Assembly (NCBI GenBank): GCA_946552115.1
Contig: CAMNRH010000009.1
Location: 18,626 to 82,625, forward strand
Length of the DNA stretch: 64,000 nt
Source: an uncultured Lachnospiraceae bacterium
GTDB taxonomy: Bacteria; Bacillota; Clostridia; Lachnospirales; Lachnospiraceae
Reading direction: 5' to 3'
Positions 1-64,000 of this stretch are shown here, piece after piece. The notes below the pieces were generated by a model. The model was not told where the DNA came from. It did not search any database and worked only from the letters and a program-made list of their open reading frames with translations. A program made the translations under genes and the position numbers. Every line of letters begins with the position of its first letter. The stretch's first letter is position 1.

Positions 1-842
1 TCTCCCAATGTTATATCTGACTGCCGGTATATCCCTTTAAACTGACATTTCCCACAGCTCGGCCGTATGATCGCCTTTTTCTTTAAAAAGGCCTGCATAA
101 ATTTATTTTCCTTTTCATCAACCTGTATCCAAATACCGTCTGAAAATTGAATCTTTGTCACAAACGGTGATTTTTTCCATCCATTTTTTTTATATTTAAA
201 CCAAATGTTCCGTACTTTTTTATTCTGTTCCTGTTCGATCTCTGAAATCCACGCCCGATATGCCTTTGGTGAATTAACACCCATACAGATAAAATCTACC
301 ATATACAAATTTGATTTCTCTTCCTCTTTTAAATATGCCTTTAATGCCGCTATTTGGCACGGCGTTCCGCAAAACAGGACTTCCTTTCCTTTATTCAAAT
401 ATTTTCTTATTTTTTTATATATGTCTTTTGAATCACTTTGCACATATTTTGATTGTCTTAACTGTTCTACACCCGATATATCTATAGCGACCCCATGCTC
501 AACCAGGCAATTCTCCGTATACTGCGCTCCTGAAACTACTCCGTCTGACCGGATGACCGACATTGCAAGCTCTGAAAAAATCCCTCCTGAAGTGCTTACG
601 AATCTTAGTTTCTCATCCTTGCTCCACGCGGCATAAACAACCGGTTCGACCGCCTTTTCTTTCACTTTTATCCTCTGGCCACAGATTGTTTTGCATTTGC
701 CGCATTCTATGCAGTCCCCGACAACATGGGGGTATAAGAATCCTTTTGCATCCTCTCTCATTTCTATTGCGTTCCGGGGGCATATATTTGCACAAACGCC
801 GCATCCTGTACACAATTCTCTTTCAATCCAAGATTCAATCAT
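1..842 (-). CDS. 4Fe-4S protein of the coenzyme F420 hydrogenase/dehydrogenase beta-subunit-like (FrhB/FdhB-like) family; C-terminus cut by the window edge
   Basis: It is absent from the ORF track because it runs off the window. My own translation from ATG at 842 (GGGAG upstream) stays open to position 1: MIESWIERELCTGCGVCANICPRNAIEMREDAKGFLYPHVVGDCIECGKCKTICGQ...VLFCGTPCQIAALKAYL...RPSCGKCQFKG. It has two ferredoxin-type Cys clusters followed by an FrhB-like core. Confidence 0.7.
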   Translation of the reverse strand, partial: MIESWIERELCTGCGVCANICPRNAIEMREDAKGFLYPHVVGDCIECGKCKTICGQRIKVKEKAVEPVVYAAWSKDEKLRFVSTSGGIFSELAMSVIRSDGVVSGAQYTENCLVEHGVAIDISGVEQLRQSKYVQSDSKDIYKKIRKYLNKGKEVLFCGTPCQIAALKAYLKEEEKSNLYMVDFICMGVNSPKAYRAWISEIEQEQNKKVRNIWFKYKKNGWKKSPFVTKIQFSDGIWIQVDEKENKFMQAFLKKKAIIRPSCGKCQFKGIYRQSDITLG

Positions 843-848
843 CTCTTA

Positions 849-1415
849 TTACTCCCATTCCACATTTTCTTTTATTATTTTTGCTGGAACTCCCGCAGCC
901 ATGCATCCTGGCGGTATATCTTTTGTCACCACGCTTCCGGCTGCAATAACACTGCCCTCGCCAATCGTCACTCCCTTTAGCACAGTTACCCTTGTCCCAA
1001 TCCAGACATGATCTCCAATGATAACCGGACTGCTTATACTTTTTCCGTTAATCTTATGGAAATCTGAATCCATAACCGTAAAGTCATGTGATATTGCACA
1101 CTTATTGCCAATCCGGATTTCTTTCCGGCATCTGATTTTGCAATCGCTGTTTATATAACTGTCTCTGCCTAATACAAGCGTTGCTCCCTGAAATAAAATA
1201 ATATCTGCCCCGTAATAAAATGAGAAATTTCCCTCTACCTCTAAAACGCTCCCTTTATCCATACGCAATATACTTGAACGCCCATTTTCTATCATTCTGT
1301 TTTCGCCTAAAACGAATGTTCCATTCAAATAAATGGCGGCACATTTATCCATCAAAATATAGTCTTCTACTGTTTTGTTTATTTTTGCATATGGGTTCAA
1401 TTTCACAACTTCCAT
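849..1415 (-). CDS. hexapeptide-repeat (left-handed beta-helix) O-acetyltransferase
   Basis: 188 aa with hexapeptide repeats, e.g. [48 protein letters not shown]. Its stop lies 7 nt before the next start, which suggests an operon. Confidence 0.8.
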
Positions 1416-1444
1416 ATTACCATTCCTTATAAACTTACAAACCC

Positions 1445-1463
1445 GATAGCGTTTTACGCTATC
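1445..1463 (-). terminator. hairpin GATAGCG-N5-CGCTATC downstream of the secreted-protein gene
   Basis: Perfect 7-bp stem. On the minus strand it is followed by GGGTTTGTAAGTTTA, which is moderately T-rich. Confidence 0.45.
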
Positions 1464-1480
1464 GAGTCTGTATATCGCTT

Positions 1481-2497
1481 TTACTGTATTGCAAGCTCTT
1501 CTGTCACACCTGTGCTTAATGTTACCTGCAACTTTCCGCCTACATTTCCGCCAAGCATATCCGCATTAAAAGAAAGCGTTCCATCTTTAAAAGTATACTG
1601 AGTTGTTAGTGTAACTTCCCCGCCATTGGCCTTAATCATCTTTACGCCAGTAACGTTCGCGCCGGTTACTGTAACGCTGTTTGACGTCTTGCTGACAGCC
1701 GCAGCTGACAACGCAGAATCTCTATGCTCCGCATAGCTCCAGGTAACCTTGATTGCCGGGAAGTCCAGATCATCTCCCCATTTCGCATTCTTATTCAGCG
1801 CGCCTGTCATGTTAAATGAACATTCATTCCAATCTGTCAGGTCGGCCTCGTCTTTCAATGTATATTGATATCCGTCTGCCTCTGTATATCCCGCTTCATA
1901 ATTACCAGGTATGCCCGCAACCGTCGTCTTAATCGTAGCCGCGCCTGTGCCGGTAAGAGCCGCTGTCTTAGGATTTGAAGCCGCGCCGTCCGTAATCGCC
2001 AGATACAGTTTATTATCTTTATCCGCCGCGTCAAAGGTTGCGCTCTCCGCATATTTGATCGTGCTGTCCCCAGCTGCTTTCTGTTCCAGCTTCACTGTTA
2101 CGTCAATGTCCTGAGCGTTCTCATTTGTCAATGACAGCGCTGTGCTGTCTGCCGTATAGGTTTTTGCTCCGTCATCTGCCGTACTTGTCAGGAAGAAAAC
2201 GCCTGTCGTACCGATAAATGTGGAATTCGCGTATTTTTCGCCGCTTGTCGCTGCGATCAGTCCGTTCGGATCCGCAATATAGTCATAGGTTCCCTCCGGG
2301 ATTGTCGGAAGTGTTACGGAAAGCGTAGGATACTTCATCTCTCCGCCCTCATAGGTTCCTTCGCCTTCCCCAACTCCCGCTGTGGGCGCCGGATCTGTTC
2401 CTTCATCGCCTGTTTCTGATGCAAATACTGTCATCGTGCTTCCAATTACCATTACAGCAGTCAATGAAAGCGCCACAAATTTCTTATAATTTTTCAT
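1481..2497 (-). CDS. secreted protein of unknown function (signal peptide, Thr/Gly/Ala-rich, beta-rich)
   Basis: 338 aa. The N-terminus [30 protein letters not shown] looks like a Sec signal peptide. I recognise no catalytic motif. Confidence 0.65.
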
Positions 2498-2533
2498 TCT
2501 GCCAATTCCTCCTCTTTTTTCATTTAAATGGAA

Positions 2534-3052
2534 TTACCCCTCAACTACTATTTCCAGGGTTACCCTCAAAGTGCTGAGCGTGTTCTGTTCCTCGTCTACC
2601 AGATGATAAATCACAACACAGTTATATGTACCTGCATCCAGCGGTTTTTCCAGTGCAATCTCCTCCAGACGCCCTCCCCTTGGTATTACCGGGGATTTAT
2701 ATAATACATTGTCTTCGTCGCCTTCCAGAACGATATCAAAATAGACGTCGTTCGTATTTTTCTCAACATTTTCCACCACCGCATCGTAAGATACAGCCTT
2801 TCCTGTTTCAAAATGCCATACAGGATTCATCGTAACGGTATAATATCCTGCCTCCTTTGCGTCATCCAGCTCCTCCAGCACACTCTCCACATTCTCAGGA
2901 GTAACGACGACATTGCGCCGTTCCTTTTCCGGCTCCGCATCCCGTGATAACAGAAGATAAATAATAATCCCAATTAATATTACAAGAATTGCAATACCAA
3001 TCCCTATTATAAAACCTCCCTTTCTTGTTTTTTTCTGCTTCTGCTTTCCCAT
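2534..3052 (-). CDS. N-terminally membrane-anchored protein of unknown function
   Basis: The ORF track gives 2534..3061. The ATG at 3052 is better spaced from the AGGAGG. The protein has a basic N-terminus, one TM helix (FIIGIGIAILVILIGIIIYLLL) and then a roughly 130-aa extracytoplasmic domain. Confidence 0.6.
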   Translation of the reverse strand: MGKQKQKKTRKGGFIIGIGIAILVILIGIIIYLLLSRDAEPEKERRNVVVTPENVESVLEELDDAKEAGYYTVTMNPVWHFETGKAVSYDAVVENVEKNTNDVYFDIVLEGDEDNVLYKSPVIPRGGRLEEIALEKPLDAGTYNCVVIYHLVDEEQNTLSTLRVTLEIVVEG

Positions 3053-3186
3053 TACGTCCATCCTCCTGAAAATTCTTTATATTCATTCCTGCAGTCTCCT
3101 GCCGAAACAAATACCTGCCGCCAAATTTTTAGCAGTTACTAAATGATGTATTCATGCAGCATTTCCTTTTAAATAAAATACATTGG

Positions 3187-3457
3187 TCATCCGTATTCCG
3201 GGATGATGCGGCCTTTCAGGACGCTTCGCTCCCCGTTACGTCATGATCTATCCATGTTCACGGGGTCCTGGCCTACCCAATACGCAGATTACGCATGATC
3301 TCTCACGCCCTCTCTGCCTTCTAATGCCGTTCTTTCTTTTTATATATGGCAGACACGCTGTAACGCTGCGCCCGCCTTATCATGAATCTTCCGTCTGGTC
3401 CTCTCCGGTAAAACCCCGGCTTTTTGCCGCGGTTTATCCAGACGGCTGTTCTTATGA
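3187..3457 (-). ncRNA. candidate omega-RNA (TnpB-associated guide RNA scaffold); boundaries uncertain
   Basis: Non-coding 3' flank of the TnpB-like gene, dense in hairpins on the minus strand. These are 3391-3398/3438-3445 (8 bp, enclosing the 3411-3435 hairpin), 3231-3236/3260-3265, 3208-3213/3219-3224 and 3187-3192/3201-3206. No credible ORF is present. The position matches where TnpB omega-RNAs are encoded. Confidence 0.4.
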
Positions 3458-4777
3458 TTATGATTGACAGAGGGCTCCATCCCCCTGCCCCCGCCTCATT
3501 ACATTGCGGGCGGTATTTTTTTTCTCCTCTGTCTCATAGCCGCATGAAGAACAAAAAAATCTGTTGTTCTGTTTTTCTCCCGCTGCTCCGCAGCGGCTGC
3601 ACTCGCTGCTGATATCCTTTCCCAGAACCTCCACAAGCCTTACCGACTGTTCTTTGCACTTCTGTGCAAGCCTCTTCCGAATATACCCTCTCTGCCACTG
3701 GGAAAGAGAATAATTAATCCTCTTATTCTTTCCTCCCCCCTGGGGCTTCGGCAGCTTTACAATATAGACAGTTCCCGGCTTTTCTTCCCGGAGAAAACGG
3801 TTCAGCTCCTGATTGATATAACCGTGCAGCCTTTCTTTCATACGCCGTTTCTTCGCATAATATTTCTTCCGTCCCGGATTTTCTTTCTTATTGCGGCTGT
3901 AGCTTTCCGCCTGCAGGCGAATCCACTCGGAATATCTGGTCTGGTAATCCCCCAGCTCCTCGCCGTAACGCCGTCCCTCATCGGTAGTCAGCATCGTGTA
4001 AAAACCAACCGCCACTCCCACCCGCTTCCGGTAATCCTCATGGCAGTGCACGGAAACTCTTACAGGAGCCTTTATTTCTATGCGGTTTTCCTCCGGATAC
4101 AGCTTCACATACAATTGAGCGCTGTACTGGTTACTATCCGTAAGCGGAATAAAAATCCGTTTCCTCTTTTCCTTTATGGAGATATAAATTCCATGGTCTG
4201 CATAACGATACGCCCGCTCCGCTATCGCAAAGCCGTCCGCCTTATCTGTATGGAGCTTCACATGATATTTTCTCACCTGTCTGCACAGATAACGGGACAT
4301 CTTTTCCGTATCTACTTTCTGCGCCAGCTCCTCATACTGTTTCTGAATTCTCGCGGTCAGTTCTATCGGTTTTTGGTTCAACGCCGCCTCAAACGCATTA
4401 TTTACTTTCAGCAGAAACCGTAAATAGTGCTTTTCCTTCTCCGTAAGAGTCTCGTTTTTACTGAGAAGCATTGTCAGCTTCGTCTTAGTCCTTGTCCATT
4501 GGCTCTTAATCTCGCCCAGTGCATCAAATATCGCAAGATAAAAATACACGGACGGCAAACCCAGCGTTTCCCGGAAACCGCTCTCTGTCATCTCATTTTG
4601 AACCGTATATCCCGGGTACAGCTTAGAAAGACCGGAAATACCTCCAAACCGGTTGTATACATAATTCTTTACCGTTTGGTAATCCTTTGCAATCTCCAGA
4701 AGCTTCTGCATATCTTCCTCTGGCACCGGCTTTTTATTATATTGATGAACGGTTTTACACACTCTGTCCGGAGACAT
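3458..4777 (-). CDS. TnpB-family (IS200/IS605 OrfB-like) protein with a substituted RuvC triad; candidate nuclease-dead RNA-guided DNA-binding protein (TldR-like)
   Basis: 439 aa from the ATG at 4777 (RBS AGAGGAAAGG). The three TnpB motifs are present in the canonical order. RuvC-I is RVGVAVGFYTMLTTDEG, with Ala (GCG, 4010-4012) where Asp is expected. RuvC-II is VYIVKLPKPQGGGKNKRINYSLSQWQRGYI, with Lys (AAG, 3755-3757) where Glu is expected. The zinc ribbon is CSRCG..FFCSSCG. RuvC-III is EEKKNTARNVMRRG, with Lys (AAA, 3521-3523) where Asp is expected. Confidence 0.75.
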   Translation of the reverse strand: MSPDRVCKTVHQYNKKPVPEEDMQKLLEIAKDYQTVKNYVYNRFGGISGLSKLYPGYTVQNEMTESGFRETLGLPSVYFYLAIFDALGEIKSQWTRTKTKLTMLLSKNETLTEKEKHYLRFLLKVNNAFEAALNQKPIELTARIQKQYEELAQKVDTEKMSRYLCRQVRKYHVKLHTDKADGFAIAERAYRYADHGIYISIKEKRKRIFIPLTDSNQYSAQLYVKLYPEENRIEIKAPVRVSVHCHEDYRKRVGVAVGFYTMLTTDEGRRYGEELGDYQTRYSEWIRLQAESYSRNKKENPGRKKYYAKKRRMKERLHGYINQELNRFLREEKPGTVYIVKLPKPQGGGKNKRINYSLSQWQRGYIRKRLAQKCKEQSVRLVEVLGKDISSECSRCGAAGEKQNNRFFCSSCGYETEEKKNTARNVMRRGQGDGALCQS

Positions 4778-4834
4778 CCTTTCCTCTCTTTCGAACAAAA
4801 TTAAAATATAAGCTGCCAGAATCCATGTAATTTC

Positions 4835-4854
4835 CCAAAAAGTGTAGTTTTTGG
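4835..4854. repeat. inverted-repeat arm R (CCAAAAAGTGTAGTTTTTGG)
   Basis: Perfect reverse complement of 4972..4991. The arm is itself a 7-bp hairpin with a 6-nt loop. It starts 2-3 nt downstream of the predicted -10. Confidence 0.85.
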
Positions 4855-4856
4855 GA

Positions 4857-4885
4857 ATTATTGATATCCAGAATTTTTCAGTCAA
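4857..4885 (-). promoter_or_regulatory. predicted sigma-A promoter of the TnpB-like gene (TTGACT-17-AATAAT)
   Basis: Minus strand: TTGACT (4885-4880), a 17-nt spacer, then AATAAT (4862-4857). Confidence 0.4.
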
Positions 4886-4971
4886 ATTAAATAAAAAAAG
4901 GGATTAATTTTATTGACGAATGGTCGATAATATAATAGAATAATTAAGAATTTGTGTTAAAGATACGCTTT

Positions 4972-4991
4972 CCAAAAACTACACTTTTTGG
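4972..4991. repeat. inverted-repeat arm L (CCAAAAACTACACTTTTTGG)
   Basis: Perfect 20-nt reverse complement of 4835..4854. It lies about 90 nt upstream of the predicted -35. Confidence 0.85.
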
Positions 4992-5042
4992 TCTTTTTTG
5001 CTTTAAGAAATAATTAAATTATATTTTATACTGGTATACAGC

Positions 5043-5087
5043 GGGGCTGCTGCAGAGATGGTTTCTAACCGTCCCTGCAGCAGCCCC
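5043..5087 (-). terminator. strong hairpin (13-bp perfect stem GGGGCTGCTGCAG/CTGCAGCAGCCCC) downstream of the oxidoreductase gene
   Basis: Stem arms are 5043-5055 and 5075-5087. There is no clean U-tract, so it is a probable terminator or insulator between the two transcription units. Confidence 0.5.
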
Positions 5088-5136
5088 CTGCTTCTATATC
5101 ATATCCATTTCCTGTTTTCGGCATGCAGAATTGTTT

Positions 5137-7707
5137 CTAGCATGTAGCGCCTCCGACTACATTCTTTTTTAATATCTCTTTTTTATCAATCTTGCTGTTT
5201 AAAAGCTTATCCTGCACATAGTCAAAGCCCAGCCGTGATATCGTATCTGCGAGACGCTCTCCGGACAGGCCCTCGTTACGGAAGAACAAAATGGTACGTT
5301 CAACCACATCCACAACCTCCTCTTCCGAGGTAAAGATTTTATCCAGCATACGGCCTTCCGCCACTTTTTTACCCCAGCGTCCGCCGATGTATACCCGGTA
5401 TCCGACAACAGACTCTTCAACTGCGCCGAACGGACATTTTGCAATACAGCATCCGCAGTGATTGCACGCCTTTTCGTCTATCACGATTTTACCGTCCTGC
5501 ATTCTCGCCACATGAATCGGACATGCGTTTTCTACCTGGCACTTCTTACAGCCCCGGCATTTGGAAGAATCAATTTCCGGCACCCGCTGACCGACGATTC
5601 CCAAATCATTCAGATTCGGCTTCACACAGTTATTCGGACAGCCGCCCACGGCAATCTTGAATTTATGCGGAAGTGAAACGTCATGATATCCTGTATAATA
5701 CAACTCGTGCAGCCTTTCCGAAAGCGCGAAAGTATCAATCAGTCCATACTGACAGGTGGTTCCCTTGCAGGAAACAACCGGACGGACTTTTGAGCCGGTT
5801 CCTCCGGTCTCTAATCCTGCCTCCTTAAGAAATTCCATAATCGGCTCTATATTATCATAAGGCACTCCCTGAATTTCCAGCGTCAGACGGGTCGTCATCG
5901 TCACCTCTCCTGAACCGAACTTTTCTGCTGCCTCTGCAATCCGCTGCTGCTCCTTTGCGGTAATCTTTCCGTTTCCTGTAATTACACGTACGTTGAAAAC
6001 ATCCTCATACCGCTTATCCTGAAGGCAGCCTAAACCTTTCACTCTCTTTATCTCCTCCGGGGAAAGCTTTTTTCCGTTCCGGGGCACTTTCACCTCGTTA
6101 AAAACTGCTCCTCCCTCTAACACAAGCGTATTTGTATAACCATATGCTTTCAGACGGTTCTGAAGAAAATACCCCCGTTTCCCTTTTGCACAGACAAGAA
6201 GCAGCTTCGCATCCTTTTCAAGCCCCTCGACAGGACCCGTTACCTCGGAGAGGTTAATCCAGCGTGCGCCGGGAAGCGCCGGAGCAGGCTGCACGTCCAG
6301 AATCTGATAGTCTTTTGCCGCTCCATTTACATACTCTGCCGGACTCATACTCTCCAGTTCTCCGTCCAGCTTATTTTCCAAAATATAGCATGCGCTGACA
6401 AAGGGGTGGATTGCCGTGGAAAACGGCGGCGCATAAGCATAATCCATTGTATCAAAATCATCGGCTGTCATACCCTGGGAAATTCCTGTCACCGCGATAT
6501 CCACCATCTTATCCACCGCTCCCGCGCCCAGCACCTGAATTCCCAATATCCGCCGGCTTTCCCTTTCTGCCGTAAGCTTAATATAGAAAGAGGACGCGCC
6601 CGGATAATAATGCGCCTTATCATCCAGAATACAGACAACCGAAAGGGTCTCATAACCCGCCGCCTTTGCCTGTTCCTCAGTAAGGCCTGTACGCCCGGCG
6701 TTAAGCTCAGGAAGAAGTCTTACGACGCCCGTACCCATACATCCGCCGTAGCCCTTATTTGCTCCGTACATTTTCTTTACCATCGCACGGGCTGAGAGAT
6801 TAGCCGTAGAACCCATCGCCGACCACTGAGGTTTATCTGTCAATACATTTTTTACCATCGCACAGTCGCCCGCCGCATAAATATCCGGAAGATTGGTCTG
6901 CATATTTTCATCCACTAAAACCGTGCCCTTGAACATCTCAAGACCGCTATCTGTCAGAAATTCCGTCGCCGGGCGCACGCCAATCGCCATAACGGCCACA
7001 TCCGCCGCAAAGCTTCCATTATCTGTCTGCACACTTTCTACATGCTCCGCTCCGTTTATCCCCGTAAGACTGGTTGCGGTCAGAATCCTCATTCCTGCTT
7101 TTTTCAGCTGACGCTTTGCGAAATCCGCCATTTCCCTGTCAAAGGCATTCGGCATAATCTGGGGCATAGCGTCAATAACTGTTACCTCCAATCCCTGCGC
7201 CATCAGGTTTTCCGCAACCTCCAGCCCGATAAAGCCCGCGCCGCATACAACTGCTCTTCTGCAATGCCTTTCTTCAATATATGCGCGAAGCTTTACCGCA
7301 TCCTCCGGCGTACGCACACAAAATACACCCGAAAGCTCTTTTCCCTCCACCGGCGGCACAAACGGAACCGCCCCCGTAGAAATAATCAGCTTATCATAGA
7401 TCTCTGTGAAAATTTCCCCGGAGGCTCTTTTTATTGTTACCTCCTTTTTCTCAGCATTTACGCCGACCGCCTCACAGCCGGTATAAACCGCCGCTCCTGT
7501 AAGCCCTGCATATTTCTCCGGAGTGTTTACAATTAAGCCCTCTCTCGTCGGAATATCCCCGCCGATATAATAAGGAAGACCACATCCCGCATAAGAAATA
7601 TCCTCTCCTTTCGTAAACACCTTTACCTCTGCTTTTCTGTCACATCGTTTTAATTTTGCCGCAGCCTTAGTTCCCGCTGCAACGCCGCCCAAAATCACGT
7701 ATTTCAT
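5137..7707 (-). CDS. fusion protein: CoA-disulfide reductase/NADH oxidase-like FAD oxidoreductase + rhodanese + sulfite/nitrite-reductase-like 4Fe-4S domain
   Basis: 856 aa. The N-terminus is MKYVILGGVAAGTKAA...YAGCGLPYYIGG (pyridine-nucleotide disulfide oxidoreductase). The middle section is rhodanese-like (LLLVCAKGKRGYF). The C-terminus reads GGCPNNCVKPNLNDLGI...CRGCKKC..CP...CNHCGCCIAKCP. Confidence 0.75.
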   Translation of the reverse strand: MKYVILGGVAAGTKAAAKLKRCDRKAEVKVFTKGEDISYAGCGLPYYIGGDIPTREGLIVNTPEKYAGLTGAAVYTGCEAVGVNAEKKEVTIKRASGEIFTEIYDKLIISTGAVPFVPPVEGKELSGVFCVRTPEDAVKLRAYIEERHCRRAVVCGAGFIGLEVAENLMAQGLEVTVIDAMPQIMPNAFDREMADFAKRQLKKAGMRILTATSLTGINGAEHVESVQTDNGSFAADVAVMAIGVRPATEFLTDSGLEMFKGTVLVDENMQTNLPDIYAAGDCAMVKNVLTDKPQWSAMGSTANLSARAMVKKMYGANKGYGGCMGTGVVRLLPELNAGRTGLTEEQAKAAGYETLSVVCILDDKAHYYPGASSFYIKLTAERESRRILGIQVLGAGAVDKMVDIAVTGISQGMTADDFDTMDYAYAPPFSTAIHPFVSACYILENKLDGELESMSPAEYVNGAAKDYQILDVQPAPALPGARWINLSEVTGPVEGLEKDAKLLLVCAKGKRGYFLQNRLKAYGYTNTLVLEGGAVFNEVKVPRNGKKLSPEEIKRVKGLGCLQDKRYEDVFNVRVITGNGKITAKEQQRIAEAAEKFGSGEVTMTTRLTLEIQGVPYDNIEPIMEFLKEAGLETGGTGSKVRPVVSCKGTTCQYGLIDTFALSERLHELYYTGYHDVSLPHKFKIAVGGCPNNCVKPNLNDLGIVGQRVPEIDSSKCRGCKKCQVENACPIHVARMQDGKIVIDEKACNHCGCCIAKCPFGAVEESVVGYRVYIGGRWGKKVAEGRMLDKIFTSEEEVVDVVERTILFFRNEGLSGERLADTISRLGFDYVQDKLLNSKIDKKEILKKNVVGGATC

Positions 7708-7737
7708 ATGTATGCGCCCCTTTCCTCACATTAAATA

Positions 7738-8385
7738 TTAATGCTGTTTTAAAATTCTTATCAGACGACTTGTTCCGAGCCTCTCTGCGCCGAGACGCAC
7801 AAATTCCTCCGCATCCGCAAAAGAAGAAATCCCGCCTGCTGCTTTCACCTTAACGGCAGCGCCCACATGCTCTTTCATAAGCTTTACATCCGCAAAGGTT
7901 GCGCCCGCCTCTGAAAATCCAGTCGATGTTTTAATATAATCCGCGCCTGCGTCTGTAACAATTCCGCACATCTTAATCTTTTCTTCCTCCGTCAAAAGGC
8001 ATGTTTCAATAATGACTTTCAATATATGCTTCCCGCACGCTTCCCTGACTGCCCGGATTTCCTCTTCTACCTCCGCATATCTCCGGTCTTTTAAAAAACC
8101 GATATTAATAACCATATCGATCTCTGACGCGCCGTTCTTTATTGCGTCTTTCGTCTCAAATACCTTTACGTCTTTCGTACTGTAGCCGTTTGGAAAACCA
8201 ACGACGGTACAAATCGGCAATTTCCCATCCGTGTACTCTGCCGCCTGCTTTACATACGCCGCGGGAATACAGGCAGACGCGGCATGATAATTCATCGCAT
8301 CATTAAGAATCTGTCTGATATCTTCCCATACCGCAGTCTGGGAAAGCAGCGTATGGTCCACGTATTTTAAAATCTCACTGTCCAT
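7738..8385 (-). CDS. deoC: deoxyribose-phosphate aldolase
   Basis: 215 aa. Motifs: [32 protein letters not shown]. Confidence 0.9.
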
Positions 8386-8411
8386 TTTCCTTTCCTCCGT
8401 CCAATTATCTT

Positions 8412-9602
8412 TTACCTTAAATATTTTAGCAGGGATTCTCCAATCGTATTTTCCGGCATAGGAACGTCAAAATTTTCTGAAACAGTGGCTCCGATCACTG
8501 CAAAGGTATCCTGCTCCGGAAGTCTTCCGCTCTCTTTCATGGATTTCGAATATGCCAGAAACGGAACTTTCTCTCTTGTATGGTCTGTACCCTTATAGGT
8601 CGGGTCCGTCCCGTGGTCCGCCGAGATAATTAAAAGATCGTCGTCCCCAAGAGTTTCAAGGAGAACACTTAAATTTACATCAAACCGCTCCAGCTCATCC
8701 CGGTAGCCTTTCGGATTTCTCCTGTGTCCCCACTTTGCGTCAAAATCGACAAGATTTACAAAACATAAACCTTTAAAATCCTTTTTTGCAATTTCAATTG
8801 TCTGCTCCATGCCATGCACAGAGGATTTTGATTTATATGCCTCCGTTATCCCCTCGCCGTCAAAAATATCTACAATCTTACCCACAGAGATAACCGAAAG
8901 GCCTTGCTCTTTCAGTGCGTTTAACACGGTCTTTTGCGGCGGCTTTAATGCATAATCATGCCGGTTGCTTGTACGCTCAAATTCACCCTTTCGCTTCCCG
9001 ACATACGGCCTTGCAATGACACGCCCGACTTTCCATTCCTCTTTCAGGGTCAATTCCCTTGCAATCTCGCAGCAGCGGTACAGCTCTTTCAAATCAAAGG
9101 TCTCTTCATTTCCGCATATCTGAAGCACCGAATCCGCGGACGTATAAACAATCATGTGGCCGGTTGCAATCTCTTCCTCGCCAAGCTCCTCGATAATCTG
9201 TGTTCCGCTGGCGCTTTTATTCCCTATCACCTTATGTCCGGTGCGCTTTTCCAGCTCGTCAATAAAATCCTTTGGAAAGCCATGCTCCGTAAAGGTCTGA
9301 AAGGGCGTCTTCGTCTCAATACCCATCATTTCCCAGTGTCCGGTCATCGTATCCTTTCCGTTGCCCGCCTCCTTTAGCACCGCCTGATAGCCGAGAGGCT
9401 TCCGGACCGCCTCCACCTGCTTAAGGGGCGTAAGATTCGCCAGCCCCAGCTTCTGCAGATTCGGAATATGGAATGTATCCACAGATTCCGAAATATGCCC
9501 CAATGTATTTACGCCGATATCACCGAATCTCTCTCCGTCCGGCATCGGCCCTATCCCAAGCGAATCTATGACAATTACAAAAACACGCTTATAATGCTTC
9601 AT
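8412..9602 (-). CDS. deoB: phosphopentomutase
   Basis: 396 aa. [14 protein letters not shown]...[15 protein letters not shown] is typical of DeoB. Confidence 0.9.
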
Positions 9603-9624
9603 ATGAAATCCTCCCCGCTTTTAT

Positions 9625-10044
9625 CTATTTTAAATTCCCCGGCCCGAAGCCCTCCGGCATCAGCTCCCTTAGCCTGTAGATTTTATAGTCCCCGGCTCCC
9701 GTCGCAAGAATAATTTCGAATTCCTCCGGATTGCAAAATTCCATCATCACCTGACGGCAGACGCCGCATGGCGGCGTATAGGACGTAAGCTTACCGTCCG
9801 GCCCTCCCACAATACAGATTGCGCGAAAATCTCTTACCCCTTCGCTGACAGCCTTAAAAAATGCGGTCCGCTCCGCGCAGTTGGTCGGAGTATAGGCGGC
9901 ATTTTCAATGTTGCATCCCGTATAGACAGTGCCGTTTCCAGAAAGGAGCGCCGCGCCTACCTTAAATCCCGAATAGGGTACATAGGAATATGAAAGCTGT
10001 TCTGTCGCAGTTTTAATCAGCTTAACAATCTCTTCCTTATTCAT
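9625..10044 (-). CDS. cdd: cytidine deaminase
   Basis: 139 aa with the zinc-binding motifs CAERTA and PCGVCRQ. Confidence 0.9.
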   Translation of the reverse strand: MNKEEIVKLIKTATEQLSYSYVPYSGFKVGAALLSGNGTVYTGCNIENAAYTPTNCAERTAFFKAVSEGVRDFRAICIVGGPDGKLTSYTPPCGVCRQVMMEFCNPEEFEIILATGAGDYKIYRLRELMPEGFGPGNLK

Positions 10045-10061
10045 CTCAACAATCCTCCCGG

Positions 10062-10844
10062 TTATTTTCCTGCCTCTTTATCTTCCTTTATCAGCTTTCT
10101 AATTGCCTCAACCGCAATGCGGACTGCCATATCCGTGTCATGGACAACCGGATTGTCAAGACCTGCCTTTTCTCTTTCCTGATTTGCCATCACAAGAAAG
10201 CAGGAGCCTGCCCTGACATGCAGGCTGCTGGCAACGACAAACAATGCTGCCGACTCCATCTCGGACGCCAGACATCCAAGCCTCTTCCACGCCTCCCATT
10301 TATTAAGGAGCTCATAGCTTACCGGCTTCGTCTCCGGAGAATGCTGCCCATAAAAAGCATCCTTACACTGTACAACACCTACATGATAGTTATGCTTAAG
10401 CTCCTTTGCCGACTGAATCAGCGCATTTGTAATCTGAATGTCGGCCACCGCCGGAAATTCAACAGGCGCATATTCCTTACTCGTCCCTTCCATGCGGATT
10501 GCACCGCTTGCAATTACGACATCACCGCTCATGACATCCGTCTGCATACCTCCGCAGGTTCCAATCCGGACAAACGTATCCGCGCCCGCCATCACAAGCT
10601 CTTCCATCGCAATGGCCGCCGACGGACCTCCGATACCTGTCGATGTCACGCTGACCTTTACCCCGTCAAGATAACCCGTATAGGTAATATATTCTCTGCT
10701 GTCCGCCATCAGCTCTGCATTCTCAAAATACTGAGCAATCCTTTTGCAGCGTTTCGGATCCCCCGGCAGAATCACATATTTTCCGATATCTCCCTCGCCT
10801 ATCTGAATATGATATTGCCTGCCCGCATTTTCTGAATAATTCAT
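10062..10844 (-). CDS. udp: nucleoside phosphorylase of the PNP_UDP_1 family (probable uridine phosphorylase)
   Basis: The ORF track starts at a TTG (10868). The ATG at 10844 has AAGGAG at good spacing. Family-typical motifs: GDPKRC...TGIGGPS...RIGTCGG...EMESAAL. Confidence 0.7.
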
Positions 10845-10904
10845 AAGCTTCTCCTTTCTCTTTACCAAATATGCTATGCTATATTGCTTCTCTTTTACAA
10901 ATAA

Positions 10905-11471
10905 TCAGAAAATCCCGCAGGGATTGTCCGCCGTCTGTAAAAGCCACTCCTCTCCCGTAAGACATGTAACATGCTCGGTCCGGATATCATCCATCATTTT
11001 CCAGTGTATGTCTTTATTCGTATGATGATAGGTAAACCCGCATTTTTCCTGTACGCGTTTCGATTTTTCATTACCGTCGAAATACCCGCACCAGATTTTC
11101 TCAAGCTTCAATTTCTCAAATCCGTAACGAAGAAGCGCTCTTACCGCTTCCGGAATCAGTCCCTGCCCCCAGAAAGGTACGCCAATCCAATAGCCTATCT
11201 CTCCCTGCGTTTCCGGCAAAGCAAAATTGCTGGTTTTTCCGCACATTAAACCAATACTTCCGATTGCCTTATTATCTTTCTTTAAGCACACGGCATATGT
11301 ACCGTCAGCCGACAGAATATACTTAATAATCTCCCGGCTGTTTTCCACGCTGGTATGAGGCGGCCATCCCGCAACCGGACCTACCGCCGGATCTTTAGCA
11401 TATTGATACAAATCCTCCGCATCCGATAAAAGCCATGGCCTGAGAATCAGTCTTTCTGTTTCAAACCGCAT
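10905..11471 (-). CDS. GNAT family N-acetyltransferase (RimJ/RimL-like)
   Basis: 188 aa. TERLILRPW...IGYWIGVPFWGQGL is typical of the family. Confidence 0.8.
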   Translation of the reverse strand: MRFETERLILRPWLLSDAEDLYQYAKDPAVGPVAGWPPHTSVENSREIIKYILSADGTYAVCLKKDNKAIGSIGLMCGKTSNFALPETQGEIGYWIGVPFWGQGLIPEAVRALLRYGFEKLKLEKIWCGYFDGNEKSKRVQEKCGFTYHHTNKDIHWKMMDDIRTEHVTCLTGEEWLLQTADNPCGIF

Positions 11472-12392
11472 CTAAATCACACTCCTTTTTTCCGGCATAT
11501 TAACAATCAGGATTCCGATACTGACCAATACAAGGGCCGCCAGATTCTGCACTGTCCATATATTTTCTTTCAAAAAAACAGCGGACAGCATAGCGCCGAA
11601 TACCGGTATGCTGAAGCCAAAGATTGCGACCTTTCCCACCGGATTATATTTTACCAGCTCTGCCCACAGGGTAAATGCCACCGTCGACAAAAGCGCCATA
11701 TAAATAAACAGTATTGTCGATTTCACTGTAAAGCCGCGCACAGCTCCGCCCGCCGCTATCCCGATTGTAATAAGCACCGCACCGCCGAACAAAAGCTGAT
11801 AAGCCGTAATCGTCGTCGGGTGCTCCCTGCCTGAAATCAGTTTTAGTGTTACGGAGCTTGTCCCGTAGGAAAAAGCACAGAGAAGAACCATTCCCTCTCC
11901 CATAAGGTTAAAACCGCTGCCCCAGGCTCCGGGCGCCAGATTAATCACGATAATTCCCGCGAATCCCACGAGACAGCCCAGCGCCTTTCTCCATGTTATT
12001 TTCTCCTCTTTCAAAAGAAAATGTGCTACGAGGATTGTAAAAAACGCGTTGGATGCATTAATCACGGAGCCTTTCGCCCCTGTGGTATGCGCAAGACCGA
12101 TATAAAAGCATACATACTGTATGGTCGTCTGCAGAATTCCCTGTGCAAAAACATACGGAACGGATGATTTTTTCATGGTAATCAGCTTTCTCTCCAAAAT
12201 ACAGGAAAGTACAAATGTAAAAACACCAGCCATAAAAAACCGATATCCCGCAAATAATACCTGACTTCCGGCTCCGTCAATATGAAACCACTCATATCCG
12301 ATTTTAACACAGGGGAACGCGCTGCCCCACAGGGCGCAGCACACAAGCGCCAGAATACACCTGACTTTTGTATTTCTGTAAAATCTTTCCAT
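11472..12392 (-). CDS. EamA/DMT family transporter
   Basis: 306 aa with about 10 predicted TM helices and a duplicated EamA-like architecture. Confidence 0.75.
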   Translation of the reverse strand: MERFYRNTKVRCILALVCCALWGSAFPCVKIGYEWFHIDGAGSQVLFAGYRFFMAGVFTFVLSCILERKLITMKKSSVPYVFAQGILQTTIQYVCFYIGLAHTTGAKGSVINASNAFFTILVAHFLLKEEKITWRKALGCLVGFAGIIVINLAPGAWGSGFNLMGEGMVLLCAFSYGTSSVTLKLISGREHPTTITAYQLLFGGAVLITIGIAAGGAVRGFTVKSTILFIYMALLSTVAFTLWAELVKYNPVGKVAIFGFSIPVFGAMLSAVFLKENIWTVQNLAALVLVSIGILIVNMPEKRSVI

Positions 12393-12910
12393 TACCCTTT
12401 CTCCGGCTCCGGATATTCAACGCCCATCGTATCGACCGTAACCCTCTTCATTTTCTGCTCCTCAAGCGGTCTGTCACTATAATCCGTAGCAGTTCCGGCA
12501 ATCTTATTAACGACCTCCATTCCCTCGGTCACCTTTCCAAACGCCGCATAGGCTCCGTCAAGATGAGGGGAATCCTTATGCATAATAAAAAACTGAGAGC
12601 CCGCAGAATCCGGATGCATCGCCCTTGCCATAGAAAGTACACCTTCCGTATGCTTAAGCTCATTCTGAATCCCATTCTGGGCAAACTCACCTTTAATATG
12701 ATATCCCGGGCCGCCCATACCCGTTCCGTCCGGGCATCCGCCTTGAATCATAAAGCCCTGAATCACACGGTGAAAAATCAGCCCGTCATAGTATCCCTGA
12801 TTAACCAAAGAAATAAAATTATTCACCGTATTCGGTGCAGTCTCCGGATAAAGCTCCGCTTTCATAACATCCCCATTTTCCATCTCAAAAGTAACAATTG
12901 GATTTGCCAT
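12392..12910 (-). CDS. ppiB: cyclophilin-type peptidyl-prolyl cis-trans isomerase
   Basis: Motifs FHRVIQGFMIQGG...GPGY...SMARA..PDSAGSQFFI. The ATG at 12910 is better spaced from GAGGGA than the one at 12919. Confidence 0.9.
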   Translation of the reverse strand: MANPIVTFEMENGDVMKAELYPETAPNTVNNFISLVNQGYYDGLIFHRVIQGFMIQGGCPDGTGMGGPGYHIKGEFAQNGIQNELKHTEGVLSMARAMHPDSAGSQFFIMHKDSPHLDGAYAAFGKVTEGMEVVNKIAGTATDYSDRPLEEQKMKRVTVDTMGVEYPEPEKG

Positions 12911-12976
12911 AACATTCATCCCTCACTTCATTCATATTTGCTTTGTATATTGTAACGGAAATTCCCGTATTTGTAA

Positions 12977-13016
12977 ATCGGGGACGGGGTTTTTCTAAAA
13001 AAACCCCGTCCCCGAT
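12977..13016. repeat. GGGGACGGGG palindromic intergenic element, copy 1 (terminator-like)
   Basis: ATCGGGGACGGGGTTTTTCTAAAAAAACCCCGTCCCCGAT, immediately 3' of trxA. Confidence 0.8.
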
Positions 13017-13021
13017 TACAA

Positions 13022-13330
13022 TTATTTCAGCATTTCTAATATCTCTTCTTTTACCTTTGCTCCAACCTCACGCTTTACAACCTGTCCATCCTTAAATACC
13101 ATAAGGGTTGGTATGGACATGACCCGATACTCTCTGGCAAGCTCTGCCTCGCTGTCTACGTCCACCTTTCCTATTTTAGCGTCTGTAACCTCTCCTGCGA
13201 TTTCTTCAATTATCGGCCCTACCATCTGGCACGGGCCGCACCATGTCGCCCAAAAATCTACTAATACGGGCGTCCTTGATTCTAATACCTCCTGTTTAAA
13301 ATTATCCTTTGTCAAATGAATTGCTGCCAT
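13022..13330 (-). CDS. trxA: thioredoxin
   Basis: WCGPC active site, about 102 aa from the ATG at 13330. Confidence 0.9.
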   Translation of the reverse strand: MAAIHLTKDNFKQEVLESRTPVLVDFWATWCGPCQMVGPIIEEIAGEVTDAKIGKVDVDSEAELAREYRVMSIPTLMVFKDGQVVKREVGAKVKEEILEMLK

Positions 13331-13474
13331 ATTTATCATCCTTTCTCATATTCTGCTTTTTTATTTACAACTTTATTATACACAGTTTCCGTCAAATTAC
13401 AATTCCCGGATACTCTCCCGCCATATAAAATTCATCCGGATTAAGATTCCAGGCTCCGCCTCTGCAAAAAGCGC

Positions 13475-13951
13475 TTACAGCTCCATCGGCTTTCCGTTTA
13501 GCGATGCCGATACCAATTTATCATGCCCGTTATAAACAAGTTTTAAAGAAAAGAACTCATAATCCTCATCCAGCAGACGGAAAAATATTTTATCTCCCTC
13601 CCATATATTCAGCTTCCATATATCTTTCTTATCTACCCATTCAAGCTTTCCCTCATCACAAACGCACAGCTCGCCCTCAAATCCGTCTGCGGTGAACAAC
13701 GACATATATTCCGTCACCCCGTTTCCGGACACAAAGGTTACAATCCCGCGATAACGATAAGCGGTCAGGGTATATCCTGTTTCCTCCCTCACTTCACGAA
13801 GCAGGCATTCCTCCGGACTTTCATCCGCCTCAAAATGTCCTCCCACGCCAATCCATTTATCCTTATTGACATCATTTTTCTTCACTGTGCGGTGCAGCAT
13901 CAAATATTTGCCGTCACACTCGATATAGCAAAGCGTACTAAGCGCCGTCAT
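13475..13951 (-). CDS. NUDIX hydrolase (MutT-like)
   Basis: Nudix box GGHFEADESPEECLLREVREETG. Confidence 0.85.
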   Translation of the reverse strand: MTALSTLCYIECDGKYLMLHRTVKKNDVNKDKWIGVGGHFEADESPEECLLREVREETGYTLTAYRYRGIVTFVSGNGVTEYMSLFTADGFEGELCVCDEGKLEWVDKKDIWKLNIWEGDKIFFRLLDEDYEFFSLKLVYNGHDKLVSASLNGKPMEL

Positions 13952-14041
13952 TTCTTTTATCCTCCGCTTCTATTTTCAATTTCACATGAAAATGCTATAA
14001 TATGTACGATTCTATCTTACAGGAATTACAGGAGAAATGCA

Positions 14042-14932
14042 ATGAACCGAACGATTGAATACAAAATAGATAAAGATTCTGCCGGCCTGCGGGTCGAGCA
14101 ATTTTTGAAAAGAAAAGGATACTCCTCGCAGAACATTTCCGAAATCAAACGTATGCCCGAAAGCGTGCTTGTAAATAACCGGCATTACTATATGCGCAAC
14201 CTGTTGACAGACGGAGATAAGCTCCTCATCCGGATTTGCGAAACAAAGTGCTCAAAAAACATACCGCCGGTTAAGCTTCCCCTTTCTATTGTATACGAGG
14301 ACGAGGACATCGTCGTTCTTAACAAGCCTGCCGGTATGCCTACTCATCCGTCCCTGAACAATTATACCAATTCCCTGGCAAATGCTCTGGCATGGTATTA
14401 TAAAGAACAGGGAAAACCATTTATCTTCCGCTGCTGCAACCGTCTGGACAGGGACACCTCCGGCATTACAGTGATTGCGAAGCATCTAATCAGCGCAAAT
14501 ATCCTTTCCCGCCAAACACAAAGCCGGAAAATCCATCGGGAGTATCTTGCCATTGTCCGCGGACAGATCATCCCGAAAACCGGGACAATCCGAGCTCCTC
14601 TTTCCAGAAAACCCGGAACTGTTATTGAGCGCACGGTTGACTTTGCACATGGAGAGGATGCGGTGACGCATTATCAGGCTGTAAAAGAAATCAACGGGCA
14701 CAGCCTTGTTTCCCTGTGTCTGGAAACAGGCCGTACCCATCAGATTCGAATCCATATGAAATATCTGGGCTTTCCGCTTATCGGCGACTATCTTTACAAT
14801 CCGGATATGGAATATATCGGAAGACAGGCGCTTCACTCCTACAAGATGGCATTTACCCATCCGATAACCGAAAAGAAAATGGAATTCACCGCCGGGCTTC
14901 CCGACGACATGAAAAAAGTTCTCACATGCTGA
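14042..14932 (+). CDS. RluA/RluD family pseudouridine synthase
   Basis: ATG at 14042 with AGGAG upstream. S4-like N-terminus, then NRLDRDTSG and HQIRIH motifs. The longer track ORF (13835..) overlaps the NUDIX gene and is an artefact. Confidence 0.85.
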   Translation: MNRTIEYKIDKDSAGLRVEQFLKRKGYSSQNISEIKRMPESVLVNNRHYYMRNLLTDGDKLLIRICETKCSKNIPPVKLPLSIVYEDEDIVVLNKPAGMPTHPSLNNYTNSLANALAWYYKEQGKPFIFRCCNRLDRDTSGITVIAKHLISANILSRQTQSRKIHREYLAIVRGQIIPKTGTIRAPLSRKPGTVIERTVDFAHGEDAVTHYQAVKEINGHSLVSLCLETGRTHQIRIHMKYLGFPLIGDYLYNPDMEYIGRQALHSYKMAFTHPITEKKMEFTAGLPDDMKKVLTC

Positions 14933-14936
14933 CAGG

Positions 14937-17900
14937 TTAATTCAACACCTTTCGCAATTTGTCAAACAGGACTTTTACATCTATCGGTTTTGCTATATGA
15001 TCATTCATTCCGCATCTAAGCGCCTCCTGCCTATCCTCTTCAAAAGCATTGGCAGTCATTGCGAGAACCGGTATGGAAGCCAGCTTTTCATTTTCAAGCT
15101 TCCGTATTTCTTTTACAGCCTCATAGCCGTTCATCACCGGCATCTGGACATCCATGAGCACAGCCTGATAATATCCCGGCTCAGAACGCTTCAGCATATC
15201 AACTGCAATCTTTCCATTCTGCGCAACATCAGTAATGAATCCGGCATCGCCTAATATTTCCACCGCAATCTCCTGATTCAGCTCATTATCCTCTGTGAGC
15301 AAAATACGGCCTGTTTCAAAGCCTGCCCATTCGTCTTCCGGTATCTTTTCCTCTCCCTTTTCTATCGTATTCACAACAGCGCTCAGACAGCTTCTAAGCT
15401 CCGATAAAAACAACGGCTTACTGCAAAATGCCGAAACTCCGGCTTCTCTCGCCTCCTCCTCAATATCCGCCCAGTCATATGCCGTCAATATTATAATCGG
15501 CGTATCTTCACCCGTTTCTTTCCGTATTCTCCGGGTAACCTCAATCCCGTTCATATCCGGCAGCATCCAGTCGATAATATACACGCCGTAATCATCTCCC
15601 CGCGCAACAGCCTGACGGGTACGCAAAACAGCTTCTTTTCCGGATAACGTCCACTCCGCGCGCATTCCCACCTGCTCCAACATATAGGTAACGCTGTCAC
15701 AGGTATTAAAATCGTCGTCTACCACCAGCGACCTTAAATTCCAAAGCTGCGGAATATCTTTCGGCTCTTTCATCTCCGCATTCAGACGGAAGCTGAAGCA
15801 TACCTTAAACTCTGTTCCAACGCCCTGCTCACTGCTGACTTCAATCGTACCGTTCATCATATCCACAATATTTTTTGTGATGGCCATTCCGAGTCCGGTT
15901 CCCTGCACACCGCTGTGAGTCGTATTTTTTTCTCTTTCAAACGGCTCAAATATATGCGCTACAAACTCCTTACTCATGCCGATTCCGGTATCCCTGATAC
16001 AGAACTCATAATTTGCATAACCCGCTCTTGTTTCAGGCCTCTCGGTAAGCCTCATGCTGACCGTACCGCCGGCGCCCGTATATTTAATACAATTACTGAG
16101 AAGATTCAAAAGCACCTGATTCAGCCTAAGCTTATCACAACAGATTTCCTCGTCTATCACATCTACGGTGTCAATATGAAACTCCAGCTGCTTTGCATGA
16201 ATATCCGCCTGCACAATATTGTAAAGTCCGCGGAAAATCTCAGGCAGACAGCATGGTTTTTCGTCCAGATACATCTTGCCGCTTTCGATACGGCTCATAT
16301 CCAGAACATCGTTAATCAGACTCAGCAAATGATTCCCGGATGTCATAATTTTCCCCAAATACTCCTCTACCTGTTCCTTCTTGTCAATGTGAGTGATTGC
16401 CAGGGACGTAAATCCGACAATTGCGTTCATAGGCGTCCGAATATCATGGGACATGTTTGAAAGGAACGCACTTTTCGCCTTATTTGCCCGATTTGCCTGA
16501 AAAAGTGCATTCTCCAGAATACTCTTCTGCTCCATCTCATTGCGAATCTCTTCATCCACACTGCGGAATCCGAGAACGATCTCCTGCCCCTTTGTCCATG
16601 CTCCCGCCCGTACTACTTTTATCTGGAAATATTTCATCTCATCGTCTATGAAAACACGGTAATTAATGCTATAGGATTTCTTTTCCATCAGCCCTTTTTT
16701 CAAAGCCTCCCCTGAAAGAGCCTGCCGAAGCATTTCCTTATCCTCATCGTAGACATACCTTTGTATATAGAGCTCCATGCTTTCCTCAAAGGAAGTCCCC
16801 TCTTTAAAAATCATTTCATACTTATGACGGTCATCCTCAATACGAAGAGGCCTCCCCATACCTGTATTAAGGTCGAAAAAACACACGAGATTATAATCAA
16901 TACTCAGGGCATGTACCAGCTCCATCTGCCGCCTTTCATTTTCCTTTTCCTGAAGCTTTTGAGCTGTACAATCAAGAAGAAATCGCTGATAAAGCGGTTC
17001 TCCATTTTCTATTAAAAGCTTGACATTTCCCATAACATGCCGAATTTCTCCGTCCTTATGGCAAACGCGATATTCTACACTGACACTGTCTCCCTCTTTT
17101 TTCAGTCCCCGAATACAATTTCGAAGCTTTTCCTTATCCTCGTCCAAAACCGTAGAGGCAATCATATCAAATCCGTCTTCCGCCATCTCCTCTTGTGTTT
17201 CATATCCTAAAATCTCAAGAGCCGCCCTGTTTATGCTGAGAACGCGTAAGCCGTCTACCGTATGGCACATCACTCCGCAGTCCATTGTAGTAAAAATCGT
17301 TTCCAGCGTCTGATTTTTCTGTATAATTTCTTTCTCATAACGGCGCTCCTGCGTCACATCAATCGCTACGCCCACCGTTCCCATCACGCTTCCGTCCAAA
17401 TCATAAAGAGGAGATTTGTAGGTTGTAAGAAGCTTCTCTCCATTGCCCGTTTTTACAACTTCCTCAGACACAAAGGTTTTTCTTTTCTCCATTACCTTCC
17501 GTTCCGACTCTATACATGCAGGATCATCGTGCTCCACATTCCAGATATAAGCATGGCCCTGCCCCTCCACCTGTTTTTTGGTTTTATTCACTGTTTTGCA
17601 AAAGCTGTCGTTTACTTTTTCATGAATACCATTTTTATCCTTATACCAAACGAGCGTCGGCGTATGATTAATCGTTGTCTCCAGAAATTGTGTGGTCTGC
17701 CAGAAATCCTTTTTTATCTTGCAGCTCTGCTGCCATCTCGTCAATCGAAAGGCAATTTCCTCATCCGGCATCGGCATTGTCCATATATCTTTAATTTCGG
17801 ATAAGCTGTCCGCCAAAAGTCCAAACTGCTCCTTATCCGCAAGCAGAATAAGCTCTGTTTCTTCTCTTTCGTCTGAAATCAAAGCTTTCATTGCCTTACT

Positions 17901-18080
17901 TACTTCTGTGTCCTGTATATTAGCCAGAATGACATCCGGCCGCTCTGAAATTATTTCCTCAAAATTTTCGTTCTCCGAAAATTCAAATGTAAAATATTCA
18001 AACGGTATCATTTCCTTAGCAAGCTCAAATACTCTGCAATGATGTCCTGCCAAGCCGAAATGAATATGACAATGATACAT
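14937..18080 (-). CDS. cytoplasmic hybrid sensor histidine kinase (PAS domains + HisKA + HATPase + two receiver domains)
   Basis: 1047 aa. H-box FLSNMSHDIRTPMNAI, G-boxes DTGIGM and GTGLGM, then two REC domains (VDD..DW.MPDMNG and TEDN..MDVQMPVMNG). Confidence 0.85.
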   Translation of the reverse strand: MYHCHIHFGLAGHHCRVFELAKEMIPFEYFTFEFSENENFEEIISERPDVILANIQDTEVSKAMKALISDEREETELILLADKEQFGLLADSLSEIKDIWTMPMPDEEIAFRLTRWQQSCKIKKDFWQTTQFLETTINHTPTLVWYKDKNGIHEKVNDSFCKTVNKTKKQVEGQGHAYIWNVEHDDPACIESERKVMEKRKTFVSEEVVKTGNGEKLLTTYKSPLYDLDGSVMGTVGVAIDVTQERRYEKEIIQKNQTLETIFTTMDCGVMCHTVDGLRVLSINRAALEILGYETQEEMAEDGFDMIASTVLDEDKEKLRNCIRGLKKEGDSVSVEYRVCHKDGEIRHVMGNVKLLIENGEPLYQRFLLDCTAQKLQEKENERRQMELVHALSIDYNLVCFFDLNTGMGRPLRIEDDRHKYEMIFKEGTSFEESMELYIQRYVYDEDKEMLRQALSGEALKKGLMEKKSYSINYRVFIDDEMKYFQIKVVRAGAWTKGQEIVLGFRSVDEEIRNEMEQKSILENALFQANRANKAKSAFLSNMSHDIRTPMNAIVGFTSLAITHIDKKEQVEEYLGKIMTSGNHLLSLINDVLDMSRIESGKMYLDEKPCCLPEIFRGLYNIVQADIHAKQLEFHIDTVDVIDEEICCDKLRLNQVLLNLLSNCIKYTGAGGTVSMRLTERPETRAGYANYEFCIRDTGIGMSKEFVAHIFEPFEREKNTTHSGVQGTGLGMAITKNIVDMMNGTIEVSSEQGVGTEFKVCFSFRLNAEMKEPKDIPQLWNLRSLVVDDDFNTCDSVTYMLEQVGMRAEWTLSGKEAVLRTRQAVARGDDYGVYIIDWMLPDMNGIEVTRRIRKETGEDTPIIILTAYDWADIEEEAREAGVSAFCSKPLFLSELRSCLSAVVNTIEKGEEKIPEDEWAGFETGRILLTEDNELNQEIAVEILGDAGFITDVAQNGKIAVDMLKRSEPGYYQAVLMDVQMPVMNGYEAVKEIRKLENEKLASIPVLAMTANAFEEDRQEALRCGMNDHIAKPIDVKVLFDKLRKVLN

Positions 18081-18176
18081 TCCTGTCTTCCCCCTGTACT
18101 ATAATACTAGAAAATCATCCTGCTATTATCATACTTTATTTTTGAGAGCATATCAATTATTTTATTTTATTGTTTA

Positions 18177-18215
18177 ATCGGGGACGGGGTTTTTCTAAAA
18201 AACCCCGTCCCCGAT
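18177..18215. repeat. GGGGACGGGG palindromic intergenic element, copy 2
   Basis: ATCGGGGACGGGGTTTTTCTAAAAAACCCCGTCCCCGAT, immediately 3' of lspA and upstream of the kinase promoter. Confidence 0.8.
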
Positions 18216-18220
18216 TGCAC

Positions 18221-18664
18221 CTAAATCAATTTGAGAACCATCCCAACTGCAATATATGCATCAGCCAGATTTGCCGTAATTTTAGCTAAAAACTTATATT
18301 TACTCTTTATGCCGATATAGTCAATCACCTTGCCCCGTATAAGCCGGTCGTAAATATTGCTGGCCGCGCCGGCGCTTATAAACACCATTCCGAGCTTATC
18401 CTTTAGTCTGCCCTTCTTCAGGAAAAGCCAGACGTCATACAAAATAATACCTGCTCCCATTCCGGCAGAAGCACTCCTTATAACCTTTGGCTTACTCTCT
18501 AAAATATTCAGCATAAAACCCCTATTGTAAATTTTTCTAAGTACGATGCCATCCAGAATCGTTTCCCGTTCCTCTTTCTCTTTACAGGTACTTTCTATAT
18601 ATTGCTTTATTCCCATATCAAAGCATAAAAGAATTATAAAAAGCCCTCCCATAGCCGTCAGCAT
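18221..18664 (-). CDS. lspA: signal peptidase II-like (lipoprotein signal peptidase)
   Basis: 147 aa membrane protein. The ..SAGAASNIYDRLIRGKVIDYIG.. motif resembles the LspA G-N-x-x-DR motif. Its start overlaps the upstream stop (TAATG). Confidence 0.6.
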   Translation of the reverse strand: MLTAMGGLFIILLCFDMGIKQYIESTCKEKEERETILDGIVLRKIYNRGFMLNILESKPKVIRSASAGMGAGIILYDVWLFLKKGRLKDKLGMVFISAGAASNIYDRLIRGKVIDYIGIKSKYKFLAKITANLADAYIAVGMVLKLI

Positions 18665-18954
18665 TAAAATACCTCTTTAATCCTCTGAATCTCTTCTCTG
18701 TGCTTTTCCATCTCCTCGTCTCTCTTTTCGATGGCCTCGCAAAGAGCCGTATAATCAAGGTCGGAAACCTCTCCATTGCGGAACTTATCATACACCATCT
18801 GCCCAATCTCGATAAAATCTCTTTCATTGGCGCGTTTCAGCGAACGAATCTGGCTTTTATGCTTCTCAACCTCGATGGTATCTCCCGCCCGCTTTCCAAT
18901 ATCATCCGCTACGTCTGATATCCGTTTTCCTAAATCTTCAAAAAAATCTGACAT
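18664..18954 (-). CDS. small coiled-coil protein of unknown function
   Basis: 96 aa from the ATG at 18954 (AAGGAGAG RBS). Translationally coupled to lspA. Confidence 0.55.
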   Translation of the reverse strand: MSDFFEDLGKRISDVADDIGKRAGDTIEVEKHKSQIRSLKRANERDFIEIGQMVYDKFRNGEVSDLDYTALCEAIEKRDEEMEKHREEIQRIKEVF

Positions 18955-18983
18955 ATCATTCTCTCCTTTTCTATATGTATTTT

Positions 18984-20687
18984 TTACAGGCTTCGCAAAC
19001 GGTCCAGGGACTGGAAGATATCCATCGTTCCATAGCCCCATTCCCGATTCGGATATTCCGGAAGTGTTCCCTGATTGGTTCCCAGTATAATAATATTCTT
19101 TACCTCACTTGTCGTAACGCCTGCATTTTCCATCTGCTGAAGCAGCCACTCTATAATCAGTGCAGACGCCCCCGCGGTAATTCCCGCTGCAATACTGGAA
19201 CCGCTGCGTTTTTCAAATCTTCCGTCAGGACCGGCGCCGGTCACCTGCACGCCCGGCGCTGCAAAATTAGGTTTGATTAAACTATTTCTAGTATACCCTC
19301 TTCCGGAATTAATATCAACACTATTATCCAACCCGTTATAATAAGAAACCGTGATTGCTCTTCTTGTGCTGCCCGGATCCGTCACTGTGTAGTCCGGATC
19401 TGCTTCTAAAAAATAAACATTTCCGCTTAAGAACTCTTTCATTGACATCCATATATGAAATGCCCCGTCCGCAATACGAAGCGGCTCTACGCCGATACGC
19501 CAGATTCCCTGCGCGGCGCTCTGAAACCGAAAGAAAAGAAGCTGCGAATCATTGTTATCCATAAGAAGTCTGTATTCAATATCCACCGTCGTACGGTCAA
19601 ATATAAATTTCAGATTATAACGGCTGGCCTGGCGCACAGATATAGACGGACTTTTCTCACCGGAAGGAGAAACGATATATACCGTTACTACATTCGGAAG
19701 TGTTGTCCATAACTCCGCCGCAAATCCCGTACCACTTTCTTCGACTCGAATCTCTACCTCTTTTGCGCCCTGTCCCGGTGCAAGAATATCATAAAAATGA
19801 TGCCTCTGGCTCGCCTCGTTCCCTCCGCCGATTACAACACAGCGGTTCGGCGTATCTGCATAATTATCGAGAATCCCGGAAAGTGGCGTCGCCCCGTTGT
19901 GGCCTCCGAAGCTGCTTCCGAGAGCCAGACAAATAACAAGCGGCATATCTCTCTTTTCGGCCAGCTTATGGAGATAATAAATTCCCTGCATGATATCATT
20001 TTCCTGAAAGCAAACCGCCTCCTGACTAATTCCATAGAAATTCTTAAGATATGCTTTCGCCTCTTTCAATTTTACCATTGCAATCGTGGCCTTTGGAGCC
20101 GCTCCCTGAAACCGGTTCTCCGGACTGGGACTTCCCGCCGCCACACTCGCCATAAAGGAACCGTGTCCTTCCGTATCCTGGCTTGGAACAATTCTTTCCG
20201 GATTTTCCGAGCGAAGCGCTTCATTAATCATCTCCTCTGTATATTCGCTTCCATATGTAAATCCTTCCGGGAAATCGCCGGTCTGTATTGTCTGATCCCA
20301 GATTCCCGCAATACGGGTACTTCCTCCGGAATCACGAAAAACAGGATTTTGATAATCAATTCCTGTATCAACAAAGCCAATCATAATCCCTTTGCCCTGA
20401 AGCATCAGCGTCGGATAATTCTGTACCGCACTGATTCCCGCCTCATTTACAGCATCTGTATCAATTAATGCATAGCACCCGGGAATACTGTTATAGCTGT
20501 ATCTTTCAATCGTAATTTCACCTGCCAGGCTCTCATCTACATAGACCACTCTATAATCAAACCCCACCTCCTGCACGCAAGCCTGGCTCTGCGGAAATAC
20601 CACCTCTGTCTCTTTCTTGTAATCCGGTATGATAAAATCCCTGGTATCCTGAGATAAAATCATTTCTCTGCATCCCTCTGCTGACAT
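18984..20687 (-). CDS. S8 family subtilisin-like serine peptidase (Csp-like)
   Basis: D/H/S triad motifs: GFVDTGID, GHGSFMASVAAG, SGSSIAAGITAGA. Its size and layout resemble clostridial Csp germination proteases. The start is uncertain (20687 or 20663). Confidence 0.75.
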   Translation of the reverse strand: MSAEGCREMILSQDTRDFIIPDYKKETEVVFPQSQACVQEVGFDYRVVYVDESLAGEITIERYSYNSIPGCYALIDTDAVNEAGISAVQNYPTLMLQGKGIMIGFVDTGIDYQNPVFRDSGGSTRIAGIWDQTIQTGDFPEGFTYGSEYTEEMINEALRSENPERIVPSQDTEGHGSFMASVAAGSPSPENRFQGAAPKATIAMVKLKEAKAYLKNFYGISQEAVCFQENDIMQGIYYLHKLAEKRDMPLVICLALGSSFGGHNGATPLSGILDNYADTPNRCVVIGGGNEASQRHHFYDILAPGQGAKEVEIRVEESGTGFAAELWTTLPNVVTVYIVSPSGEKSPSISVRQASRYNLKFIFDRTTVDIEYRLLMDNNDSQLLFFRFQSAAQGIWRIGVEPLRIADGAFHIWMSMKEFLSGNVYFLEADPDYTVTDPGSTRRAITVSYYNGLDNSVDINSGRGYTRNSLIKPNFAAPGVQVTGAGPDGRFEKRSGSSIAAGITAGASALIIEWLLQQMENAGVTTSEVKNIIILGTNQGTLPEYPNREWGYGTMDIFQSLDRLRSL

Positions 20688-20736
20688 ACAAAACACCTCA
20701 TATACTTTTTTTTAGTATATGAGGCGCTTTCCCGCT

Positions 20737-22173
20737 CTATGCACCGTTTCCGATTCGGTTTACCTCCTGACCCCGCAGGGTAATAATCGGGCCGCCCGTG
20801 TTATTAATATACGCTTCCGTAATGGTCACTTGTCCGATGCTGTCATCTTTTGGAATCTCATACATAATATCAAGCATAAATTCCTCAATAATTGCGCGGA
20901 GCGCCCGCGCGCCGGTATCCTTTTCCATCGCCTTTTTTGCAATCGCGGACAATGCCTCATCCGCAAAATCAAGCTTCACCTCATCAAGAGCGAGAAGCTT
21001 CTGATACTGCTTCAGGATAGCGTTCTTCGGCTCTTTTAATATTTGGACAAGCATCTCTTCATTTAGCCCCTGAAGCGTAAAAACAATGGGAAGACGCCCT
21101 AAAAATTCCGGTATCATGCCAAAATTCCGGAGATCCTCTGTTGTAACCTTACCAAGAATCGTCTTATCCTTATCATATTTATCTTTCAAATCTGCGCCAA
21201 AGCCTATGGAGGACTGCTTCGTAAGCCTCTCCTTAATAATATTTTCCAAATCCGGAAACGCACCGCCGCAGATAAACAAAATATTCCTCGTATTTACAGT
21301 TGTAAGCGGAACCATCGCATTCTTGCTGTTGGCTCCCACCGGAACCTCCACGTCGCTTCCCTCTAAAAGCTTTAACATGCCCTGCTGCACAGATTCGCCG
21401 CTGACATCCCTCTGGTTTGTATTTTTCTTCTTTGCAATCTTATCGATCTCATCGATAAAAATGATTCCCTGCTCGGCCTTTTCCACATCATTTTCCGCTG
21501 CCGCCAAAAGCTTTGATACCACGCTCTCAATATCGTCGCCTATGTATCCCGCCTCTGTCAGAGACGTGGCGTCCGTAATCGCAAGCGGCACGTCAAGAAG
21601 CCTTGCGAGCGTCTTTACAAGATATGTCTTTCCTGAGCCTGTAGGCCCAATCATCAGCATATTGGACTTCTCAATCTCAATGTCGTCCATCGTATCTGTG
21701 GCAACCCGCTTATAATGATTATAAACGGCCACGGACATCGCCTTTTTTGCATGCTCCTGCCCTACCACGTACTCGTCAAGGCTTGCCTTAATTTTGTGAG
21801 GCGCGGGAAGATTTCTTATATCCACCAACGGCTTTCTCTCCTCGCCCTCCTTTTTCTTTTTAATCTTCTGCCTTTTCGGAATCTGCTGCTCCATATCCGC
21901 CATATTGAAAATCTGCACCCCCGGCATATTCATGAGCTGGCTTAAGTCCACCTGCCCGTTTGACATGGCGTCAAAGCTCTTCTGCATACAATCGCTGCAC
22001 ACGCAGATATTATTCGGCAGTTCTATCATTTTGCCGGCAGTCCTTTCCGGTCTCCGGCATACAAAGCAGACCTTCTCATATTCATCGTCCTTATTTGTAT
22101 CCTCAACCTCCCCGGTTTCCACCTTTTTTTCTTCCATCTCCGGGGTTTCCTCTCTAAAATCCTGTTCAGACAT
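20737..22173 (-). CDS. clpX: ATP-dependent Clp protease ATP-binding subunit ClpX
   Basis: Zinc-finger region CFVCRR..CVCSDC, Walker A GPTGSGKT, and IFIDEIDK. An acidic N-terminal extension of about 35 aa precedes the zinc finger. Confidence 0.95.
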   Translation of the reverse strand: MSEQDFREETPEMEEKKVETGEVEDTNKDDEYEKVCFVCRRPERTAGKMIELPNNICVCSDCMQKSFDAMSNGQVDLSQLMNMPGVQIFNMADMEQQIPKRQKIKKKKEGEERKPLVDIRNLPAPHKIKASLDEYVVGQEHAKKAMSVAVYNHYKRVATDTMDDIEIEKSNMLMIGPTGSGKTYLVKTLARLLDVPLAITDATSLTEAGYIGDDIESVVSKLLAAAENDVEKAEQGIIFIDEIDKIAKKKNTNQRDVSGESVQQGMLKLLEGSDVEVPVGANSKNAMVPLTTVNTRNILFICGGAFPDLENIIKERLTKQSSIGFGADLKDKYDKDKTILGKVTTEDLRNFGMIPEFLGRLPIVFTLQGLNEEMLVQILKEPKNAILKQYQKLLALDEVKLDFADEALSAIAKKAMEKDTGARALRAIIEEFMLDIMYEIPKDDSIGQVTITEAYINNTGGPIITLRGQEVNRIGNGA

Positions 22174-22188
22174 TTCTTTTCCTTCTTT

Positions 22189-24150
22189 CTATCTGCTTTC
22201 TTCTATCATTTTTAAGAACTGTTCCTCTGATATAATCGGAATTCCCAGTTCATTTGCCTTTTTATTTTTGGACGACGCAGATGTAACGTCATTATTTATC
22301 AGATAGCTGGTTTTTGAAGTGACGGAGCCTGTCACTTTCCCTCCCAGACTTTCAATTTGCTCCTTTGCCTCGCCGCGGTTTGCAAAATGCTCCACACTGC
22401 CGGTAATTACAAAATTTACGCCTGCAAATATCTGCTTTTTCTCACTTTTTTCCTCCGGTATCTCAAGCTCCGAAAGAAGCCTCTCAAGCCTCTCTACATG
22501 CGCGCCGTCGGAAAAATAGCTGAAGAATGCCTTTGCCAGCACGTTTCCGACGCCCGGAATCTCGTCCAGCTCTTCCTCCGTCGCCGCAATCATTCTCTTT
22601 ATATCATAATCAAATTCTCTGCAGATTATTTTTGCATTTGCCAGGCCGATTCCGGAAATACCAAGTGCATAAATCACTCTTGGAAGTGTTGTAACGCGGG
22701 CCTTTTCAATACTCGCAATCAGATTACTGCAGGACTTCTCTCCAAAGCCCTCCAGAGACGTTATCTCCTCTTTGTATTGATTCAGATGAAAAATATCCGC
22801 AAATTCCTTAATATATCCTCTGGCAATGAATTTCTCCAGTGTCGCCTCTGAGAGGCCTTCGATATTTAATGCATCTCTGCTTACAAACAGGGCAAATGCT
22901 TTTACGTGCTTTGCCTGGCACTCCGGATTCGTACAATATAGCGCTTTCGCATTACTTATTTTCCGTACCTCTGTCTTTCCTCCGCACACCGGACAGACAG
23001 ACGGAAGCGCATTCACACCGCTTCTTGTCAAATTCTCCGCAATCTGAGGGATAATCATATTGGCTTTATATACCTCAATTCTGTCGCCCACTCCAAGCTC
23101 AAGCTCCTCCATAACACTGATATTATGGACACTGGCGCGGCTTACGGTAGTACCCTCCAGCTCTACCGGGGTAAATATAGCAACCGGATTAATCAGCCCT
23201 GTTCTTGACGGACTCCACTCAATCTTTAAAAGCTCTGTCTCCCGAAGCTCATCCGCCCATTTAAAGGCGCAGGAATCTCTCGGAAATTTTGATGTCTGTC
23301 CCAGAGACCGCCCGTATGCTATATCATCATATATTAGCACAAGTCCGTCAGAGGGAAAATCATTTTCAGCAATTTTTTCTGAAAATTTAATAACTTCCGC
23401 CTCCACGGAAGCCTTCGTTACCTCACGATACTCAACCGTCTCAAATCCCTGTCCGCGAAGCCACTCCATCTGATATATTCTCGAATTATGAAAATCCACA
23501 TTTTCCGCCTGAACAAGGGAAAAAGCATAGAAGCGCACATTCCTTTTTGCCGTAATTTCATTATTCAGCTGTCTGACCGATCCGCTGCACAGATTCCGCG
23601 GATTTTTATATTTCGCCTCCGCCTCCTGAATCTCATCATTAATCCTTTCAAAATCCCGATAGCCGATAACAGCCTCCCCGCGTAAAATCAATTCGCCCTG
23701 ATAACTGATTTTAAGAGGGATATTTTTAAAAACTCTCGCATTATTCGTAATAACTTCACCGACCTCACCGTTTCCGCGGGTAACTGCCTTATCAAGCTCT
23801 CCTCCCCGATAGGTAAGCACAATGGTAAGACCGTCAAGCTTCCACGACAGCATCGCTTTCTGGTCTCCCAGAAAATTCTTAAGCTCCTGCACATCTTTCG
23901 TCTTATCAAGAGAAAGCATCGGCCGCTCATGACGTTCTTTCGGAAGTTCACTTAACACCTCGTACCCTACATGGATGGTCGGACTGTTTGAAAGGGTAAT
24001 TCCAAGCTCTTTCTCCAAAGAAAGCAATTCATCATAAAGCCTGTCATACTCCAGGTTACTCATAATCTCTTCCGATTCCTGATAATAGGCACGGCCCGCC
24101 TTATTCAAAAGCCCCACTAATTCCTGCATTCTCTCTTTCTGCACATTCAT
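22189..24150 (-). CDS. ligA: NAD-dependent DNA ligase
   Basis: 653 aa. KLDG adenylation motif (SWKLDGLT), Zn finger CPVCGG..C.NP.C, HhH and BRCT regions. Confidence 0.95.
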   Translation of the reverse strand: MNVQKERMQELVGLLNKAGRAYYQESEEIMSNLEYDRLYDELLSLEKELGITLSNSPTIHVGYEVLSELPKERHERPMLSLDKTKDVQELKNFLGDQKAMLSWKLDGLTIVLTYRGGELDKAVTRGNGEVGEVITNNARVFKNIPLKISYQGELILRGEAVIGYRDFERINDEIQEAEAKYKNPRNLCSGSVRQLNNEITAKRNVRFYAFSLVQAENVDFHNSRIYQMEWLRGQGFETVEYREVTKASVEAEVIKFSEKIAENDFPSDGLVLIYDDIAYGRSLGQTSKFPRDSCAFKWADELRETELLKIEWSPSRTGLINPVAIFTPVELEGTTVSRASVHNISVMEELELGVGDRIEVYKANMIIPQIAENLTRSGVNALPSVCPVCGGKTEVRKISNAKALYCTNPECQAKHVKAFALFVSRDALNIEGLSEATLEKFIARGYIKEFADIFHLNQYKEEITSLEGFGEKSCSNLIASIEKARVTTLPRVIYALGISGIGLANAKIICREFDYDIKRMIAATEEELDEIPGVGNVLAKAFFSYFSDGAHVERLERLLSELEIPEEKSEKKQIFAGVNFVITGSVEHFANRGEAKEQIESLGGKVTGSVTSKTSYLINNDVTSASSKNKKANELGIPIISEEQFLKMIEESR

Positions 24151-24841
24151 ATAATTCCTCTAACTCCTGTCCTTCCAGTTTCCGGTATTCACCCGGCTTT
24201 AATGTTCCCAGCTCGATATTCATAATGCGCACCCGCACAAGCCCTTTCACCCGGCAGCCAAGCGTCTCGCACATTCTGCGTATCTGCCGGTTCAGCCCCT
24301 GCGTCAGCGTAATAGAAAAGGTATATTTTCCGATTTTTTTTACCTTACAGGGCTTTGTCACCTCATCCAGTCCCTTTTCCTCATCCCGGATATGCACTCC
24401 CTGCGAAAGCCTCTTTAAAAATTCATCCCGGATTTCTCTGTCCACCGTAACCCTGTATTCTTTCTCGTGGGCATACCTCGCGCGCATCATCCGATTAATT
24501 AAATCGCCGTCGTTAGTCATAATGAGAAGCCCTTCGGAATCTTTGTCAAGCCTCCCCGCATAAGTAACGCGGGTTGAATAATTTAAAAAACGAATAATAT
24601 TGTTTTTTACACGCATATCCTCCGTACATACAATCCCGGCCGGCTTATTTACCGCGAGGACAACCTTTTCCTCCCGGCTTTCGACAACTTTCTTTCCGAC
24701 ACGCACTGTCTGCCCTTTCTCAACCTGTGTTCCGGGAACCGCCCTTTTTCCGTCTACCGTCACTCTTCCGCTTTGAATCAAACGGTCGGCCTCTCTTCTG
24801 GAACAGACGCCCGCGCCGCTTAAAAATTTATTCAGTCTCAT
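24101..24841 (-). CDS. RsuA/RluF family pseudouridine synthase
   Basis: S4 domain MRLNKFLSGAGVCSRREADRLI, then GRLDKDSEGLL. Confidence 0.85.
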   Translation of the reverse strand: MRLNKFLSGAGVCSRREADRLIQSGRVTVDGKRAVPGTQVEKGQTVRVGKKVVESREEKVVLAVNKPAGIVCTEDMRVKNNIIRFLNYSTRVTYAGRLDKDSEGLLIMTNDGDLINRMMRARYAHEKEYRVTVDREIRDEFLKRLSQGVHIRDEEKGLDEVTKPCKVKKIGKYTFSITLTQGLNRQIRRMCETLGCRVKGLVRVRIMNIELGTLKPGEYRKLEGQELEELYECAERENAGISGAFE

Positions 24842-25913
24842 GATTCACCAACAGTTCGCTCATACGGCGCTCCTCCATAAAAGTATTTCCATTATATAAA
24901 AACAATACACTTGTAATTCTCTTTTCCTCCATCAACTGATAAAGATTCCCCTCATAAGACTGTGAATCTATCGCGATAATTTCCCGATAACAGGGAATCA
25001 GGAAAGGGAGCAGGCAATTTGCATAGGAATCCTTAAGCACCAGCAGCCGTTCCGATGAATCTGCCGCCGTCCGGATATCTATAAGCGGAAAATCTCCGCC
25101 GAAAAACACCTGATACTTATCCCTGTCCTCAAGCTTCGAGCTGTCGTACACGGTTGCTGTCCTTTCTTTTTCCCCCTCATAATCTATCACAAATTCTGTA
25201 TTTTCCTCCGCATCCGCCGCGCTGTATATATATACAGGTTCCCTGTAGCTTCCCTCATAACCGCTGCGCAAGGAAAGATTTCCGCTGAAATCTCCTGTCA
25301 CCGCATACCGCTTAAGCTCCGGAGCGCTTGATTCGTTAAGCCCCATCGTCCTGACAAGCTCCTGACTGGCATAAAGAGCGCCAGCCGTTGTCCAGTGAGA
25401 ATCCGTATGATAATAGATATCCTCATCCTTATGCTTCCTGAGCGTTTTCTGCACATCTACCCACACAAAATCTTCTCCCAGCTCCTTTCGTATTCTTTCA
25501 AACTGCTCCGATTGATTTTCTGTCACCGCAAGAGACGGAAGCTTGTCCGACAATATATTTGCGGCATTGGGCGCAAGAAGCATATAAAAGGATAATTCCG
25601 GACAGGCCTGCCTGAATTCTTTCATCGCATTCAGGTTCGCGGTAAGCACTTTTTCATCCGGCACAGCAATATACTCAAAGAGATAATTGTCCTTTCCCCT
25701 CAATACCCCGTTTGACTCGTTCTTTCCCGTCATGCGGCCTGTGCCGGCTCTCACAGACATCCAGAATGCCTTTTCGGAAAACATCCGCCCTTTCGAAGCC
25801 GCGTTCACAAGACCAGTGAATACAAGAACCCCGGCAAACAGGAACGCTATCGCCCGTCTGCTCTGAGTGAGTCCTCTTTTTCTTTTTTGCCTCTCGGATT
25901 TTCTCTGTTTCAT
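24828..25913 (-). CDS. DHHW-family protein (AlgX/AlgJ-like partner of an MBOAT), copy 1
   Basis: 361 aa with an N-terminal anchor and the motif YYHTDSHWTTAGALYA (a DHHW variant). Confidence 0.7.
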   Translation of the reverse strand: MKQRKSERQKRKRGLTQSRRAIAFLFAGVLVFTGLVNAASKGRMFSEKAFWMSVRAGTGRMTGKNESNGVLRGKDNYLFEYIAVPDEKVLTANLNAMKEFRQACPELSFYMLLAPNAANILSDKLPSLAVTENQSEQFERIRKELGEDFVWVDVQKTLRKHKDEDIYYHTDSHWTTAGALYASQELVRTMGLNESSAPELKRYAVTGDFSGNLSLRSGYEGSYREPVYIYSAADAEENTEFVIDYEGEKERTATVYDSSKLEDRDKYQVFFGGDFPLIDIRTAADSSERLLVLKDSYANCLLPFLIPCYREIIAIDSQSYEGNLYQLMEEKRITSVLFLYNGNTFMEERRMSELLVNHETE

Positions 25914-25922
25914 ATACCTCTC

Positions 25923-27326
25923 CTAAAATCTGAAATACAAAAACGGACTGTACGGCTCTGTCGCCAAATACGCAATGCACAGGAAAAAGATTGCCATATA
26001 TATTATACAATTCGCCGCTGTCTTTACCCGTTTACCTCCGTATATCACACGCTCATACAAATTATGGACGACAGGCGCCGCGCCCAGAACGAGCATCAAC
26101 CACAGACACGCGTTCGTCAGGAGAAAATAAACTCCCTGCCTGTCCACAACACCGTGCCCTCCGATGCCGGCCATAAGCTTCAAATAATTTACCGCGCTTA
26201 CGGGCGTCGGACTAAAGAAAAAAGTCCACCCTGTCATCACAAACAGCAGACAATACAGATGGCCTATAAATGCCGGCATTTTTCTTAAGCTTCCTCTCAT
26301 TAGATGATTTTCAAACAGAAGTATCAGACAGAAGTAAATCCCCCACAGAAGAAAGTTCCACGACGCACCGTGCCAGAGGGCAACCAGCAGCCATACAAGA
26401 ACGACGCCTCCTGTATGTCCCGCCCCATCCGCCTGACTGCCTCCAAGCGGTATATAAACATAGTCCCGAAACCACATTCTTAAAGAAATATGCCACCTGT
26501 GCCAAAATTCCGTAACACTCTTCGCCATATACGGATAGGAAAAATTCTTTTTAAACTCGAACCCAAACATCTTTCCAAGCCCAATTGCCATATCCGAATA
26601 TCCGCTCAAATCATAATAAATCTGAAACGCAAAGGCCGCGCACCCAAGCCAGGCCGTTAAAACCGAAACTTTCCCGGCCTCCATGAGAAAGATTCTCTGA
26701 AATATCTGCCCTGCCTCATTCGCAAGCAATACCTTTTTCGCAAGACCTCTGATAAATAAAAGAGTTCCGTCTCCCAAATTTTCCAGAGATTCCTTTCTGG
26801 CGCCAAGCTGTGCGGAAATATCCTTATAGCGCACAAGAGGTCCGGCAACCAGCCGCGGAAACATTGCTATATAAACCGCAAAATTCAGTATGTTTTTTTC
26901 TGCTTTTATTTCTCCGCGATATACATCAATGATATAGGACAATATTTGAAGCATATAAAAAGAAATTCCTATCGGCGGCACAAGCTGCTGCTTAAAGCCC
27001 ATTGGAAGTACAATACTGACATTCCCGAATACCCTCTGCGCGTACTTCAAAAAAACCATGATGAACAGATTCACCGCGATATTGAACACCAGTTTTTTTC
27101 CCGCTCTCTTCCTGTTCTTCAGGCTCCGCGCAATAGAAAGCGCACCAAAATAATTAAACAGAATTAAAACAGACATAAGGAAAATATAAAACGGCTCGCC
27201 CCATCCATAAAAAAACAGGCTTCCCACACAAAGCACCGCGTTTTTCAGCACTCTGGGCGCAAGATAATAGACAATTAAAATAATAGGCAGAAATGAAAAT
27301 AAAAATACCGTACTGCTAAATAGCAT
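25923..27326 (-). CDS. MBOAT family O-acyltransferase (AlgI/DltB/PatA-like), copy 1
   Basis: 467 aa polytopic protein. Motifs SVTEFWHRWHISLRMWFRDYVYIPLGG and ..WHGASW. Confidence 0.85.
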   Translation of the reverse strand: MLFSSTVFLFSFLPIILIVYYLAPRVLKNAVLCVGSLFFYGWGEPFYIFLMSVLILFNYFGALSIARSLKNRKRAGKKLVFNIAVNLFIMVFLKYAQRVFGNVSIVLPMGFKQQLVPPIGISFYMLQILSYIIDVYRGEIKAEKNILNFAVYIAMFPRLVAGPLVRYKDISAQLGARKESLENLGDGTLLFIRGLAKKVLLANEAGQIFQRIFLMEAGKVSVLTAWLGCAAFAFQIYYDLSGYSDMAIGLGKMFGFEFKKNFSYPYMAKSVTEFWHRWHISLRMWFRDYVYIPLGGSQADGAGHTGGVVLVWLLVALWHGASWNFLLWGIYFCLILLFENHLMRGSLRKMPAFIGHLYCLLFVMTGWTFFFSPTPVSAVNYLKLMAGIGGHGVVDRQGVYFLLTNACLWLMLVLGAAPVVHNLYERVIYGGKRVKTAANCIIYMAIFFLCIAYLATEPYSPFLYFRF

Positions 27327-27375
27327 GTCATTTTTCCTTCCATAAAAACATCTAATGTAAAATACACGCAGGCCG

Positions 27376-28164
27376 CTACAGCTCTGCTTTCCCCGCCATA
27401 CAGGAAATCCACTCCGGATAATAGGCCGCTGTCATATGAATTCCGTCGGCTTCATAATACTCCTCTTTCATAAACTCTGTCTGGTTAATAAAGGCAACCT
27501 GCTCGCTTTCGCACACCGCTTCAAGCTGTCTGTTATATTCGTCTATAACCGCATATCCCTGATTTTCCTCAAGCGCCGCCTGGCTTACCGGTACGATACT
27601 GTTCACATAAACCGTCGAATCCGGAAGCCCGTTCTTCAGACTTACAAGTATATTTTTATAGCCTGACGCAAAGGCCGCCGCATCCTCTCCTCCGATTTCC
27701 GAATCTCCTCTGCCAAGCACAAGAAAAATCTTTTTCGGACTGTCTGCTATCACCTGCTCCAGCATAGCCGTAAGCCCTGTTTCATCCGCATGAACTACAC
27801 TTAAGCTCTGTGCGGCGTTCACAACCCCCGCTTCCAGATACTCATATTCATAAAGACCCTGACAGATAACGTCTCCCAAAATCAGGCAGTCTGTAAATTT
27901 TTCACTATTGGTCCGGTTCTGACGCTCCTCATAAGCCTTTTCTTCTTTTTTTTCAAGCTTTTTTATTTTTTCATCTATTTTATTTACATCTGCTTTTGCC
28001 AGCTCTTCCAGCTTTTTTTCACCTGCTGTAGAATCCACCCGCAAATTCCTCATCCGGAGCGCAACGACGGCGCCCCCGGCTATAAACAAAACAATCATCA
28101 CAGTAACTGCAAGACGCAGCACACGATCCTCCTCTGCGGAGCGCTTTTCTTTTTTCATATGCAC
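27376..28164 (-). CDS. membrane-anchored SGNH/GDSL-like hydrolase or acyltransferase
   Basis: 262 aa. TM anchor, coiled-coil linker, then LILGDVICQG...GRGDSE...DGIHMT. Confidence 0.6.
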   Translation of the reverse strand: MHMKKEKRSAEEDRVLRLAVTVMIVLFIAGGAVVALRMRNLRVDSTAGEKKLEELAKADVNKIDEKIKKLEKKEEKAYEERQNRTNSEKFTDCLILGDVICQGLYEYEYLEAGVVNAAQSLSVVHADETGLTAMLEQVIADSPKKIFLVLGRGDSEIGGEDAAAFASGYKNILVSLKNGLPDSTVYVNSIVPVSQAALEENQGYAVIDEYNRQLEAVCESEQVAFINQTEFMKEEYYEADGIHMTAAYYPEWISCMAGKAEL

Positions 28165-28178
28165 ATCTCCCGGCTACA

Positions 28179-28207
28179 ATTATACTATTTCCTGTGTCAG
28201 AAGTCAA
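28179..28207 (-). promoter_or_regulatory. consensus sigma-A promoter TTGACT-17-TATAAT for the SGNH-MBOAT1-DHHW1 unit
   Basis: Minus strand: TTGACT (28207-28202), a 17-nt spacer, then TATAAT (28184-28179). Confidence 0.6.
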
Positions 28208-28258
28208 AAAATACGGCATTATACTACTATCCTCTTCAGATTATATAATGCCGTATTT
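28208..28258 (-). terminator. intrinsic terminator (15-bp perfect stem AAATACGGCATTATA / TATAATGCCGTATTT) after the 3D-domain gene
   Basis: On the minus strand the hairpin is followed by TTTTGAC. Confidence 0.65.
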
Positions 28259-28295
28259 GTCATTCATTATCTTTTACCCTTTGCACATTTATCTT

Positions 28296-29336
28296 CTACC
28301 AGTCGGTATAGATATCAATTGTGCCGCTTGCACAGCCCGTATCATAGACAACACCCATTCCAAGTGAGGTCATAACCTGCGTTCCTTTCGGATAATCGCT
28401 GCTTGCCAGACAAAGATTTCCGTTTCCGTCGCGGACCGTGCCATCCGCCGCCACATGGCGTCCCGGGATAGACAGACCGTGTCCCGGCAAAACTTTCTGG
28501 CTGTAATATGTCTCACGGTGCCCATTATAATAATTCACACCTTTTGACTTAGTGAGAACACCGTTACCGGACGGATAATTATAACCGGATTCGGACGAAC
28601 CTCCCGAGCCTCCTCCTGATGAATTTCCTCCGCTTTCCGTCTTTTGCGGGGTATTGTTTGTCTTGCTGGCTTTCGCCGCCTCTTCCTTTGCCGCTTTCTC
28701 TCTGGCCGCCTGTTCCGCTGCCTGCTGCTCTCTTATATTCTGAATCCTTGCTTCCAGCGTCTGCAAATCTGCCGATGCCGACTCTGCTTTTTTCTTAAGC
28801 TCTTTTCGTTTCTCTTTGAGTTTTTTCTCCAGCTTTACACATTCTTCCTGCTGTTCTTTTAAGTGTTCCTCTTCCTTTTCAATCGTATACCGAAGCTCCT
28901 GAAGCTCCTTAAACATATCACGATCATATTGGCTCACACTCTGGACAAACTGAACCTTATTCAGAAAATCCGGAAAATCCTCTGCTGAAAAAATCAGCCC
29001 CAGCATAGATTCGCCGCTGTTTTCATACATATACTGAATACGGATCTTCATATCAGCATAATGATCGTCCTCATTGTTTTTCGCAATGGCAAGCTGTTCC
29101 TCTGTCTTTGTTATATCGTTGTTAATGGCCTCGATTTCATTTTCATTCTCGGCAATCTGAGTTCCGATGTCAAGCAGCTCACTGTTGATACTGTCTAAAT
29201 TATTTCTCAGGCTGGAAGACTCATTCTCCAGACTGTCCAAATCAGACGCATGTATCTTCGGAACCGGGCAAAGAAAGCATCCCACACATACGCAGGCAAT
29301 TATCGTCTGTAACCGTCGCTTTAATAATGTTTTCAT
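28296..29336 (-). CDS. secreted coiled-coil protein with a C-terminal 3D (DPBB, MltA/YuiC-like) domain; CwlO/PcsB-like layout
   Basis: The ATG at 29336 gives the signal peptide MKTLLKRRLQTIIACVCVGCFLC. A long coiled coil and a Gly/Ser linker follow. The C-terminus reads ..GMGVVYDTGCASGTIDIYTDW. Confidence 0.65.
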   Translation of the reverse strand: MKTLLKRRLQTIIACVCVGCFLCPVPKIHASDLDSLENESSSLRNNLDSINSELLDIGTQIAENENEIEAINNDITKTEEQLAIAKNNEDDHYADMKIRIQYMYENSGESMLGLIFSAEDFPDFLNKVQFVQSVSQYDRDMFKELQELRYTIEKEEEHLKEQQEECVKLEKKLKEKRKELKKKAESASADLQTLEARIQNIREQQAAEQAAREKAAKEEAAKASKTNNTPQKTESGGNSSGGGSGGSSESGYNYPSGNGVLTKSKGVNYYNGHRETYYSQKVLPGHGLSIPGRHVAADGTVRDGNGNLCLASSDYPKGTQVMTSLGMGVVYDTGCASGTIDIYTDW

Positions 29337-29458
29337 GCAATTTCTCTTTCCTGAATTATTTGGGAAAATATTTTTTTCTCTCTGTTTCCCAAGCTGTTTT
29401 CGAGATACCGTCCTTATTTTACTATTTTTCTTACTGCTTGTCAATCCATGCATTCCAA

Positions 29459-30784
29459 TCAATAATTTACAATCTCTGACACATTGGACACAAGCGAGGT
29501 CGTACATGCCGCCATTACATTATTAAGAAACAGTACGTCTTTAATTTCCTTTTCCTTAATCAACGCCTGAAGACCCGACGGATAATAACGGTAATCTACG
29601 ACATAAACATACTCATAATGATCTGTTATAAACGGAACGAAAGCGTTTCCGTAGGACTCCTTGACAACAAGACAGGTACTTCCGTCGGTTTTGGTCGGGT
29701 TATGTATCCACGAAAAAGGCTCGTCGCCACCGATAAAACAATTATACTTTGACGCGGCATTCCAATCGGTCACATCGGCAATGATCTCATAATCTACCGT
29801 ATTTCCGTTTACGTCAAGATACTGCATTTTGTTCGTTGACAACGGAATGTACGCCGTTACCGTATCCGGATTATTTTCCAGTGCGGCCGCCTGATTACAA
29901 TAGGAATACATTGTTCCCAGAAAACCGTCAAAATTCTTTGTCTCATATTTGTCAAGAGGGGTAGGATCCATCTTCTTTACATCCATAAATTCACAATACG
30001 CGTAATATGCCGCCAACGCGGTCCAGTGATGGTCGCTCCGGAAATATAAATATTCGTCATTATGATTTTCCAATGTCGCAAATACGTCTACAGGCGTCAC
30101 CTTATCATCCAGCTTGTCATAAATATATTGAATCGCTTCCTTCTGGTCGCCGCTTCCCAAATCTTTCTGAAGCTTCTCGTCCAGATAAACACCGCTGCTG
30201 ATCGGCACAACCAGGTCATAAATCCTGACCTCCTTGTCTACCTTGTCCGCTAACGTATTTAAGGCCCCGGCATACTCATCCGCCGCATCCCTGTCAAACC
30301 CAAACAGGTTAAACGCCGTATCATCCGCCAGATAAACCGCTCCGAACTGTTCCTGAACCTGCGTAATCTCACGCTGCTTTTTTCCGTCCTTCAGCGTCTT
30401 ATTCTGTTTTTCCTCCTCAGTCTTATCCTTCTCTTTCCCGCCGTCTTTTTTTTTCTCCGACACTCCCGCCAATACCTGCGTGCTTCCGTATATCTGTGTC
30501 TTCTGCATACCGTATGCAGAACGGACCTTCATATTTCTTGAAATCAGCCAGTCCCGAAGAGGAAATGTATCTGCATACCACGTATTCACACCCTCAAAAA
30601 ATTCCCCGTTCCATAATGTTTCAAGAGTCGGAGAGGGAAATTTTTCAAGTTTTCGCTTCTCAACCTGCGATTCCTTAGGCCGGAGCGGAATTATCAGCGC
30701 AAGCAGGGCAAAAAAAAGTAATGTCCCCGCAAACGCGTATATTTTGATTTTCATATATTTTCTGCTTCTTCTCCTGCGTTTCAT
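29459..30784 (-). CDS. DHHW-family protein, copy 2
   Basis: 441 aa with an N-terminal anchor and the motif YFRSDHHWTALAAYYAY. Confidence 0.75.
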   Translation of the reverse strand: MKRRRRSRKYMKIKIYAFAGTLLFFALLALIIPLRPKESQVEKRKLEKFPSPTLETLWNGEFFEGVNTWYADTFPLRDWLISRNMKVRSAYGMQKTQIYGSTQVLAGVSEKKKDGGKEKDKTEEEKQNKTLKDGKKQREITQVQEQFGAVYLADDTAFNLFGFDRDAADEYAGALNTLADKVDKEVRIYDLVVPISSGVYLDEKLQKDLGSGDQKEAIQYIYDKLDDKVTPVDVFATLENHNDEYLYFRSDHHWTALAAYYAYCEFMDVKKMDPTPLDKYETKNFDGFLGTMYSYCNQAAALENNPDTVTAYIPLSTNKMQYLDVNGNTVDYEIIADVTDWNAASKYNCFIGGDEPFSWIHNPTKTDGSTCLVVKESYGNAFVPFITDHYEYVYVVDYRYYPSGLQALIKEKEIKDVLFLNNVMAACTTSLVSNVSEIVNY

Positions 30785-30802
30785 CTGTCCGCCGCCTTTC
30801 TC

Positions 30803-32239
30803 CTAAAACTGAAAATATAAAAACGGATTGTAACTGTTGCCTACCAATGCCATCGTCGCAAGGAAGACAAGCATAACCGGCCCTGCCACTTCGATCACCA
30901 TATAGACATAACTTACGGCAGTAATTCTGCCGAATCTTTTCCGCAGCATATGATAGCCCTCTTTCAATAACGGAGTGCAGGCGATAACAGCGGCAATTAT
31001 AAAAAATATATTATTCTGAAAGGTCACCTTTACTTCCATATTGCTGAATCCGTTGCCGTTTAAACCAAACATCCCAAGCAGAACATGTCCCAGGTAAGAC
31101 ATATCGCTGAATTTAAACAAAATCCACCCGAAATATACGACTGCCAGCGTATAAATATGCCCTGCCGCTTTCGGAAGTGTCTCCAGCTTGTCAAGAAAGC
31201 CGTTCTTCTCCAAAACAAGAAAAACATAATAAAACAATCCCCAAAATATGAAATTCCAGTTTGCGCCATGCCAGAATCCGGTCAGCGCCCACACAATAAA
31301 AAGATTCAGCATCGTCCTCTTCTGCCCTTTCCGGTTTCCGCCGAGCGGAATATAAATATAATCCCGGAAAAAGGAGCTTAAGGATATATGCCAGCGTCTC
31401 CAAAACTCCGTCACGGAACCGGCAATATATGGATAATTAAAATTCTCTTTAAAATGAAAGCCCGTCATTAACCCCATACCGATTGCCATATCCGAATATG
31501 CCGAAAAATCCAGATATATTTGCAGCATATACATAAATACGCCGAGCCAGAGGCCTGCCGCAGGTATTGCCTTTAATCCCTCAAGCGCCTGCGGGAACAT
31601 GACATCCGCAATTTCCGCACAGGAATTTGCAAAGACAGCCTTTTTCACCAGGCCAATCGCAAAACGGTTAATCCCCGCACTAATCTCAGGAAGCTTTGTC
31701 TTTCTGCTCTCAATCTCGTCCGCAACGTCCTTATACCGTACAATAGGACCCGCAATGCATTGAAAAAACAGCCCCGCATACAATAGAACAAGCCAATACT
31801 TCCCCTGCGCCTCCACATTTCCCCAGTACACGTCAATCACATAGGAAATCAGCTGAAAGGTATAAAAGGAAATTCCAATCGGCAGCGCAATCTGCGGAAT
31901 CTTTTCCGGAACCCCCGTAATATTATGGAGATTCCCAAGCAGAAATCCCGCATATTTAAAATAAGCCAGTAATCCAAGCTGCAATCCCACCCCGGCAATC
32001 AAAAACACCTTTTTCACAACCGGATTATCCTGATTATCATAAATAAAAAGCGCCGATACCCAGCTTATCAGACACATTACAAGCAAAAGCACCAGATACC
32101 TCGGGCCTCCCCACGCGTAAAAAATCAATGAAGCCACAAGCAGTACTATATTTTTTTTATTCAAGGAAGGCATCAGACAGTAAACGGCCATCGTAATCGA
32201 AAAAAACAAAAACAAGAATAAAAGACTTGAAAAAACCAA
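30803..32239 (-). CDS. MBOAT family O-acyltransferase, copy 2
   Basis: The probable TTG start at 32239 lies 2 nt after GGAGGAGAGAG and gives (M)VFSSLLFLF, like copy 1 (MLFSSTVFLF). Motif SVTEFWRRWHISLSSFFRDYIYIPLGG. Confidence 0.85.
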   Translation of the reverse strand: MVFSSLLFLFLFFSITMAVYCLMPSLNKKNIVLLVASLIFYAWGGPRYLVLLLVMCLISWVSALFIYDNQDNPVVKKVFLIAGVGLQLGLLAYFKYAGFLLGNLHNITGVPEKIPQIALPIGISFYTFQLISYVIDVYWGNVEAQGKYWLVLLYAGLFFQCIAGPIVRYKDVADEIESRKTKLPEISAGINRFAIGLVKKAVFANSCAEIADVMFPQALEGLKAIPAAGLWLGVFMYMLQIYLDFSAYSDMAIGMGLMTGFHFKENFNYPYIAGSVTEFWRRWHISLSSFFRDYIYIPLGGNRKGQKRTMLNLFIVWALTGFWHGANWNFIFWGLFYYVFLVLEKNGFLDKLETLPKAAGHIYTLAVVYFGWILFKFSDMSYLGHVLLGMFGLNGNGFSNMEVKVTFQNNIFFIIAAVIACTPLLKEGYHMLRKRFGRITAVSYVYMVIEVAGPVMLVFLATMALVGNSYNPFLYFQF

Positions 32240-32417
32240 AGCTCTCTCCTCCAAAATGCAACAAAACATAATATATTTTAGTGTAATACATTTTTATATA
32301 TTATTCAAACATATTCGCTAAAAATCGACATTTTTTACATACTCAAAAATAAAAGTATTAAAATTTTCAAAAATGTGATAGACTATTCACGATAGTTTGG
32401 TAAAGGTGGGATACAGC

Positions 32418-33062
32418 ATGGGATTATCAATTCCGATTGAAACAAGCGCACGCCATATACATATGTGCCAGAAAGATTTTGAAATATTATTCGGCGAAGG
32501 CTCTTCTCTTACCTGTAAAGCGGAGTTAAGCCAGCCGGGACAGTATGTCTGCGAAGAACGGATTACCGTCAAAGGTCCTAAGGACGCCTTTGAAAATGTA
32601 GCGATTCTCGGACCTTTCCGTCCTGAAACCCAGCTTGAAATATCCATGACTGATTCAAGAAAGCTTGGAATTCCCGGAATCATCAGACAGTCTGGAGACA
32701 CGGAAGGAACACCCGGATGCACCCTTATCGGGCCGAATGGCGCTCTGGAAATCGACCACGGCGTTATTGTGGCCAAACGCCATATCCATATGACGCCCGT
32801 GCAGGCGATGCAGCTGAATGTCAAAGACAACGACGATGTATTCGTCATTACGGAAAGCTATGAGCGCTCTCTTATTTTTGCAGATGTTGTTGTGCGTGTC
32901 AGCCCGAAATTCGCTCTTGCAATGCATGTGGATACGGACGAGGCAAACGCATTTGCCAGCGACAGTACCCCAAGCGGCGTTATTTTAAAGCTTTTCAGCG
33001 GAAACACGTACAATCTTCAGAAATGGGCGGAAGAAATCCAGAGCGGAATTCACAGATTATAA
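32418..33062 (+). CDS. pduL: phosphate propanoyl/acetyl-transferase PduL
   Basis: IETSARHIHM...VAKRHIHMTP duplicated PduL signature. ATG at 32418 with an AAGGTGGGA RBS. Confidence 0.85.
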   Translation: MGLSIPIETSARHIHMCQKDFEILFGEGSSLTCKAELSQPGQYVCEERITVKGPKDAFENVAILGPFRPETQLEISMTDSRKLGIPGIIRQSGDTEGTPGCTLIGPNGALEIDHGVIVAKRHIHMTPVQAMQLNVKDNDDVFVITESYERSLIFADVVVRVSPKFALAMHVDTDEANAFASDSTPSGVILKLFSGNTYNLQKWAEEIQSGIHRL

Positions 33063-33080
33063 TGGGGACAGGGTAATTTC

Positions 33081-33122
33081 AATTGGGGACGGGGTTTTTT
33101 TAGAAAAACCCCGTCCCCAATT
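33081..33122. repeat. GGGGACGGGG palindromic intergenic element, copy 3 (between convergent genes)
   Basis: AATTGGGGACGGGGTTTTTTTAGAAAAACCCCGTCCCCAATT. A degenerate half-site TGGGGACAGGG lies at 33063-33073. Confidence 0.8.
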
Positions 33123-33125
33123 GCA

Positions 33126-34538
33126 TTACTCTTTTCCGTTAAAGCAGTACGTACATATTTTACACGGTTCGATTCCGATTGATTCCAGCAAATCGTCCAG
33201 CTGGTGAAAACGAAGTGTTGTAAAATTCTGCTGTTTCCGGATATCCTCCACCATCTGAGCATATTTGCAGGAGCATGGATTTGCGTATTCATCCAGAACC
33301 TCCTGCGGGCAGTTCTCCCCTTCTCTTTTCTTAATCATCTGCCTTGTAATCAGTTCCATCTCTGATTTTGAGCGTGAAAAATTCAAATATTTACATCCGT
33401 AAAGAAGCGGCGGACACGCCGGACGGACATGTACCTCTTTCGCGCCGCTGTTATAGAGAAATTCTGTCGTCTCACGGAGCTGGGTACCCCGTACAATCGA
33501 ATCATCTATTAACAGAAGCTTTTTATTTTCAATCAATGCATGCACCGGTATCAGCTTCATACGGGCAATCAGATTCCTCTGATTCTGATTGGTGGGCATA
33601 AAAGAGCGCGGCCACGTCGGCGTATATTTAATAAACGGCCTTGCATAGGGAATCCCGGATTCATTCGCGTAGCCGATTGCATGAGCAATTCCGGAATCCG
33701 GCACGCCCGCTACAATATCAGGGTGAACACTGTCTCCGTCCCGCTTTGCAAGCATACTTCCGCATTTATAGCGCATCTCCTCCACATTTACTCCTTCGTA
33801 TGATGAAGTCGGATACCCGTAATATACCCACAGGAAAGAACAGATCCGCATCTTCTCGCGGGGAGCGCTTAAGGTTTCTACCCCCTCCGGAGTAATCAGC
33901 GCGATTTCCGACGGCCCCAGTTCCTTATAGTCCGTATATCCGAGATTGATATACGCATGGCTTTCAAAGGATACGCAATATGCGTTTTCTTTCCGTCCTA
34001 TTACGAGAGGTGTTCTCCCATAACGGTCTCTCGCCGCATAAATCCCGTCTTTCGTCAGAAGTAACAGTGTCATGGAGCCGTCCACAATCTCCTGCACATA
34101 TTTAATTCCCTCTAAAATAGAATCTTTCTCGCAGATTAACGCTGCGATCAGCTCCGTTACATTAATCTGGCCGTTCGTCATTTCCTGAAAATGCGAATGG
34201 GTATTTTCATACAGTTCATTCTGAAGCTCGTCGTAATTATTGACCTTTCCGACTGTTGTAATTGCAAAGCTTCCGAGCTTCGAGCGGATTAAGAGCGGCT
34301 GCGGCTCAAAATCAGAAATACATCCGATTCCAATATATCCTTTCATCTCTCCTACATCCCTGTCAAACTTCGTACGAAAGGGCGAGTTCTCAATATTGTG
34401 AATCGCCCGATTAAAGCCTCCCTCTCCGTAGGTCGCCATTCCGCCTCTTCTTGTTCCCAGGTGGGAATGATAATCTACTCCGTAAAATAATTCTAATACG
34501 CAGTCTTCCTTTGATGCTACTCCAAAAAAGCCTCCCAT
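33126..34538 (-). CDS. amidophosphoribosyltransferase-like protein (class II GATase fold + PRTase) lacking the N-terminal nucleophile Cys
   Basis: 470 aa. It starts MGGFFGVASKEDC, where canonical PurF has (M)CG(I/V)xG. The PRTase motif LLLIDDSIVRGTQ is present. Confidence 0.7.
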   Translation of the reverse strand: MGGFFGVASKEDCVLELFYGVDYHSHLGTRRGGMATYGEGGFNRAIHNIENSPFRTKFDRDVGEMKGYIGIGCISDFEPQPLLIRSKLGSFAITTVGKVNNYDELQNELYENTHSHFQEMTNGQINVTELIAALICEKDSILEGIKYVQEIVDGSMTLLLLTKDGIYAARDRYGRTPLVIGRKENAYCVSFESHAYINLGYTDYKELGPSEIALITPEGVETLSAPREKMRICSFLWVYYGYPTSSYEGVNVEEMRYKCGSMLAKRDGDSVHPDIVAGVPDSGIAHAIGYANESGIPYARPFIKYTPTWPRSFMPTNQNQRNLIARMKLIPVHALIENKKLLLIDDSIVRGTQLRETTEFLYNSGAKEVHVRPACPPLLYGCKYLNFSRSKSEMELITRQMIKKREGENCPQEVLDEYANPCSCKYAQMVEDIRKQQNFTTLRFHQLDDLLESIGIEPCKICTYCFNGKE

Positions 34539-34563
34539 ACGACTTCTCCTTTCTCCGCAGGCA

Positions 34564-36000
34564 TTATTGTAATATTTCCCTTAACTTTTTATTCACCATG
34601 CCAGGATTTGCTTTTCCTTTCATGGCTTTCATCGTCTGTCCGACTAAGGCGCCGAGCGCTTTCTCTTTGCCTCCTCTATAGTCTACTACAGCCTGTGGAT
34701 TTTCGGCAATAACTTTTTCAAGTACTTTCAGAAGTTCTTTTTCGTCGTTTACTGTTTTCAGTCCGTGCTTCTCTGTATATTCCACCGGATTCACGTTATC
34801 GGTAAATATTTTTTCAAACACTTCTTTTGCCACAGAGCTGTTAATCGTACCGTTTTCCGCAAGCTCTATAAGCCCCGCAAGGTTTTCCGGTGAAAAAGCA
34901 AGCTCCTCCGGCTCCATATTCTTTTCTTTCAAAAGCCGCATCGTCTCTACCATAAGCCAATTGGAAACTTTTTTTGGTTTTCCGCACAGGGCGGACGCTC
35001 TCTCGAATAACTCTGCCATATGCCTGGACGCCGTAATAATCTCGGCGTCATACTGCGGAATATCAAATTCCTTTTTATAACGCTTAAGCTTTTCATCCCG
35101 CAGCTCCGGCTGATTTCTTTTCACTCTCTCTATCCATTCGTCACTGATGATAATCGGTACAAGATCCGGATCCGGAAAATACCGGTAATCCTGCGCATCT
35201 TCCTTAGAACGCATAGCGTAGGATGCCTCCTTATTATCGTCCCAGCGCCTCGTCTCCTGTATCACTTTCTTTCCTTCCGATAGTAATTCAATCTGCCGGT
35301 TCCGTTCTCCCTCGATGGCTCTCGCAATTGCCTTAAAGGAATTCAGATTTTTCATTTCGGTTCTCGTTCCGAATTCCTTTGCACCGGTTTCTCTTACGGA
35401 CAGATTCACATCCGCTCTCATAGAGCCTTCCTGAAGCTTACAGTCCGATGCCCCAAGATACTGGATAATCATTCTGAGCTTTTCCAGATACGCAATCACC
35501 TCATCCGCCGAGCGCATATCAGGCTCAGATACGATTTCCACAAGGGGCACGCCGCTTCGATTATAATCTACAAGAGAGGTATCATCCCATTCGTCATGGA
35601 CAAGCTTTCCCGCATCCTCCTCCATATGCATCTCATGGATGCGGACTCTCTTCCTCGTGCCGCCTGTGCCGATTTCCACATAACCGTTTCTTGCAATCGG
35701 CAGATAAAGCTGGGAAATCTGATAGTTCTGCGGGTTATCCGGATAGAAATAGTTCTTTCTGTCAAATTTACAAACCCTTGTAATCTCACAGTTTGCCGCA
35801 AGTCCGATTGCCATCGCATATTCGACAACCTGCCTGTTTAATACCGGAAGAGAACCCGGCATTCCGGTACATACCGGACAGGTATGCGTATTCGGCGCGC
35901 CGCCGAACTGCGTACTGCAGGAACAGAAGATTTTTGTCTTTGTCGCAAGCTCTACATGAACCTCCAGCCCGATTACTGTCTCATACTGCTTTGCCATCAC
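34564..36000 (-). CDS. gatB: Asp-tRNA(Asn)/Glu-tRNA(Gln) amidotransferase subunit B
   Basis: 478 aa. YETVIGLEVHVEL...CPVCTGMPG is typical of GatB. Confidence 0.95.
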   Translation of the reverse strand: MMAKQYETVIGLEVHVELATKTKIFCSCSTQFGGAPNTHTCPVCTGMPGSLPVLNRQVVEYAMAIGLAANCEITRVCKFDRKNYFYPDNPQNYQISQLYLPIARNGYVEIGTGGTRKRVRIHEMHMEEDAGKLVHDEWDDTSLVDYNRSGVPLVEIVSEPDMRSADEVIAYLEKLRMIIQYLGASDCKLQEGSMRADVNLSVRETGAKEFGTRTEMKNLNSFKAIARAIEGERNRQIELLSEGKKVIQETRRWDDNKEASYAMRSKEDAQDYRYFPDPDLVPIIISDEWIERVKRNQPELRDEKLKRYKKEFDIPQYDAEIITASRHMAELFERASALCGKPKKVSNWLMVETMRLLKEKNMEPEELAFSPENLAGLIELAENGTINSSVAKEVFEKIFTDNVNPVEYTEKHGLKTVNDEKELLKVLEKVIAENPQAVVDYRGGKEKALGALVGQTMKAMKGKANPGMVNKKLREILQ

Positions 36001-37484
36001 CGTTCTCTCCTTTCTTTCCTCGTTTCTTTCACAAGCCTTGGCCTTTCATAAGCTTTCGTCTGCTCATAAGCATAAGCCGCACGAAACAGCTTTGCCTCGT
36101 CAAAGCAGCTTGCAATAATCTGCATTCCTACCGGAAGCCCTTTTGAATCCGTCCCTACCGGAATGCTGATTCCCGGAAGTCCGGCCAGATTGACGGAAAT
36201 TGTATAAATATCTCCCAGATACATTTTCAGCGGGTCATTTAAGCTTGCCCCAAGCTCCGGCGCCGTTGTGGGCGCCGCAGGCGCCAGAATCACATCATAT
36301 TTTTCAAATGCTTTATCAAACGCCTGCTTAATCAGCGCCTTTGTCCTAAGCGCTTTTAAATAATACGCGTCATAGTAGCCGGAGCTTAAGACGAAAGAGC
36401 CGAGCATAATTCTGCGTTTCACCTCCGCACCGAAGCCCTCGCTCCTGCTCTTTTTATACATCTGATGAAGTCCTTCATACTCCGATGTGCGGTAGCCGTA
36501 TTTCACTCCGTCGAACCGCGACAGATTAGAGCTTGCCTCCGCAGAAGCAATAACATAATATGCGGGAATCGCATATTGAACAAGACTTAAATCAAATTCC
36601 TCCACTGCCGCGCCCTTTTCCTTAAGCACTGCCGCTGCCCGGAGAATATGCTCTTTCACCTCTTTATCCAGCCCTTCGATAAAATAGTCCTGCGGAATTC
36701 CGATTTTCATTCCCTTTACATCGTCCACAAGCGCCCCTCTAAAATCATAGTTTTCTCTTGGCATAGAGGTACTGTCTTTCCTGTCACAGGCCGCCAGCGT
36801 TTCCAAAATCACCGCGCAATCCGTTACATCCTTCGCAATCGGCCCAATCTGGTCCAGTGAGGAACCGTATGCAATCAGACCGTAGCGTGATACGGTTCCG
36901 TAGGTCGGCTTTATTCCCACCACACCGCAAAAGGAGCTTGGCTGGCGGATGGAGCCGCCGGTATCTGAACCCAGCGCATACGGACATTCCTCCGCCGCCA
37001 CCGCCGCACAGGAGCCGCCGGAGGAGCCGCCCGGAACATGCTCCAAATCCCACGGATTTCTTGTAACTCCAAAATAAGAGGTTTCCGTCGTGCTTCCCAT
37101 GGCGAATTCATCCATATTTGTCTTTCCGATGACTACGGCGCCCGCGTTTTCAAGCCTTTTTACCGCCTCCGCAGTAAAAGTCGGTTTGAAATTCTCCAAT
37201 ATTCTGGAGCTGCATGTCGTAAGCATTCCTTTCGTACATAAATTATCCTTAATGGCCGCCGGAACACCGGCAAGGGGGCCGGCAAGCGTCCCGTCGTCAA
37301 TCTTTTTCTGTACAGTCTCCGCCCTTTTTACAGCGCCCTCCCTGTCAACGGTTACAAAGCCGTGTACCAAAGCCTCCACCTGATCAATCTGCGCAAGATA
37401 CGCTTTTACCGCATCCACTGCAGACAATTCTCTTTTTTGAATCCTTTTCCCTAATTCTACTGCCGTCATGCCTGTTATATCCAT
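35997..37484 (-). CDS. gatA: Asp-tRNA(Asn)/Glu-tRNA(Gln) amidotransferase subunit A
   Basis: 495 aa with the amidase signature GGSSGGSCAAVAA..GSDTGGSIRQP. Confidence 0.95.
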   Translation of the reverse strand: MDITGMTAVELGKRIQKRELSAVDAVKAYLAQIDQVEALVHGFVTVDREGAVKRAETVQKKIDDGTLAGPLAGVPAAIKDNLCTKGMLTTCSSRILENFKPTFTAEAVKRLENAGAVVIGKTNMDEFAMGSTTETSYFGVTRNPWDLEHVPGGSSGGSCAAVAAEECPYALGSDTGGSIRQPSSFCGVVGIKPTYGTVSRYGLIAYGSSLDQIGPIAKDVTDCAVILETLAACDRKDSTSMPRENYDFRGALVDDVKGMKIGIPQDYFIEGLDKEVKEHILRAAAVLKEKGAAVEEFDLSLVQYAIPAYYVIASAEASSNLSRFDGVKYGYRTSEYEGLHQMYKKSRSEGFGAEVKRRIMLGSFVLSSGYYDAYYLKALRTKALIKQAFDKAFEKYDVILAPAAPTTAPELGASLNDPLKMYLGDIYTISVNLAGLPGISIPVGTDSKGLPVGMQIIASCFDEAKLFRAAYAYEQTKAYERPRLVKETRKERRER

Positions 37485-37496
37485 TTTGACCGCCTC

Positions 37497-37790
37497 CTAT
37501 CCAATCGTCTTCGGCACCTTAAAGCTGTTATCCTTCTCAAGGGGCGCGTTCGCAAGAGTATCTCCGCTCCCGTCCCCATTCAGGACAATATCGTCCCGGA
37601 ACACATTGTGAACGGGAAATACATGGGACACAGGCTCGATACCGTCCGTATCCAATTCATTCAGTGTATCAATGTAATCAAGCATCTTCTCCATATCCGC
37701 CTTTGCATCCTTTTTTTCCTGTTCCGTCAGTTCAAGCTTTGCAAGAATGCTGACATACTCAATTACTTCATCTGATATTTTATTTGCCAT
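37497..37790 (-). CDS. gatC: Asp-tRNA(Asn)/Glu-tRNA(Gln) amidotransferase subunit C
   Basis: 97 aa. LAKLELTEQE...LDYIDTLNELDT is typical of GatC. Confidence 0.9.
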   Translation of the reverse strand: MANKISDEVIEYVSILAKLELTEQEKKDAKADMEKMLDYIDTLNELDTDGIEPVSHVFPVHNVFRDDIVLNGDGSGDTLANAPLEKDNSFKVPKTIG

Positions 37791-37811
37791 ACTTTCACTC
37801 CTTCTCTGCCG

Positions 37812-38816
37812 CTAATACAAATAGTAGCTTAAATATTCCGTATTTTCTATCTGCGCGCTCGGCGTCAGTACAAGCTCCAAATCCTCCGCGTCTTCAAACA
37901 CAAGCTCCGCATTCTCCGGCAAAACCAAATACCTGTATCCGTCCTGGTCATTCTCCGCAAAATGAAGATTTCTGAGCTCATAGTCCTCTCCGCCGTCTTC
38001 ATATATAATCAGCTTTAAAAAGCCCGTTCCTCTCACTCTTTCCAAATCATAAACACCCTCTTTAAAATCCTCCCCCGCAGTACTTGTTTTATCAAGACGC
38101 ACCTCCTCTGTCAGAGGATTTTCTATTCCGTACATATCGGAAAGCTGCGCGTTTTCTGTCGAGAGCCTGACCGGATTCTCCGCGTCAATTATGACATGGG
38201 CGCCCGGGTAAAGCCTCAAATCGTCCATATAGCTATGTTCCCCCTTGCCGTCATATTCATACAGATAAATATGATTCTCATAATCCTCCACGCGCACCGT
38301 GTCAAACTCATCCTCCGTATCCGCCGTATAATCTCCCGCCGGAATATGAACTCCAACAACATATTCTCCAGGCTCCAGCGTATATTCTGCCGCTTCGCCC
38401 TCCTCCGGAAGCTCTGTCTCCACATATTCGTACGGATCAACCGGCTCCGTCTTTTCATAATCAGAGCTGTCCTCCGATGTAAACAGCTTCTCAATCTGAT
38501 AAAACACATCTCCGAACAGATCTCCAAACAAATCTCCCGACGCGCTAAGTATTGAGAAAATAATGGAAGCGATTACCGCTACCGTTGCGATTTTCTTTTT
38601 TTCTTTCTTCGCTTTCCTCTCTTTTTCCTTTTTTCCCGTTCCGTTTTTCTTCCTCACGGTCTCATCTTCATGAACATGTGTCAAAGGCTTTTTGTCGCAG
38701 CCGCTTTGACTGACCCTGTAATTTTTATCTGACTTGCTGTTATCCAGGCCGCATTCTATACAAATACTCTCATGATCCAGCTTTCCCCCGCACAGTGAAC
38801 ATCTCTTTCCTAACAT
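37812..38816 (-). CDS. zinc-ribbon membrane protein of unknown function
   Basis: ATG at 38816 (AGGAGAGG RBS). CSLCGG..CIECG zinc ribbon, a Lys-rich linker, one TM helix (IATVAVIASIIFSIL), then an acidic domain. Confidence 0.6.
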   Translation of the reverse strand: MLGKRCSLCGGKLDHESICIECGLDNSKSDKNYRVSQSGCDKKPLTHVHEDETVRKKNGTGKKEKERKAKKEKKKIATVAVIASIIFSILSASGDLFGDLFGDVFYQIEKLFTSEDSSDYEKTEPVDPYEYVETELPEEGEAAEYTLEPGEYVVGVHIPAGDYTADTEDEFDTVRVEDYENHIYLYEYDGKGEHSYMDDLRLYPGAHVIIDAENPVRLSTENAQLSDMYGIENPLTEEVRLDKTSTAGEDFKEGVYDLERVRGTGFLKLIIYEDGGEDYELRNLHFAENDQDGYRYLVLPENAELVFEDAEDLELVLTPSAQIENTEYLSYYLY

Positions 38817-38889
38817 ATCCAAACCTCTCCTGTATTTTATATTTTCTGCCGGCATCCCTGTCTCAGGCACAATGCCCTTTTCAGGGCGG

Positions 38890-40224
38890 CTACGGCTCCA
38901 GTCTGCTTAAATCCCTTGGAAACAGCGTCGTCTCCCTCACATTGTCCTCCCCGACCAGCTTCATTGTAAGACGCTCCAGTCCGATTCCAAGTCCTCCGTG
39001 AGGCGGCATACCATGCTTAAACGTCGTCAGATACTGCTCCATCCCGTCTGCCTCCATTCCTCTCGCCGCAATCTTATCCGTCAGCATCTGATAGTCGTGA
39101 ATACGCTGTCCGCCCGTCGTTATCTCCATTCCCCGGAACAAAAGGTCAAAGCTTAAGGTATACCTTGTATCCTCCGGGTCGTCCATTGCATAAAAGGGCC
39201 GCTTCTTAGACGGATAATGCGTGACAAAAACAAAATCGCTGTCCCACTCTTCTTTCGCGTAACGGCTGATGAGCTGCTCCTCCTCCGGCTCCAAATCAAA
39301 TGGATTTTTCATCTGATGTCCGTATCTCTCAGATACTTTTTCCTTAATCCCGCTGAAACGCACCGCCGGAATCTTATCCGTCTCAGGAAGCGTAATATCA
39401 AGAATCTGAAGCTCTTTTCCATATTCTCTTTCCAAAAGCCTCATCGCATACTGGAGATACCCTGTCTCCATCGCCATGACATCCTCAAAGCCGTCGATAT
39501 ATCCCATCTCAAAGTCAAGGCTCGTATATTCATTCAGATGACGCTTTGTATTATGTTTTTCCGCACGGAACACCGGCGCCGTCTCAAACACTCTGTCAAA
39601 TACGCCCACCATCATCTGCTTATAAAACTGCGGGCTCTGGGCAAGCACTGCCGGGCGGTGAAAATACTCAAGCTTAAAAATATTTGCTCCGCCCTCCGCT
39701 CCCTTTGCGCCGATTTTCGGCGTATGGATTTCCGTGAATCCCTGACTGTAGAGAAAATCACGGAAAGCCCGGGTAAGTCCCTCCTGTATTCTGAACTTAG
39801 CCCGCTCCCTGATATTGCGCAATGAAATGGAACGGTAATTAAGCTTTGCCTCCAGAGACGTACCAAGCTTCCACCTGGCAATCGGCAAGGGCATCATCTC
39901 CCCCTTCGGCATACTGAAAATAACCACCTTCTCCATTCGAATCTCAATCTTATTCGGCGCTTTCTCATTCTCCATGAGAATCCCTTCCACCTCTATCGCC
40001 GCGGCCTCCTTAATATCTTTCAAACGAAAATCCGCGTTTCCCCTTTCATATACACACTGAAGCAGCCCTTCCCGTTTGCGGAGAATGACAAACGCCACTG
40101 TACCCATATCCCGAATGGTATGGACGGCGCCGTTCACTTTCACTCTCTCACCGGCCTTTGCTTCCCTGATTAGATCGCTGATTTCCCGTGTTTCTTTTTT
40201 CTTTACGCCTGTTAAAAAATCCAT
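38890..40224 (-). CDS. aspS: aspartate--tRNA ligase, archaeal/type-2 form (probably non-discriminating, AspRS2)
   Basis: 444 aa class IIb aaRS: FRAE motif 2 region and GGLGIGLERL motif 3. It lies in an operon with gatCAB. Confidence 0.8.
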   Translation of the reverse strand: MDFLTGVKKKETREISDLIREAKAGERVKVNGAVHTIRDMGTVAFVILRKREGLLQCVYERGNADFRLKDIKEAAAIEVEGILMENEKAPNKIEIRMEKVVIFSMPKGEMMPLPIARWKLGTSLEAKLNYRSISLRNIRERAKFRIQEGLTRAFRDFLYSQGFTEIHTPKIGAKGAEGGANIFKLEYFHRPAVLAQSPQFYKQMMVGVFDRVFETAPVFRAEKHNTKRHLNEYTSLDFEMGYIDGFEDVMAMETGYLQYAMRLLEREYGKELQILDITLPETDKIPAVRFSGIKEKVSERYGHQMKNPFDLEPEEEQLISRYAKEEWDSDFVFVTHYPSKKRPFYAMDDPEDTRYTLSFDLLFRGMEITTGGQRIHDYQMLTDKIAARGMEADGMEQYLTTFKHGMPPHGGLGIGLERLTMKLVGEDNVRETTLFPRDLSRLEP

Positions 40225-40243
40225 ATCTGCTGCCTCCTTTTAT

Positions 40244-40515
40244 AAAAAAACGTCCCGGAATACATCTGTATTCCGGGACGGATATCTCTTTTCATCATCC
40301 GCGGTACCACCCGCATTGAACTCGCCTTTGAATTCATCTCTTGCACTTAACGCGTGCTCACGCATCAGCCTACTTACATTCATATGGTTCGACTGATAAG
40401 CTCCGGAGTGTTCCCTGTTGTCCTTATTCCTTAAGGGGCGCTCTCAGTCGGTGACGCCTCATTCCTGTCAAGTTCCAAAGGACAGAGTCTCTTTCATTGC
40501 TTTATCATAACAAAT
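40244..40515 (-). promoter_or_regulatory. T-box riboswitch leader with intrinsic terminator
   Basis: The minus strand contains AATGCGGGTGGTACCGCGG (T-box, 40327-40309). It is followed by the terminator CCGTCCCGGAATAC-AGAT-GTATTCCGGGACG + TTTTTTT (40280-40244). An AGAGA/AGAGCG GA-motif region lies upstream. Confidence 0.85.
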
Positions 40516-40585
40516 TATTTTTTAATGTTAGCACATGCGCGGCAGAATTGCAAGCAGAAATTTATATTTGCCTTATATGATTGTT

Positions 40586-42148
40586 TTAAAGCATCTCCCT
40601 GCAAAGTATCTCCATCTTATCATGCACATACGGCATATCCCTCTCGTCCGTCATCGTCACAATCACATCCCCCGTAAAAAGCCTTGTCCGTCCTCTTGGA
40701 ATAAGCTCCTCCGAGCCTCTCTGAATCGCGACAAGCAGACAGTTTTCCGGCCATGCAACCTCACTGATTACCGTGCCCGCAAGCTTCGAACCCTCCTGAA
40801 CCGTAAAATTCGCAAGCACTTTCTGACCGTGGCTTTCCTCCGTTTTCTGTCCCTGCTTCTTCAAAAGTCTTTCCAGCAGGCTTTCATAAACAGGCTTTGA
40901 TCCCAGCAGCGTAGCGACAACATACGCTACAATCGAAACAATTCCCAGAGACAGCATCTGACTAAAGGAACCCGTCATTTCAAAGATCAATATGATACCC
41001 GTAAGCGGCGCCCGTACAATCGCAGAAAAATATCCCGCCATTGCAAGCACGACAAAATTATTAATGTAAATCATCTCCAGGCCGAAATACTGCACCCCGA
41101 TGGTCGCAAAGGCGCCGCCGATAAAGCCTCCCAATACAAGCAGCGGAAAAAAGATACCTCCCGGCGCCCCGGAGCCGAAGCTCACCGCCGAAAAGACAAA
41201 TCTGCCCGCAAGTATAAAAATAACCGTCCCGAGCATGACATCCTCAGCGGTCAGATACTCAAGCAGCGCATGCCCGCTTCCAAGAAGCTCCGGCGCTGTA
41301 AATCCAAGTACTCCGGCACAAAAAAAAGGAATCATAAGCTTTGTCGTCGTATTTAAAAATGACGCCTTATGATACAGCTCCTGTATCTTTAAGGTAAACC
41401 AGTTATAAAACGCGCCTAATATCCCAAGCACAGCTCCAAGTCCCACGATCATCCCATAATACTCCGGCGGAAGTACTCTTACAATATCAAATTGAAATAC
41501 CGATTCTGTCCCGATTACGGTTGACGAAATAAAATCCGCCGTAAGTGAGGCGGTCATCACCGATACAAGAACTGATACGGAAAAATTCTTATGTACCTCC
41601 TCCAACGAAAACATAACCCCCGCAAGAGGCGCATGAAACGCCGCCGAAAGTCCTGCGCTCGCCCCGCAGGTCAGCAAAAATTTTTCTTCTGTTTTCCCTC
41701 TGTCCAAACCATTGGACACGCTTTTTCCGACCATCGCTCCAAGCTGGATGGACGGACCCTCTCTTCCGAGAGCCAGACCTCCCAAAAGACATAAAAAGCC
41801 GCCGAAAAATTTTGCCGGCAGCACCCGCCACCATTTCTGCTCAAGCTTTCCTGTCATCTCACCCTCAAGCTGCGGAATCCCGCTTCCGGAAATCATCGGC
41901 TCAAAGTCTACCAGCTTTGATACAAGCCACGCAAAAAACATAAGAATAAGAAACCACCCTGCCATGCGGGCCGGGCTTTTTTCCGCATATGCCAGGATTT
42001 GATTCAGCCACTCGCCCGCACTGCCTAAAAGCATCCGATACAAAAGAACTACAAGCCCGGCGATTCCGCCTACAAGAAGCCCCTCCCCAATTAATATTAC
42101 CTGAAATCTCTCCGCACGTCTGATTGTGCCGGCTGTATCGCCTTTCAT
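40586..42148 (-). CDS. ClC family voltage-gated chloride channel/transporter with a C-terminal TrkA-C domain
   Basis: 520 aa. GSGIPQ, GREGP and GxFxP-like motifs (GGIFFPLL). Confidence 0.85.
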   Translation of the reverse strand: MKGDTAGTIRRAERFQVILIGEGLLVGGIAGLVVLLYRMLLGSAGEWLNQILAYAEKSPARMAGWFLILMFFAWLVSKLVDFEPMISGSGIPQLEGEMTGKLEQKWWRVLPAKFFGGFLCLLGGLALGREGPSIQLGAMVGKSVSNGLDRGKTEEKFLLTCGASAGLSAAFHAPLAGVMFSLEEVHKNFSVSVLVSVMTASLTADFISSTVIGTESVFQFDIVRVLPPEYYGMIVGLGAVLGILGAFYNWFTLKIQELYHKASFLNTTTKLMIPFFCAGVLGFTAPELLGSGHALLEYLTAEDVMLGTVIFILAGRFVFSAVSFGSGAPGGIFFPLLVLGGFIGGAFATIGVQYFGLEMIYINNFVVLAMAGYFSAIVRAPLTGIILIFEMTGSFSQMLSLGIVSIVAYVVATLLGSKPVYESLLERLLKKQGQKTEESHGQKVLANFTVQEGSKLAGTVISEVAWPENCLLVAIQRGSEELIPRGRTRLFTGDVIVTMTDERDMPYVHDKMEILCREML

Positions 42149-42168
42149 AGATTTCCCTCCTTTTATTA

Positions 42169-42204
42169 TGGGGACGGGGGAAAATTAATTTTCCCCCGCC
42201 CCCA
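42169..42204. repeat. GGGGACGGGG palindromic intergenic element, copy 4 (diverged)
   Basis: TGGGGACGGGGGAAAATTAATTTTCCCCCGCCCCCA, with one A-C mismatch in the stem. It sits between the TIGR00266-like gene and the ClC gene. Confidence 0.7.
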
Positions 42205-42209
42205 ATATT

Positions 42210-42890
42210 CTATGAAGATGTCGGTATGTAAGGCCTGATGACGCCCGCCACATTGCTGATAGGCATTGTCTGAAGCCACACATGGCCCGGCCCGGTAATC
42301 ACCGTATTAAAGATTCCCTCACCGCCGAACAGCATATTCTTCACTCCCGGAACACTCTTTATGTCCATACTGCAGGTTGCGCTCATCGCCGCAAGATGTC
42401 CCGTATCCACTACAATCTGCTGCCCCGGCTGGAGCTCATACTCGACTATATGACCGTCAAACTCTGCGAAAACAATACCCTGGCCGCTTATTTTCTGCAT
42501 GATAAAGCCTTCGCCGCCGAACAATCCGGAGCCCAGCTTTTTGCGGAAATGCATGGACAGCTGTAGGCCGACCTCCGACGCAAGAAAAGCGCTTTTCTGG
42601 AATATCATATCCTGTCCCGGTACAATCTGAAATGCGCGGATAGAGCCCGGAAAACTGGACGCAAACGCAATCATTCCCGGACCGCCCTGTGCGGTATAGA
42701 TATTTTGAAACATTTTTTCCCCGGAAAACGCCCTGCCGAACGCTTTCCCGATTCCTCCGCCGCTTGTTGTCTCCATCAGCATATTCGGCGACATCCAGGA
42801 CATAGCCCCGCCTTCCGTAATCATCTTTTCTCCGCCCTCAAGCTCGCAGATAACTACCGGAAGTGTTTCTCCCTGTATTTGATACTTCAT
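42210..42890 (-). CDS. TIGR00266/AIM24 (DUF124) family protein
   Basis: 226 aa. The N-terminus MKYQIQGETLPVVICELEGGEKMITEGGAMSWM is typical of this family. Confidence 0.7.
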   Translation of the reverse strand: MKYQIQGETLPVVICELEGGEKMITEGGAMSWMSPNMLMETTSGGGIGKAFGRAFSGEKMFQNIYTAQGGPGMIAFASSFPGSIRAFQIVPGQDMIFQKSAFLASEVGLQLSMHFRKKLGSGLFGGEGFIMQKISGQGIVFAEFDGHIVEYELQPGQQIVVDTGHLAAMSATCSMDIKSVPGVKNMLFGGEGIFNTVITGPGHVWLQTMPISNVAGVIRPYIPTSS

Positions 42891-42915
42891 TTCTCATACC
42901 TCCTCTACTTTTATC

Positions 42916-43713
42916 TTATATAGAATCCAGCTTTTCAAGCTGCTCCATATAAATATCAATACACTTTTTTTCTCCTGCCGTAACCGGCGTACCGGAAAAA
43001 TAATAGCTTACTCTCCCGTTATTTTTTTCTTTCAAAGCCTTTTTACTTTCCTTATATCCAAGCTTTCTTAAAAGCTGGCGGATGGTTCCCGCATTCCCGT
43101 CTACATATTTTATATTTCCAGGAAATATCCTTTTATAATAGGGCATAAAATAATTAAAATGCGTGCAGCCAAGCACAAACGCTTTATATTGATTAACCGC
43201 GTAGCCTTTCAATTCCTCCCGCAGATATTTTTCAATCTCCTCTGTCTCAAAATCGCCCTTTTCCGCAAACCGTACCAACCCCGGAAGCGCCACCAAATCT
43301 ACCTTATCTTCACGGTCCACCTGCTCTACCAGATGATGAAGCTTGTCTCCCGCAATTGTCACCGGAGTCGCCGCTACGAGAATTCTGCCCGGAAGACTGC
43401 CGTACAGCTCAACTGCCTGCTTCACTGCCGGCTCCATACCTATAATCGGTACCGGAAATCTGCTCCTGTATTCTTTCGTCGCAACGCTGGTCGCGGTATT
43501 GCAGGCAATTACAATCGCATCCACCTGTTTTTCCAGCATAAACCTGATAATCTCATCAATATATCCCCGAATCTGCTCTCCCGTCTTCTCTCCGTATGGT
43601 ACATGCTCCTCATCCGCATAGTAAATAAACTCAGCCTCTGGAAGCTCCCGAAGCGCCTGATGAAGAACAGATAAGCCACCCATTCCCGAATCAAATATTC
43701 CTACCCGCATCAA
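42916..43713 (-). CDS. murI: glutamate racemase
   Basis: GIFDSGMGGLSV, ACNTAT and GCTHF motifs. Confidence 0.9.
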   Translation of the reverse strand: MMRVGIFDSGMGGLSVLHQALRELPEAEFIYYADEEHVPYGEKTGEQIRGYIDEIIRFMLEKQVDAIVIACNTATSVATKEYRSRFPVPIIGMEPAVKQAVELYGSLPGRILVAATPVTIAGDKLHHLVEQVDREDKVDLVALPGLVRFAEKGDFETEEIEKYLREELKGYAVNQYKAFVLGCTHFNYFMPYYKRIFPGNIKYVDGNAGTIRQLLRKLGYKESKKALKEKNNGRVSYYFSGTPVTAGEKKCIDIYMEQLEKLDSI

Positions 43714-43819
43714 ACTGTTACTCCTGTGTAAATTCCGGCAATATCCGCCACAATCATATTACTATATGCGAAACCGGTACGTCAAACAAATCTTTATTAA
43801 CATCTGACGGCTAAACATT

Positions 43820-44830
43820 TCAGCGTTTTTTTATCTCATCAATTTGTTTCAGCTCTTCCCGCGTAAATTCTGTATTTTCTATTGCCGCGATATTTTCAAT
43901 AATCTGCCGCGGCCTTGAAGCCCCGATTAACACAGAGCAAACCCCGTCATCTTTTAATATCCATGAAAGCGCCATCTGCGCCAATGTCTGCCCCCGTTTT
44001 CCGGCAAGCTCATTTAAGCTTCGAATCTGCTCAAGCCTGCTTTCCGTCAAATCACTTTCATGGAGGAAACGGTTGTCTCTTGCAATCCGGCTGTCTGACG
44101 GAATGCCACGCAGATATTTATCTGTAAGCAGCCCCTGTGCCAGAGGACTGAATGCTATAATGCCTGTTCCCGCTTCTTTACAATATGCTTTTACTCCGTC
44201 CTCCTCTATGGTTCTGTCAAAAATGGAATATTTTCTCTGATTTACAATAAAGGGACAATGCAGCTCCTTTAACAGCGCTGCCGCTTTCTCCGTATATTCC
44301 CTGTCATAATTGGATACCCCCGCATAAAGCGCTTTTCCGCTCCTTACAATATCGGCAAGCGCGGTCATCGTCTCTTCTAACGGCGTCTCCCTGTCCATGC
44401 GGTGATGATAAAAAATATCTACATAGTCCAGCTTCATGCGCATCAGACTCTGGTCAATGCTTGCCATCAAATATTTTCTGCTTCCGCGGTCGCCATAAGG
44501 TCCGTCCCACATATCATATCCCGCTTTTGTCGCAATCACAAGCTCGTCCCTGTAAGGAATAAAATCCTCCCGCAGGATTCTCCCGAAATTCGTCTCCGCG
44601 CTTCCGTATACAGGGCCGTAATTATTTGCCAAATCAAACTGTGTAATCCCGTAATCAAACGCCGTCCGGCATAGCTCCTTCATATTGTCATAATTATCCT
44701 TCGAGCCGAAATTATGCCAAAGGCCCAAAGAAACTGCCGGAAATTTCAGGCCGCTTCGGCCAACCCGGTTATAAATCATTTTTTCATATCTGTTTTTGTC
44801 CGCTGTGTATATATTCGCAATATCCGCCAT
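43820..44830 (-). CDS. aldo/keto reductase (YghZ/L-glyceraldehyde-3-phosphate reductase-like)
   Basis: 336 aa. GLWHNFG...DLANNYG...DIFYHHR is typical of the AKR family. Confidence 0.8.
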   Translation of the reverse strand: MADIANIYTADKNRYEKMIYNRVGRSGLKFPAVSLGLWHNFGSKDNYDNMKELCRTAFDYGITQFDLANNYGPVYGSAETNFGRILREDFIPYRDELVIATKAGYDMWDGPYGDRGSRKYLMASIDQSLMRMKLDYVDIFYHHRMDRETPLEETMTALADIVRSGKALYAGVSNYDREYTEKAAALLKELHCPFIVNQRKYSIFDRTIEEDGVKAYCKEAGTGIIAFSPLAQGLLTDKYLRGIPSDSRIARDNRFLHESDLTESRLEQIRSLNELAGKRGQTLAQMALSWILKDDGVCSVLIGASRPRQIIENIAAIENTEFTREELKQIDEIKKR

Positions 44831-44857
44831 CTGAACCCGCTCCTCATTTTTTCTTCA

Positions 44858-44885
44858 TTATATAAAAGGAGCACCTATAAGTCAA
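44858..44885 (-). promoter_or_regulatory. consensus sigma-A promoter TTGACT-17-TATAAT for the aldo/keto reductase gene
   Basis: Minus strand: TTGACT (44885-44880), TATAGGTGCTCCTTTTA spacer, TATAAT (44863-44858). Confidence 0.6.
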
Positions 44886-44896
44886 ACTAAAAACCT

Positions 44897-44914
44897 GCAT
44901 CCTGTAATCGATGC
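44897..44914 (-). terminator. small hairpin TGCATC-N6-GATGCA followed by GGTTTTT (minus strand), 3' of the small Cys/Gly-rich gene
   Basis: Read directly from the sequence. The stem is short (6 bp). Confidence 0.4.
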
Positions 44915-45055
44915 AATCCGCGGCAAATCAAACGAATATAAATATGAATGAATCATAACAACGAAATGCAATGAGCCGGAAAACCGTTGTTCGATTTCCA
45001 GCTCATTTCTTTGTGTCCGTATATCTGTTTTATCCACATCCGGCCTGATTCTTAT

Positions 45056-45379
45056 CTATCTGCAATGTCCGCCGCGGAAACCATTTCCACACCCGCTCCG
45101 GGCTCCTCGTCCGCATCCGCCGCCCTGACCCTGACCGAATACATAATTATCACAGACTCCGTCCCCGTTTTCATCGACAAAATTCCTGCCGCAGCCATCA
45201 CAAACGCCATTTACGTTCACGCCTGCGTAAATACGCATATTGCCGACATTATCACAAATCCCATCTCCGTCCGCATCTGCAAAATTGCGTCCGGATCCGG
45301 AATTCACCGGAAATGCGGCTGCCACATCCGCTGACAGCACAACAACGGCCGCTAAAGCTCCTAAAAATGCTCTGCCCAT
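45056..45379 (-). CDS. small secreted Cys/Gly-rich protein with a duplicated GRNF-x-D-x-(D/N)GDG-x-CDN motif
   Basis: 107 aa. Signal peptide MGRAFLGALAAVVVLSADVAAAF. Repeats GRNFADADGDGICDN and GRNFVDENGDGVCDN. Gly/Arg/Cys-rich tail. It has its own promoter and a GGAGGG RBS. Confidence 0.6.
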   Translation of the reverse strand: MGRAFLGALAAVVVLSADVAAAFPVNSGSGRNFADADGDGICDNVGNMRIYAGVNVNGVCDGCGRNFVDENGDGVCDNYVFGQGQGGGCGRGARSGCGNGFRGGHCR

Positions 45380-45408
45380 AGTAACCCTCCATAATATTTA
45401 TATATCTT

Positions 45409-45437
45409 ATTATATCATAAATCCAGAAATTTCAAAA
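45409..45437 (-). promoter_or_regulatory. predicted promoter with extended -10 (TGATATAAT) for the small secreted protein gene
   Basis: Minus strand: TTTTGA, a 17-nt spacer, then TATAAT with TGn immediately upstream. Confidence 0.45.
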
Positions 45438-45459
45438 CAGAAAATTTTTTCAATTAGAC

Positions 45460-46071
45460 TTACACCCCCATCGTAATATCTTTCTGCGTCTTCGCCCTCC
45501 GATAAAAGGTTGTTCTTGCAAGATTGCACAGCCTTGCCGCCTCTTCTCCGGAAATTTCTTTATTCAGCCATCTTTCATAGACCTGCCTGAAATTATCCGG
45601 AGTCGGTGTCTGGGGACGGCCAAATTGTACGCCCCGCTGCATCGCCGCCTCAATTCCTTCCTTTTGTCTCTGCCGTATATTTTTATGCTCATTCTCCGCC
45701 ACAAATGACAGCACCTGGAGTACAATATCACTCAGAAAGGTTCCCATCAAATCCTTTCCGCGCCTCGTATCAAGAAGCGGCATGTCCAAAACCACAATAT
45801 CTACCTTTTTTTCCTTTGTCAGAATGCTCCACTGTTTTAAAATCTCATCATAGTTCCGCCCCAGACGGTCAATACTTTTTACATATAGTATATCCTCCGG
45901 TTTCATTTTTTTCAGTAAACGCAGATACATAGGACGGTTAAAATCTTTCCCGGACTGTCTGTCCACATAAATATTCTGCTTCGGTATCCGCACCTTATAA
46001 AGCGCCCTCATCTGCCTGTCCTCATTCTGCTCTCTCGTACTTACACGCACATAACCATAGATTGTTCCCAT
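45460..46071 (-). CDS. small serine recombinase (resolvase/invertase family)
   Basis: 203 aa. YGYVRVSTREQNEDRQ catalytic Ser motif and a C-terminal HTH (ARLCNLARTTFYRR). Confidence 0.85.
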   Translation of the reverse strand: MGTIYGYVRVSTREQNEDRQMRALYKVRIPKQNIYVDRQSGKDFNRPMYLRLLKKMKPEDILYVKSIDRLGRNYDEILKQWSILTKEKKVDIVVLDMPLLDTRRGKDLMGTFLSDIVLQVLSFVAENEHKNIRQRQKEGIEAAMQRGVQFGRPQTPTPDNFRQVYERWLNKEISGEEAARLCNLARTTFYRRAKTQKDITMGV

Positions 46072-46231
46072 ATGCTCCTCCTTAACGTCTGTTTCGTATT
46101 GTGACCTGTGTCACAGTAAATTTTGAAACATCAGAAGCATCTCCCGCAAGCAAAAAGGAGAAGTCAAAAAAATAAAAGTGCCAAAATGTGACACTCCTAT
46201 TTCCGCAATCAGCTATTATACAAAGCCGAAG

Positions 46232-47620
46232 TTAAATATACGCTTTATTTTTCCATTTTCCTCTCTTATAGAAGATACTTGTAATAACTGCGCCCAATAC
46301 CCATGATATTAACAATGATATAAACACACATGCTCTCTGCCCCTGCGGAAGCTCCGGTGTTTTTGTCAGATATACCAATCCGTAGGCCACCGGCACACGG
46401 ATGACAATTGTGCTGACCAGTGAAATCCACATAGGAGTCATCGTATCCCCCGCGCCTCGCATGACGCCGGATAAAGTCTGGGTTACCGCTACAGCCACAT
46501 AACCGATAGCCAGAATCCGCATCATATTCATACTGAGCTCTACAAGCTCCGGAGTATTTGTAAAAATTCTCATCAGGTAACGCCCGAATATAAGTATCAA
46601 CGCCACAATTACCGCTGAAGTTCCCATTGCCATAATCGTCCCCTGCTTTGCTCCTTCCGAAACCCGCTTATGCTCTCCTGCGCCCACATTCTGCCCCGCG
46701 TAGGTCGTCATAGCGGTTCCAAAGGAAAAATTAGGCATCATGGCAAATCCGTCCACACGCATCACGATAACATTTGCCGCAATAAACAATTCTCCAAAGC
46801 TGTTTGTAAGAGACTGCACGACAAGCATTGCCATCGACATAATCGCCTGCGTCAGGCCGGAGGGAACACCAAGCCTTATAATACCGGACGCATATTTTTT
46901 GAACAGGCGCACATATTTCCAGTCCATCGTAAAAAGCTCCTGAAGCTTTGTAAGTCTCCTGATACAGAGCAGCGCCGAAACTGCCTGCGCAATTACCGTC
47001 GCCAGCGACACTCCGGCCACGCCCATATCAAAACGGACGACAAATAACAAATCCAGTACAATATTAAGACCGCTGGCCACCAAAAGATACAGAAGCGCTG
47101 ACATCGAATCTCCGAGTCCTCTTAAAATCCCGCTTAAAATATTATAAAATGCCATGCCCGCAATGCCGAGAAACATAATTCTTAAATACGAGGCGCACCA
47201 GTCAATAATTGTCTCCGGCGTGCTAAGAAGCTCTAAAAGCGGCCTTGCTGCCAGCGTTGCCGCCACCATAACCAAAAGGGACGCAAGCGCTGTCAGTACA
47301 ATCGAGGTTCCGATTGTCTTTGAAAGCGCTTCTTTGTTTCTTGCACCGAGATATTGGGAAACCATAATTCCGGATCCCATACTGATTCCCACAAACAATA
47401 CAATTAAAAGATTCAATATCGGTCCGGCGCTTCCCACCGCCGCAAGTGCATTATCCCCTACAAATTGTCCCACTACCACACTGTCCACGGTATTATACAG
47501 CTGTTGAGCAATATTTCCAAGCAGCATCGGAACCGTAAAAATAACGATATCCTCCCACGGCTTTCCGACGGTCATATCCACCGGAGCAAATAATTTTTTC
47601 AATCCGTCCATCTCACTCAC
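46232..47620 (-). CDS. MATE family efflux transporter
   Basis: 462 aa with 12 predicted TM helices. N-terminal motif PMLLGNIAQQLYNTVDSVVVGQFVG. Confidence 0.85.
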   Translation of the reverse strand: MSEMDGLKKLFAPVDMTVGKPWEDIVIFTVPMLLGNIAQQLYNTVDSVVVGQFVGDNALAAVGSAGPILNLLIVLFVGISMGSGIMVSQYLGARNKEALSKTIGTSIVLTALASLLVMVAATLAARPLLELLSTPETIIDWCASYLRIMFLGIAGMAFYNILSGILRGLGDSMSALLYLLVASGLNIVLDLLFVVRFDMGVAGVSLATVIAQAVSALLCIRRLTKLQELFTMDWKYVRLFKKYASGIIRLGVPSGLTQAIMSMAMLVVQSLTNSFGELFIAANVIVMRVDGFAMMPNFSFGTAMTTYAGQNVGAGEHKRVSEGAKQGTIMAMGTSAVIVALILIFGRYLMRIFTNTPELVELSMNMMRILAIGYVAVAVTQTLSGVMRGAGDTMTPMWISLVSTIVIRVPVAYGLVYLTKTPELPQGQRACVFISLLISWVLGAVITSIFYKRGKWKNKAYI

Positions 47621-47703
47621 TTCCTTCTACATTTTTCTACCGCATATGTATTCCATAGTAATGCAGTATCAGAAAGTTTGCAAGATATTTTCCAAAAGAA
47701 GCA

Positions 47704-49188
47704 CTATAAATTCGTATATCCCATCAGCGCCTCGTCAACTGCCCGGGCCGCCTTTCTTCCTTCTCTGATTGCCCAGACGACAAGCGACTGCCCCCTGTGC
47801 ATATCTCCTGCGGTAAAGACTTCGGGCACGCTGGTCCGGTAACTGTCCTTTTCTGTTTTTACGTTTGACCGGGAATCTACATCTACCTTAAATGCATCCG
47901 TCACATAGGACTGGCTTCCCAAAAATCCTGCGGCAATTAAAACCAGCTCCGCGGCAATTGTTTTCTCACTTCCCGGAACCGGAACCATATTGATTCTGCC
48001 GGATTTTTCATCCCGCTCCGCCTTAAGCGACATGGTAACAGCCGTTTTTACATTGCCGTTTTTATCTTTCTGGAATTCCTTTACCGTTGTCTGATAGATG
48101 CGCGGGTCATGCCCGTAAAGTGCAATGGCTTCCTCCTGCCCGTAATCTGTTTTCAGCACCTTCGGCCACTGCGGCCATGGATTTGACGCGCCTCTTTCTT
48201 CCTCCGGCTTTGGCATCATCTCCAGCTGTGTTACGGATTTTGCTCCCAGACGTATGGCTGTTCCTACACAGTCATTCCCTGTGTCTCCGCCGCCGATAAC
48301 CAAAACATGTTTTCCCTTTGCCGGAATATACGCTTTGTCTTTAAACTCCGAATCCAAATAACTTTTTGTTACGGATGACAGAAAATCAACTGCAAAATAA
48401 ATTCCCCTGCTCTCTCTTCCCGGTACCTGTATATCCCTCGGATTAGAGGCGCCGCACGCCAGTATGATTCTGTCAAACTCCTTTTTCAGCCTGCCGGGTG
48501 AAACATCCCGTCCTACATCCGTATTTACCCTGAATATAACTCCCTCTTCCTCCATCAGATGAATCCTCCGGTCGAGAATCTTTTTTTCAAGCTTCATATT
48601 CGGAATTCCGTATCTTAACAAACCTCCGATTCTGTCGCTTCGCTCATATACTGTCACAAGGTGTCCCCTTCGGTTCAGCTGCTGTGCCGCCGCCAGCCCC
48701 GCCGGGCCGCTTCCGATAACCGCAACCTTTTTTCCGGTGCGAATCCCCGGGGGTTTCGGCACAACCCATCCCCTGGCAAACGCATGCTCAATAATCGCCC
48801 TCTCGTTTTCTTTCGTCGCCACCGGCTCCCCGTCCAGATTGCAGGTACAGGCAGCCTCACAGAGCGCCGGACATACCCTGCCCGTAAATTCCGGAAAGCA
48901 ATGGGTTTTGCTTAAGCGCTCATAGGCCTGTTTCCAATTGCCGCTGTAAACCAAATCATTGGTTTCCGGCACCAGATTATGAAGCGGACATCCGGAAGCC
49001 ATCCCGCCCAACATCTCTCCGTTCTGACAGAAAGGCACGCCGCATTCCATGCACCGTCCTCCCTGTTTCTTCTGCTCCTCTAAGGATAACGGCAAGCGAA
49101 ATTCATGGAAATGACAAATCCTTTTTAAGGGTTCCTCCGCCCCCGCATTTTTTCTTTCATACTCTAAAAATCCTGTCGCTTTTCCCAT
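47704..49188 (-). CDS. gltD: glutamate synthase (NADPH) small subunit
   Basis: 494 aa. CMECGVPFC cluster region and VAVIGSGPAGLAAA dinucleotide fold. Confidence 0.9.
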   Translation of the reverse strand: MGKATGFLEYERKNAGAEEPLKRICHFHEFRLPLSLEEQKKQGGRCMECGVPFCQNGEMLGGMASGCPLHNLVPETNDLVYSGNWKQAYERLSKTHCFPEFTGRVCPALCEAACTCNLDGEPVATKENERAIIEHAFARGWVVPKPPGIRTGKKVAVIGSGPAGLAAAQQLNRRGHLVTVYERSDRIGGLLRYGIPNMKLEKKILDRRIHLMEEEGVIFRVNTDVGRDVSPGRLKKEFDRIILACGASNPRDIQVPGRESRGIYFAVDFLSSVTKSYLDSEFKDKAYIPAKGKHVLVIGGGDTGNDCVGTAIRLGAKSVTQLEMMPKPEEERGASNPWPQWPKVLKTDYGQEEAIALYGHDPRIYQTTVKEFQKDKNGNVKTAVTMSLKAERDEKSGRINMVPVPGSEKTIAAELVLIAAGFLGSQSYVTDAFKVDVDSRSNVKTEKDSYRTSVPEVFTAGDMHRGQSLVVWAIREGRKAARAVDEALMGYTNL

Positions 49189-49191
49189 GTC

Positions 49192-52100
49192 CTATTCCCC
49201 CGTTTCTTTCGTCTGAAAACTTTCATAAAATGCTTCCATCTGCGCCTGCTCAGTGCTCATTCCCTTTTCCTCAAGCTTAGCGGATAATGCAATCATTTTC
49301 TTATAATCATAAGGGATAATCTTTTTAAATTTGGGAAGATACTCGTCTAAATGCTCGAGAATCCGCGTTCCTCTTTCTGAACCGGTTGCTTCCACATGCT
49401 CCTGAATCATTTCTTTCAATTCCTGAATGTCATACTTATTTTCCACTTTCTCAATCGAAATCATATCTTTATTCAGATTCCGGTACAGATGGCTGTTCTC
49501 ATCCAATACATAGGCAATTCCCCCGCTCATACCTGCCGCAAAATTTTTTCCTGTTTTTCCGAGTACAACTACCCTGCCCCCGGTCATATATTCGCAGCCA
49601 TGCTCGCCCACTCCCTCTACTACTGCGCGGGCTCCGGAATTACGAACGGCAAACCGCTCGCCTGCCACACCGTTAATATATGCTTTTCCGCTGGTAGCGC
49701 CGTAGAGCGCTACATTTCCCGCGATAATATTTTTCTCCGCCTGATAGCCCCTTTTCTTCGGCGGATAGAGAATCAGCTTCCCTCCGGAGAGGCCTTTCCC
49801 GTAATAGTCGTTGGTATCCCCGCAAAGCGTCAGGGTAAGCCCTTCCGGTATAAATGCTCCGAAGCTCTGTCCTCCGGCGCCGGTACACTCCACGGTAATC
49901 GTATCCTCCGGCAATCCGTTTTTATGCCTCCTTGTAATCTCCGCCCCTAAAATTGTTCCAAAGGCTCTGTCCGTATTTCCGACCTTCAGGCTTATGGAAG
50001 CCGTTTCCCCCTTTTCTACCGCTGTCTTAAGCTTCCTGAGAAGAACCCTTTCATCCAGTGTCCTTTCAAGCTGAAAATCATACGCCTGCGCAGGCGAAAA
50101 TATCGTGTTTGCAGCCCTGCTGTCAAATGGATTTGACAAAACCTCCGACAAATCCATCCTGGACGCCATCGGAAGATTCACTTGTTCTTTCACTCTTAAC
50201 AAATCGCTCCTTCCGACCATCTCATCAACCGTACGAACTCCAAGCCTTGCCATATATTCCCGAAGCTCCTCTGCAATGAACAGCATGAAATTTTCCACAT
50301 ACTCCGGTTTTCCCCTGAATCTTTTACGAAGCCCGGGATTCTGTGTCGCAATTCCCACCGGACAGGTATCCAGATTACAGACGCGCATCATTACGCACCC
50401 CATCGTTACAAGAGGCGCCGTGGCAAAGCCGAATTCCTCCGCGCCTAACAGCGCCGCAACCGCCACATCCCGCCCGCTCATAAGCTTTCCGTCTGTCTCA
50501 ATGCGCACCCGGTTTCTAAGACCGTTGCGCAAAAGTGTCTGATGAGTTTCGGCAAGTCCCAGCTCCCACGGAAGGCCTGCATTGTGAATAGAGCTTTCCG
50601 GGGCTGCGCCGGTTCCTCCGTCGTAGCCGGAAATCAAAATCGTCTGGGCGCCCGCCTTTGCCACACCTGCCGCAACGGTTCCTACTCCCGCCTCGGAGAC
50701 AAGCTTTACGGAAATCTGCGCATATTTATTCGCATTTTTCAAATCATAAATCAGCTGCGCAAGATCCTCAATGGAGTAAATATCATGATGCGGCGGCGGA
50801 GAAATCAAACTGACGCCCGGTGTGGAATGTCTTGTCTTTGCAATCCACGGATATACTTTTTTCGCCGGCAGATGTCCGCCCTCTCCAGGTTTTGCGCCCT
50901 GAGCCATCTTAATCTGAATTTCCTGTGCGCTTACCAGATAACGGCTTGTCACGCCAAATCTTCCGGAGGCCACCTGCTTAATTGCGGAGCAGCGGTTATC
51001 GCGGCCTCCCGCGGAATCCAGACGCTCCTCACTCTCGCCGCCCTCACCGGTATTGGACTTTCCATGCAGATGATTCATCGCAATCGCCAGCGTTTCATGC
51101 GCCTCCTGTGAAATAGAGCCGTAAGACATCGCGCCGGTCTTAAAACGCTTTACAATCTCCTGCGCGCTCTCCACCTCCTCAAGCGGAAGCGCCTCCTCCT
51201 GATAGCAAAAGTCAAGCAGGCTTCTTAAATTTCCGCTGCTCTCCTCATCTGCCTTTTTTGTATATTCCTTAAAAAGCTCATAGCTTCCTGTCCATGCCGA
51301 CTGCTGCAGCAGATGAATCGTTTCCGGATGATAGCGGTGCTCCTCTCCTCCACTCCTTCTCTTGTGCTTACCCAGACTGTCAAGCGTCAAATCCGTCTCA
51401 AGTCCCAGCGGGTCAAAGGCTTTTGAATGATAGTATTCTACCTGCTCCTCAATATCCTCCAGCGTAATTCCGCCCACTCTGCTAATGGTACCGGAAAAAT
51501 ACTGCTCCGTCACTTCTTTTGAAATACCGATTGCTTCGAAAATCTTTGCTCCCTGATAGGACTGCATCGTCGAAATTCCCATCTTGGACGCAATCTTTAC
51601 AATTCCGTGAAGAATTGCACTGTTATAATCCTCCACCGCCGCATAATAATCCTTATCCAAAAGCTTTTCCTCTATCAGCTCATGAATTGTATCAAGAGCA
51701 AGGTACGGATTTACCGCACAGGCTCCGTAACCGAGCAATGCGGCAAAATGATGTACTTCCCTCGGTTCGCCGGATTCCAGAATCAATGCAAGGGATGTCT
51801 GCTTTTTTGTATTGACAAGGTGCTGATGTACGGCGGATACTGCCAGAAGCGACGGTATCGGCACATGATTTTCATCCACGCCCCTGTCGGAAAGAACCAG
51901 TATATTTGCTCCGTCCTTATAGGCCTTATCCACCTCCACAAACAGCCTGTCAATCGCCCGGGCAAGCCTTGTACTTTTATAATAGATAATCGGCACAACC
52001 GCAGTGCAAAAGCCCTCCTTCTTCATCTGCCTGATTTTCAGCATATCCGTATTTGTCAAAATCGGATTGTTAATTTTCAATACCTGACAGTTTTCTGCCC

Positions 52101-53751
52101 TCTCCTCCAGAAGATTTCCTTTCTTCCCCACATACACGGTTGTACTCGTTACGATTTCCTCGCGAATTGCGTCAATCGGCGGATTCGTCACCTGGGCAAA
52201 CAGCTGTTTAAAATAATCGAACAGAGGCCTTTTCTTCTCTGAAAGTACTGCAAGAGGCGTATCCACGCCCATTGCGGCAATAGCCTCCCCTCCGTTTAAC
52301 GCCATATTCCGTATGGAATTTTTATACTCCTCATAGGTATATCCAAATGCGATCTGAAGCTTCTTTCTTTTTTCCGGTTCATAGTCCTCCACGCGGCTGT
52401 TGGGAATCCTTAAGCTCCTAAGCTCCACCAGATTGCTGTCCAGCCATTCTCCGTAGGGCTGATTCGTTGTATAGATTTCTTTCAGCTCCTCATCCTGTAA
52501 AATCTTCTCCTGAACCGTATCTACCAGAAGCATCTTCCCGGGATGCAGACGCTCTTTCAAAACAATCTCCTCCTCCGGGACCTCTAAAACACCCACCTCA
52601 GAGGATAAAATCAAATCGCCGTTTTTCAGCACATAGTAACGGGAGGGCCGAAGCCCGTTTCTGTCAAGCACGGCGCCTACCCTGTCGCCGTCTGAAAATA
52701 CAATGGATGCCGGGCCGTCCCACGGCTCCATCATCGTCGCGTAATACTGGTAAAAATCTCTCTCATCCTGAGAAAGAGTTTTATTGTTACTCCACGGCTC
52801 CGGAATCGCTATCATCACTGCCAGCGGAAGCTCCATACCGCTCATAACAAGAAATTCCAGCGTATTATCAAGCATGGCAGAATCAGAACCGCTTGTATTG
52901 ACTACCGGAAGTACCTTATGAAGCTCGCCCTTAAGATGCCCGGACTCCATCGTTTCCTCCCTTGCCAGCATCTTATCCGCATTTCCCCGAATTGTATTGA
53001 TTTCCCCGTTGTGGACGATAAAACGGTTCGGATGCGCACGCTCCCAGCTCGGGTTCGTATTCGTGCTGAATCTGGAATGCACCATCGCAATGGCGGACTC
53101 ATAATCCCTGTCCTGGAGATCTCCGAAAAATGTCCGAAGCTGCCCTACCAGAAACATTCCCTTGTAGACAATCGTCCGGCTGGACATGGATACTACATAA
53201 GTATTATCGTTACTTTGTTCAAAAACTCTTCGTGCAATGTAAAGCCTCCTGTCAAACTCCAGCCCTTTTTCAAGCTGCTCCGGCTTCTTAATAAACGCCT
53301 GAACGATATGAGGCATACATTCCCTCGCCTTATGCCCGAGGACCTCCGCATGCACCGGCACCTCACGGAAGCCGAGAAGCGTGAGTCCTTCCTTTTCCAC
53401 GATAATTTCAAACATTTTTTTCGCCTGATTGCGTTTCAGCTCATTCTGCGGGAAAAACAGCTGCGCAATCCCGTATTCCCGTTCCTCTCCAATCGGAATT
53501 CCCGCCTGGCCGCACACCTTTTTAAAAAAGCGATGGGAAATCTGAAGAAGAATCCCTACTCCGTCTCCCGTCTTTCCCTCAGCGTCTTTTCCTGCCCTGT
53601 GCTCCAGATTTTCTACTATCCTCAATGCGTTTTCCACCGTCTGATGACTTTTGATTCCCCTGCTGTTTACAACAGCTCCGATCCCGCAATTGTCATGCTC
53701 AAACTGCGGCCTGTATAAACCCTGATTTTTCTTCTCTGCATTTTGAATCAT
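49192..53751 (-). CDS. gltB: glutamate synthase large subunit
   Basis: 1519 aa. N-terminal CGIGAV (Ntn GATase), FMN domain and the C-terminal GXGXG domain. Confidence 0.95.
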
Positions 53752-55367
53752 AATCCTTTCTCCTCCTGCTTATATTTCACGGCCGCCTGTACCAATCCTC
53801 TGAATAGGGGATGTGCGCGGTTCGGCCTTGATTTTAGTTCCGGATGTCCCTGTGTCGCTATAAAATATGGATGGTCCTCAAGCTCCAGCATTTCTACAAT
53901 CTTTCCGTCCGGCGACTGGCCGGACAGCGTCATGCCCTTTTCCTCCAGCTTGCTGCGGTACATATTGTTTACCTCATACCGGTGGCGGTGGCGCTCGCTG
54001 ATTCTTTCCGTCTGATAAAGCCTTTCTGCCAGACTTCCCTTTTTCAATACACAGGGGTATGCCCCCAGACGCAGGGTCCCCCCGATATCAACCACCCCGT
54101 CCTGCCCGGGCATCAGGGCAATGACCGGATGACGGGTCTCCGGATTCAGCTCGGCGCTGTTTGCATCCTCATATCCCAGAATATGGCGGGCATACTCTAC
54201 AATCGCCATCTGCATGCCCAGACAGATTCCTAAAAACGGAATTTTCTTCTCCCTTGCATACCGAATCGCCGCAATCTTTCCCTCGGTTCCTCTCACCCCG
54301 AAACCTCCCGGAACAAGAATTCCGTCTACCCCCTCAAGCCTTTTGCCTGTATTACTTTCTTCTGTCTCTTCTGAATCTATCCACCTGAACCTTACACTGG
54401 CACGCGCCGCTATACCGCCGTGCTTTAAAGCTTCTACAACACTTAAGTACGCGTCATGCAGCTGTATGTATTTTCCGACAATCGCAATTTCCACCTCATG
54501 CTCCGGATTTCTTAAGCTGTGCACCATTTCACGCCAATCCGCAAGCTTTGGCTCCGGGCAGGGAAGCTTAAGGCAGTCACATACAACCTTTGCAAGCTGT
54601 TCCTTCTCCATGGCAAGGGGCGCTTCATACAGATATTCCACATCCAGATTTTGAAGCACATGATTCTTCGGTACGTTACAGAACAGAGCAATCTTTGCCT
54701 TTAACTCCTCCGGAATCGAATGCTCGCTCCTGCACACAAGAATGTCCGGCCACAGCCCCATTCCCTGAAGCTCCCCTACGCTCTGCTGCGTCGGCTTGCT
54801 CTTTAACTCGCCGGAGGCCTTTAGATAAGGAATCAGTGTAACATGAATCAGAATGGCATTCTCATGCCCTATCTCATGCTGAAATTGCCGGATTGCCTCC
54901 AAAAACGGCTGACTCTCAATATCTCCGACCGTTCCTCCCACTTCAATAATCGCAATTCTTTCCTCTTCCCCGGACACCGCATGATAAAATCTGCTTTTTA
55001 TCTCATTTGTGATATGGGGAATTACCTGTACGGTTCCTCCTCCGTAATCTCCTCTCCGCTCTTTTTGAAGAACAGACCAGTATATTTTCCCGGTCGTTAC
55101 ATTGGAATTTTTATCCAGGCATTCATCAATAAATCTTTCATAATGTCCCAAATCCAAATCTGTTTCCGTTCCGTCATCGGTCACAAAAACCTCTCCGTGC
55201 TGAATCGGGTTCATTGTTCCCGGGTCAACATTAATATAAGGATCAAACTTCTGCATGGTCACCCGGTACCCTCTGGCCTTTAGAAGCCTCCCCAGCGATG
55301 CCGCCGTAATTCCTTTTCCCAATCCGGAGACTACCCCTCCGGTAACAAATACATATTTTACTGCCAT
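53748..55367 (-). CDS. pyrG: CTP synthase
   Basis: 539 aa. [15 protein letters not shown] and GICLGMQ motifs. Its stop overlaps the gltB start (ATGA). Confidence 0.95.
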
Positions 55368-55385
55368 TCTTCCTTTCCTCCAATG

Positions 55386-55431
55386 AAAAAAGCGCCAGAA
55401 ATCCCATTTGGATTTCTGACGCCCTCGTCAG
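55386..55431 (-). promoter_or_regulatory. pyrG leader attenuator: intrinsic terminator with an overlapping alternative hairpin
   Basis: The minus-strand terminator is GCGUCAGAAAUCC-AAAUG-GGAUUUCUGGCGC + UUUUUU (55422-55386). The upstream hairpin CUGACG-AGGG-CGUCAG (55431-55416) sequesters the 5' arm. A TTGACA-17-CATAAT promoter lies at 55475-55447. Confidence 0.6.
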
Positions 55432-55506
55432 CGTTTCAATGGTATTATTATGGAGCCTCCGCGCCTGTTTGTCAAACATTTTTTCAAAATTTTTTTCAAT
55501 CAACGG

Positions 55507-55594
55507 TTGACAATTTTCAAAAAACGAGTATACTACATTCCATAAGCAAAGGCGCTTTGGATTTATCCGGAGCGCCTTTGCTGTTTTTATTTTT
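55507..55594 (+). promoter_or_regulatory. glnN promoter (TTGACA-16-TATACT) followed at once by a leader intrinsic terminator
   Basis: -35 at 55507-55512 and -10 at 55529-55534. Hairpin GCAAAGGCGCT (55546-55556) / AGCGCCTTTGC (55571-55581), followed by TGTTTTTATTTTT. Confidence 0.55.
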
Positions 55595-55639
55595 ACAGCA
55601 AAATGAAAAGCTATGTTTTCCCAGAAAGGAGATTACAAC

Positions 55640-57739
55640 ATGAACAAAGAAATCCCGGAATTATACGGAAGCATGATATTCAGCGACAAGGTTATGCGGA
55701 AAAAGCTCCCAAAGGATATGTACAGGGCACTTAGAAAAACAATTGAAAACGGTACGCATCTGGAACTTGACGTGGCAAATTCCGTAGCCGTCGCTATGAA
55801 AGAATGGGCCGTTGAAAACGGCGCTACACATTATACACACTGGTTCCAGCCTATGACCGGTTTTACTGCGGAAAAGCATGACAGCTTTATCTCTCCGTCG
55901 GGCGACGGCGAAGTCATCATGGACTTTTCCGGAAAAGAGCTGGTGAAAGGCGAACCGGATGCCTCAAGCTTCCCGTCGGGCGGCTTAAGAGCCACCTTTG
56001 AGGCAAGAGGCTATACGGCATGGGATCCGACCTCTCCGGCATTTATCAAGGACGGAACCTTATATATTCCCACAGCATTTTGCTCCTACAGCGGGGAGGC
56101 TCTCGATAAAAAAACGCCTCTGCTCCGCTCTATGGAGGCATTAAACGACGAGGCCGTAAAGATGCTGAAGCTTTTAGGAAATGACACGGTCACCAGAGTT
56201 TCCACCACCATCGGTCCGGAGCAGGAATATTTTCTCGTAGATAAGGAGCAGTATAACAAAAGAAAGGATTTAATCTTCTGCGGAAGAACACTGTTTGGCG
56301 CGCCGGCTCCAAAAGGCCAGGAGATGGAGGATCATTATTTCGGCTCCTTAAAACCGAGGGTTTCCGCATATATGCATGATCTGGACGTGGAATTATGGAA
56401 GCTTGGTATCCCGGCAAAAACAAAGCATAATGAGGTAGCCCCGGCACAGCACGAGCTGGCTCCCGTATTTGATACGGCAAATGTAGCGGTAGACCATAAC
56501 CAGCTTACCATGGAAATCATGAAAAATGTAGCGGAAAAGCACGGTCTGGTGTGCCTGCTCCACGAAAAGCCTTTTGAGGGCATTAACGGAAGCGGAAAGC
56601 ACAACAACTGGTCTCTTATTACAAATGACGGCGTGAATCTTTTAAATCCGGGCCGCACGCCTGCACAAAATATTCAGTTCCTTGTATTTTTAATGGCTGT
56701 TATTAAGGCAGTGGATGATTATGCAGATCTGATGAGAATCTCTGCGGCCAGTGCCGGAAATGACCACCGTCTCGGAGGAAATGAGGCTCCTCCGGCAATT
56801 GTATCCGTCTTTTTAGGCGACGAGCTGACCGCTGTTCTGGAATCGATTGAAAATGACACCTATTTCGGAAAGCAGGAGAAAGTACAGCTTGATATCGGCG
56901 CCCATGTACTGCCGCATTTTGTAAAAGATAATACCGATCGCAACCGGACGTCGCCGTTTGCATTTACCGGAAATAAATTTGAATTCCGTATGCTTGGCTC
57001 CTCGGCTTCTGTAGCGACTCCGAATATCGTCCTTAACACAGCCGTAGCTGAAGCACTGGCACAGTTCTATCAGGAGCTTGAGGGAACAAAGCCCGAGGAT
57101 ATGGAAAAGGCCGTTCATGAGCTGATTAAACGTGCCATCCGCAAACACAAAAAGATTATTTTCAATGGCAATGGCTATTCGGACGAATGGATTAAAGAAG
57201 CCAAAGAACGCGGACTCTACAACCTCATATCTACTCCGGACTGTCTGCCTCAGTTTATTGCCGATAAAAACGTAGCGTTATTTACAAAGCATCATATCTT
57301 TACAAAGGATGAAATCCTCTCCCGCTATGAAATTCTTCTGGAGAACTATACGAAAACGGTTATGATTGAGGCCCGCACTATGACGGAAATGCTTACAAAA
57401 GACTTTCTCCCGGCTCTGAATGCCTATGCCGGAGAAACCGCCGGGCATGCCGCTTCCAAAAAAGCCTTTATGCCGAAGCTTTCCACTTCGTCGGAGGAAG
57501 CGCTTATTGAAAGCCTGACAGAGGCCTATGAGACAATTACCAGAGGCATAAAACAGCTTTCCGCCTCTGTCGCAGAAGCCGCAGGTACAGAGGACGCTCT
57601 GAAAGCAGCCCGGCTTTGCCATGCAGATATCCTTGTAAAAATGGAAGCGCTGCGCCTGGCCGCAAATGAAGCTGAGGAACTGATTCCGGATTCTCTTCTT
57701 CCTTATCCGACCTATGACCAACTTCTTTTTTCATTATAG
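55640..57739 (+). CDS. glnN: type III glutamine synthetase
   Basis: About 700 aa from the ATG at 55640 (AAGGAG RBS). The length and N-terminus (YGSMIFSDKVMRKKLPKDMY) are typical of GS type III. Confidence 0.85.
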   Translation: MNKEIPELYGSMIFSDKVMRKKLPKDMYRALRKTIENGTHLELDVANSVAVAMKEWAVENGATHYTHWFQPMTGFTAEKHDSFISPSGDGEVIMDFSGKELVKGEPDASSFPSGGLRATFEARGYTAWDPTSPAFIKDGTLYIPTAFCSYSGEALDKKTPLLRSMEALNDEAVKMLKLLGNDTVTRVSTTIGPEQEYFLVDKEQYNKRKDLIFCGRTLFGAPAPKGQEMEDHYFGSLKPRVSAYMHDLDVELWKLGIPAKTKHNEVAPAQHELAPVFDTANVAVDHNQLTMEIMKNVAEKHGLVCLLHEKPFEGINGSGKHNNWSLITNDGVNLLNPGRTPAQNIQFLVFLMAVIKAVDDYADLMRISAASAGNDHRLGGNEAPPAIVSVFLGDELTAVLESIENDTYFGKQEKVQLDIGAHVLPHFVKDNTDRNRTSPFAFTGNKFEFRMLGSSASVATPNIVLNTAVAEALAQFYQELEGTKPEDMEKAVHELIKRAIRKHKKIIFNGNGYSDEWIKEAKERGLYNLISTPDCLPQFIADKNVALFTKHHIFTKDEILSRYEILLENYTKTVMIEARTMTEMLTKDFLPALNAYAGETAGHAASKKAFMPKLSTSSEEALIESLTEAYETITRGIKQLSASVAEAAGTEDALKAARLCHADILVKMEALRLAANEAEELIPDSLLPYPTYDQLLFSL

Positions 57740-57751
57740 TGAGGAAATGTT

Positions 57752-59143
57752 ATGGAGCAGACCAGATATACAGACGATAGAATCAAAGAAGAGTGCGGCG
57801 TATTCGGTATCTTTAACCCGGATGGGGAAGACGCTGCGGAATCCATCTATTACGGACTGTCCTCTCTTCAGCACCGGGGACAGGAATCCTGCGGAATTGC
57901 CGTATTTGACACCGGCGGTCCGAAAGGAAATATGAATGTGCATAAAGGAATGGGATTCGTGCATGAGGTATTCGATGAGAACACCTTAAAGGAACTAAAG
58001 GGGAACCTCGGCATCGGGCATGTGCGCTATTCCACCACCGGGGCTGCCACCTGTTCCAATGCCCAGCCTCTTGTCCTCAACTATATCAAAGGAACTCTTG
58101 CGCTGGCACATAACGGCAACCTGGTAAACACAGAAGAGCTACGGAAGGAGCTTGCACAAACCGGCGCAATTTTCCAGACTACAACAGATTCTGAGCTTAT
58201 CGCTTATCAGATTGCAAGAGCGCGGGTCGGAACAAAAACCGTAGAGGAAGCCATCGAACGCACGGCCTCCAGGCTTAAAGGCGCTTACGGGCTTGTCATC
58301 GCAAGCCCCCGCAAGCTAATCGGAGTCAGAGATCCCTTAGGCCTAAAACCGCTCTGTCTTGGAAAACGGGGCAATTCCTACATTATCGCATCTGAGAGCT
58401 GCGCATTAACTGCCATCGGCGCACAATTTCTCCGGGACATTCTTCCCGGAGAGATTGTAACCATTTCCTCTGCGGGCATTTCCTCCAATCCCCCGGCCCG
58501 GACAAAAAAACCTGCCCACTGTATCTTTGAATATATCTATTTCGCCCGGCTGGACAGTACATTAGACGGAATCTCTGTCTATGAGTCCAGAAAAAAAGCC
58601 GGTGCTGCTTTGGCAAAAGCATACCCGGCTGAGGCCGACCTTGTAACAGGAGTCCCGGATTCCGGCATCACTGCGGCGCAGGGATTTGCCGGGGAAGCAG
58701 GAATTCCTTTCACACTGGCCTTTTATAAAAACAGCTATGTGGGACGAACTTTCATTAAGCCGACACAAAAGGAGCGGGAGGCCGGCGTACGCATGAAGCT
58801 GAGTATACTCGGAGATACGGTAAAAAATAAAAATATCGTTCTTGTGGATGATTCCATCGTACGGGGAACTACCATTGCAAACCTGATCCATATGCTGAAG
58901 CAGGCCGGAGCACATAAGGTACATGTAAGAATCAGCTCTCCGCCTTTTCTTTATCCCTGCTACTATGGTACAGATATACCCTCAAACCGTCAGCTTCTGG
59001 CAGCCTCGCACTCTGCGGAGGAAATTCGCCGGATGATCGGCGCCGACTCCTTAGGATATATGCGGATAGAGGATTTACCCTCTACTGTCGGCGGGCTTCC
59101 GCTCTGCACCGCCTGCTTTGACGGGCACTATCCCACTCTCTAG
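57752..59143 (+). CDS. purF: amidophosphoribosyltransferase (canonical, with propeptide and catalytic Cys)
   Basis: EECGVFGIF N-terminal nucleophile region, the DDSIVRGTT PRTase motif, and C-terminal Cys ligands. Confidence 0.9.
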   Translation: MEQTRYTDDRIKEECGVFGIFNPDGEDAAESIYYGLSSLQHRGQESCGIAVFDTGGPKGNMNVHKGMGFVHEVFDENTLKELKGNLGIGHVRYSTTGAATCSNAQPLVLNYIKGTLALAHNGNLVNTEELRKELAQTGAIFQTTTDSELIAYQIARARVGTKTVEEAIERTASRLKGAYGLVIASPRKLIGVRDPLGLKPLCLGKRGNSYIIASESCALTAIGAQFLRDILPGEIVTISSAGISSNPPARTKKPAHCIFEYIYFARLDSTLDGISVYESRKKAGAALAKAYPAEADLVTGVPDSGITAAQGFAGEAGIPFTLAFYKNSYVGRTFIKPTQKEREAGVRMKLSILGDTVKNKNIVLVDDSIVRGTTIANLIHMLKQAGAHKVHVRISSPPFLYPCYYGTDIPSNRQLLAASHSAEEIRRMIGADSLGYMRIEDLPSTVGGLPLCTACFDGHYPTL

Positions 59144-59144
59144 C

Positions 59145-60353
59145 CTATATTTTTCTTGTCCCGATATAGCGGGTTACAATCTCTATAATTAAAAAGCCAA
59201 AGGCAATCGCCATGCACGTCTGCGCCAGCAGAATGGTCTGCTGGGACGCCAGCGCGTAATCCGCCTGTACAAGACCGTGCATCAGATAGAACAAGGTTGC
59301 TCCGGGAATCACCGGCATAATTGACGTAGTCAGAAAAATCGTCGCCGGCGCCCGGTGCACTCTGGACATCAGATACGCATAGGCTGCCACAAACGCAGAT
59401 CCTGCAATCACCGCTGCAAAATCGCTCCCCTGATAATGCTGCACCAAAAGATAGCATGCACAGTTAACGGCTCCTCCTACCCCTGCGTAAAAGGACTGCT
59501 TAACTGCCGCCTTGAACACAAGCGCAAATCCCATACTTGCCACTCCGCAGGAAATTAATTGTACCGCAATACTGGGCGCAATATACATCTCATACATATC
59601 CCCCTGAAAAAGCACCATGGCAAGCCCGGTTCCGCATGCAATTGCAATCGCCCCCAGGCATGCGTTGGCTATATTCAAAATCCCGGACAAAAAAGCCCTG
59701 TTTACCACATCCCGAATCCCGTTCGCCACTCCCAGTCCGCTGATTAACACCATGTTAAGCCCCAGCACAATCCGATCCGGATGATGTCCGAATCCTATCT
59801 TTCCGGCAAGAAATACTGCCGCGGAGGATAAAAAAGCAATCACCAAATTATATACTACCAGATTATGCTCCTTTTTATCCAGAAGATTTCCCAAATACAC
59901 CTCTATGAGCACACAGATAATAATCCCGACAACCGTATCCAGCGGATCGCAGCCAAAATACACGCCGAAGCCGACGCCGCCCATAACCGCTGCTAAATAT
60001 TTCAAATATTCGGGCTGAGGCTTGCGCTCCATGACCCCCTCATACTTTTCTCGTATTTCTTCCACAGACGGCGTATTTTTACAAATATATCTGGACAGAT
60101 TATTCAGATAATCTAATCTGTCATAATTAAATCCTACCTTGTGGATTCTCCTGATCTGCGTAATAAAATGACCTCCAACAGGCTTAATGGTTGCCTGAAT
60201 ATCACTTTGAATCGCAAAAACACTGCACTGTTCCAAATGGTAGCTTTCCAGCATCCGGTACATGCTGTCCTCGGCCCGGTCGGTTTCCGCCCCGCTTTTA
60301 ATCATTTCTTTTCCAATATTAATGATTTCATTCAACAACAGCTCATAATCCAT
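59145..60353 (-). CDS. threonine/serine exporter family protein (ThrE-like, fused DUF1212+DUF3815)
   Basis: 402 aa. Soluble N-terminal region followed by about 9 TM helices. Confidence 0.65.
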   Translation of the reverse strand: MDYELLLNEIINIGKEMIKSGAETDRAEDSMYRMLESYHLEQCSVFAIQSDIQATIKPVGGHFITQIRRIHKVGFNYDRLDYLNNLSRYICKNTPSVEEIREKYEGVMERKPQPEYLKYLAAVMGGVGFGVYFGCDPLDTVVGIIICVLIEVYLGNLLDKKEHNLVVYNLVIAFLSSAAVFLAGKIGFGHHPDRIVLGLNMVLISGLGVANGIRDVVNRAFLSGILNIANACLGAIAIACGTGLAMVLFQGDMYEMYIAPSIAVQLISCGVASMGFALVFKAAVKQSFYAGVGGAVNCACYLLVQHYQGSDFAAVIAGSAFVAAYAYLMSRVHRAPATIFLTTSIMPVIPGATLFYLMHGLVQADYALASQQTILLAQTCMAIAFGFLIIEIVTRYIGTRKI

Positions 60354-60358
60354 ATCTG

Positions 60359-61309
60359 CTATTTATCCCGTTTTTCCGACGGCTTATTTTCCTGTTCTCT
60401 CCGGCGCATCTGTTCCCTGTCAGAAAGCACCACCTGATTTCTTCCGGATTCCTTTGCATCCAGAAGCATTGTTTCGGCTGCTCTGAGATATGTGTCATAA
60501 GATTCCCTGACACCGGGAATGATAAACGCTCCTCCGATACTGATTGTAATACAGCCTGAATCCGAACTTTCATATGGAATATGAAGCTCCTCCACTGCCC
60601 GCCGGATACTTTTTAAATGTTCAAATACCGTATCTATCTCACCGCCTAAGGAAATTGCAATGAATTCCTCGCCGCCATAACGCGCAAAAAAATCTGTACT
60701 GCGCTTTAACTGCGCGGATATCACGCCTGCCACAGCAGTCAATACCTTATCACCGGCAGGATAACCATAGGTTTCATTATATATTCGGAACCTGTCAATA
60801 TCAAACATACAGATTGTAATCGGAACCTGCAGGCGCACCGCCTCCTGCCATTTCACAATATGATTCAGCTCATAGCGCTTCCTGCTCGCCACTCCTGTCA
60901 GCCGGTCCGTCATACCGGACTGCTCTCCTTCATTCTCCCGGTACTTAAATAATCTGACATGTGTATGTACTCTTGCTTTTACAAGCGACGACTGAAGCGG
61001 TCTCGAAAGACAATCCGCGGCTCCCAGCATAAGTCCCCGCTCCACGGCCTGCGTATCAGACAAATCCGCAATTAAAATAATGGGGAGATGCCGGTCTATC
61101 ACCGCAGCCTGTAATTTTTTCAGTAATGCGAAATCTTCCGCTCCAAACATTACAGCATCTACAAGAATTAAGGAATATTGATTTGAATCCAGACTATTTT
61201 CCCTTACATCCCCGCCACAGACAGTGTGAATCTCATACTCCCCGTCCAAAACAGATTTTAATTGGGCCGTCTCTTCAATATTTTCATTAATAATTAATAT
61301 TTTCTGCAT
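60359..61309 (-). CDS. response regulator with GGDEF diguanylate cyclase output
   Basis: ATG at 61309 (AAGGAG RBS). REC domain (LILVD), GGEEF active site, and an RSTD I-site-like motif 5 aa upstream. Confidence 0.8.
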   Translation of the reverse strand: MQKILIINENIEETAQLKSVLDGEYEIHTVCGGDVRENSLDSNQYSLILVDAVMFGAEDFALLKKLQAAVIDRHLPIILIADLSDTQAVERGLMLGAADCLSRPLQSSLVKARVHTHVRLFKYRENEGEQSGMTDRLTGVASRKRYELNHIVKWQEAVRLQVPITICMFDIDRFRIYNETYGYPAGDKVLTAVAGVISAQLKRSTDFFARYGGEEFIAISLGGEIDTVFEHLKSIRRAVEELHIPYESSDSGCITISIGGAFIIPGVRESYDTYLRAAETMLLDAKESGRNQVVLSDREQMRRREQENKPSEKRDK

Positions 61310-61394
61310 TTGTCTACTCCTTTTTCTCATTACTTGGAAAAAATTCCACACAAAAATTATAGACTACAAGGTTAGAAATATCAAGGCCTGCCTG

Positions 61395-62279
61395 TCAAAA
61401 ATAACCCTGTCCCCGATTCATACTCTTACGCAAATCATTTCCGAGACTTGTAATGCACATCAATGTCGCAACAAGAAATGCCCCCGGAATCACTATCATC
61501 CACCAAGCATTCGACAACAATGCTTTTTCTGACAGAGAGAGCATGCTCCCCCACGAAATTACCTCCACCGGCAGGCCGATTCCCATGAAGCTCAGTGTCG
61601 CCTCCACCATAATTCCGTTTCGGATGTTCATAACCGCCATAAACATAATGGATGATATAAAATTGGGAGCCAGATGCTTCTTTAGAATATGAAAAAAGCC
61701 TCCCCCCATGCATTTTGAGGCAATCACATACTCGCTGCCCCGAAGCTGTCTTACCTCTGTCCGAATGATCTTTGCCATACTCATCCATCCGGTAACGCCA
61801 ATTACAAAGGAAAGACTGAAAACATTCGCCTCTCCCAGCACTGCCTGAATAAAGATCACCAACAAGGGCTCCGGCACACTAAACAGAATTTCTGTCAGTC
61901 TCATCAGAATCGTATCCGCCCACACAGGGGCGCTTCCGCTGAGCGCGCCAAAAACGATTGCCGTTATTGTGGAAATTATCGTGGAAGAGATGCCTATAAA
62001 CAGAGAAACTCTCCCTCCAAGCCAAATCATAGAAAAAATATCTCTGCCCATGGTATCTGTCCCAAAAAGAAATTCTCCGTTTGGCGGCAGGCCGCAATTC
62101 TGCAAATTCAAAGCCGCCGAATCCTCTGTCATAAGCAGGCCGCCAAGCAAACAGCCCGCCGCTATCAGGGCAAGAAGTACGCCCGAAAAAACCGGTTTCC
62201 CTTTGTACCATTTTTCTTTTTGCACCGTTTCCTTTCGCGGCGTCGGTTTTATCCCGACCAGTTCAAAATTATTTGTCAT
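61395..62279 (-). CDS. ABC transporter permease (OppC/DppC/NikC-like)
   Basis: 294 aa with the binding-protein-dependent transport inner-membrane signature. Confidence 0.8.
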   Translation of the reverse strand: MTNNFELVGIKPTPRKETVQKEKWYKGKPVFSGVLLALIAAGCLLGGLLMTEDSAALNLQNCGLPPNGEFLFGTDTMGRDIFSMIWLGGRVSLFIGISSTIISTITAIVFGALSGSAPVWADTILMRLTEILFSVPEPLLVIFIQAVLGEANVFSLSFVIGVTGWMSMAKIIRTEVRQLRGSEYVIASKCMGGGFFHILKKHLAPNFISSIMFMAVMNIRNGIMVEATLSFMGIGLPVEVISWGSMLSLSEKALLSNAWWMIVIPGAFLVATLMCITSLGNDLRKSMNRGQGYF

Positions 62280-63268
62280 AGCCCGATTCCCTCCGGAGCT
62301 TTCCCCATATTTTCGGATTTTATCCGGGGGTCAATTCTTTCATTTAGTACCTGCGCGGCCATATTGCATAAAATCACTAAAGCTCCGGACATAAGAGACA
62401 GAAACATTAAAAGATTATAGTCCTTATATCTTGCGCTCTCATAAATAAGCGTCCCAAGCCCCGGATACGAAAAAACCGTTTCCACAATATAAGTTCCTCC
62501 TAAAATATGAGGAACGGAAACAGCCATAATGCTTAAATAAGAAGGAAACGTATTTCTCAGGCAGTGCCGAAACATAATTCTGCGCTTTTTCAGGCCTTTC
62601 GCTTTGGCCAGCAGAACATAATCCGTCCTGACCTCCTCTAAAATCAAATTTCGTATCATATATGCGTAATACCACAAGTGCCCGGCTACTACAACCGTCA
62701 TCGGAAGAATCAGATGCAGAATACGATCCGCTGCGCTTCTCTTTATACCAATTGTATAGGCGCCGCTGCTGGGAAGCCACCGCAGATTAACCGCAAAAAT
62801 TAAAATTAAAATAAGCGACAGCCAGAATTCAGGAATACAGCTCACAGCCGTGCCCATTTTGCAAATCATATGGTCAGGAAGCCGATCCTCATACCATGCG
62901 CACAAAATCCCGAGCAGCAGAGAACCACCAAAAATAAAGAGAAAACCGATACCGCCCAAAATGAATGTGTTACCGATACGTTCTCCTATCACTTCGGTCA
63001 CATCCATTTTATATTTATAGGAAATCCCAAACTCACCGTGAAAGGCATCCGCAAGCCACCGAAGATACTGATTGGAAACGGAAGAGTTTAATCCCAGTCT
63101 TTCCTCCGCCCGCTCCCGCTCTTCCGGGCTCATTTTTTCAACACGCTCCCCGTAATAGGATATAAGCGGGTCGCCCGGCGTCAATCTTGCAATATAGAAT
63201 ATGATAACTGAAAGAAAAAATATACTTAATAATAGCTCTAAAAATTTACGTCCCGCCGTTTTTACCAT
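62276..63268 (-). CDS. ABC transporter permease (OppB/DppB/NikB-like)
   Basis: 330 aa. N-terminus RLTPGDP and EAA-loop region. Confidence 0.8.
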   Translation of the reverse strand: MVKTAGRKFLELLLSIFFLSVIIFYIARLTPGDPLISYYGERVEKMSPEERERAEERLGLNSSVSNQYLRWLADAFHGEFGISYKYKMDVTEVIGERIGNTFILGGIGFLFIFGGSLLLGILCAWYEDRLPDHMICKMGTAVSCIPEFWLSLILILIFAVNLRWLPSSGAYTIGIKRSAADRILHLILPMTVVVAGHLWYYAYMIRNLILEEVRTDYVLLAKAKGLKKRRIMFRHCLRNTFPSYLSIMAVSVPHILGGTYIVETVFSYPGLGTLIYESARYKDYNLLMFLSLMSGALVILCNMAAQVLNERIDPRIKSENMGKAPEGIGL

Positions 63269-64000
63269 CTGTTTCCCTTCCTCGCCCGCTCCCTTCCCGG
63301 ATCCGGAATCGGAACCGCTGCCAGAAGCCTTTTTGTATAGGGATGCTGTGGATTTTCAAACAGCTTCTTTACCGGCGCGGTTTCTACCAGCTCTCCCTTA
63401 TACATAACCCCTGCCCTGTCACACAAAAATTCCACCATTGACAAGTCATGTGCAATAAACAAAAAGGAAAAGCCGTGCTCTTTTTTAAGATGCCGGAAAA
63501 GATTCACAATCTGCGCCTGTATTGATACGTCCAGCGATGCAATCGGCTCGTCCGCCACTAAAAGCTCCGGCTCCATTGCAAGCGCTCTGGCAATCGCCAC
63601 CCGTTGTCTTTGTCCTCCGGACAGCTCGGCCGGATATTTATCCAGATAGGACGCGTCCATGCCTACATAATACAGCTGAAATTCCGCTTCGGCGCGGTAT
63701 GAACCTCTGGGCGGATTCGTACGCTGTATCCTCATAGGCTCCTCAATAATATCACACACTTTCATACGCGGATTCAGGCTGGAGCTCGAATCCTGAAAAA
63801 TAAGCTGACGCGTTGTATCCAGCATCCTCTTATTTTTACGAAGCTGCTTCAAATCACACACATTGACACCCTTATAAATGATTTCTCCTGCACAGGGCCT
63901 GTAAATATTCATAATGCATCTTGCAATCGTCGATTTTCCGGAGCCTGATTCCCCGACCAATCCGAAAATCTCTCCCCGGCGAATCTGAAAGGAAACGTCA
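63262..64000 (-). CDS. ABC transporter ATP-binding protein (OppF/DppF-like); N-terminus cut by the window edge
   Basis: Walker A GESGSGKST, LSGGQRQR and Walker B LLVADEP. The frame stays open upstream of 63960 (..DVSFQIRRGEIFGLVGESG), so the track start is an internal TTG. Confidence 0.85.
   Translation of the reverse strand, partial: DVSFQIRRGEIFGLVGESGSGKSTIARCIMNIYRPCAGEIIYKGVNVCDLKQLRKNKRMLDTTRQLIFQDSSSSLNPRMKVCDIIEEPMRIQRTNPPRGSYRAEAEFQLYYVGMDASYLDKYPAELSGGQRQRVAIARALAMEPELLVADEPIASLDVSIQAQIVNLFRHLKKEHGFSFLFIAHDLSMVEFLCDRAGVMYKGELVETAPVKKLFENPQHPYTKRLLAAVPIPDPGRERARKGNRW

Follow-up and report, generated by a model that had tools for sequence, protein, structure and literature searches.

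A probable guide RNA with a fixed guide beside a nuclease-dead TnpB gene at surface-glycan loci of gut Lachnospiraceae

The dead-TnpB gene and its setting

The window (the whole stretch of 64,000 nucleotides that was analyzed) contained a minus-strand gene for a nuclease-dead TnpB homologue, which was preceded by a short promoter segment between inverted repeats and followed by genes of a glycan-synthesis cluster. The features of this arrangement, in the direction of the gene, were as follows.

4969..4991, no strand: distal inverted repeat of the inverton, upstream of the dead-TnpB gene (23-nt arm)
4913..4941, plus strand: promoter core of the inverton, TTGACG-N17-TAGAAT, with the same core in other loci
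4835..4857, no strand: proximal inverted repeat of the inverton (23-nt arm)
3458..4777, minus strand: nuclease-dead TnpB homologue (TldR-like), 439 aa, RuvC triad D/E/D changed to A256/K341/K419
849..3061, minus strand: first co-directional genes of the glycan cluster by gene calls, encoding a 175-aa membrane protein, a 338-aa secreted protein and a hexapeptide acetyltransferase

The TnpB-like protein matched Pfam PF07282 (Cas12f1-like TNB domain) with an E value of 5e-8 and, in a profile comparison, PDB chains of Cas12f/TnpB with an E value of 9e-8. Alignment with AsCas12f placed lysines at the E and one D position of the triad. Throughout the clade, which reaches down to 33% identity, the full-length representatives all lacked the RuvC D-E-D triad. 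The next relatives had an intact triad, the closest of these active TnpBs at 33% identity (E = 1.8e-51). The lysine of the EEKxN motif was present in nearly all of 27 genome loci, and a full-length ORF was kept in more than 1,700 homologues (90% clustering). Some database records annotate the gene as a transposase. An AlphaFold2 model of the protein was poor (pLDDT 57, pTM 0.41) and was not used for fold search. Neither tnpA nor transposon ends were seen at the dead-TnpB loci, and the 3' flank beyond the guide differed at each locus. The properties of TldRs have been described (10.1101/2023.11.30.569447), and judged by its sequence the window protein is a probable member of this group, combining TnpB/Cas12f homology, loss of the triad, a non-transposon setting and an adjacent conserved scaffold and guide. 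We infer that it is a domesticated TldR-like protein with predicted RNA-guided DNA binding.

The two arms of the upstream segment were 96% complementary and lay 111 nt apart, and equivalent repeats surrounded the same promoter core in other loci. Among the loci compared, the core was turned to ON in 5 and to OFF in 12. Comparison of the orthologous loci L001 and L003 revealed a 110-nt segment which was exactly reverse-complemented (109/110 identical) next to the same downstream flank. On these features of its sequence (inverted repeats, a promoter and both orientations across loci) the segment is an inverton. The window locus was assigned the OFF orientation because its promoter core is directed away from the dead-TnpB gene, and only OFF was seen at this locus (4/4 assemblies). 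A resolvase gene was present upstream at one locus only (L033).

The order of the module was ~110-bp invertible promoter, dead tnpB, guide RNA and co-directional glycan-synthesis genes, with several copies per genome. In the window the glycan cluster runs past the edge, and farther downstream the same contig encodes an FrhB-like protein, an epimerase, GT2, SPASM, a pyruvyl transferase and Caps_synth. Glycan clusters were present downstream at all loci inspected, the cargo genes differing completely between loci while the linkage of RNA and dead TnpB was constant. Short gaps between the RNA and the next gene were found in 8 loci; in several loci this gene followed only 34–57 nt past the start of the conserved box that encodes the guide, which leaves no space for a separate promoter. 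Six-frame translations of 36 loci (4–10 kb) and of the window contained neither a CsrA nor a flagellin N-terminal motif.

The scaffold RNA and its probable fixed guide

The region directly 3' of the dead-TnpB gene contained the following features, the helices being those of the family consensus structure.

3183..3457, minus strand: guide-RNA (omega-RNA) scaffold, ~275 nt, helices P1–P10 (fold, consensus structure, covariation, covariance model)
3442-3438 / 3398-3394, minus strand: helix P2, CCGUCUGG/CCAGACGG
3435-3426 / 3420-3411, minus strand: helix P3, enclosed by P2, AAACCGCGGC...GCCGGGGUUU
3277..3281, minus strand: AUUGG, proposed pseudoknot 5' strand (partner, the scaffold 3' end), invariant within the family
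3265-3260 / 3236-3231, minus strand: helix P7, CCCCGU/ACGGGG
3256-3252 / 3246-3242, minus strand: helix P8, CAUGG/UCAUG
3224-3220 / 3212-3208, minus strand: helix P9, GCGUC/GCCGC
3206-3201 / 3192-3187, minus strand: helix P10, UCAUCC/GGAUGA
3182..3186, minus strand: CCAAU, scaffold 3' end, proposed pseudoknot 3' strand and scaffold/guide junction, by comparison with ...GAACCAG of active relatives
3166..3182 (start 3182/3181), minus strand: probable fixed guide, 16–17 nt, (U)GUAUUUUAUUUAAAAG, by conservation in 29 loci

The scaffold starts with the second UCAUAA directly after the dead-TnpB stop codon and ends with ...GGAUGACCAA. The minimum free energy of the minus strand from 3150 to 3620 was -168.3 kcal/mol compared with -128.6 +/- 5.6 for shuffled sequences (z = -7.09), and none of 100 shuffles was as stable. 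A preliminary description of this DNA had listed a series of hairpins downstream of the stop codon, and each of them was recovered as a helix of the consensus structure. This structure has 10 helices, and compensatory changes on both sides were seen at 38 of 54 pairs among 22 homologous loci. In the same loci 93.8% of cells were paired, compared with 83.4% when partners were shuffled and 30–45% when partners were slid by 1–3 columns, and none of the measures was reached by any shuffle (0/500). A covariance model of the scaffold 3' half recovered all 13 held-out family loci with E values of 1e-9 to 1e-29 (14 matches, since L005 has two). No Rfam family, EAR included, matched the scaffold RNA.

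Gene calling gave a 46-aa ORF that overlaps the beginning of the scaffold region. Covarying stems together with frequent indels speak for a non-coding region, in keeping with the earlier view that it holds no credible ORF. A 7-bp hairpin within the 3' end of the dead-TnpB ORF had also been pointed out as part of this picture; the homologous position showed no conservation in 22 other loci, so that this hairpin, which is formed by codons of a CxxC zinc finger, lies outside the conserved RNA.

The RNA was found directly 3' of the dead-TnpB stop codon at all of the loci inspected (27 from genomes and some others), which is also the position, from the stop codon to the right end, of the omega-RNA/reRNA of active IS605/IS607 elements. 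By inspection, the order of the scaffold blocks was that of the right-end guide RNA in the nearest active Clostridia TnpB elements, for which Clostridium botulinum and gut-metagenome elements (loci L157 and L173–L203) were compared. The covariance model gave weak matches in 7 of 12 active relatives at ~140–170 nt past the stop codon, with E values of 0.3–6 that are individually not significant. A metagenome scan with the single active relative P0156 gave no matches, whereas an alignment-based scan did find relatives. Both groups have CCA(G/A) after a terminal hairpin, and for both a UGG...CCA pseudoknot is proposed. The CUGG/CCAG of the active elements corresponds to UUGG/CCAA in the dead family, which is a compensatory change between the families. 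Within the dead family the proposed AUUGG:CCAAU pairing showed no covariation, and L023/L024 break two of the five pairs. An extension of this pseudoknot to 7 bp was rejected as covariation gives it no support. The active elements differ from the dead family in their intact D-E-D triad, in the IS607-type serine-recombinase tnpA which some of them carry and in their guide, which is the variable flank and differs between copies.

This last difference defines the guide. Among the active elements, conservation at the right end extends to ...GAACCAG, beyond which the variable flank begins, and on this basis we set the border between scaffold and guide in the dead family behind ...GACCAA(U). The guide, which had been considered not yet definable, could thus be assigned to 3182/3181–3166. 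Its family consensus was (U)RURYYUUAUUWWWWWW. Across 29 loci the information content of the box was high at positions 1–14 and intermediate up to position 20, and from position 21 onward it did not exceed background. Eight of the first 14 positions were invariant, and the AT-rich stretch after the last hairpin is the most conserved unpaired part of the RNA. An identical 17-nt guide occurred in two loci of GCA_036941055.1. Since a segment that varies among active elements is conserved in the dead-TnpB family, the guide, starting after CCAA(U), is likely to be fixed. A fixed guide is a hallmark of TldR-type RNA-guided repressors. The preliminary description had expected either a guide or a transcript end in the AT-rich stretch after the last hairpin, and had proposed that an alignment across loci would show the scaffold ending where a variable guide begins. 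The first of these expectations was borne out for the guide, while the conservation of the box speaks against a transcript end of arbitrary sequence; the alignment did give the boundary, by way of the active relatives, and the segment beyond it proved to be conserved instead of variable in the dead family. Possibly the guide is a relic of whichever gene the ancestral transposon inserted into.

EAR, ops and LoaP leaders are known in the 5' part of long polysaccharide operons. The RNA described here likewise sits in the 5' part of such an operon and is probably co-transcribed with the cargo at short-gap loci, and it could be asked whether it is a cis-acting leader (an antitermination element, riboswitch or stability element) that works independently of the dead TnpB. 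We consider this very unlikely as the RNA is always at the dead-TnpB stop codon while the cargo varies completely, its block order is common to the right ends of active TnpB elements that have no glycan cargo, and Rfam gave no match. The rival reading named at the outset, of a riboswitch or 5' UTR belonging to the gene downstream, does not fit the differing cargo, the constant linkage and the empty Rfam search. That the module is a decaying, functionless leftover of an IS605/IS607 element is suggested by the lost triad and the transposase annotations, but is highly improbable given the full-length ORF in more than 1,700 homologues, the compensatory changes that maintain the RNA helices, the constant synteny with inverton and glycan genes and the lack of TnpA and transposon ends. 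We conclude that the region 3' of the dead-TnpB gene is very probably the guide RNA of the dead TnpB. The original proposal of an omega-RNA scaffold is thereby upheld by linkage, covariation, the block order shared with active elements and the position of the boundary.

Candidate target sites and TAM

No second match to the guide beyond chance was found in the 64-kb window, where exact and mismatch searches with 10–18-nt versions of the guide returned chance-level matches in coding regions. One weak site without GTATA, which falls at 45396-45411 within the promoter/5' UTR belonging to a gene for a small secreted protein, was rejected as not significant. Within 4–10 kb on either side of 30 loci there were no matches to the locus's own guide except in L002 (+66) and at a site in a TagF-like gene, and none of the same-genome pairs L004/L006, L007/L009, L026/L027 and L031/L155 gave a clean guide cross-match.

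Related loci of other genomes did carry guide-like sites with GTATA in front of them, both in promoter-like elements between genes and within the TagF-like gene. The pattern GT[ATC]TA[TC] followed by a guide-like 12-mer matched 11 times in 656 kb, with 11/11 on the operon strand, compared with an expected ~0.02–0.2 matches. A stricter form of the pattern matched family loci only and none of ~200 control loci. The window guide agreed with the intergenic L155 site at 13/13 positions and then at 14/17. CC-class guides agreed with the site in the TagF-like ORF at 9–12 of 12 positions, the variable positions being codon wobble positions; as guide and TagF-like site are each conserved, this likeness counts as about one observation. 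The intergenic sites could be sigma-A promoters which share AT-rich sequence with the guide by chance. Active relatives have similar sequences (TTATA, TAATA, CTACA) to the GTATA-like motif in their left-end flanks, and the candidate TAM was deduced from these three independent flanks and from the candidate sites themselves; the three flanks fit either a TTATA-like TAM or a motif within GTATTGAT.

Several other candidates were discarded. A search of viral contigs with the 14-mer CAATATGCCTTATT returned 120 matches, all of them random and uninformative because a 14-mer is not specific at database scale. The AATATATT common to guide and inverton promoter is an AT-rich coincidence, the promoter being constant while the guides vary. 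The antisense of dead-tnpB codons ~12–16 (QYNKEP) agreed at 8–9 of 10 positions in some loci and was absent where the residues are SKG; it was rejected as such a match is expected about once per ORF by chance. The first IPYY site of the TagF-like gene (aa ~146) is guide-like and was set aside for want of a GTATA-like motif and the leading T.

The sole perfect match to the guide at any locus is the box which encodes it. The complex might accordingly bind its own guide-encoding DNA and the paralogous boxes, where it would lie between guide RNA and glycan genes, attenuating read-through and setting the 3' end of the RNA. The orientation (guide equal to the coding strand, with the upstream side toward the promoter) is one reported to block elongation efficiently, and identical boxes do occur in two loci of one genome. 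Such a roadblock in cis is nevertheless unlikely in our view, since on its 5' side the box is bordered by the scaffold end GACCAA(U), which is unlike the candidate TAMs (GTATA-like or TTGAT-like), a pure self-match needs no conservation although the guide is conserved, and repression of the co-transcribed cargo would bring no obvious benefit. A role as RNA-guided activator, with the complex recruiting RNA polymerase or a sigma factor, has a precedent in the exapted nuclease-dead Cas12f which drives transcription as dCas12f-sigmaE in Bacteroidetes (PMC13472631). The intergenic candidate sites, which precede the guide-RNA scaffold or glycan genes at a short distance, would suit it, but no sigma factor or partner gene is conserved beside the module and the ORF-internal candidate sites suit a roadblock better than initiation; we rate activation as quite improbable. 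We favor, with modest confidence, a TldR-type guide RNA whose fixed guide is predicted to direct DNA binding in trans, and on balance lean slightly toward the predicted action of dead TnpB and guide RNA as a repressor in trans. Alternative glycan loci are candidate targets of this repressor, an assignment which is tentative.

Relation to known regulators and proposed role

A close parallel is with the csrA-associated TldRs of the gut Firmicutes Oscillibacter and Flavonifractor (PMC13418256). In both, a chromosomal nuclease-dead TnpB with a guide RNA downstream occurs at several loci per genome behind a short inverton (~110–120 bp), and cross-targeting of alternative loci is predicted. One Oscillibacter strain carries four csrA-associated TldR loci with ~120-bp invertons upstream, and the targets reported lie inside the fliC ORFs of alternative loci (PMC13418256), which parallels the ORF-internal candidate site found here. 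The window family differs in its glycan-biosynthesis cargo without csrA or flagellin (4–10 kb of 36 loci plus the window), in a sigma-A-like promoter core where the csrA-associated promoter is FliA-dependent, in having an upstream resolvase gene in L033 only and in its Lachnospiraceae hosts, the clades being set apart here by description and not by sequence. The family has several features in common with the fliC_P- and oppF-associated TldRs (10.1101/2023.11.30.569447; 10.64898/2026.09.22.753285): RuvC is dead, a conserved scaffold is followed by a guide that is fixed and conserved, transposon context is lacking, and RNA polymerase is expected to be sterically excluded where a TAM flanks a match. 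Their scaffold is ~97–100 nt long compared with ~275 nt here, their gene association and taxon are different, and in the window family the module heads its own operon behind an inverton.

We propose that when the promoter flips ON a single transcript would carry dead tnpB, guide RNA and glycan genes. The protein would bind and protect scaffold and guide while cellular RNases trim the remainder, and the complex would then bind double-stranded DNA with a match to the guide beside a GTATA-like TAM and block RNA polymerase there, like other TldRs. The likeliest targets in the same genome would be promoter-like intergenic sites for UU-class guides (including that of the window) and, for CC-class guides, the conserved LVY|IPYY-coding site in the TagF-like gene. 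A locus in the ON state would in this way silence competing glycan loci. This cross-repression would fit the pattern reported for csrA-associated TldRs and flagellins. RNA-guided mutual exclusion of surface glycans in gut Lachnospiraceae, in which the guide of the ON locus blocks the alternatives at promoter-like or TagF-like sites, is therefore put forward as a possibility which we hold at roughly one chance in three.

A comparable logic is known from Bacteroides, in which several capsule loci per genome each consist of an invertible promoter followed by upxY, upxZ and the CPS genes, in that order. UpxZ inhibits the other capsule loci in trans, UpxY and UpxZ being a NusG-like antiterminator and its inhibitor, both of them proteins. 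The succession of phase-variable promoter, conserved regulator module and variable glycan genes at several loci per genome is the same in both cases, whereas the regulator here is a candidate RNA-guided DNA binder; the likeness is one of analogy only, with no homology.

TldRs are recently recognized natural RNA-guided transcription factors, and a physiological role is known for few of their clades. The clade of the window, with its more than 1,700 homologues (90% clustering), is a large one; it occurs in abundant gut commensals and is tied to phase-variable surface-glycan loci. Its ~275-nt scaffold carrying a fixed guide adds a new architecture to the guide RNAs of the TldR family. As the guides, a candidate TAM and candidate target sites are now specified, the problem is directly testable. 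An invertible promoter and a guide RNA at the head of a surface-sugar cluster suggest RNA-guided control over which surface coat is made, and surface-glycan traits shape immune recognition, phage susceptibility and colonization. If cross-repression is true, flagellins and glycans would represent at least two recruitments of RNA-guided DNA binding to the same task, that of expressing one surface variant at a time, and a mutual-exclusion circuit of this kind would be an RNA-guided counterpart of the UpxY/UpxZ hierarchy of Bacteroides.

Nuclease-dead TnpB and the RNA encoded 3' of its gene

The sole Pfam domain of the dead-TnpB open reading frame is Cas12f1-like TNB (E = 5e-8), and in an alignment to AsCas12f both the catalytic E and the last D were lysines in the window protein. 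Relatives numbered more than 1,700 in a 90%-clustered collection; the best 120 of these were 69–100% identical, and the named ones came from Lachnospiraceae, e.g. Dorea and Sporofaciens. One genome per species was scanned, which located 27 loci of the family, nearly all with EEKxN in place of the D of active enzymes. When 50%-identity representatives were searched, all three RuvC residues were missing in every full-length relative from 66% to 33% identity, with motifs such as GVAVG, VKLP and EEKKN at the lost positions; the window protein is thus a member of an old, large and uniformly nuclease-dead lineage. The canonical GxDxG / E / D appears in the next relatives, starting with the active TnpB P0156 (33% identity, E = 1.8e-51). 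In Clostridium botulinum and allies these active proteins carry the annotation RNA-guided endonuclease TnpB, their genes in some cases adjoining an IS607-type serine-recombinase tnpA.

Dead-TnpB gene and scaffold RNA in the window
4777-3458, minus strand: dead-TnpB ORF, 439 aa, stop TAA at 3460-3458
3457-3183, minus strand: scaffold with helices P1-P10, starting at the second UCAUAA just 3' of the stop codon

The gap between the dead-TnpB stop and the start of the next gene (3061) is 396 nt long and had no family match in Rfam 15. Its minimum free energy was -168.3 kcal/mol compared with -128.6 ± 5.6 for dinucleotide shuffles (z = -7.1), and every hairpin listed in the preliminary description was found where it had been placed. 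DNA 3' of the dead-TnpB stop codon was strongly conserved among the 27 loci. RNAalifold analysis of an alignment of 22 compact loci gave a consensus structure of ten helices, on which 93.8% of cells were paired, compared with 83.4 ± 0.6% with shuffled partners and 30–45% with partners slid by 1–3 columns. Both sides had changed in 38 of 54 pairs, and none of 500 shuffles reached any of the five pairing and covariation measures. A covariance model built from the 3' half of the scaffold recovered every one of the 13 family loci withheld from it, with 14 matches (two in the homologous locus L005) at E = 1e-9 to 1e-29.

A perfect 7-bp hairpin that had been pointed out inside the ORF (window 3587-3603, minus strand) is peculiar to this locus; it was not kept at the homologous zinc-finger codons of 22 other loci and is not part of the RNA. 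An additional hairpin, GGCGGGCGCAGC...GUGUCUGCC (window 3348-3377, minus strand), separates P1 from the A-rich linker in the window RNA; it is a variable expansion segment, present only in some homologous loci (L001-L003, L006, L025).

Scaffold end and fixed guide

Among active relatives with definable ends, the closest is a multi-copy TnpB element in gut metagenome contigs (loci L173, L177, L179, L180/L203), which is conserved for ~290 nt past its stop codon, to ...UUAUGAACCAG, the copies differing beyond that point. The right end of the C. botulinum active relative is likewise ...AGAACCAG. The right end of the multi-copy element is clear at ...TTATGAACCAG, four copies occurring with an IS607-type serine-recombinase tnpA; in the active-element group, L175 and L206 are both on one contig. 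The active right ends and the window RNA have a block order in common, namely GGAU(G)AUAAA, a stem, UUUUCAGC, AAACGG, a hairpin, CUGGGUAGUCCAAGGC, a hairpin, GUGCGAA, a terminal hairpin and then CCAG (in the active right ends). With filters off, the covariance model had its best plus-strand match at the expected position for seven of the 12 active loci, the matches being individually weak (E = 0.3–6). By the putative homology to the right end of the active elements, the dead-family scaffold is predicted to end at ...GAUGACCAA(U).

Guide RNAs of TnpB and Cas12f feature a guide-proximal pseudoknot, with which the ability of an upstream UGG to pair with CCA at the scaffold 3' end fits. Active elements have CUGG with CCAG and the dead family UUGG with CCAA, a compensatory change between the families; inside the dead family this pairing showed no covariation and was weakened in two loci, L023 and L024.

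In 29 non-redundant loci GAC was followed by CAAURURYYUUAUU and then six positions, mostly A/U. Of the first 14 positions after GAC, eight were invariant, and information content was at least 0.5 up to position 20 and ~0.1–0.3 from position 21 on. Two loci of GCA_036941055.1 had guides identical over 17 nt despite differing proteins. The preliminary description had expected a scaffold that ends where a variable guide starts; this was the arrangement in the active relatives, whereas in the dead family the guide itself was conserved (29 loci). The guide, which it had left undefined at the 3' end of the RNA, could now be placed by this conservation and the homology-based boundary.

Guide in the window
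3182/3181-3166, minus strand: conserved guide (U)GUAUUUUAUUUAAAAG, 16-17 nt, counted from the homology-based boundary

A fixed guide where active relatives carry a variable flank is a signature for recognizing guide RNAs of TldRs, the TnpB-like nuclease-dead repressors (10.1101/2023.11.30.569447). We predict with high confidence that the RNA 3' of the dead-TnpB gene is a TldR-type guide RNA.

Invertible promoter and downstream glycan genes

The dead-TnpB gene is preceded by a promoter core, TTGAC(N)-N17-TAGAAT, that is flanked by inverted repeats; the core faces the gene in five loci (ON) and points away from it in 12 (OFF).

Inverton in the window
4835-4857 and 4969-4991: inverton repeats, directly upstream of the dead-TnpB gene
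4913-4941, plus strand: inverton promoter, pointing away from the dead-TnpB gene (OFF in this assembly)

L001 and L003, which are orthologous, carry a 110-nt segment in opposite orientations (109/110 identical), the flanking repeats and the downstream flank being shared by the two loci. Because of this inversion, and because both orientations were found across loci, the repeat-flanked segment is an invertible promoter. Two such modules per genome were found in at least four genomes. No csrA or flagellin gene was found near the dead-TnpB loci and no recombinase beside the window's inverton; a resolvase-family gene (PF00239, L033:8101-8694), which lies 1.3 kb upstream of the inverton at one dead-tnpB locus, is a candidate invertase. 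A 21-bp near-perfect hairpin at window 5043-5087, immediately past the upstream gene for an 856-aa oxidoreductase, is most likely the terminator of that gene, and Rfam microRNA-family matches there are spurious.

Co-directional glycan-synthesis genes were found downstream in all loci inspected, with a gene content that varies by locus (e.g. DegT, CapK, pyruvyl transferases, glycosyltransferases, IspD/TarI-like cytidylyltransferases, Glyphos_transf and SPASM enzymes). In eight of the loci, the gene that follows begins 34–57 nt past the start of the conserved box (the scaffold end/guide segment) and therefore must be co-transcribed. The commonest first gene (18/29 loci) encodes a 450–870-aa protein without a Pfam match, which may be a distant TagF-like glycerophosphotransferase, the label TagF-like denoting motif resemblance only. 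The family starts MRKAQK..., has the motifs AYVIPIPYYD, LVYIPYY and WRPHPL, and carries an ORF-internal guide-like site.

First genes downstream of the guide RNA
L021:5581-6981, L025:5652-7058, L033:12054-14648 and 15 other loci: 450-870-aa TagF-like ORF
Window 2534-3061, minus strand: 175-aa membrane protein, no Pfam match
Window 1481-2497, minus strand: 338-aa Thr/Gly/Ala-rich secreted protein, no Pfam match

The 175-aa and 338-aa proteins recur as a pair 3' of the guide RNA in at least six loci (the window's own, L002, L008, L012, L022 and L031) and may be a surface fibre or glycosylation substrate.

Candidate targets and proposed mechanism

No second guide match beyond chance was found within the 64-kb window, and a search of a large sequence collection with the guide 14-mer returned random matches only. 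When every guide was searched against every family locus, GT[ATC]TA[TC] ahead of a guide-like 12-mer gave 11 matches in 656 kb (~0.02–0.2 expected), all on the operon strand; a stricter form of the pattern was confined to family loci and absent from ~200 unrelated loci. The matches were of two kinds, intergenic promoter-like elements of the form AAGUAUA-UGUAUUUUAUUUAAU and a site inside the TagF-like ORF.

Intergenic guide-like elements
L031, L155: between stop codon and scaffold start
L002, L006, L031: 57-77 nt past the box
L010: 67 nt upstream of the start codon
L155:1861-1883, L031:11338-11360 and 11783-11805, L006:5675-5697, L002:5744-5766, L010:309-331: recurrent ~23-nt element AAGTATATGTATTTTATTTAAT

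The ~23-nt element, a GTATA-flanked match to the window-type guide, occurred in dead-TnpB loci only and always on the operon strand; it resembles a sigma-A promoter. The intergenic elements may simply be promoters. They match UU-class guides, the class that includes the window's (13/13, then 14/17 with L155), and, except in L002, do not match the CC-class guide of their own locus. The second kind of site, GUAUA-UAUACCUUAUU..., lies at the LVY-IPY(Y/F) motif of the TagF-like ORF and is matched by CC-class guides at 9–12 of 12 positions, the variable guide positions falling on codon wobble positions. Since guide and ORF site are each conserved, their resemblance amounts to about a single observation.

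The 5-mer before the guide-like sites (GTATA, GTGTA and similar) resembles the left-end flanks of active relatives (TTATA, TAATA, CTACA); the GTATA-like motif is a candidate TAM, judged from very few flanks. Sites of either kind have the guide sequence on the coding strand and their TAM side towards the promoter, an orientation reported to be efficient for blocking elongation. Among four same-genome locus pairs no clean guide cross-match was found. At window 45396-45411 (plus strand) ATTTA-TATATCTTATT matches 9 of the first 11 guide nucleotides and overlaps both the -10 region and the 5' UTR of a minus-strand gene whose small secreted product has a DxDxDG repeat; with three pattern matches in the window against 0.56 expected, this site is not significant. 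Read as their reverse complement, the QYNK(E/K)P codons (dead-tnpB codons ~12–16, window 4720-4760, minus strand) resemble the guide at 8/10 positions here and 9/10 in L004 and L008, probably by chance, since the resemblance is missing in loci with SKG there.

Published work on other clades already describes TldRs with their guide RNAs, as well as a dead tnpB paired with an inverton. A close parallel to the mechanism proposed for the window is provided by csrA-associated TldRs: their invertons (~120 bp) lie upstream and their targets within fliC ORFs of alternative loci, and four cross-targeting loci are present in one Oscillibacter strain (PMC13418256). In the literature library searched we found no paper tying dead TnpB to polysaccharide loci or Lachnospiraceae invertons, and according to a September 2026 preprint further domestication events remain uncharacterised. 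New here are the glycan-cluster association, the host family, a module lying within the operon that it heads, and a scaffold of ~275 nt compared with ~100 nt in described TldRs.

The mechanism proposed here suggests an origin in which an ancestral element inserted at GTATA inside a TagF-like gene, its flank becoming a guide against intact paralogues. The reading that we hold most likely has four steps, each of which we infer. Promoter inversion would switch on one transcript that spans dead tnpB, guide RNA and glycan genes; the dead TnpB would shield scaffold and guide from RNases; the dead TnpB-guide RNA complex would bind TAM-flanked matches in alternative glycan loci; and the bound complex would block RNA polymerase at those sites.

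Follow-up and report, generated by a model that had tools for sequence, protein, structure and literature searches.

The 64-kb stretch of DNA analysed here (64,000 nucleotides from an uncultured Lachnospiraceae bacterium, hereafter the window) contains a single copy of a gene encoding a TnpB-like protein that has no RuvC catalytic residues. The gene stands between an upstream promoter segment flanked by inverted repeats and, on its 3' side, a structured RNA followed by cell-surface glycan genes (Table 1). The reading frame is uninterrupted over its full 439 codons, as a sequence-only reading of this DNA had stated, and begins with an ATG at 4777 that follows GAGAGGAAAGG. A longer frame could start at a TTG at 4885, which falls within the upstream inverted-repeat element, and its use is therefore unlikely.

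Table 1 Features of the dead tnpB locus and the candidate recombinase gene, in window coordinates.
Feature	Position	Strand	Details
Cargo operon start	849..3061	-	Three genes
Hexapeptide acyltransferase gene	849-1415	-	Cargo operon
Gene for 338-aa secreted protein	1481-2497	-	Cargo operon
Gene for 175-aa membrane protein	2534-3061	-	First cargo gene
Tail GUAUUUUAUUUAAAAGG	3165..3181	-	Directly after scaffold, where the TnpB guide sits; candidate short guide, GTATT class
RNA element E2, ACGGCAUUAGAAGGCAG...GUAUUGGGUAGGCCAGGACC...GGAGCGAAGCG...GAUGACCAAU	3182..3330	-	149 nt; scaffold 3' end
Linker	3331..3377	-	Optional hairpin (3377-3348), then A-rich ATATATAAAAAG; alignments A2, A5
RNA element E1	3378..3458	-	About 80 nt; 5' end at the final stop-codon base; closing helix GAAC...GUUC
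Nuclease-dead TnpB-like protein gene	3458..4777	-	439 aa plus stop; A256, V340 and K419 at the RuvC D/E/D positions
Inverted repeat, proximal arm CCAAAAAGTGTAGTTTTTGGGAA	4835..4857		57 bp before ATG
Invertible segment	4858..4968		Promoter TTGACG-N17-TAGAAT, + strand, 4913-4941
Inverted repeat, distal arm TTTCCAAAAACTACACTTTTTGG	4969..4991		Repeat search
Serine recombinase gene	45460..46071	-	203 aa; candidate promoter invertase; Pfam Resolvase E 1e-27

The 439-residue protein matched Pfam Cas12f1-like_TNB (E 5e-8) and NCBIfam guided_TnpB (E 7.6e-14; 51.8 bits, under the curated cut-off of 100), and a profile search with the dead TnpB gave matches to Cas12f and TnpB chains. An AlphaFold model built on a shallow alignment of 26 sequences had a pLDDT of 46 and was set aside for a version based on 57 sequences, active relatives included, which reached a pLDDT of 86.5. 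Foldseek matched this second model with probability 1.0 to AsCas12f (8j12, E 7e-12), ISDra2 TnpB (8h1j, E 2e-11, TM 0.65), ISFba1 TnpB (8iaz) and TnpB 8exa. Hence the identification of the protein as a TnpB homologue, made originally by eye, holds in both profile and structure searches, and the model shows that the TnpB/Cas12f fold is kept with its WED, REC, RuvC and zinc-ribbon parts. The CxxC..CxxC motif of the zinc ribbon, earlier described as conserved, is invariant.

The RuvC positions were read column by column in 16 dead-clade sequences and 41 active relatives. At the RuvC-I Asp position the window protein has A256, where the dead clade has A in 14 sequences and S in 2 and the active relatives have D in all 41. 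The RuvC-II Glu position is occupied by V340, with V in 16 of 16 dead-clade sequences and E in 41 of 41 active relatives, and the RuvC-III Asp position by K419, with K throughout the dead clade (n=16) and D (35) or N (6) in the active relatives (n=41). A phmmer alignment against AsCas12f placed the catalytic positions in an identical register. The sequence-only reading had given the triad as Ala/Lys/Lys and had allowed that superposition might bring acidic residues into the RuvC pocket. All three positions are non-acidic and the assignments of A256 and K419 stand, but the lysine given for RuvC-II, K341, is the residue after the Glu position, so that the triad is Ala/Val/Lys. Dead clades further removed also lack the RuvC D-E-D triad.

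The first homologue search with the dead TnpB returned 1727 matches; searches of protein databases gave about 1700-1900 hits, and species-representative genomes have 359 dead-tnpB loci. The family is found in cultivable mouse-gut commensals and in many gut Lachnospiraceae, with more distant members in other Clostridia and in Chitinispirillia. Dorea sp. 5-2, Sporofaciens musculi and Schaedlerella arabinosiphila are among the carriers that can be cultured. Several paralogous loci are present per genome, with proteins that are 64-81% identical in amino acid sequence and thus diverged, rather than identical copies of an insertion sequence. The dN/dS values among paralogues are 0.05-0.12 (about 0.07), showing that the family is under strong purifying selection, and in 94 of the 94 loci with close relatives (L001-L094) the match to dead tnpB is full-length and uninterrupted. 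No tnpA gene adjoins dead tnpB in the window, as had been noted from the sequence, or elsewhere among the about 100 loci examined. By profile search the nearest active relatives are Clostridium TnpB nucleases, one of which is encoded directly behind a MerR-HTH/Resolvase TnpA in the IS607 layout. Relatives of the dead TnpB are named "transposase" in databases.

Immediately 3' of dead tnpB lies a structured RNA of roughly 280 nt, present in exactly one copy per gene in about 100 loci. The nhmmer match of the RNA profile spans window positions 3459-3171 (E 3e-58); among the loci examined the profile matched nowhere other than after the gene and never where the gene was lacking. E1 is kept in every locus, the linker hairpin in some loci only, and compensatory changes were found in helices 1-5 of E1 and helices 6-12 of E2. 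In the RNA alignment 95% of cells are paired and 33 pairs are compensatory, compared with 16.2+-2.3 in shuffled alignments (0/500) and 7-15 in slid controls. A candidate pseudoknot, AUUGG:CCAAU, is replaced by ACUCG:CGAGU in L103 and by UUGA:UCAA in L091. The conserved TGnTATAAA of the linker could also serve as an extended -10 box.

Because an alignment that included the distant-clade RNAs had misaligned 3' halves, the covariance model (R1) was built without them. This model found E2 after distant-clade dead tnpB genes (L105, E 3e-20; L106, E 4e-15; L103, E 1e-9), and the RNA core persists beside dead homologues of 34-56% identity. Rfam gave nothing meaningful in a gathering search of the whole window or in an E-value search of positions 2950-3560, and no match in four related loci. 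A group I intron in the active C. botulinum locus L095 was considered and dropped, the Rfam search of the four related loci having given no match. In active TnpB loci the nhmmer profile had no match; the covariance model gave weak matches (E 1-6) in three active lineages, in the right place and on the right strand, and RNA motifs are common to the dead loci and the 3' flanks of active relatives. The RNA thus appears weakly similar to the omegaRNA flank of active IS607-type TnpBs. As in TnpB systems, a cognate structured RNA is encoded at or after the 3' end of the ORF, and it is the predicted partner of the dead protein.

About 100 loci share one layout, in which an upstream promoter element is followed by dead tnpB, the RNA and a mosaic set of cell-surface glycan genes. 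In the window the cargo operon runs on past the end of the sequence with FrhB-like, epimerase and GT2 genes. Across loci the cargo families are DegT, GT2, GLF, LicD, IspD, NeuB, polysialyltransferase and Glyphos_transf, together with secreted proteins that have no Pfam match. The gene is therefore not the orphan among ordinary chromosomal genes that it had seemed from the sequence, but the first gene of a glycan locus behind an invertible promoter. A tblastn search for CsrA and flagellin found nothing in L001-L108 or the window, and opp genes are absent from the Pfam lists of neighbouring genes.

The two repeat arms upstream of the gene (pair I1) are 23 nt long, 96% complementary and 111 nt apart. 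Their 20-nt core occurs in the window only at the two arms (0 expected), and equivalent inverted repeats are found in nearly all homologous loci. The promoter in the window's segment is directed away from dead tnpB, and thus the locus is OFF as assembled. A second promoter candidate inside the segment, TTGACT-N17-AATAAT facing the gene, was rejected in favor of TTGACG-N17-TAGAAT because the former is not conserved in other loci. The conserved promoter motif faces away from dead tnpB in 43 loci and faces the gene in 7, and in the sampled genomes the paralogous loci are mostly OFF with at most one or two ON. Inversion was seen directly in two matched locus pairs. The inner segments of L034 and L037 are identical at 107 of 110 positions only as reverse complements, and those of L106 and L107, which contain a recombinase gene, are identical at 1428 of 1428 positions as reverse complements between identical flanks. 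The window's own segment has the same orientation in L001-L003, with no inversion seen there. Many metagenome contigs with dead tnpB are short and end 50-700 bp upstream of the gene, a pattern for which breaks in the assembly at the invertible segment are the better explanation.

Serine or tyrosine recombinase genes adjoin dead tnpB in many loci. The serine recombinase of the window, encoded about 40 kb from the locus, is 72% identical to a resolvase encoded 250-1000 bp upstream of dead tnpB in related loci (L012/L020, L023, L031, L036, L047, L050, L059, L071, L074 and L075), and by this relationship we infer that it may operate the window's switch.

At the tail position after the scaffold RTRYYTTATTWAA is present in all loci, and conservation ends there. 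Tail variants are few (four binary positions plus TTATT), and one tail can recur in several loci of a genome; tails would specify classes rather than individual loci. The window tail has no matches of at least 12 nt elsewhere in the 64-kb window, where only chance 10-11-mers were found. In other genomes 13-14-nt tail matches occur at TWTAT-flanked sites (L031, L032, L017 and L109), and across the loci a tail of 10-13 nt has matches at such sites ahead of the glycan genes of other loci. All 24 TWTAT+RTRYYTTATT sites are on the gene strand (0 on the opposite strand), and 23 of them fall in the 1.6 kb that follow the stop codon (0.015 in shuffles). A TWTAT site is present in about 30% of loci. 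In statistics covering 80 of the 359 loci, the candidate site equals the tail of its own locus in 0 of 25 cases (2.7 expected, P about 0.05) and the tail of another locus of the same genome in 8 of 16 cases (4.6 expected, P about 0.05), so that cross-locus targeting by the tail is marginally supported. Sporofaciens musculi has a chain of 12-13-nt tail/site matches that runs from L040 to L051/L058 and from there to L028; in strain JLR.KK001 two loci were seen without matches to each other's sites. The last two bases are the same in the scaffold end (CCAAT) and the site flank (TWTAT), and a parallel sharing is found in the IS607 CboTnpB, with scaffold end UCGG and TAM TGGG (10.1101/2023.11.20.567912). 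The candidate sites lie with the putative TAM toward the promoter, the orientation reported to be effective for TldR roadblocks (10.1101/2023.11.30.569447).

The position of a dead TnpB and its 3' RNA between a flippable promoter and glycan genes suggests an RNA-guided regulator of surface variation. The reading that we tentatively favor, as plausible if not quite probable, is that a domesticated nuclease-dead IS607-type TnpB (TldR-like) and its omegaRNA-derived RNA form the leader module of a phase-variable glycan locus that silences other such loci in trans. A site-specific recombinase (in the window the candidate serine recombinase; in related loci a serine or tyrosine enzyme) would flip the 111-bp promoter segment, and in the ON orientation the promoter would drive joint transcription of dead tnpB, the RNA and the glycan genes. 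The dead TnpB would bind the RNA scaffold, and the 10-16 nt past the scaffold end (...CCAAU) would serve as a short guide. The complex would then bind TWTAT-flanked matching sites on the coding strand before the biosynthetic genes of other paralogous loci and block RNA polymerase there. An ON locus would thereby silence its competitors and give a hierarchical, one-at-a-time pattern, by the same logic as Salmonella FljA, Bacteroides UpxZ and the phage fliC-TldR. The wider proposition, that gut Lachnospiraceae and related Clostridia have an RNA-programmed hierarchy among phase-variable glycan loci, that is, a multi-paralogue TldR network within DNA-inversion switches, is possible but more doubtful.

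An alternative that we consider unlikely keeps the same components and dispenses with DNA targeting in trans: the dead TnpB would bind its own nascent RNA as a cis-acting leader needed for its own glycan operon. It could do so by processive antitermination (like Bacteroides UpxY or the Bacillus EAR RNA), by processing or 5' stabilization, or by control of first-gene translation. TnpB binds and processes the 3' region of its own mRNA, and the RNA is always co-transcribed between dead tnpB and the operon. Its location in the operon 5' UTR, where it often ends 20-30 nt short of the first ribosome-binding site, fits action in cis equally well, and the long, mosaic operons and a tail that is semi-conserved rather than locus-specific also agree with a leader of this kind. 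However, the full TnpB architecture including the WED/REC lobes is kept, which would be needless for pure RNA binding, and a pure cis function does not explain why strand- and position-specific TWTAT sites share the tail repertoire and never have the tail of their own locus. Moreover, every characterized dead TnpB acts on DNA. Action of the ribonucleoprotein on the invertible element itself, biasing or locking the promoter orientation (it might bind close to the recombination sites or to the recombinase gene), is improbable. The module is always beside an invertible promoter and often beside a recombinase gene, which in L106/L107 is inside the invertible segment, yet in about 78 loci neither strand of the 600 bp upstream of the gene carries a tail-like motif, and the sole 10-nt match in the window's segment (position 4896) is not shared by other loci.

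That the RNA is an independent operon leader (a riboswitch-like sensor or attenuator) and the protein is unrelated to it, with another role or as a tolerated relic, seems very improbable. The U-rich stretch after the last hairpin or pseudoknot would suit such a leader, as would an element that sits in the 5' UTR and belongs to no Rfam family. Set against this, RNA and protein occur one-to-one in about 100 loci and across clades of about 35% protein identity, the RNA is never without the gene among the loci examined, and the protein is under strong purifying selection; moreover, the RNA starts at the stop codon as an omegaRNA does and has motifs in common with active TnpB flanks. A plain or decaying insertion sequence, in which transposition left a degenerate tnpB, is already contradicted and has next to no probability. 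The database label of the relatives and the short metagenome contigs that carry many of them could be read in its favor, but there is no tnpA and there are no identical copies, the dN/dS of about 0.07 and the 64-81% identity of paralogues are at odds with it, every copy is full length, the loss of the acidic residues is fixed throughout the family, and the position before glycan operons is constant. Neither this setting nor the single copy in the window is that of a mobile element. The sequence-only reading had raised the matters of copy number and of whether relatives share the substitutions and the synteny; on both, the outcome agrees with its view of a maintained variant of the TldR kind rather than a pseudogene or plain insertion sequence, to which the covarying 3' RNA can be added.

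Three TldR clades have been characterized so far: fliC-associated in Enterobacteriaceae prophages, oppF-associated in Enterococcus and csrA-associated in gut Firmicutes. The present family is large (359 loci). The TldR paper lists 506 dead TnpBs, the csrA clade included, and according to a 2026 preprint the roles of most dead-TnpB lineages are unknown. Since the csrA-associated clade of gut-commensal Firmicutes is already published, a Clostridia lineage is not new in itself, as had been supposed from the sequence, but the glycan and invertible-promoter context is: we found no description in the literature of a TnpB with an invertible promoter, a polysaccharide locus or a phase-variation locus. 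Surface-glycan phase variation affects immune recognition, phage resistance and gut colonization, and the coordination of multiple phase-variable surface loci in Firmicutes is poorly understood. If the favored reading is true, RNA-guided DNA binding is joined to DNA-inversion phase variation of surface glycans, and Bacteroides UpxZ and Salmonella FljA have a counterpart that is guided by RNA. As the candidate regulator, RNA, putative sites and switch all have coordinates, the question is directly testable. Further gains are an uncatalogued structured RNA family and a compact, naturally dead, predicted DNA-binding scaffold with a possible A/T-rich TAM.

The family resembles TldRs in its TnpB-derived protein with a ruined RuvC site, the lack of transposase and transposon ends, the stable tie to non-transposon genes and the conserved non-coding RNA immediately 3', and it resembles fliC-TldR in particular in its association with variable cell-surface structure genes in an "express mine, silence the other" setting. 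It differs in gene context (no fliC, csrA or opp genes, and a place at the head of a glycan operon behind an invertible promoter) and in that one genome has several diverged paralogues. Many TldRs are truncated in the C-terminal RuvC/zinc-ribbon region, which is complete here, with all three catalytic residues replaced and V and K fixed at two of these positions; the RNA scaffold is long, at about 280 nt and more where there are insertions, and the ancestry is IS607-type. IS607 TnpB/omegaRNA systems (e.g., CboTnpB of the Clostridium botulinum IStrons) are the closest active relatives by profile search, with the same fold, an RNA encoded at or after the ORF 3' end, RNA motifs in common and a similar sharing of the last two bases between scaffold end and putative TAM (CCAAT/TWTAT here, UCGG/TGGG there). 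In contrast to them, the dead family lacks the catalytic triad, the TnpA_S partner and mobility, its putative TAM is A/T-rich rather than G-rich as in the IS607 example, and the RNA homology is weakly detectable.

In the Bacteroides capsular loci, promoters inverted by Mpi precede UpxY and UpxZ as first genes, and UpxZ gives hierarchical trans-locus inhibition. The likeness extends to a gut commensal whose genome has multiple polysaccharide loci, regulators as first genes, one invertible promoter per locus and a serine recombinase possibly encoded elsewhere. The regulators are unrelated and the phylum is another: UpxY, a NusG-like protein, and UpxZ, its inhibitor, work on transcription elongation without an RNA guide, whereas here a TnpB derivative has an RNA partner. 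The Salmonella Hin/hix switch (fljB-fljA) likewise has an invertible segment with a promoter and, as in L106/L107, the recombinase gene, and its promoter drives both a surface structure and a regulator that would shut off the alternative. The Salmonella regulator, FljA, is a small protein with fliC mRNA as its target, and that switch differs from the present family in having two alternatives only and no RNA guide.

The dead tnpB, a TnpB-like gene with its RuvC catalytic residues replaced, is a real feature. As the sequence-only reading had claimed, its ORF (3458-4777, minus strand) runs uninterrupted through 439 codons, from an ATG with GAGAGGAAAGG just before it, and the cysteines of the CxxC..CxxC zinc ribbon are invariant. 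The HMM searches proposed in that reading matched the protein to Cas12f1-like_TNB of Pfam (E 5e-8) and guided_TnpB of NCBIfam (E 7.6e-14; 51.8 bits, under the curated cut-off of 100). An AlphaFold model built on a shallow alignment (pLDDT 46) was superseded by one using a 57-sequence alignment that included active relatives (pLDDT 86.5, pTM 0.74). When this predicted model was compared with known structures, again as proposed, Foldseek returned AsCas12f 8j12 (E 7e-12), ISDra2 TnpB 8h1j (E 2e-11, TM 0.65) and ISFba1 TnpB 8iaz, all with probability 1.0. The catalytic columns were read from the same alignment (16 clade members and 41 active relatives), and the substitutions proved common to the clade. 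The Ala/Lys/Lys triad proposed earlier stood in part: A256 and K419 are correct and no acidic residue is present, but the Glu position is held by V340, with K341 the next residue, a register with which a phmmer alignment to AsCas12f agrees. Full-length matches to the gene were found in all 94 loci with close relatives (L001-L094) and dN/dS between paralogues was 0.05-0.12 (median 0.07), bearing out a maintained variant rather than a decaying pseudogene; judged by these values, the gene is kept by selection.

The first homologue search gave 1727 proteins, and a one-genome-per-species scan gave 359 loci. The best 120 proteins, which belong to Lachnospiraceae such as Dorea and Sporofaciens, have 69-100% identity. 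Several diverged paralogues are present per genome: Dorea sp. 5-2 and Sporofaciens musculi have at least four each, and isolate B50_50_CF_H has five. Searching 1.8 billion representatives with a profile gave 1920 relatives: all those down to E ~1e-69 lack the triad, and those from E ~5e-67 on carry GxDKG / ExL / DADxNA. Annotation describes the active relatives, from Clostridium botulinum and allies, as RNA-guided TnpB nucleases, and one of them is encoded directly behind a MerR-HTH/Resolvase transposase, the IS607 layout. As the nearest active relatives are IS607-type, we infer that the dead family is an old offshoot of IS607-type TnpBs.

The flanks had been described as ordinary chromosomal genes, which they are not: the gene heads a surface-glycan cluster behind an invertible promoter that the sequence-only reading missed. 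Synteny, which that reading suggested checking, is retained, the gene forming the 5' end of a mosaic, co-directional cell-surface glycan cluster in every locus examined, including those whose homologue has no more than 34-56% identity to the window protein. The downstream glycan genes (cargo) of the window and L001 encode a 175-aa membrane protein, a 338-aa secreted protein, a hexapeptide acyltransferase, an FrhB-like protein, an epimerase and a GT2; other loci carry DegT, GT2, UDP-galactopyranose mutase, DUF4422, LicD, IspD/TarI, CTP-transferase/GDPD/Glyphos_transf, NeuB and polysialyltransferase. The first cargo genes mostly have no Pfam match (window 2534-3061 and 1481-2497, minus strand; clusters C0, C2, C9, C14 and C16 in related loci). 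One such protein, of ~176 aa with a single membrane pass, occurs in 31 loci, and others are Ala/Thr-rich, secreted and of 340-460 aa; these proteins may be variable surface antigens or glycosylation substrates.

Features of the dead tnpB locus and its catalytic positions (window coordinates unless another locus is named)
Feature	Position	Strand	Description
RuvC-I Asp	A256		clade A or S 16/16; active relatives D 41/41
RuvC-II Glu	V340		clade V 16/16; active relatives E 41/41
RuvC-III Asp	K419		clade K 16/16; active relatives D or N 41/41
Inverted repeat, proximal arm	4835-4857		57 bp before ATG; 23 nt, arms 96% complementary
Inverted repeat, distal arm	4969-4991		arms enclose 111 bp
Promoter TTGACG-N17-TAGAAT	4913-4941	+	points away from gene
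Conserved RNA element	3458 (stop codon) to 3182	-	E1 + linker + E2
E1			~80 nt, begins at stop codon
E1-E2 linker			A-rich, hairpin optional
E2			149 nt, ends ...GAUGACCAAU
Tail	3181-3165	-	GUAUUUUAUUUAAAAGG, directly after CCAAU
Serine recombinase, Resolvase family	45460-46071	-	203 aa; 72% identical to recombinases just upstream of dead tnpB in related loci
L106/L107 invertible segment	5477-6954 (L106/L107)		1428 bp, bounded by 25-bp sites TTCGCAGATTT-nnn-AAATCTGCGAA

Judged from its sequence, window 4835-4991 is an invertible promoter, OFF (pointing away from the gene) as assembled. The repeat core was found nowhere else in the window, and a corresponding pair (core CGAAAAAGTGTACTTTTTCG, arms 100-120 bp apart) is present in almost every homologous locus. 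The repeats enclose a conserved promoter, TTGAC(G/T)-N17-TAGAAT. In 43 loci, the window included, this promoter is directed away from the gene, and in 7 toward it (ON), with at most one or two ON loci per genome among those sampled. Direct evidence for inversion came from two pairs of loci. The inner segments of L034 and L037, near-identical loci of two genomes, are identical at 107/110 positions only as reverse complements. In L106 and L107, the same locus in two samples with a protein 56% identical to that of the window, a 1428-bp segment is identical in reverse complement (1428/1428) between matching flanks (277/277 and 1420/1420). Within this segment are a tyrosine recombinase gene and a promoter, the latter directed at dead tnpB in one of the two orientations; a recombinase gene within its own invertible segment, captured in both orientations, is a Hin-like arrangement. 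For the copy in the window itself no inversion was observed, and L001-L003 share its orientation. Serine recombinase genes lie just upstream of dead tnpB in many main-clade loci, and the identity of the window serine recombinase to these makes it a candidate for inverting the promoter from its distant position. Tyrosine recombinase genes adjoin the locus in L053, L060, L103, L104 and L106. Many metagenome contigs stop 50-700 bp before the gene, as expected if mixed promoter orientations break assemblies. The recombination sites upstream of the gene in L046, L054, L086 and L094 are bordered by long inverted duplications (95-286 nt), probably assembly artefacts that arose because the population sequenced had mixed promoter orientations. 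Sigma-D/FliA-type promoters have the form TAAA-N15-GCCGATAA. A conserved (T/G)(T/C)CGATAAT between the -35 and -10 boxes of the window promoter and its equivalents, with TTAA 15 nt upstream, resembles this type and may mark a dual promoter or a regulator-binding site.

Each gene copy is followed by exactly one copy of a structured RNA, composed of elements E1 and E2, with none elsewhere in the flanks or window. RNAalifold predicted 53 pairs, with 95% of cells paired and compensatory change in 33 pairs, versus 16.2+-2.3 in shuffles (0/500) and 7-15 with partners slid. The element had no Rfam match. Its covariance model, R1, matched after the dead genes of distant clades (L105, E 3e-20; L106, E 4e-15; L103, E 1e-9; L100, E 0.05) and weakly, at the correct place and strand, in the flanks of three active lineages (E 1.1, 4.4 and 6.4). 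The motifs CUUUACCGCAAGGAAG, ACCAAGAC and GAGCGAAUCAUCC..GAUGAU are common to the RNA and the 3' flanks of active IS607-type relatives. A candidate pseudoknot pairs AUUGG with the scaffold end CCAAU, becoming ACUCG/CGAGU in L103 and UUGA/UCAA in L091. We read the RNA as a putative descendant of an omegaRNA scaffold, which dead TnpB would bind. Most loci keep TGnTATAAA in the E1-E2 linker, with or without the hairpin (window 3336-3347); this is an extended -10 form, and thus E2 and the operon might also start from an internal promoter. The variable loop of E2 contains tandem arrays in L023, L025, L028 and L040 (9557-9756; a 57-nt unit with two hairpin-forming halves, 3.5 copies, 98% match), and copy number varies by locus. 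L076 and L086 have a second copy of the scaffold terminus GACCAAT 20-30 nt downstream, which points to local duplication or recombination where scaffold and tail join.

After CCAAU every locus continues with a tail, RURYYUUAUUWAA, where conservation ends. About 30% of loci have extra DNA sites of the same motif family with another 5' flank, (A)AAGT(A/T)TAT. In 1.12 Mb, 24 such flanked sites lie on the gene strand and 0 on the opposite strand; 23 are within 1.6 kb after the stop codon, versus 0.015 in shuffles. A site equalled its own locus's tail in 0/25 cases (2.7 expected) and the tail of another same-genome locus in 8/16 (4.6 expected), each with P ~0.05 on incomplete locus sets. In S. musculi, the L040 tail matches the L051 and L058 sites over 12-13 nt, and the tail of L051/L058 matches the L028 site over 13 nt. 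The tails and sites of the two loci in strain JLR.KK001 did not match one another, and no candidate target was found within the 64-kb window. CCAAT at the scaffold end and TWTAT in the site flank finish with the same two bases, paralleling the UCGG/TGGG relation of scaffold end and TAM in IS607 CboTnpB (10.1101/2023.11.20.567912). Tails and sites fit a short-guide, TAM-dependent, cross-locus targeting scheme, the statistics being marginal and the locus sets incomplete. Not all tail-like sites with a TWTAT flank lie beyond the RNA: a few loci have one after the stop codon but before E1 (L031 +22, L055 +25, L109 +32, L004 ~+10).

The best-supported explanation, which we hold tentatively, is that the dead TnpB-RNA complex of an ON locus silences other glycan loci. 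A flip to ON would co-express dead TnpB, the RNA and the glycan genes; the ribonucleoprotein would bind tail-matching, TWTAT-flanked sites ahead of other loci's biosynthetic genes and block transcription there, giving hierarchical or exclusive expression. The sites have the TAM toward the promoter, the orientation reported to be effective for TldR roadblocks (10.1101/2023.11.30.569447). A role in cis, affecting the locus's own operon at the level of antitermination, processing or translation, is rather unlikely. Feedback onto the inversion switch is improbable, and the finding of no tail-like motif upstream of the gene (600 bp, both strands, ~78 loci) speaks against it; an RNA acting independently of the protein, a view weakened by their co-occurrence across deep clades, is slightly more improbable still. 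To a decaying IS we give almost no credence.

Silencing of other loci by an ON locus would work like a TldR, the group of nuclease-dead repressors that resemble TnpB: the TldR structural features are present, and guide-target pairing and repression are putative. By gene context the dead tnpB family falls outside all three published clades (fliC, oppF and csrA), because no csrA or flagellin gene was found in L001-L108 or the window. Most TldR clades are still uncharacterised according to a 2026 preprint. What is new relative to known TldRs is the context (invertible promoter, glycan loci), the comparison being with the published clades as described; the original TldR study also has an unannotated list of 506 dead TnpBs, which may include members of this family. 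We found no paper joining TnpB or TldR to invertible promoters or polysaccharide loci. In Bacteroides, UpxY/UpxZ are situated behind Mpi-inverted promoters. This system and Salmonella Hin-fljBA appear to be the closest functional analogues.
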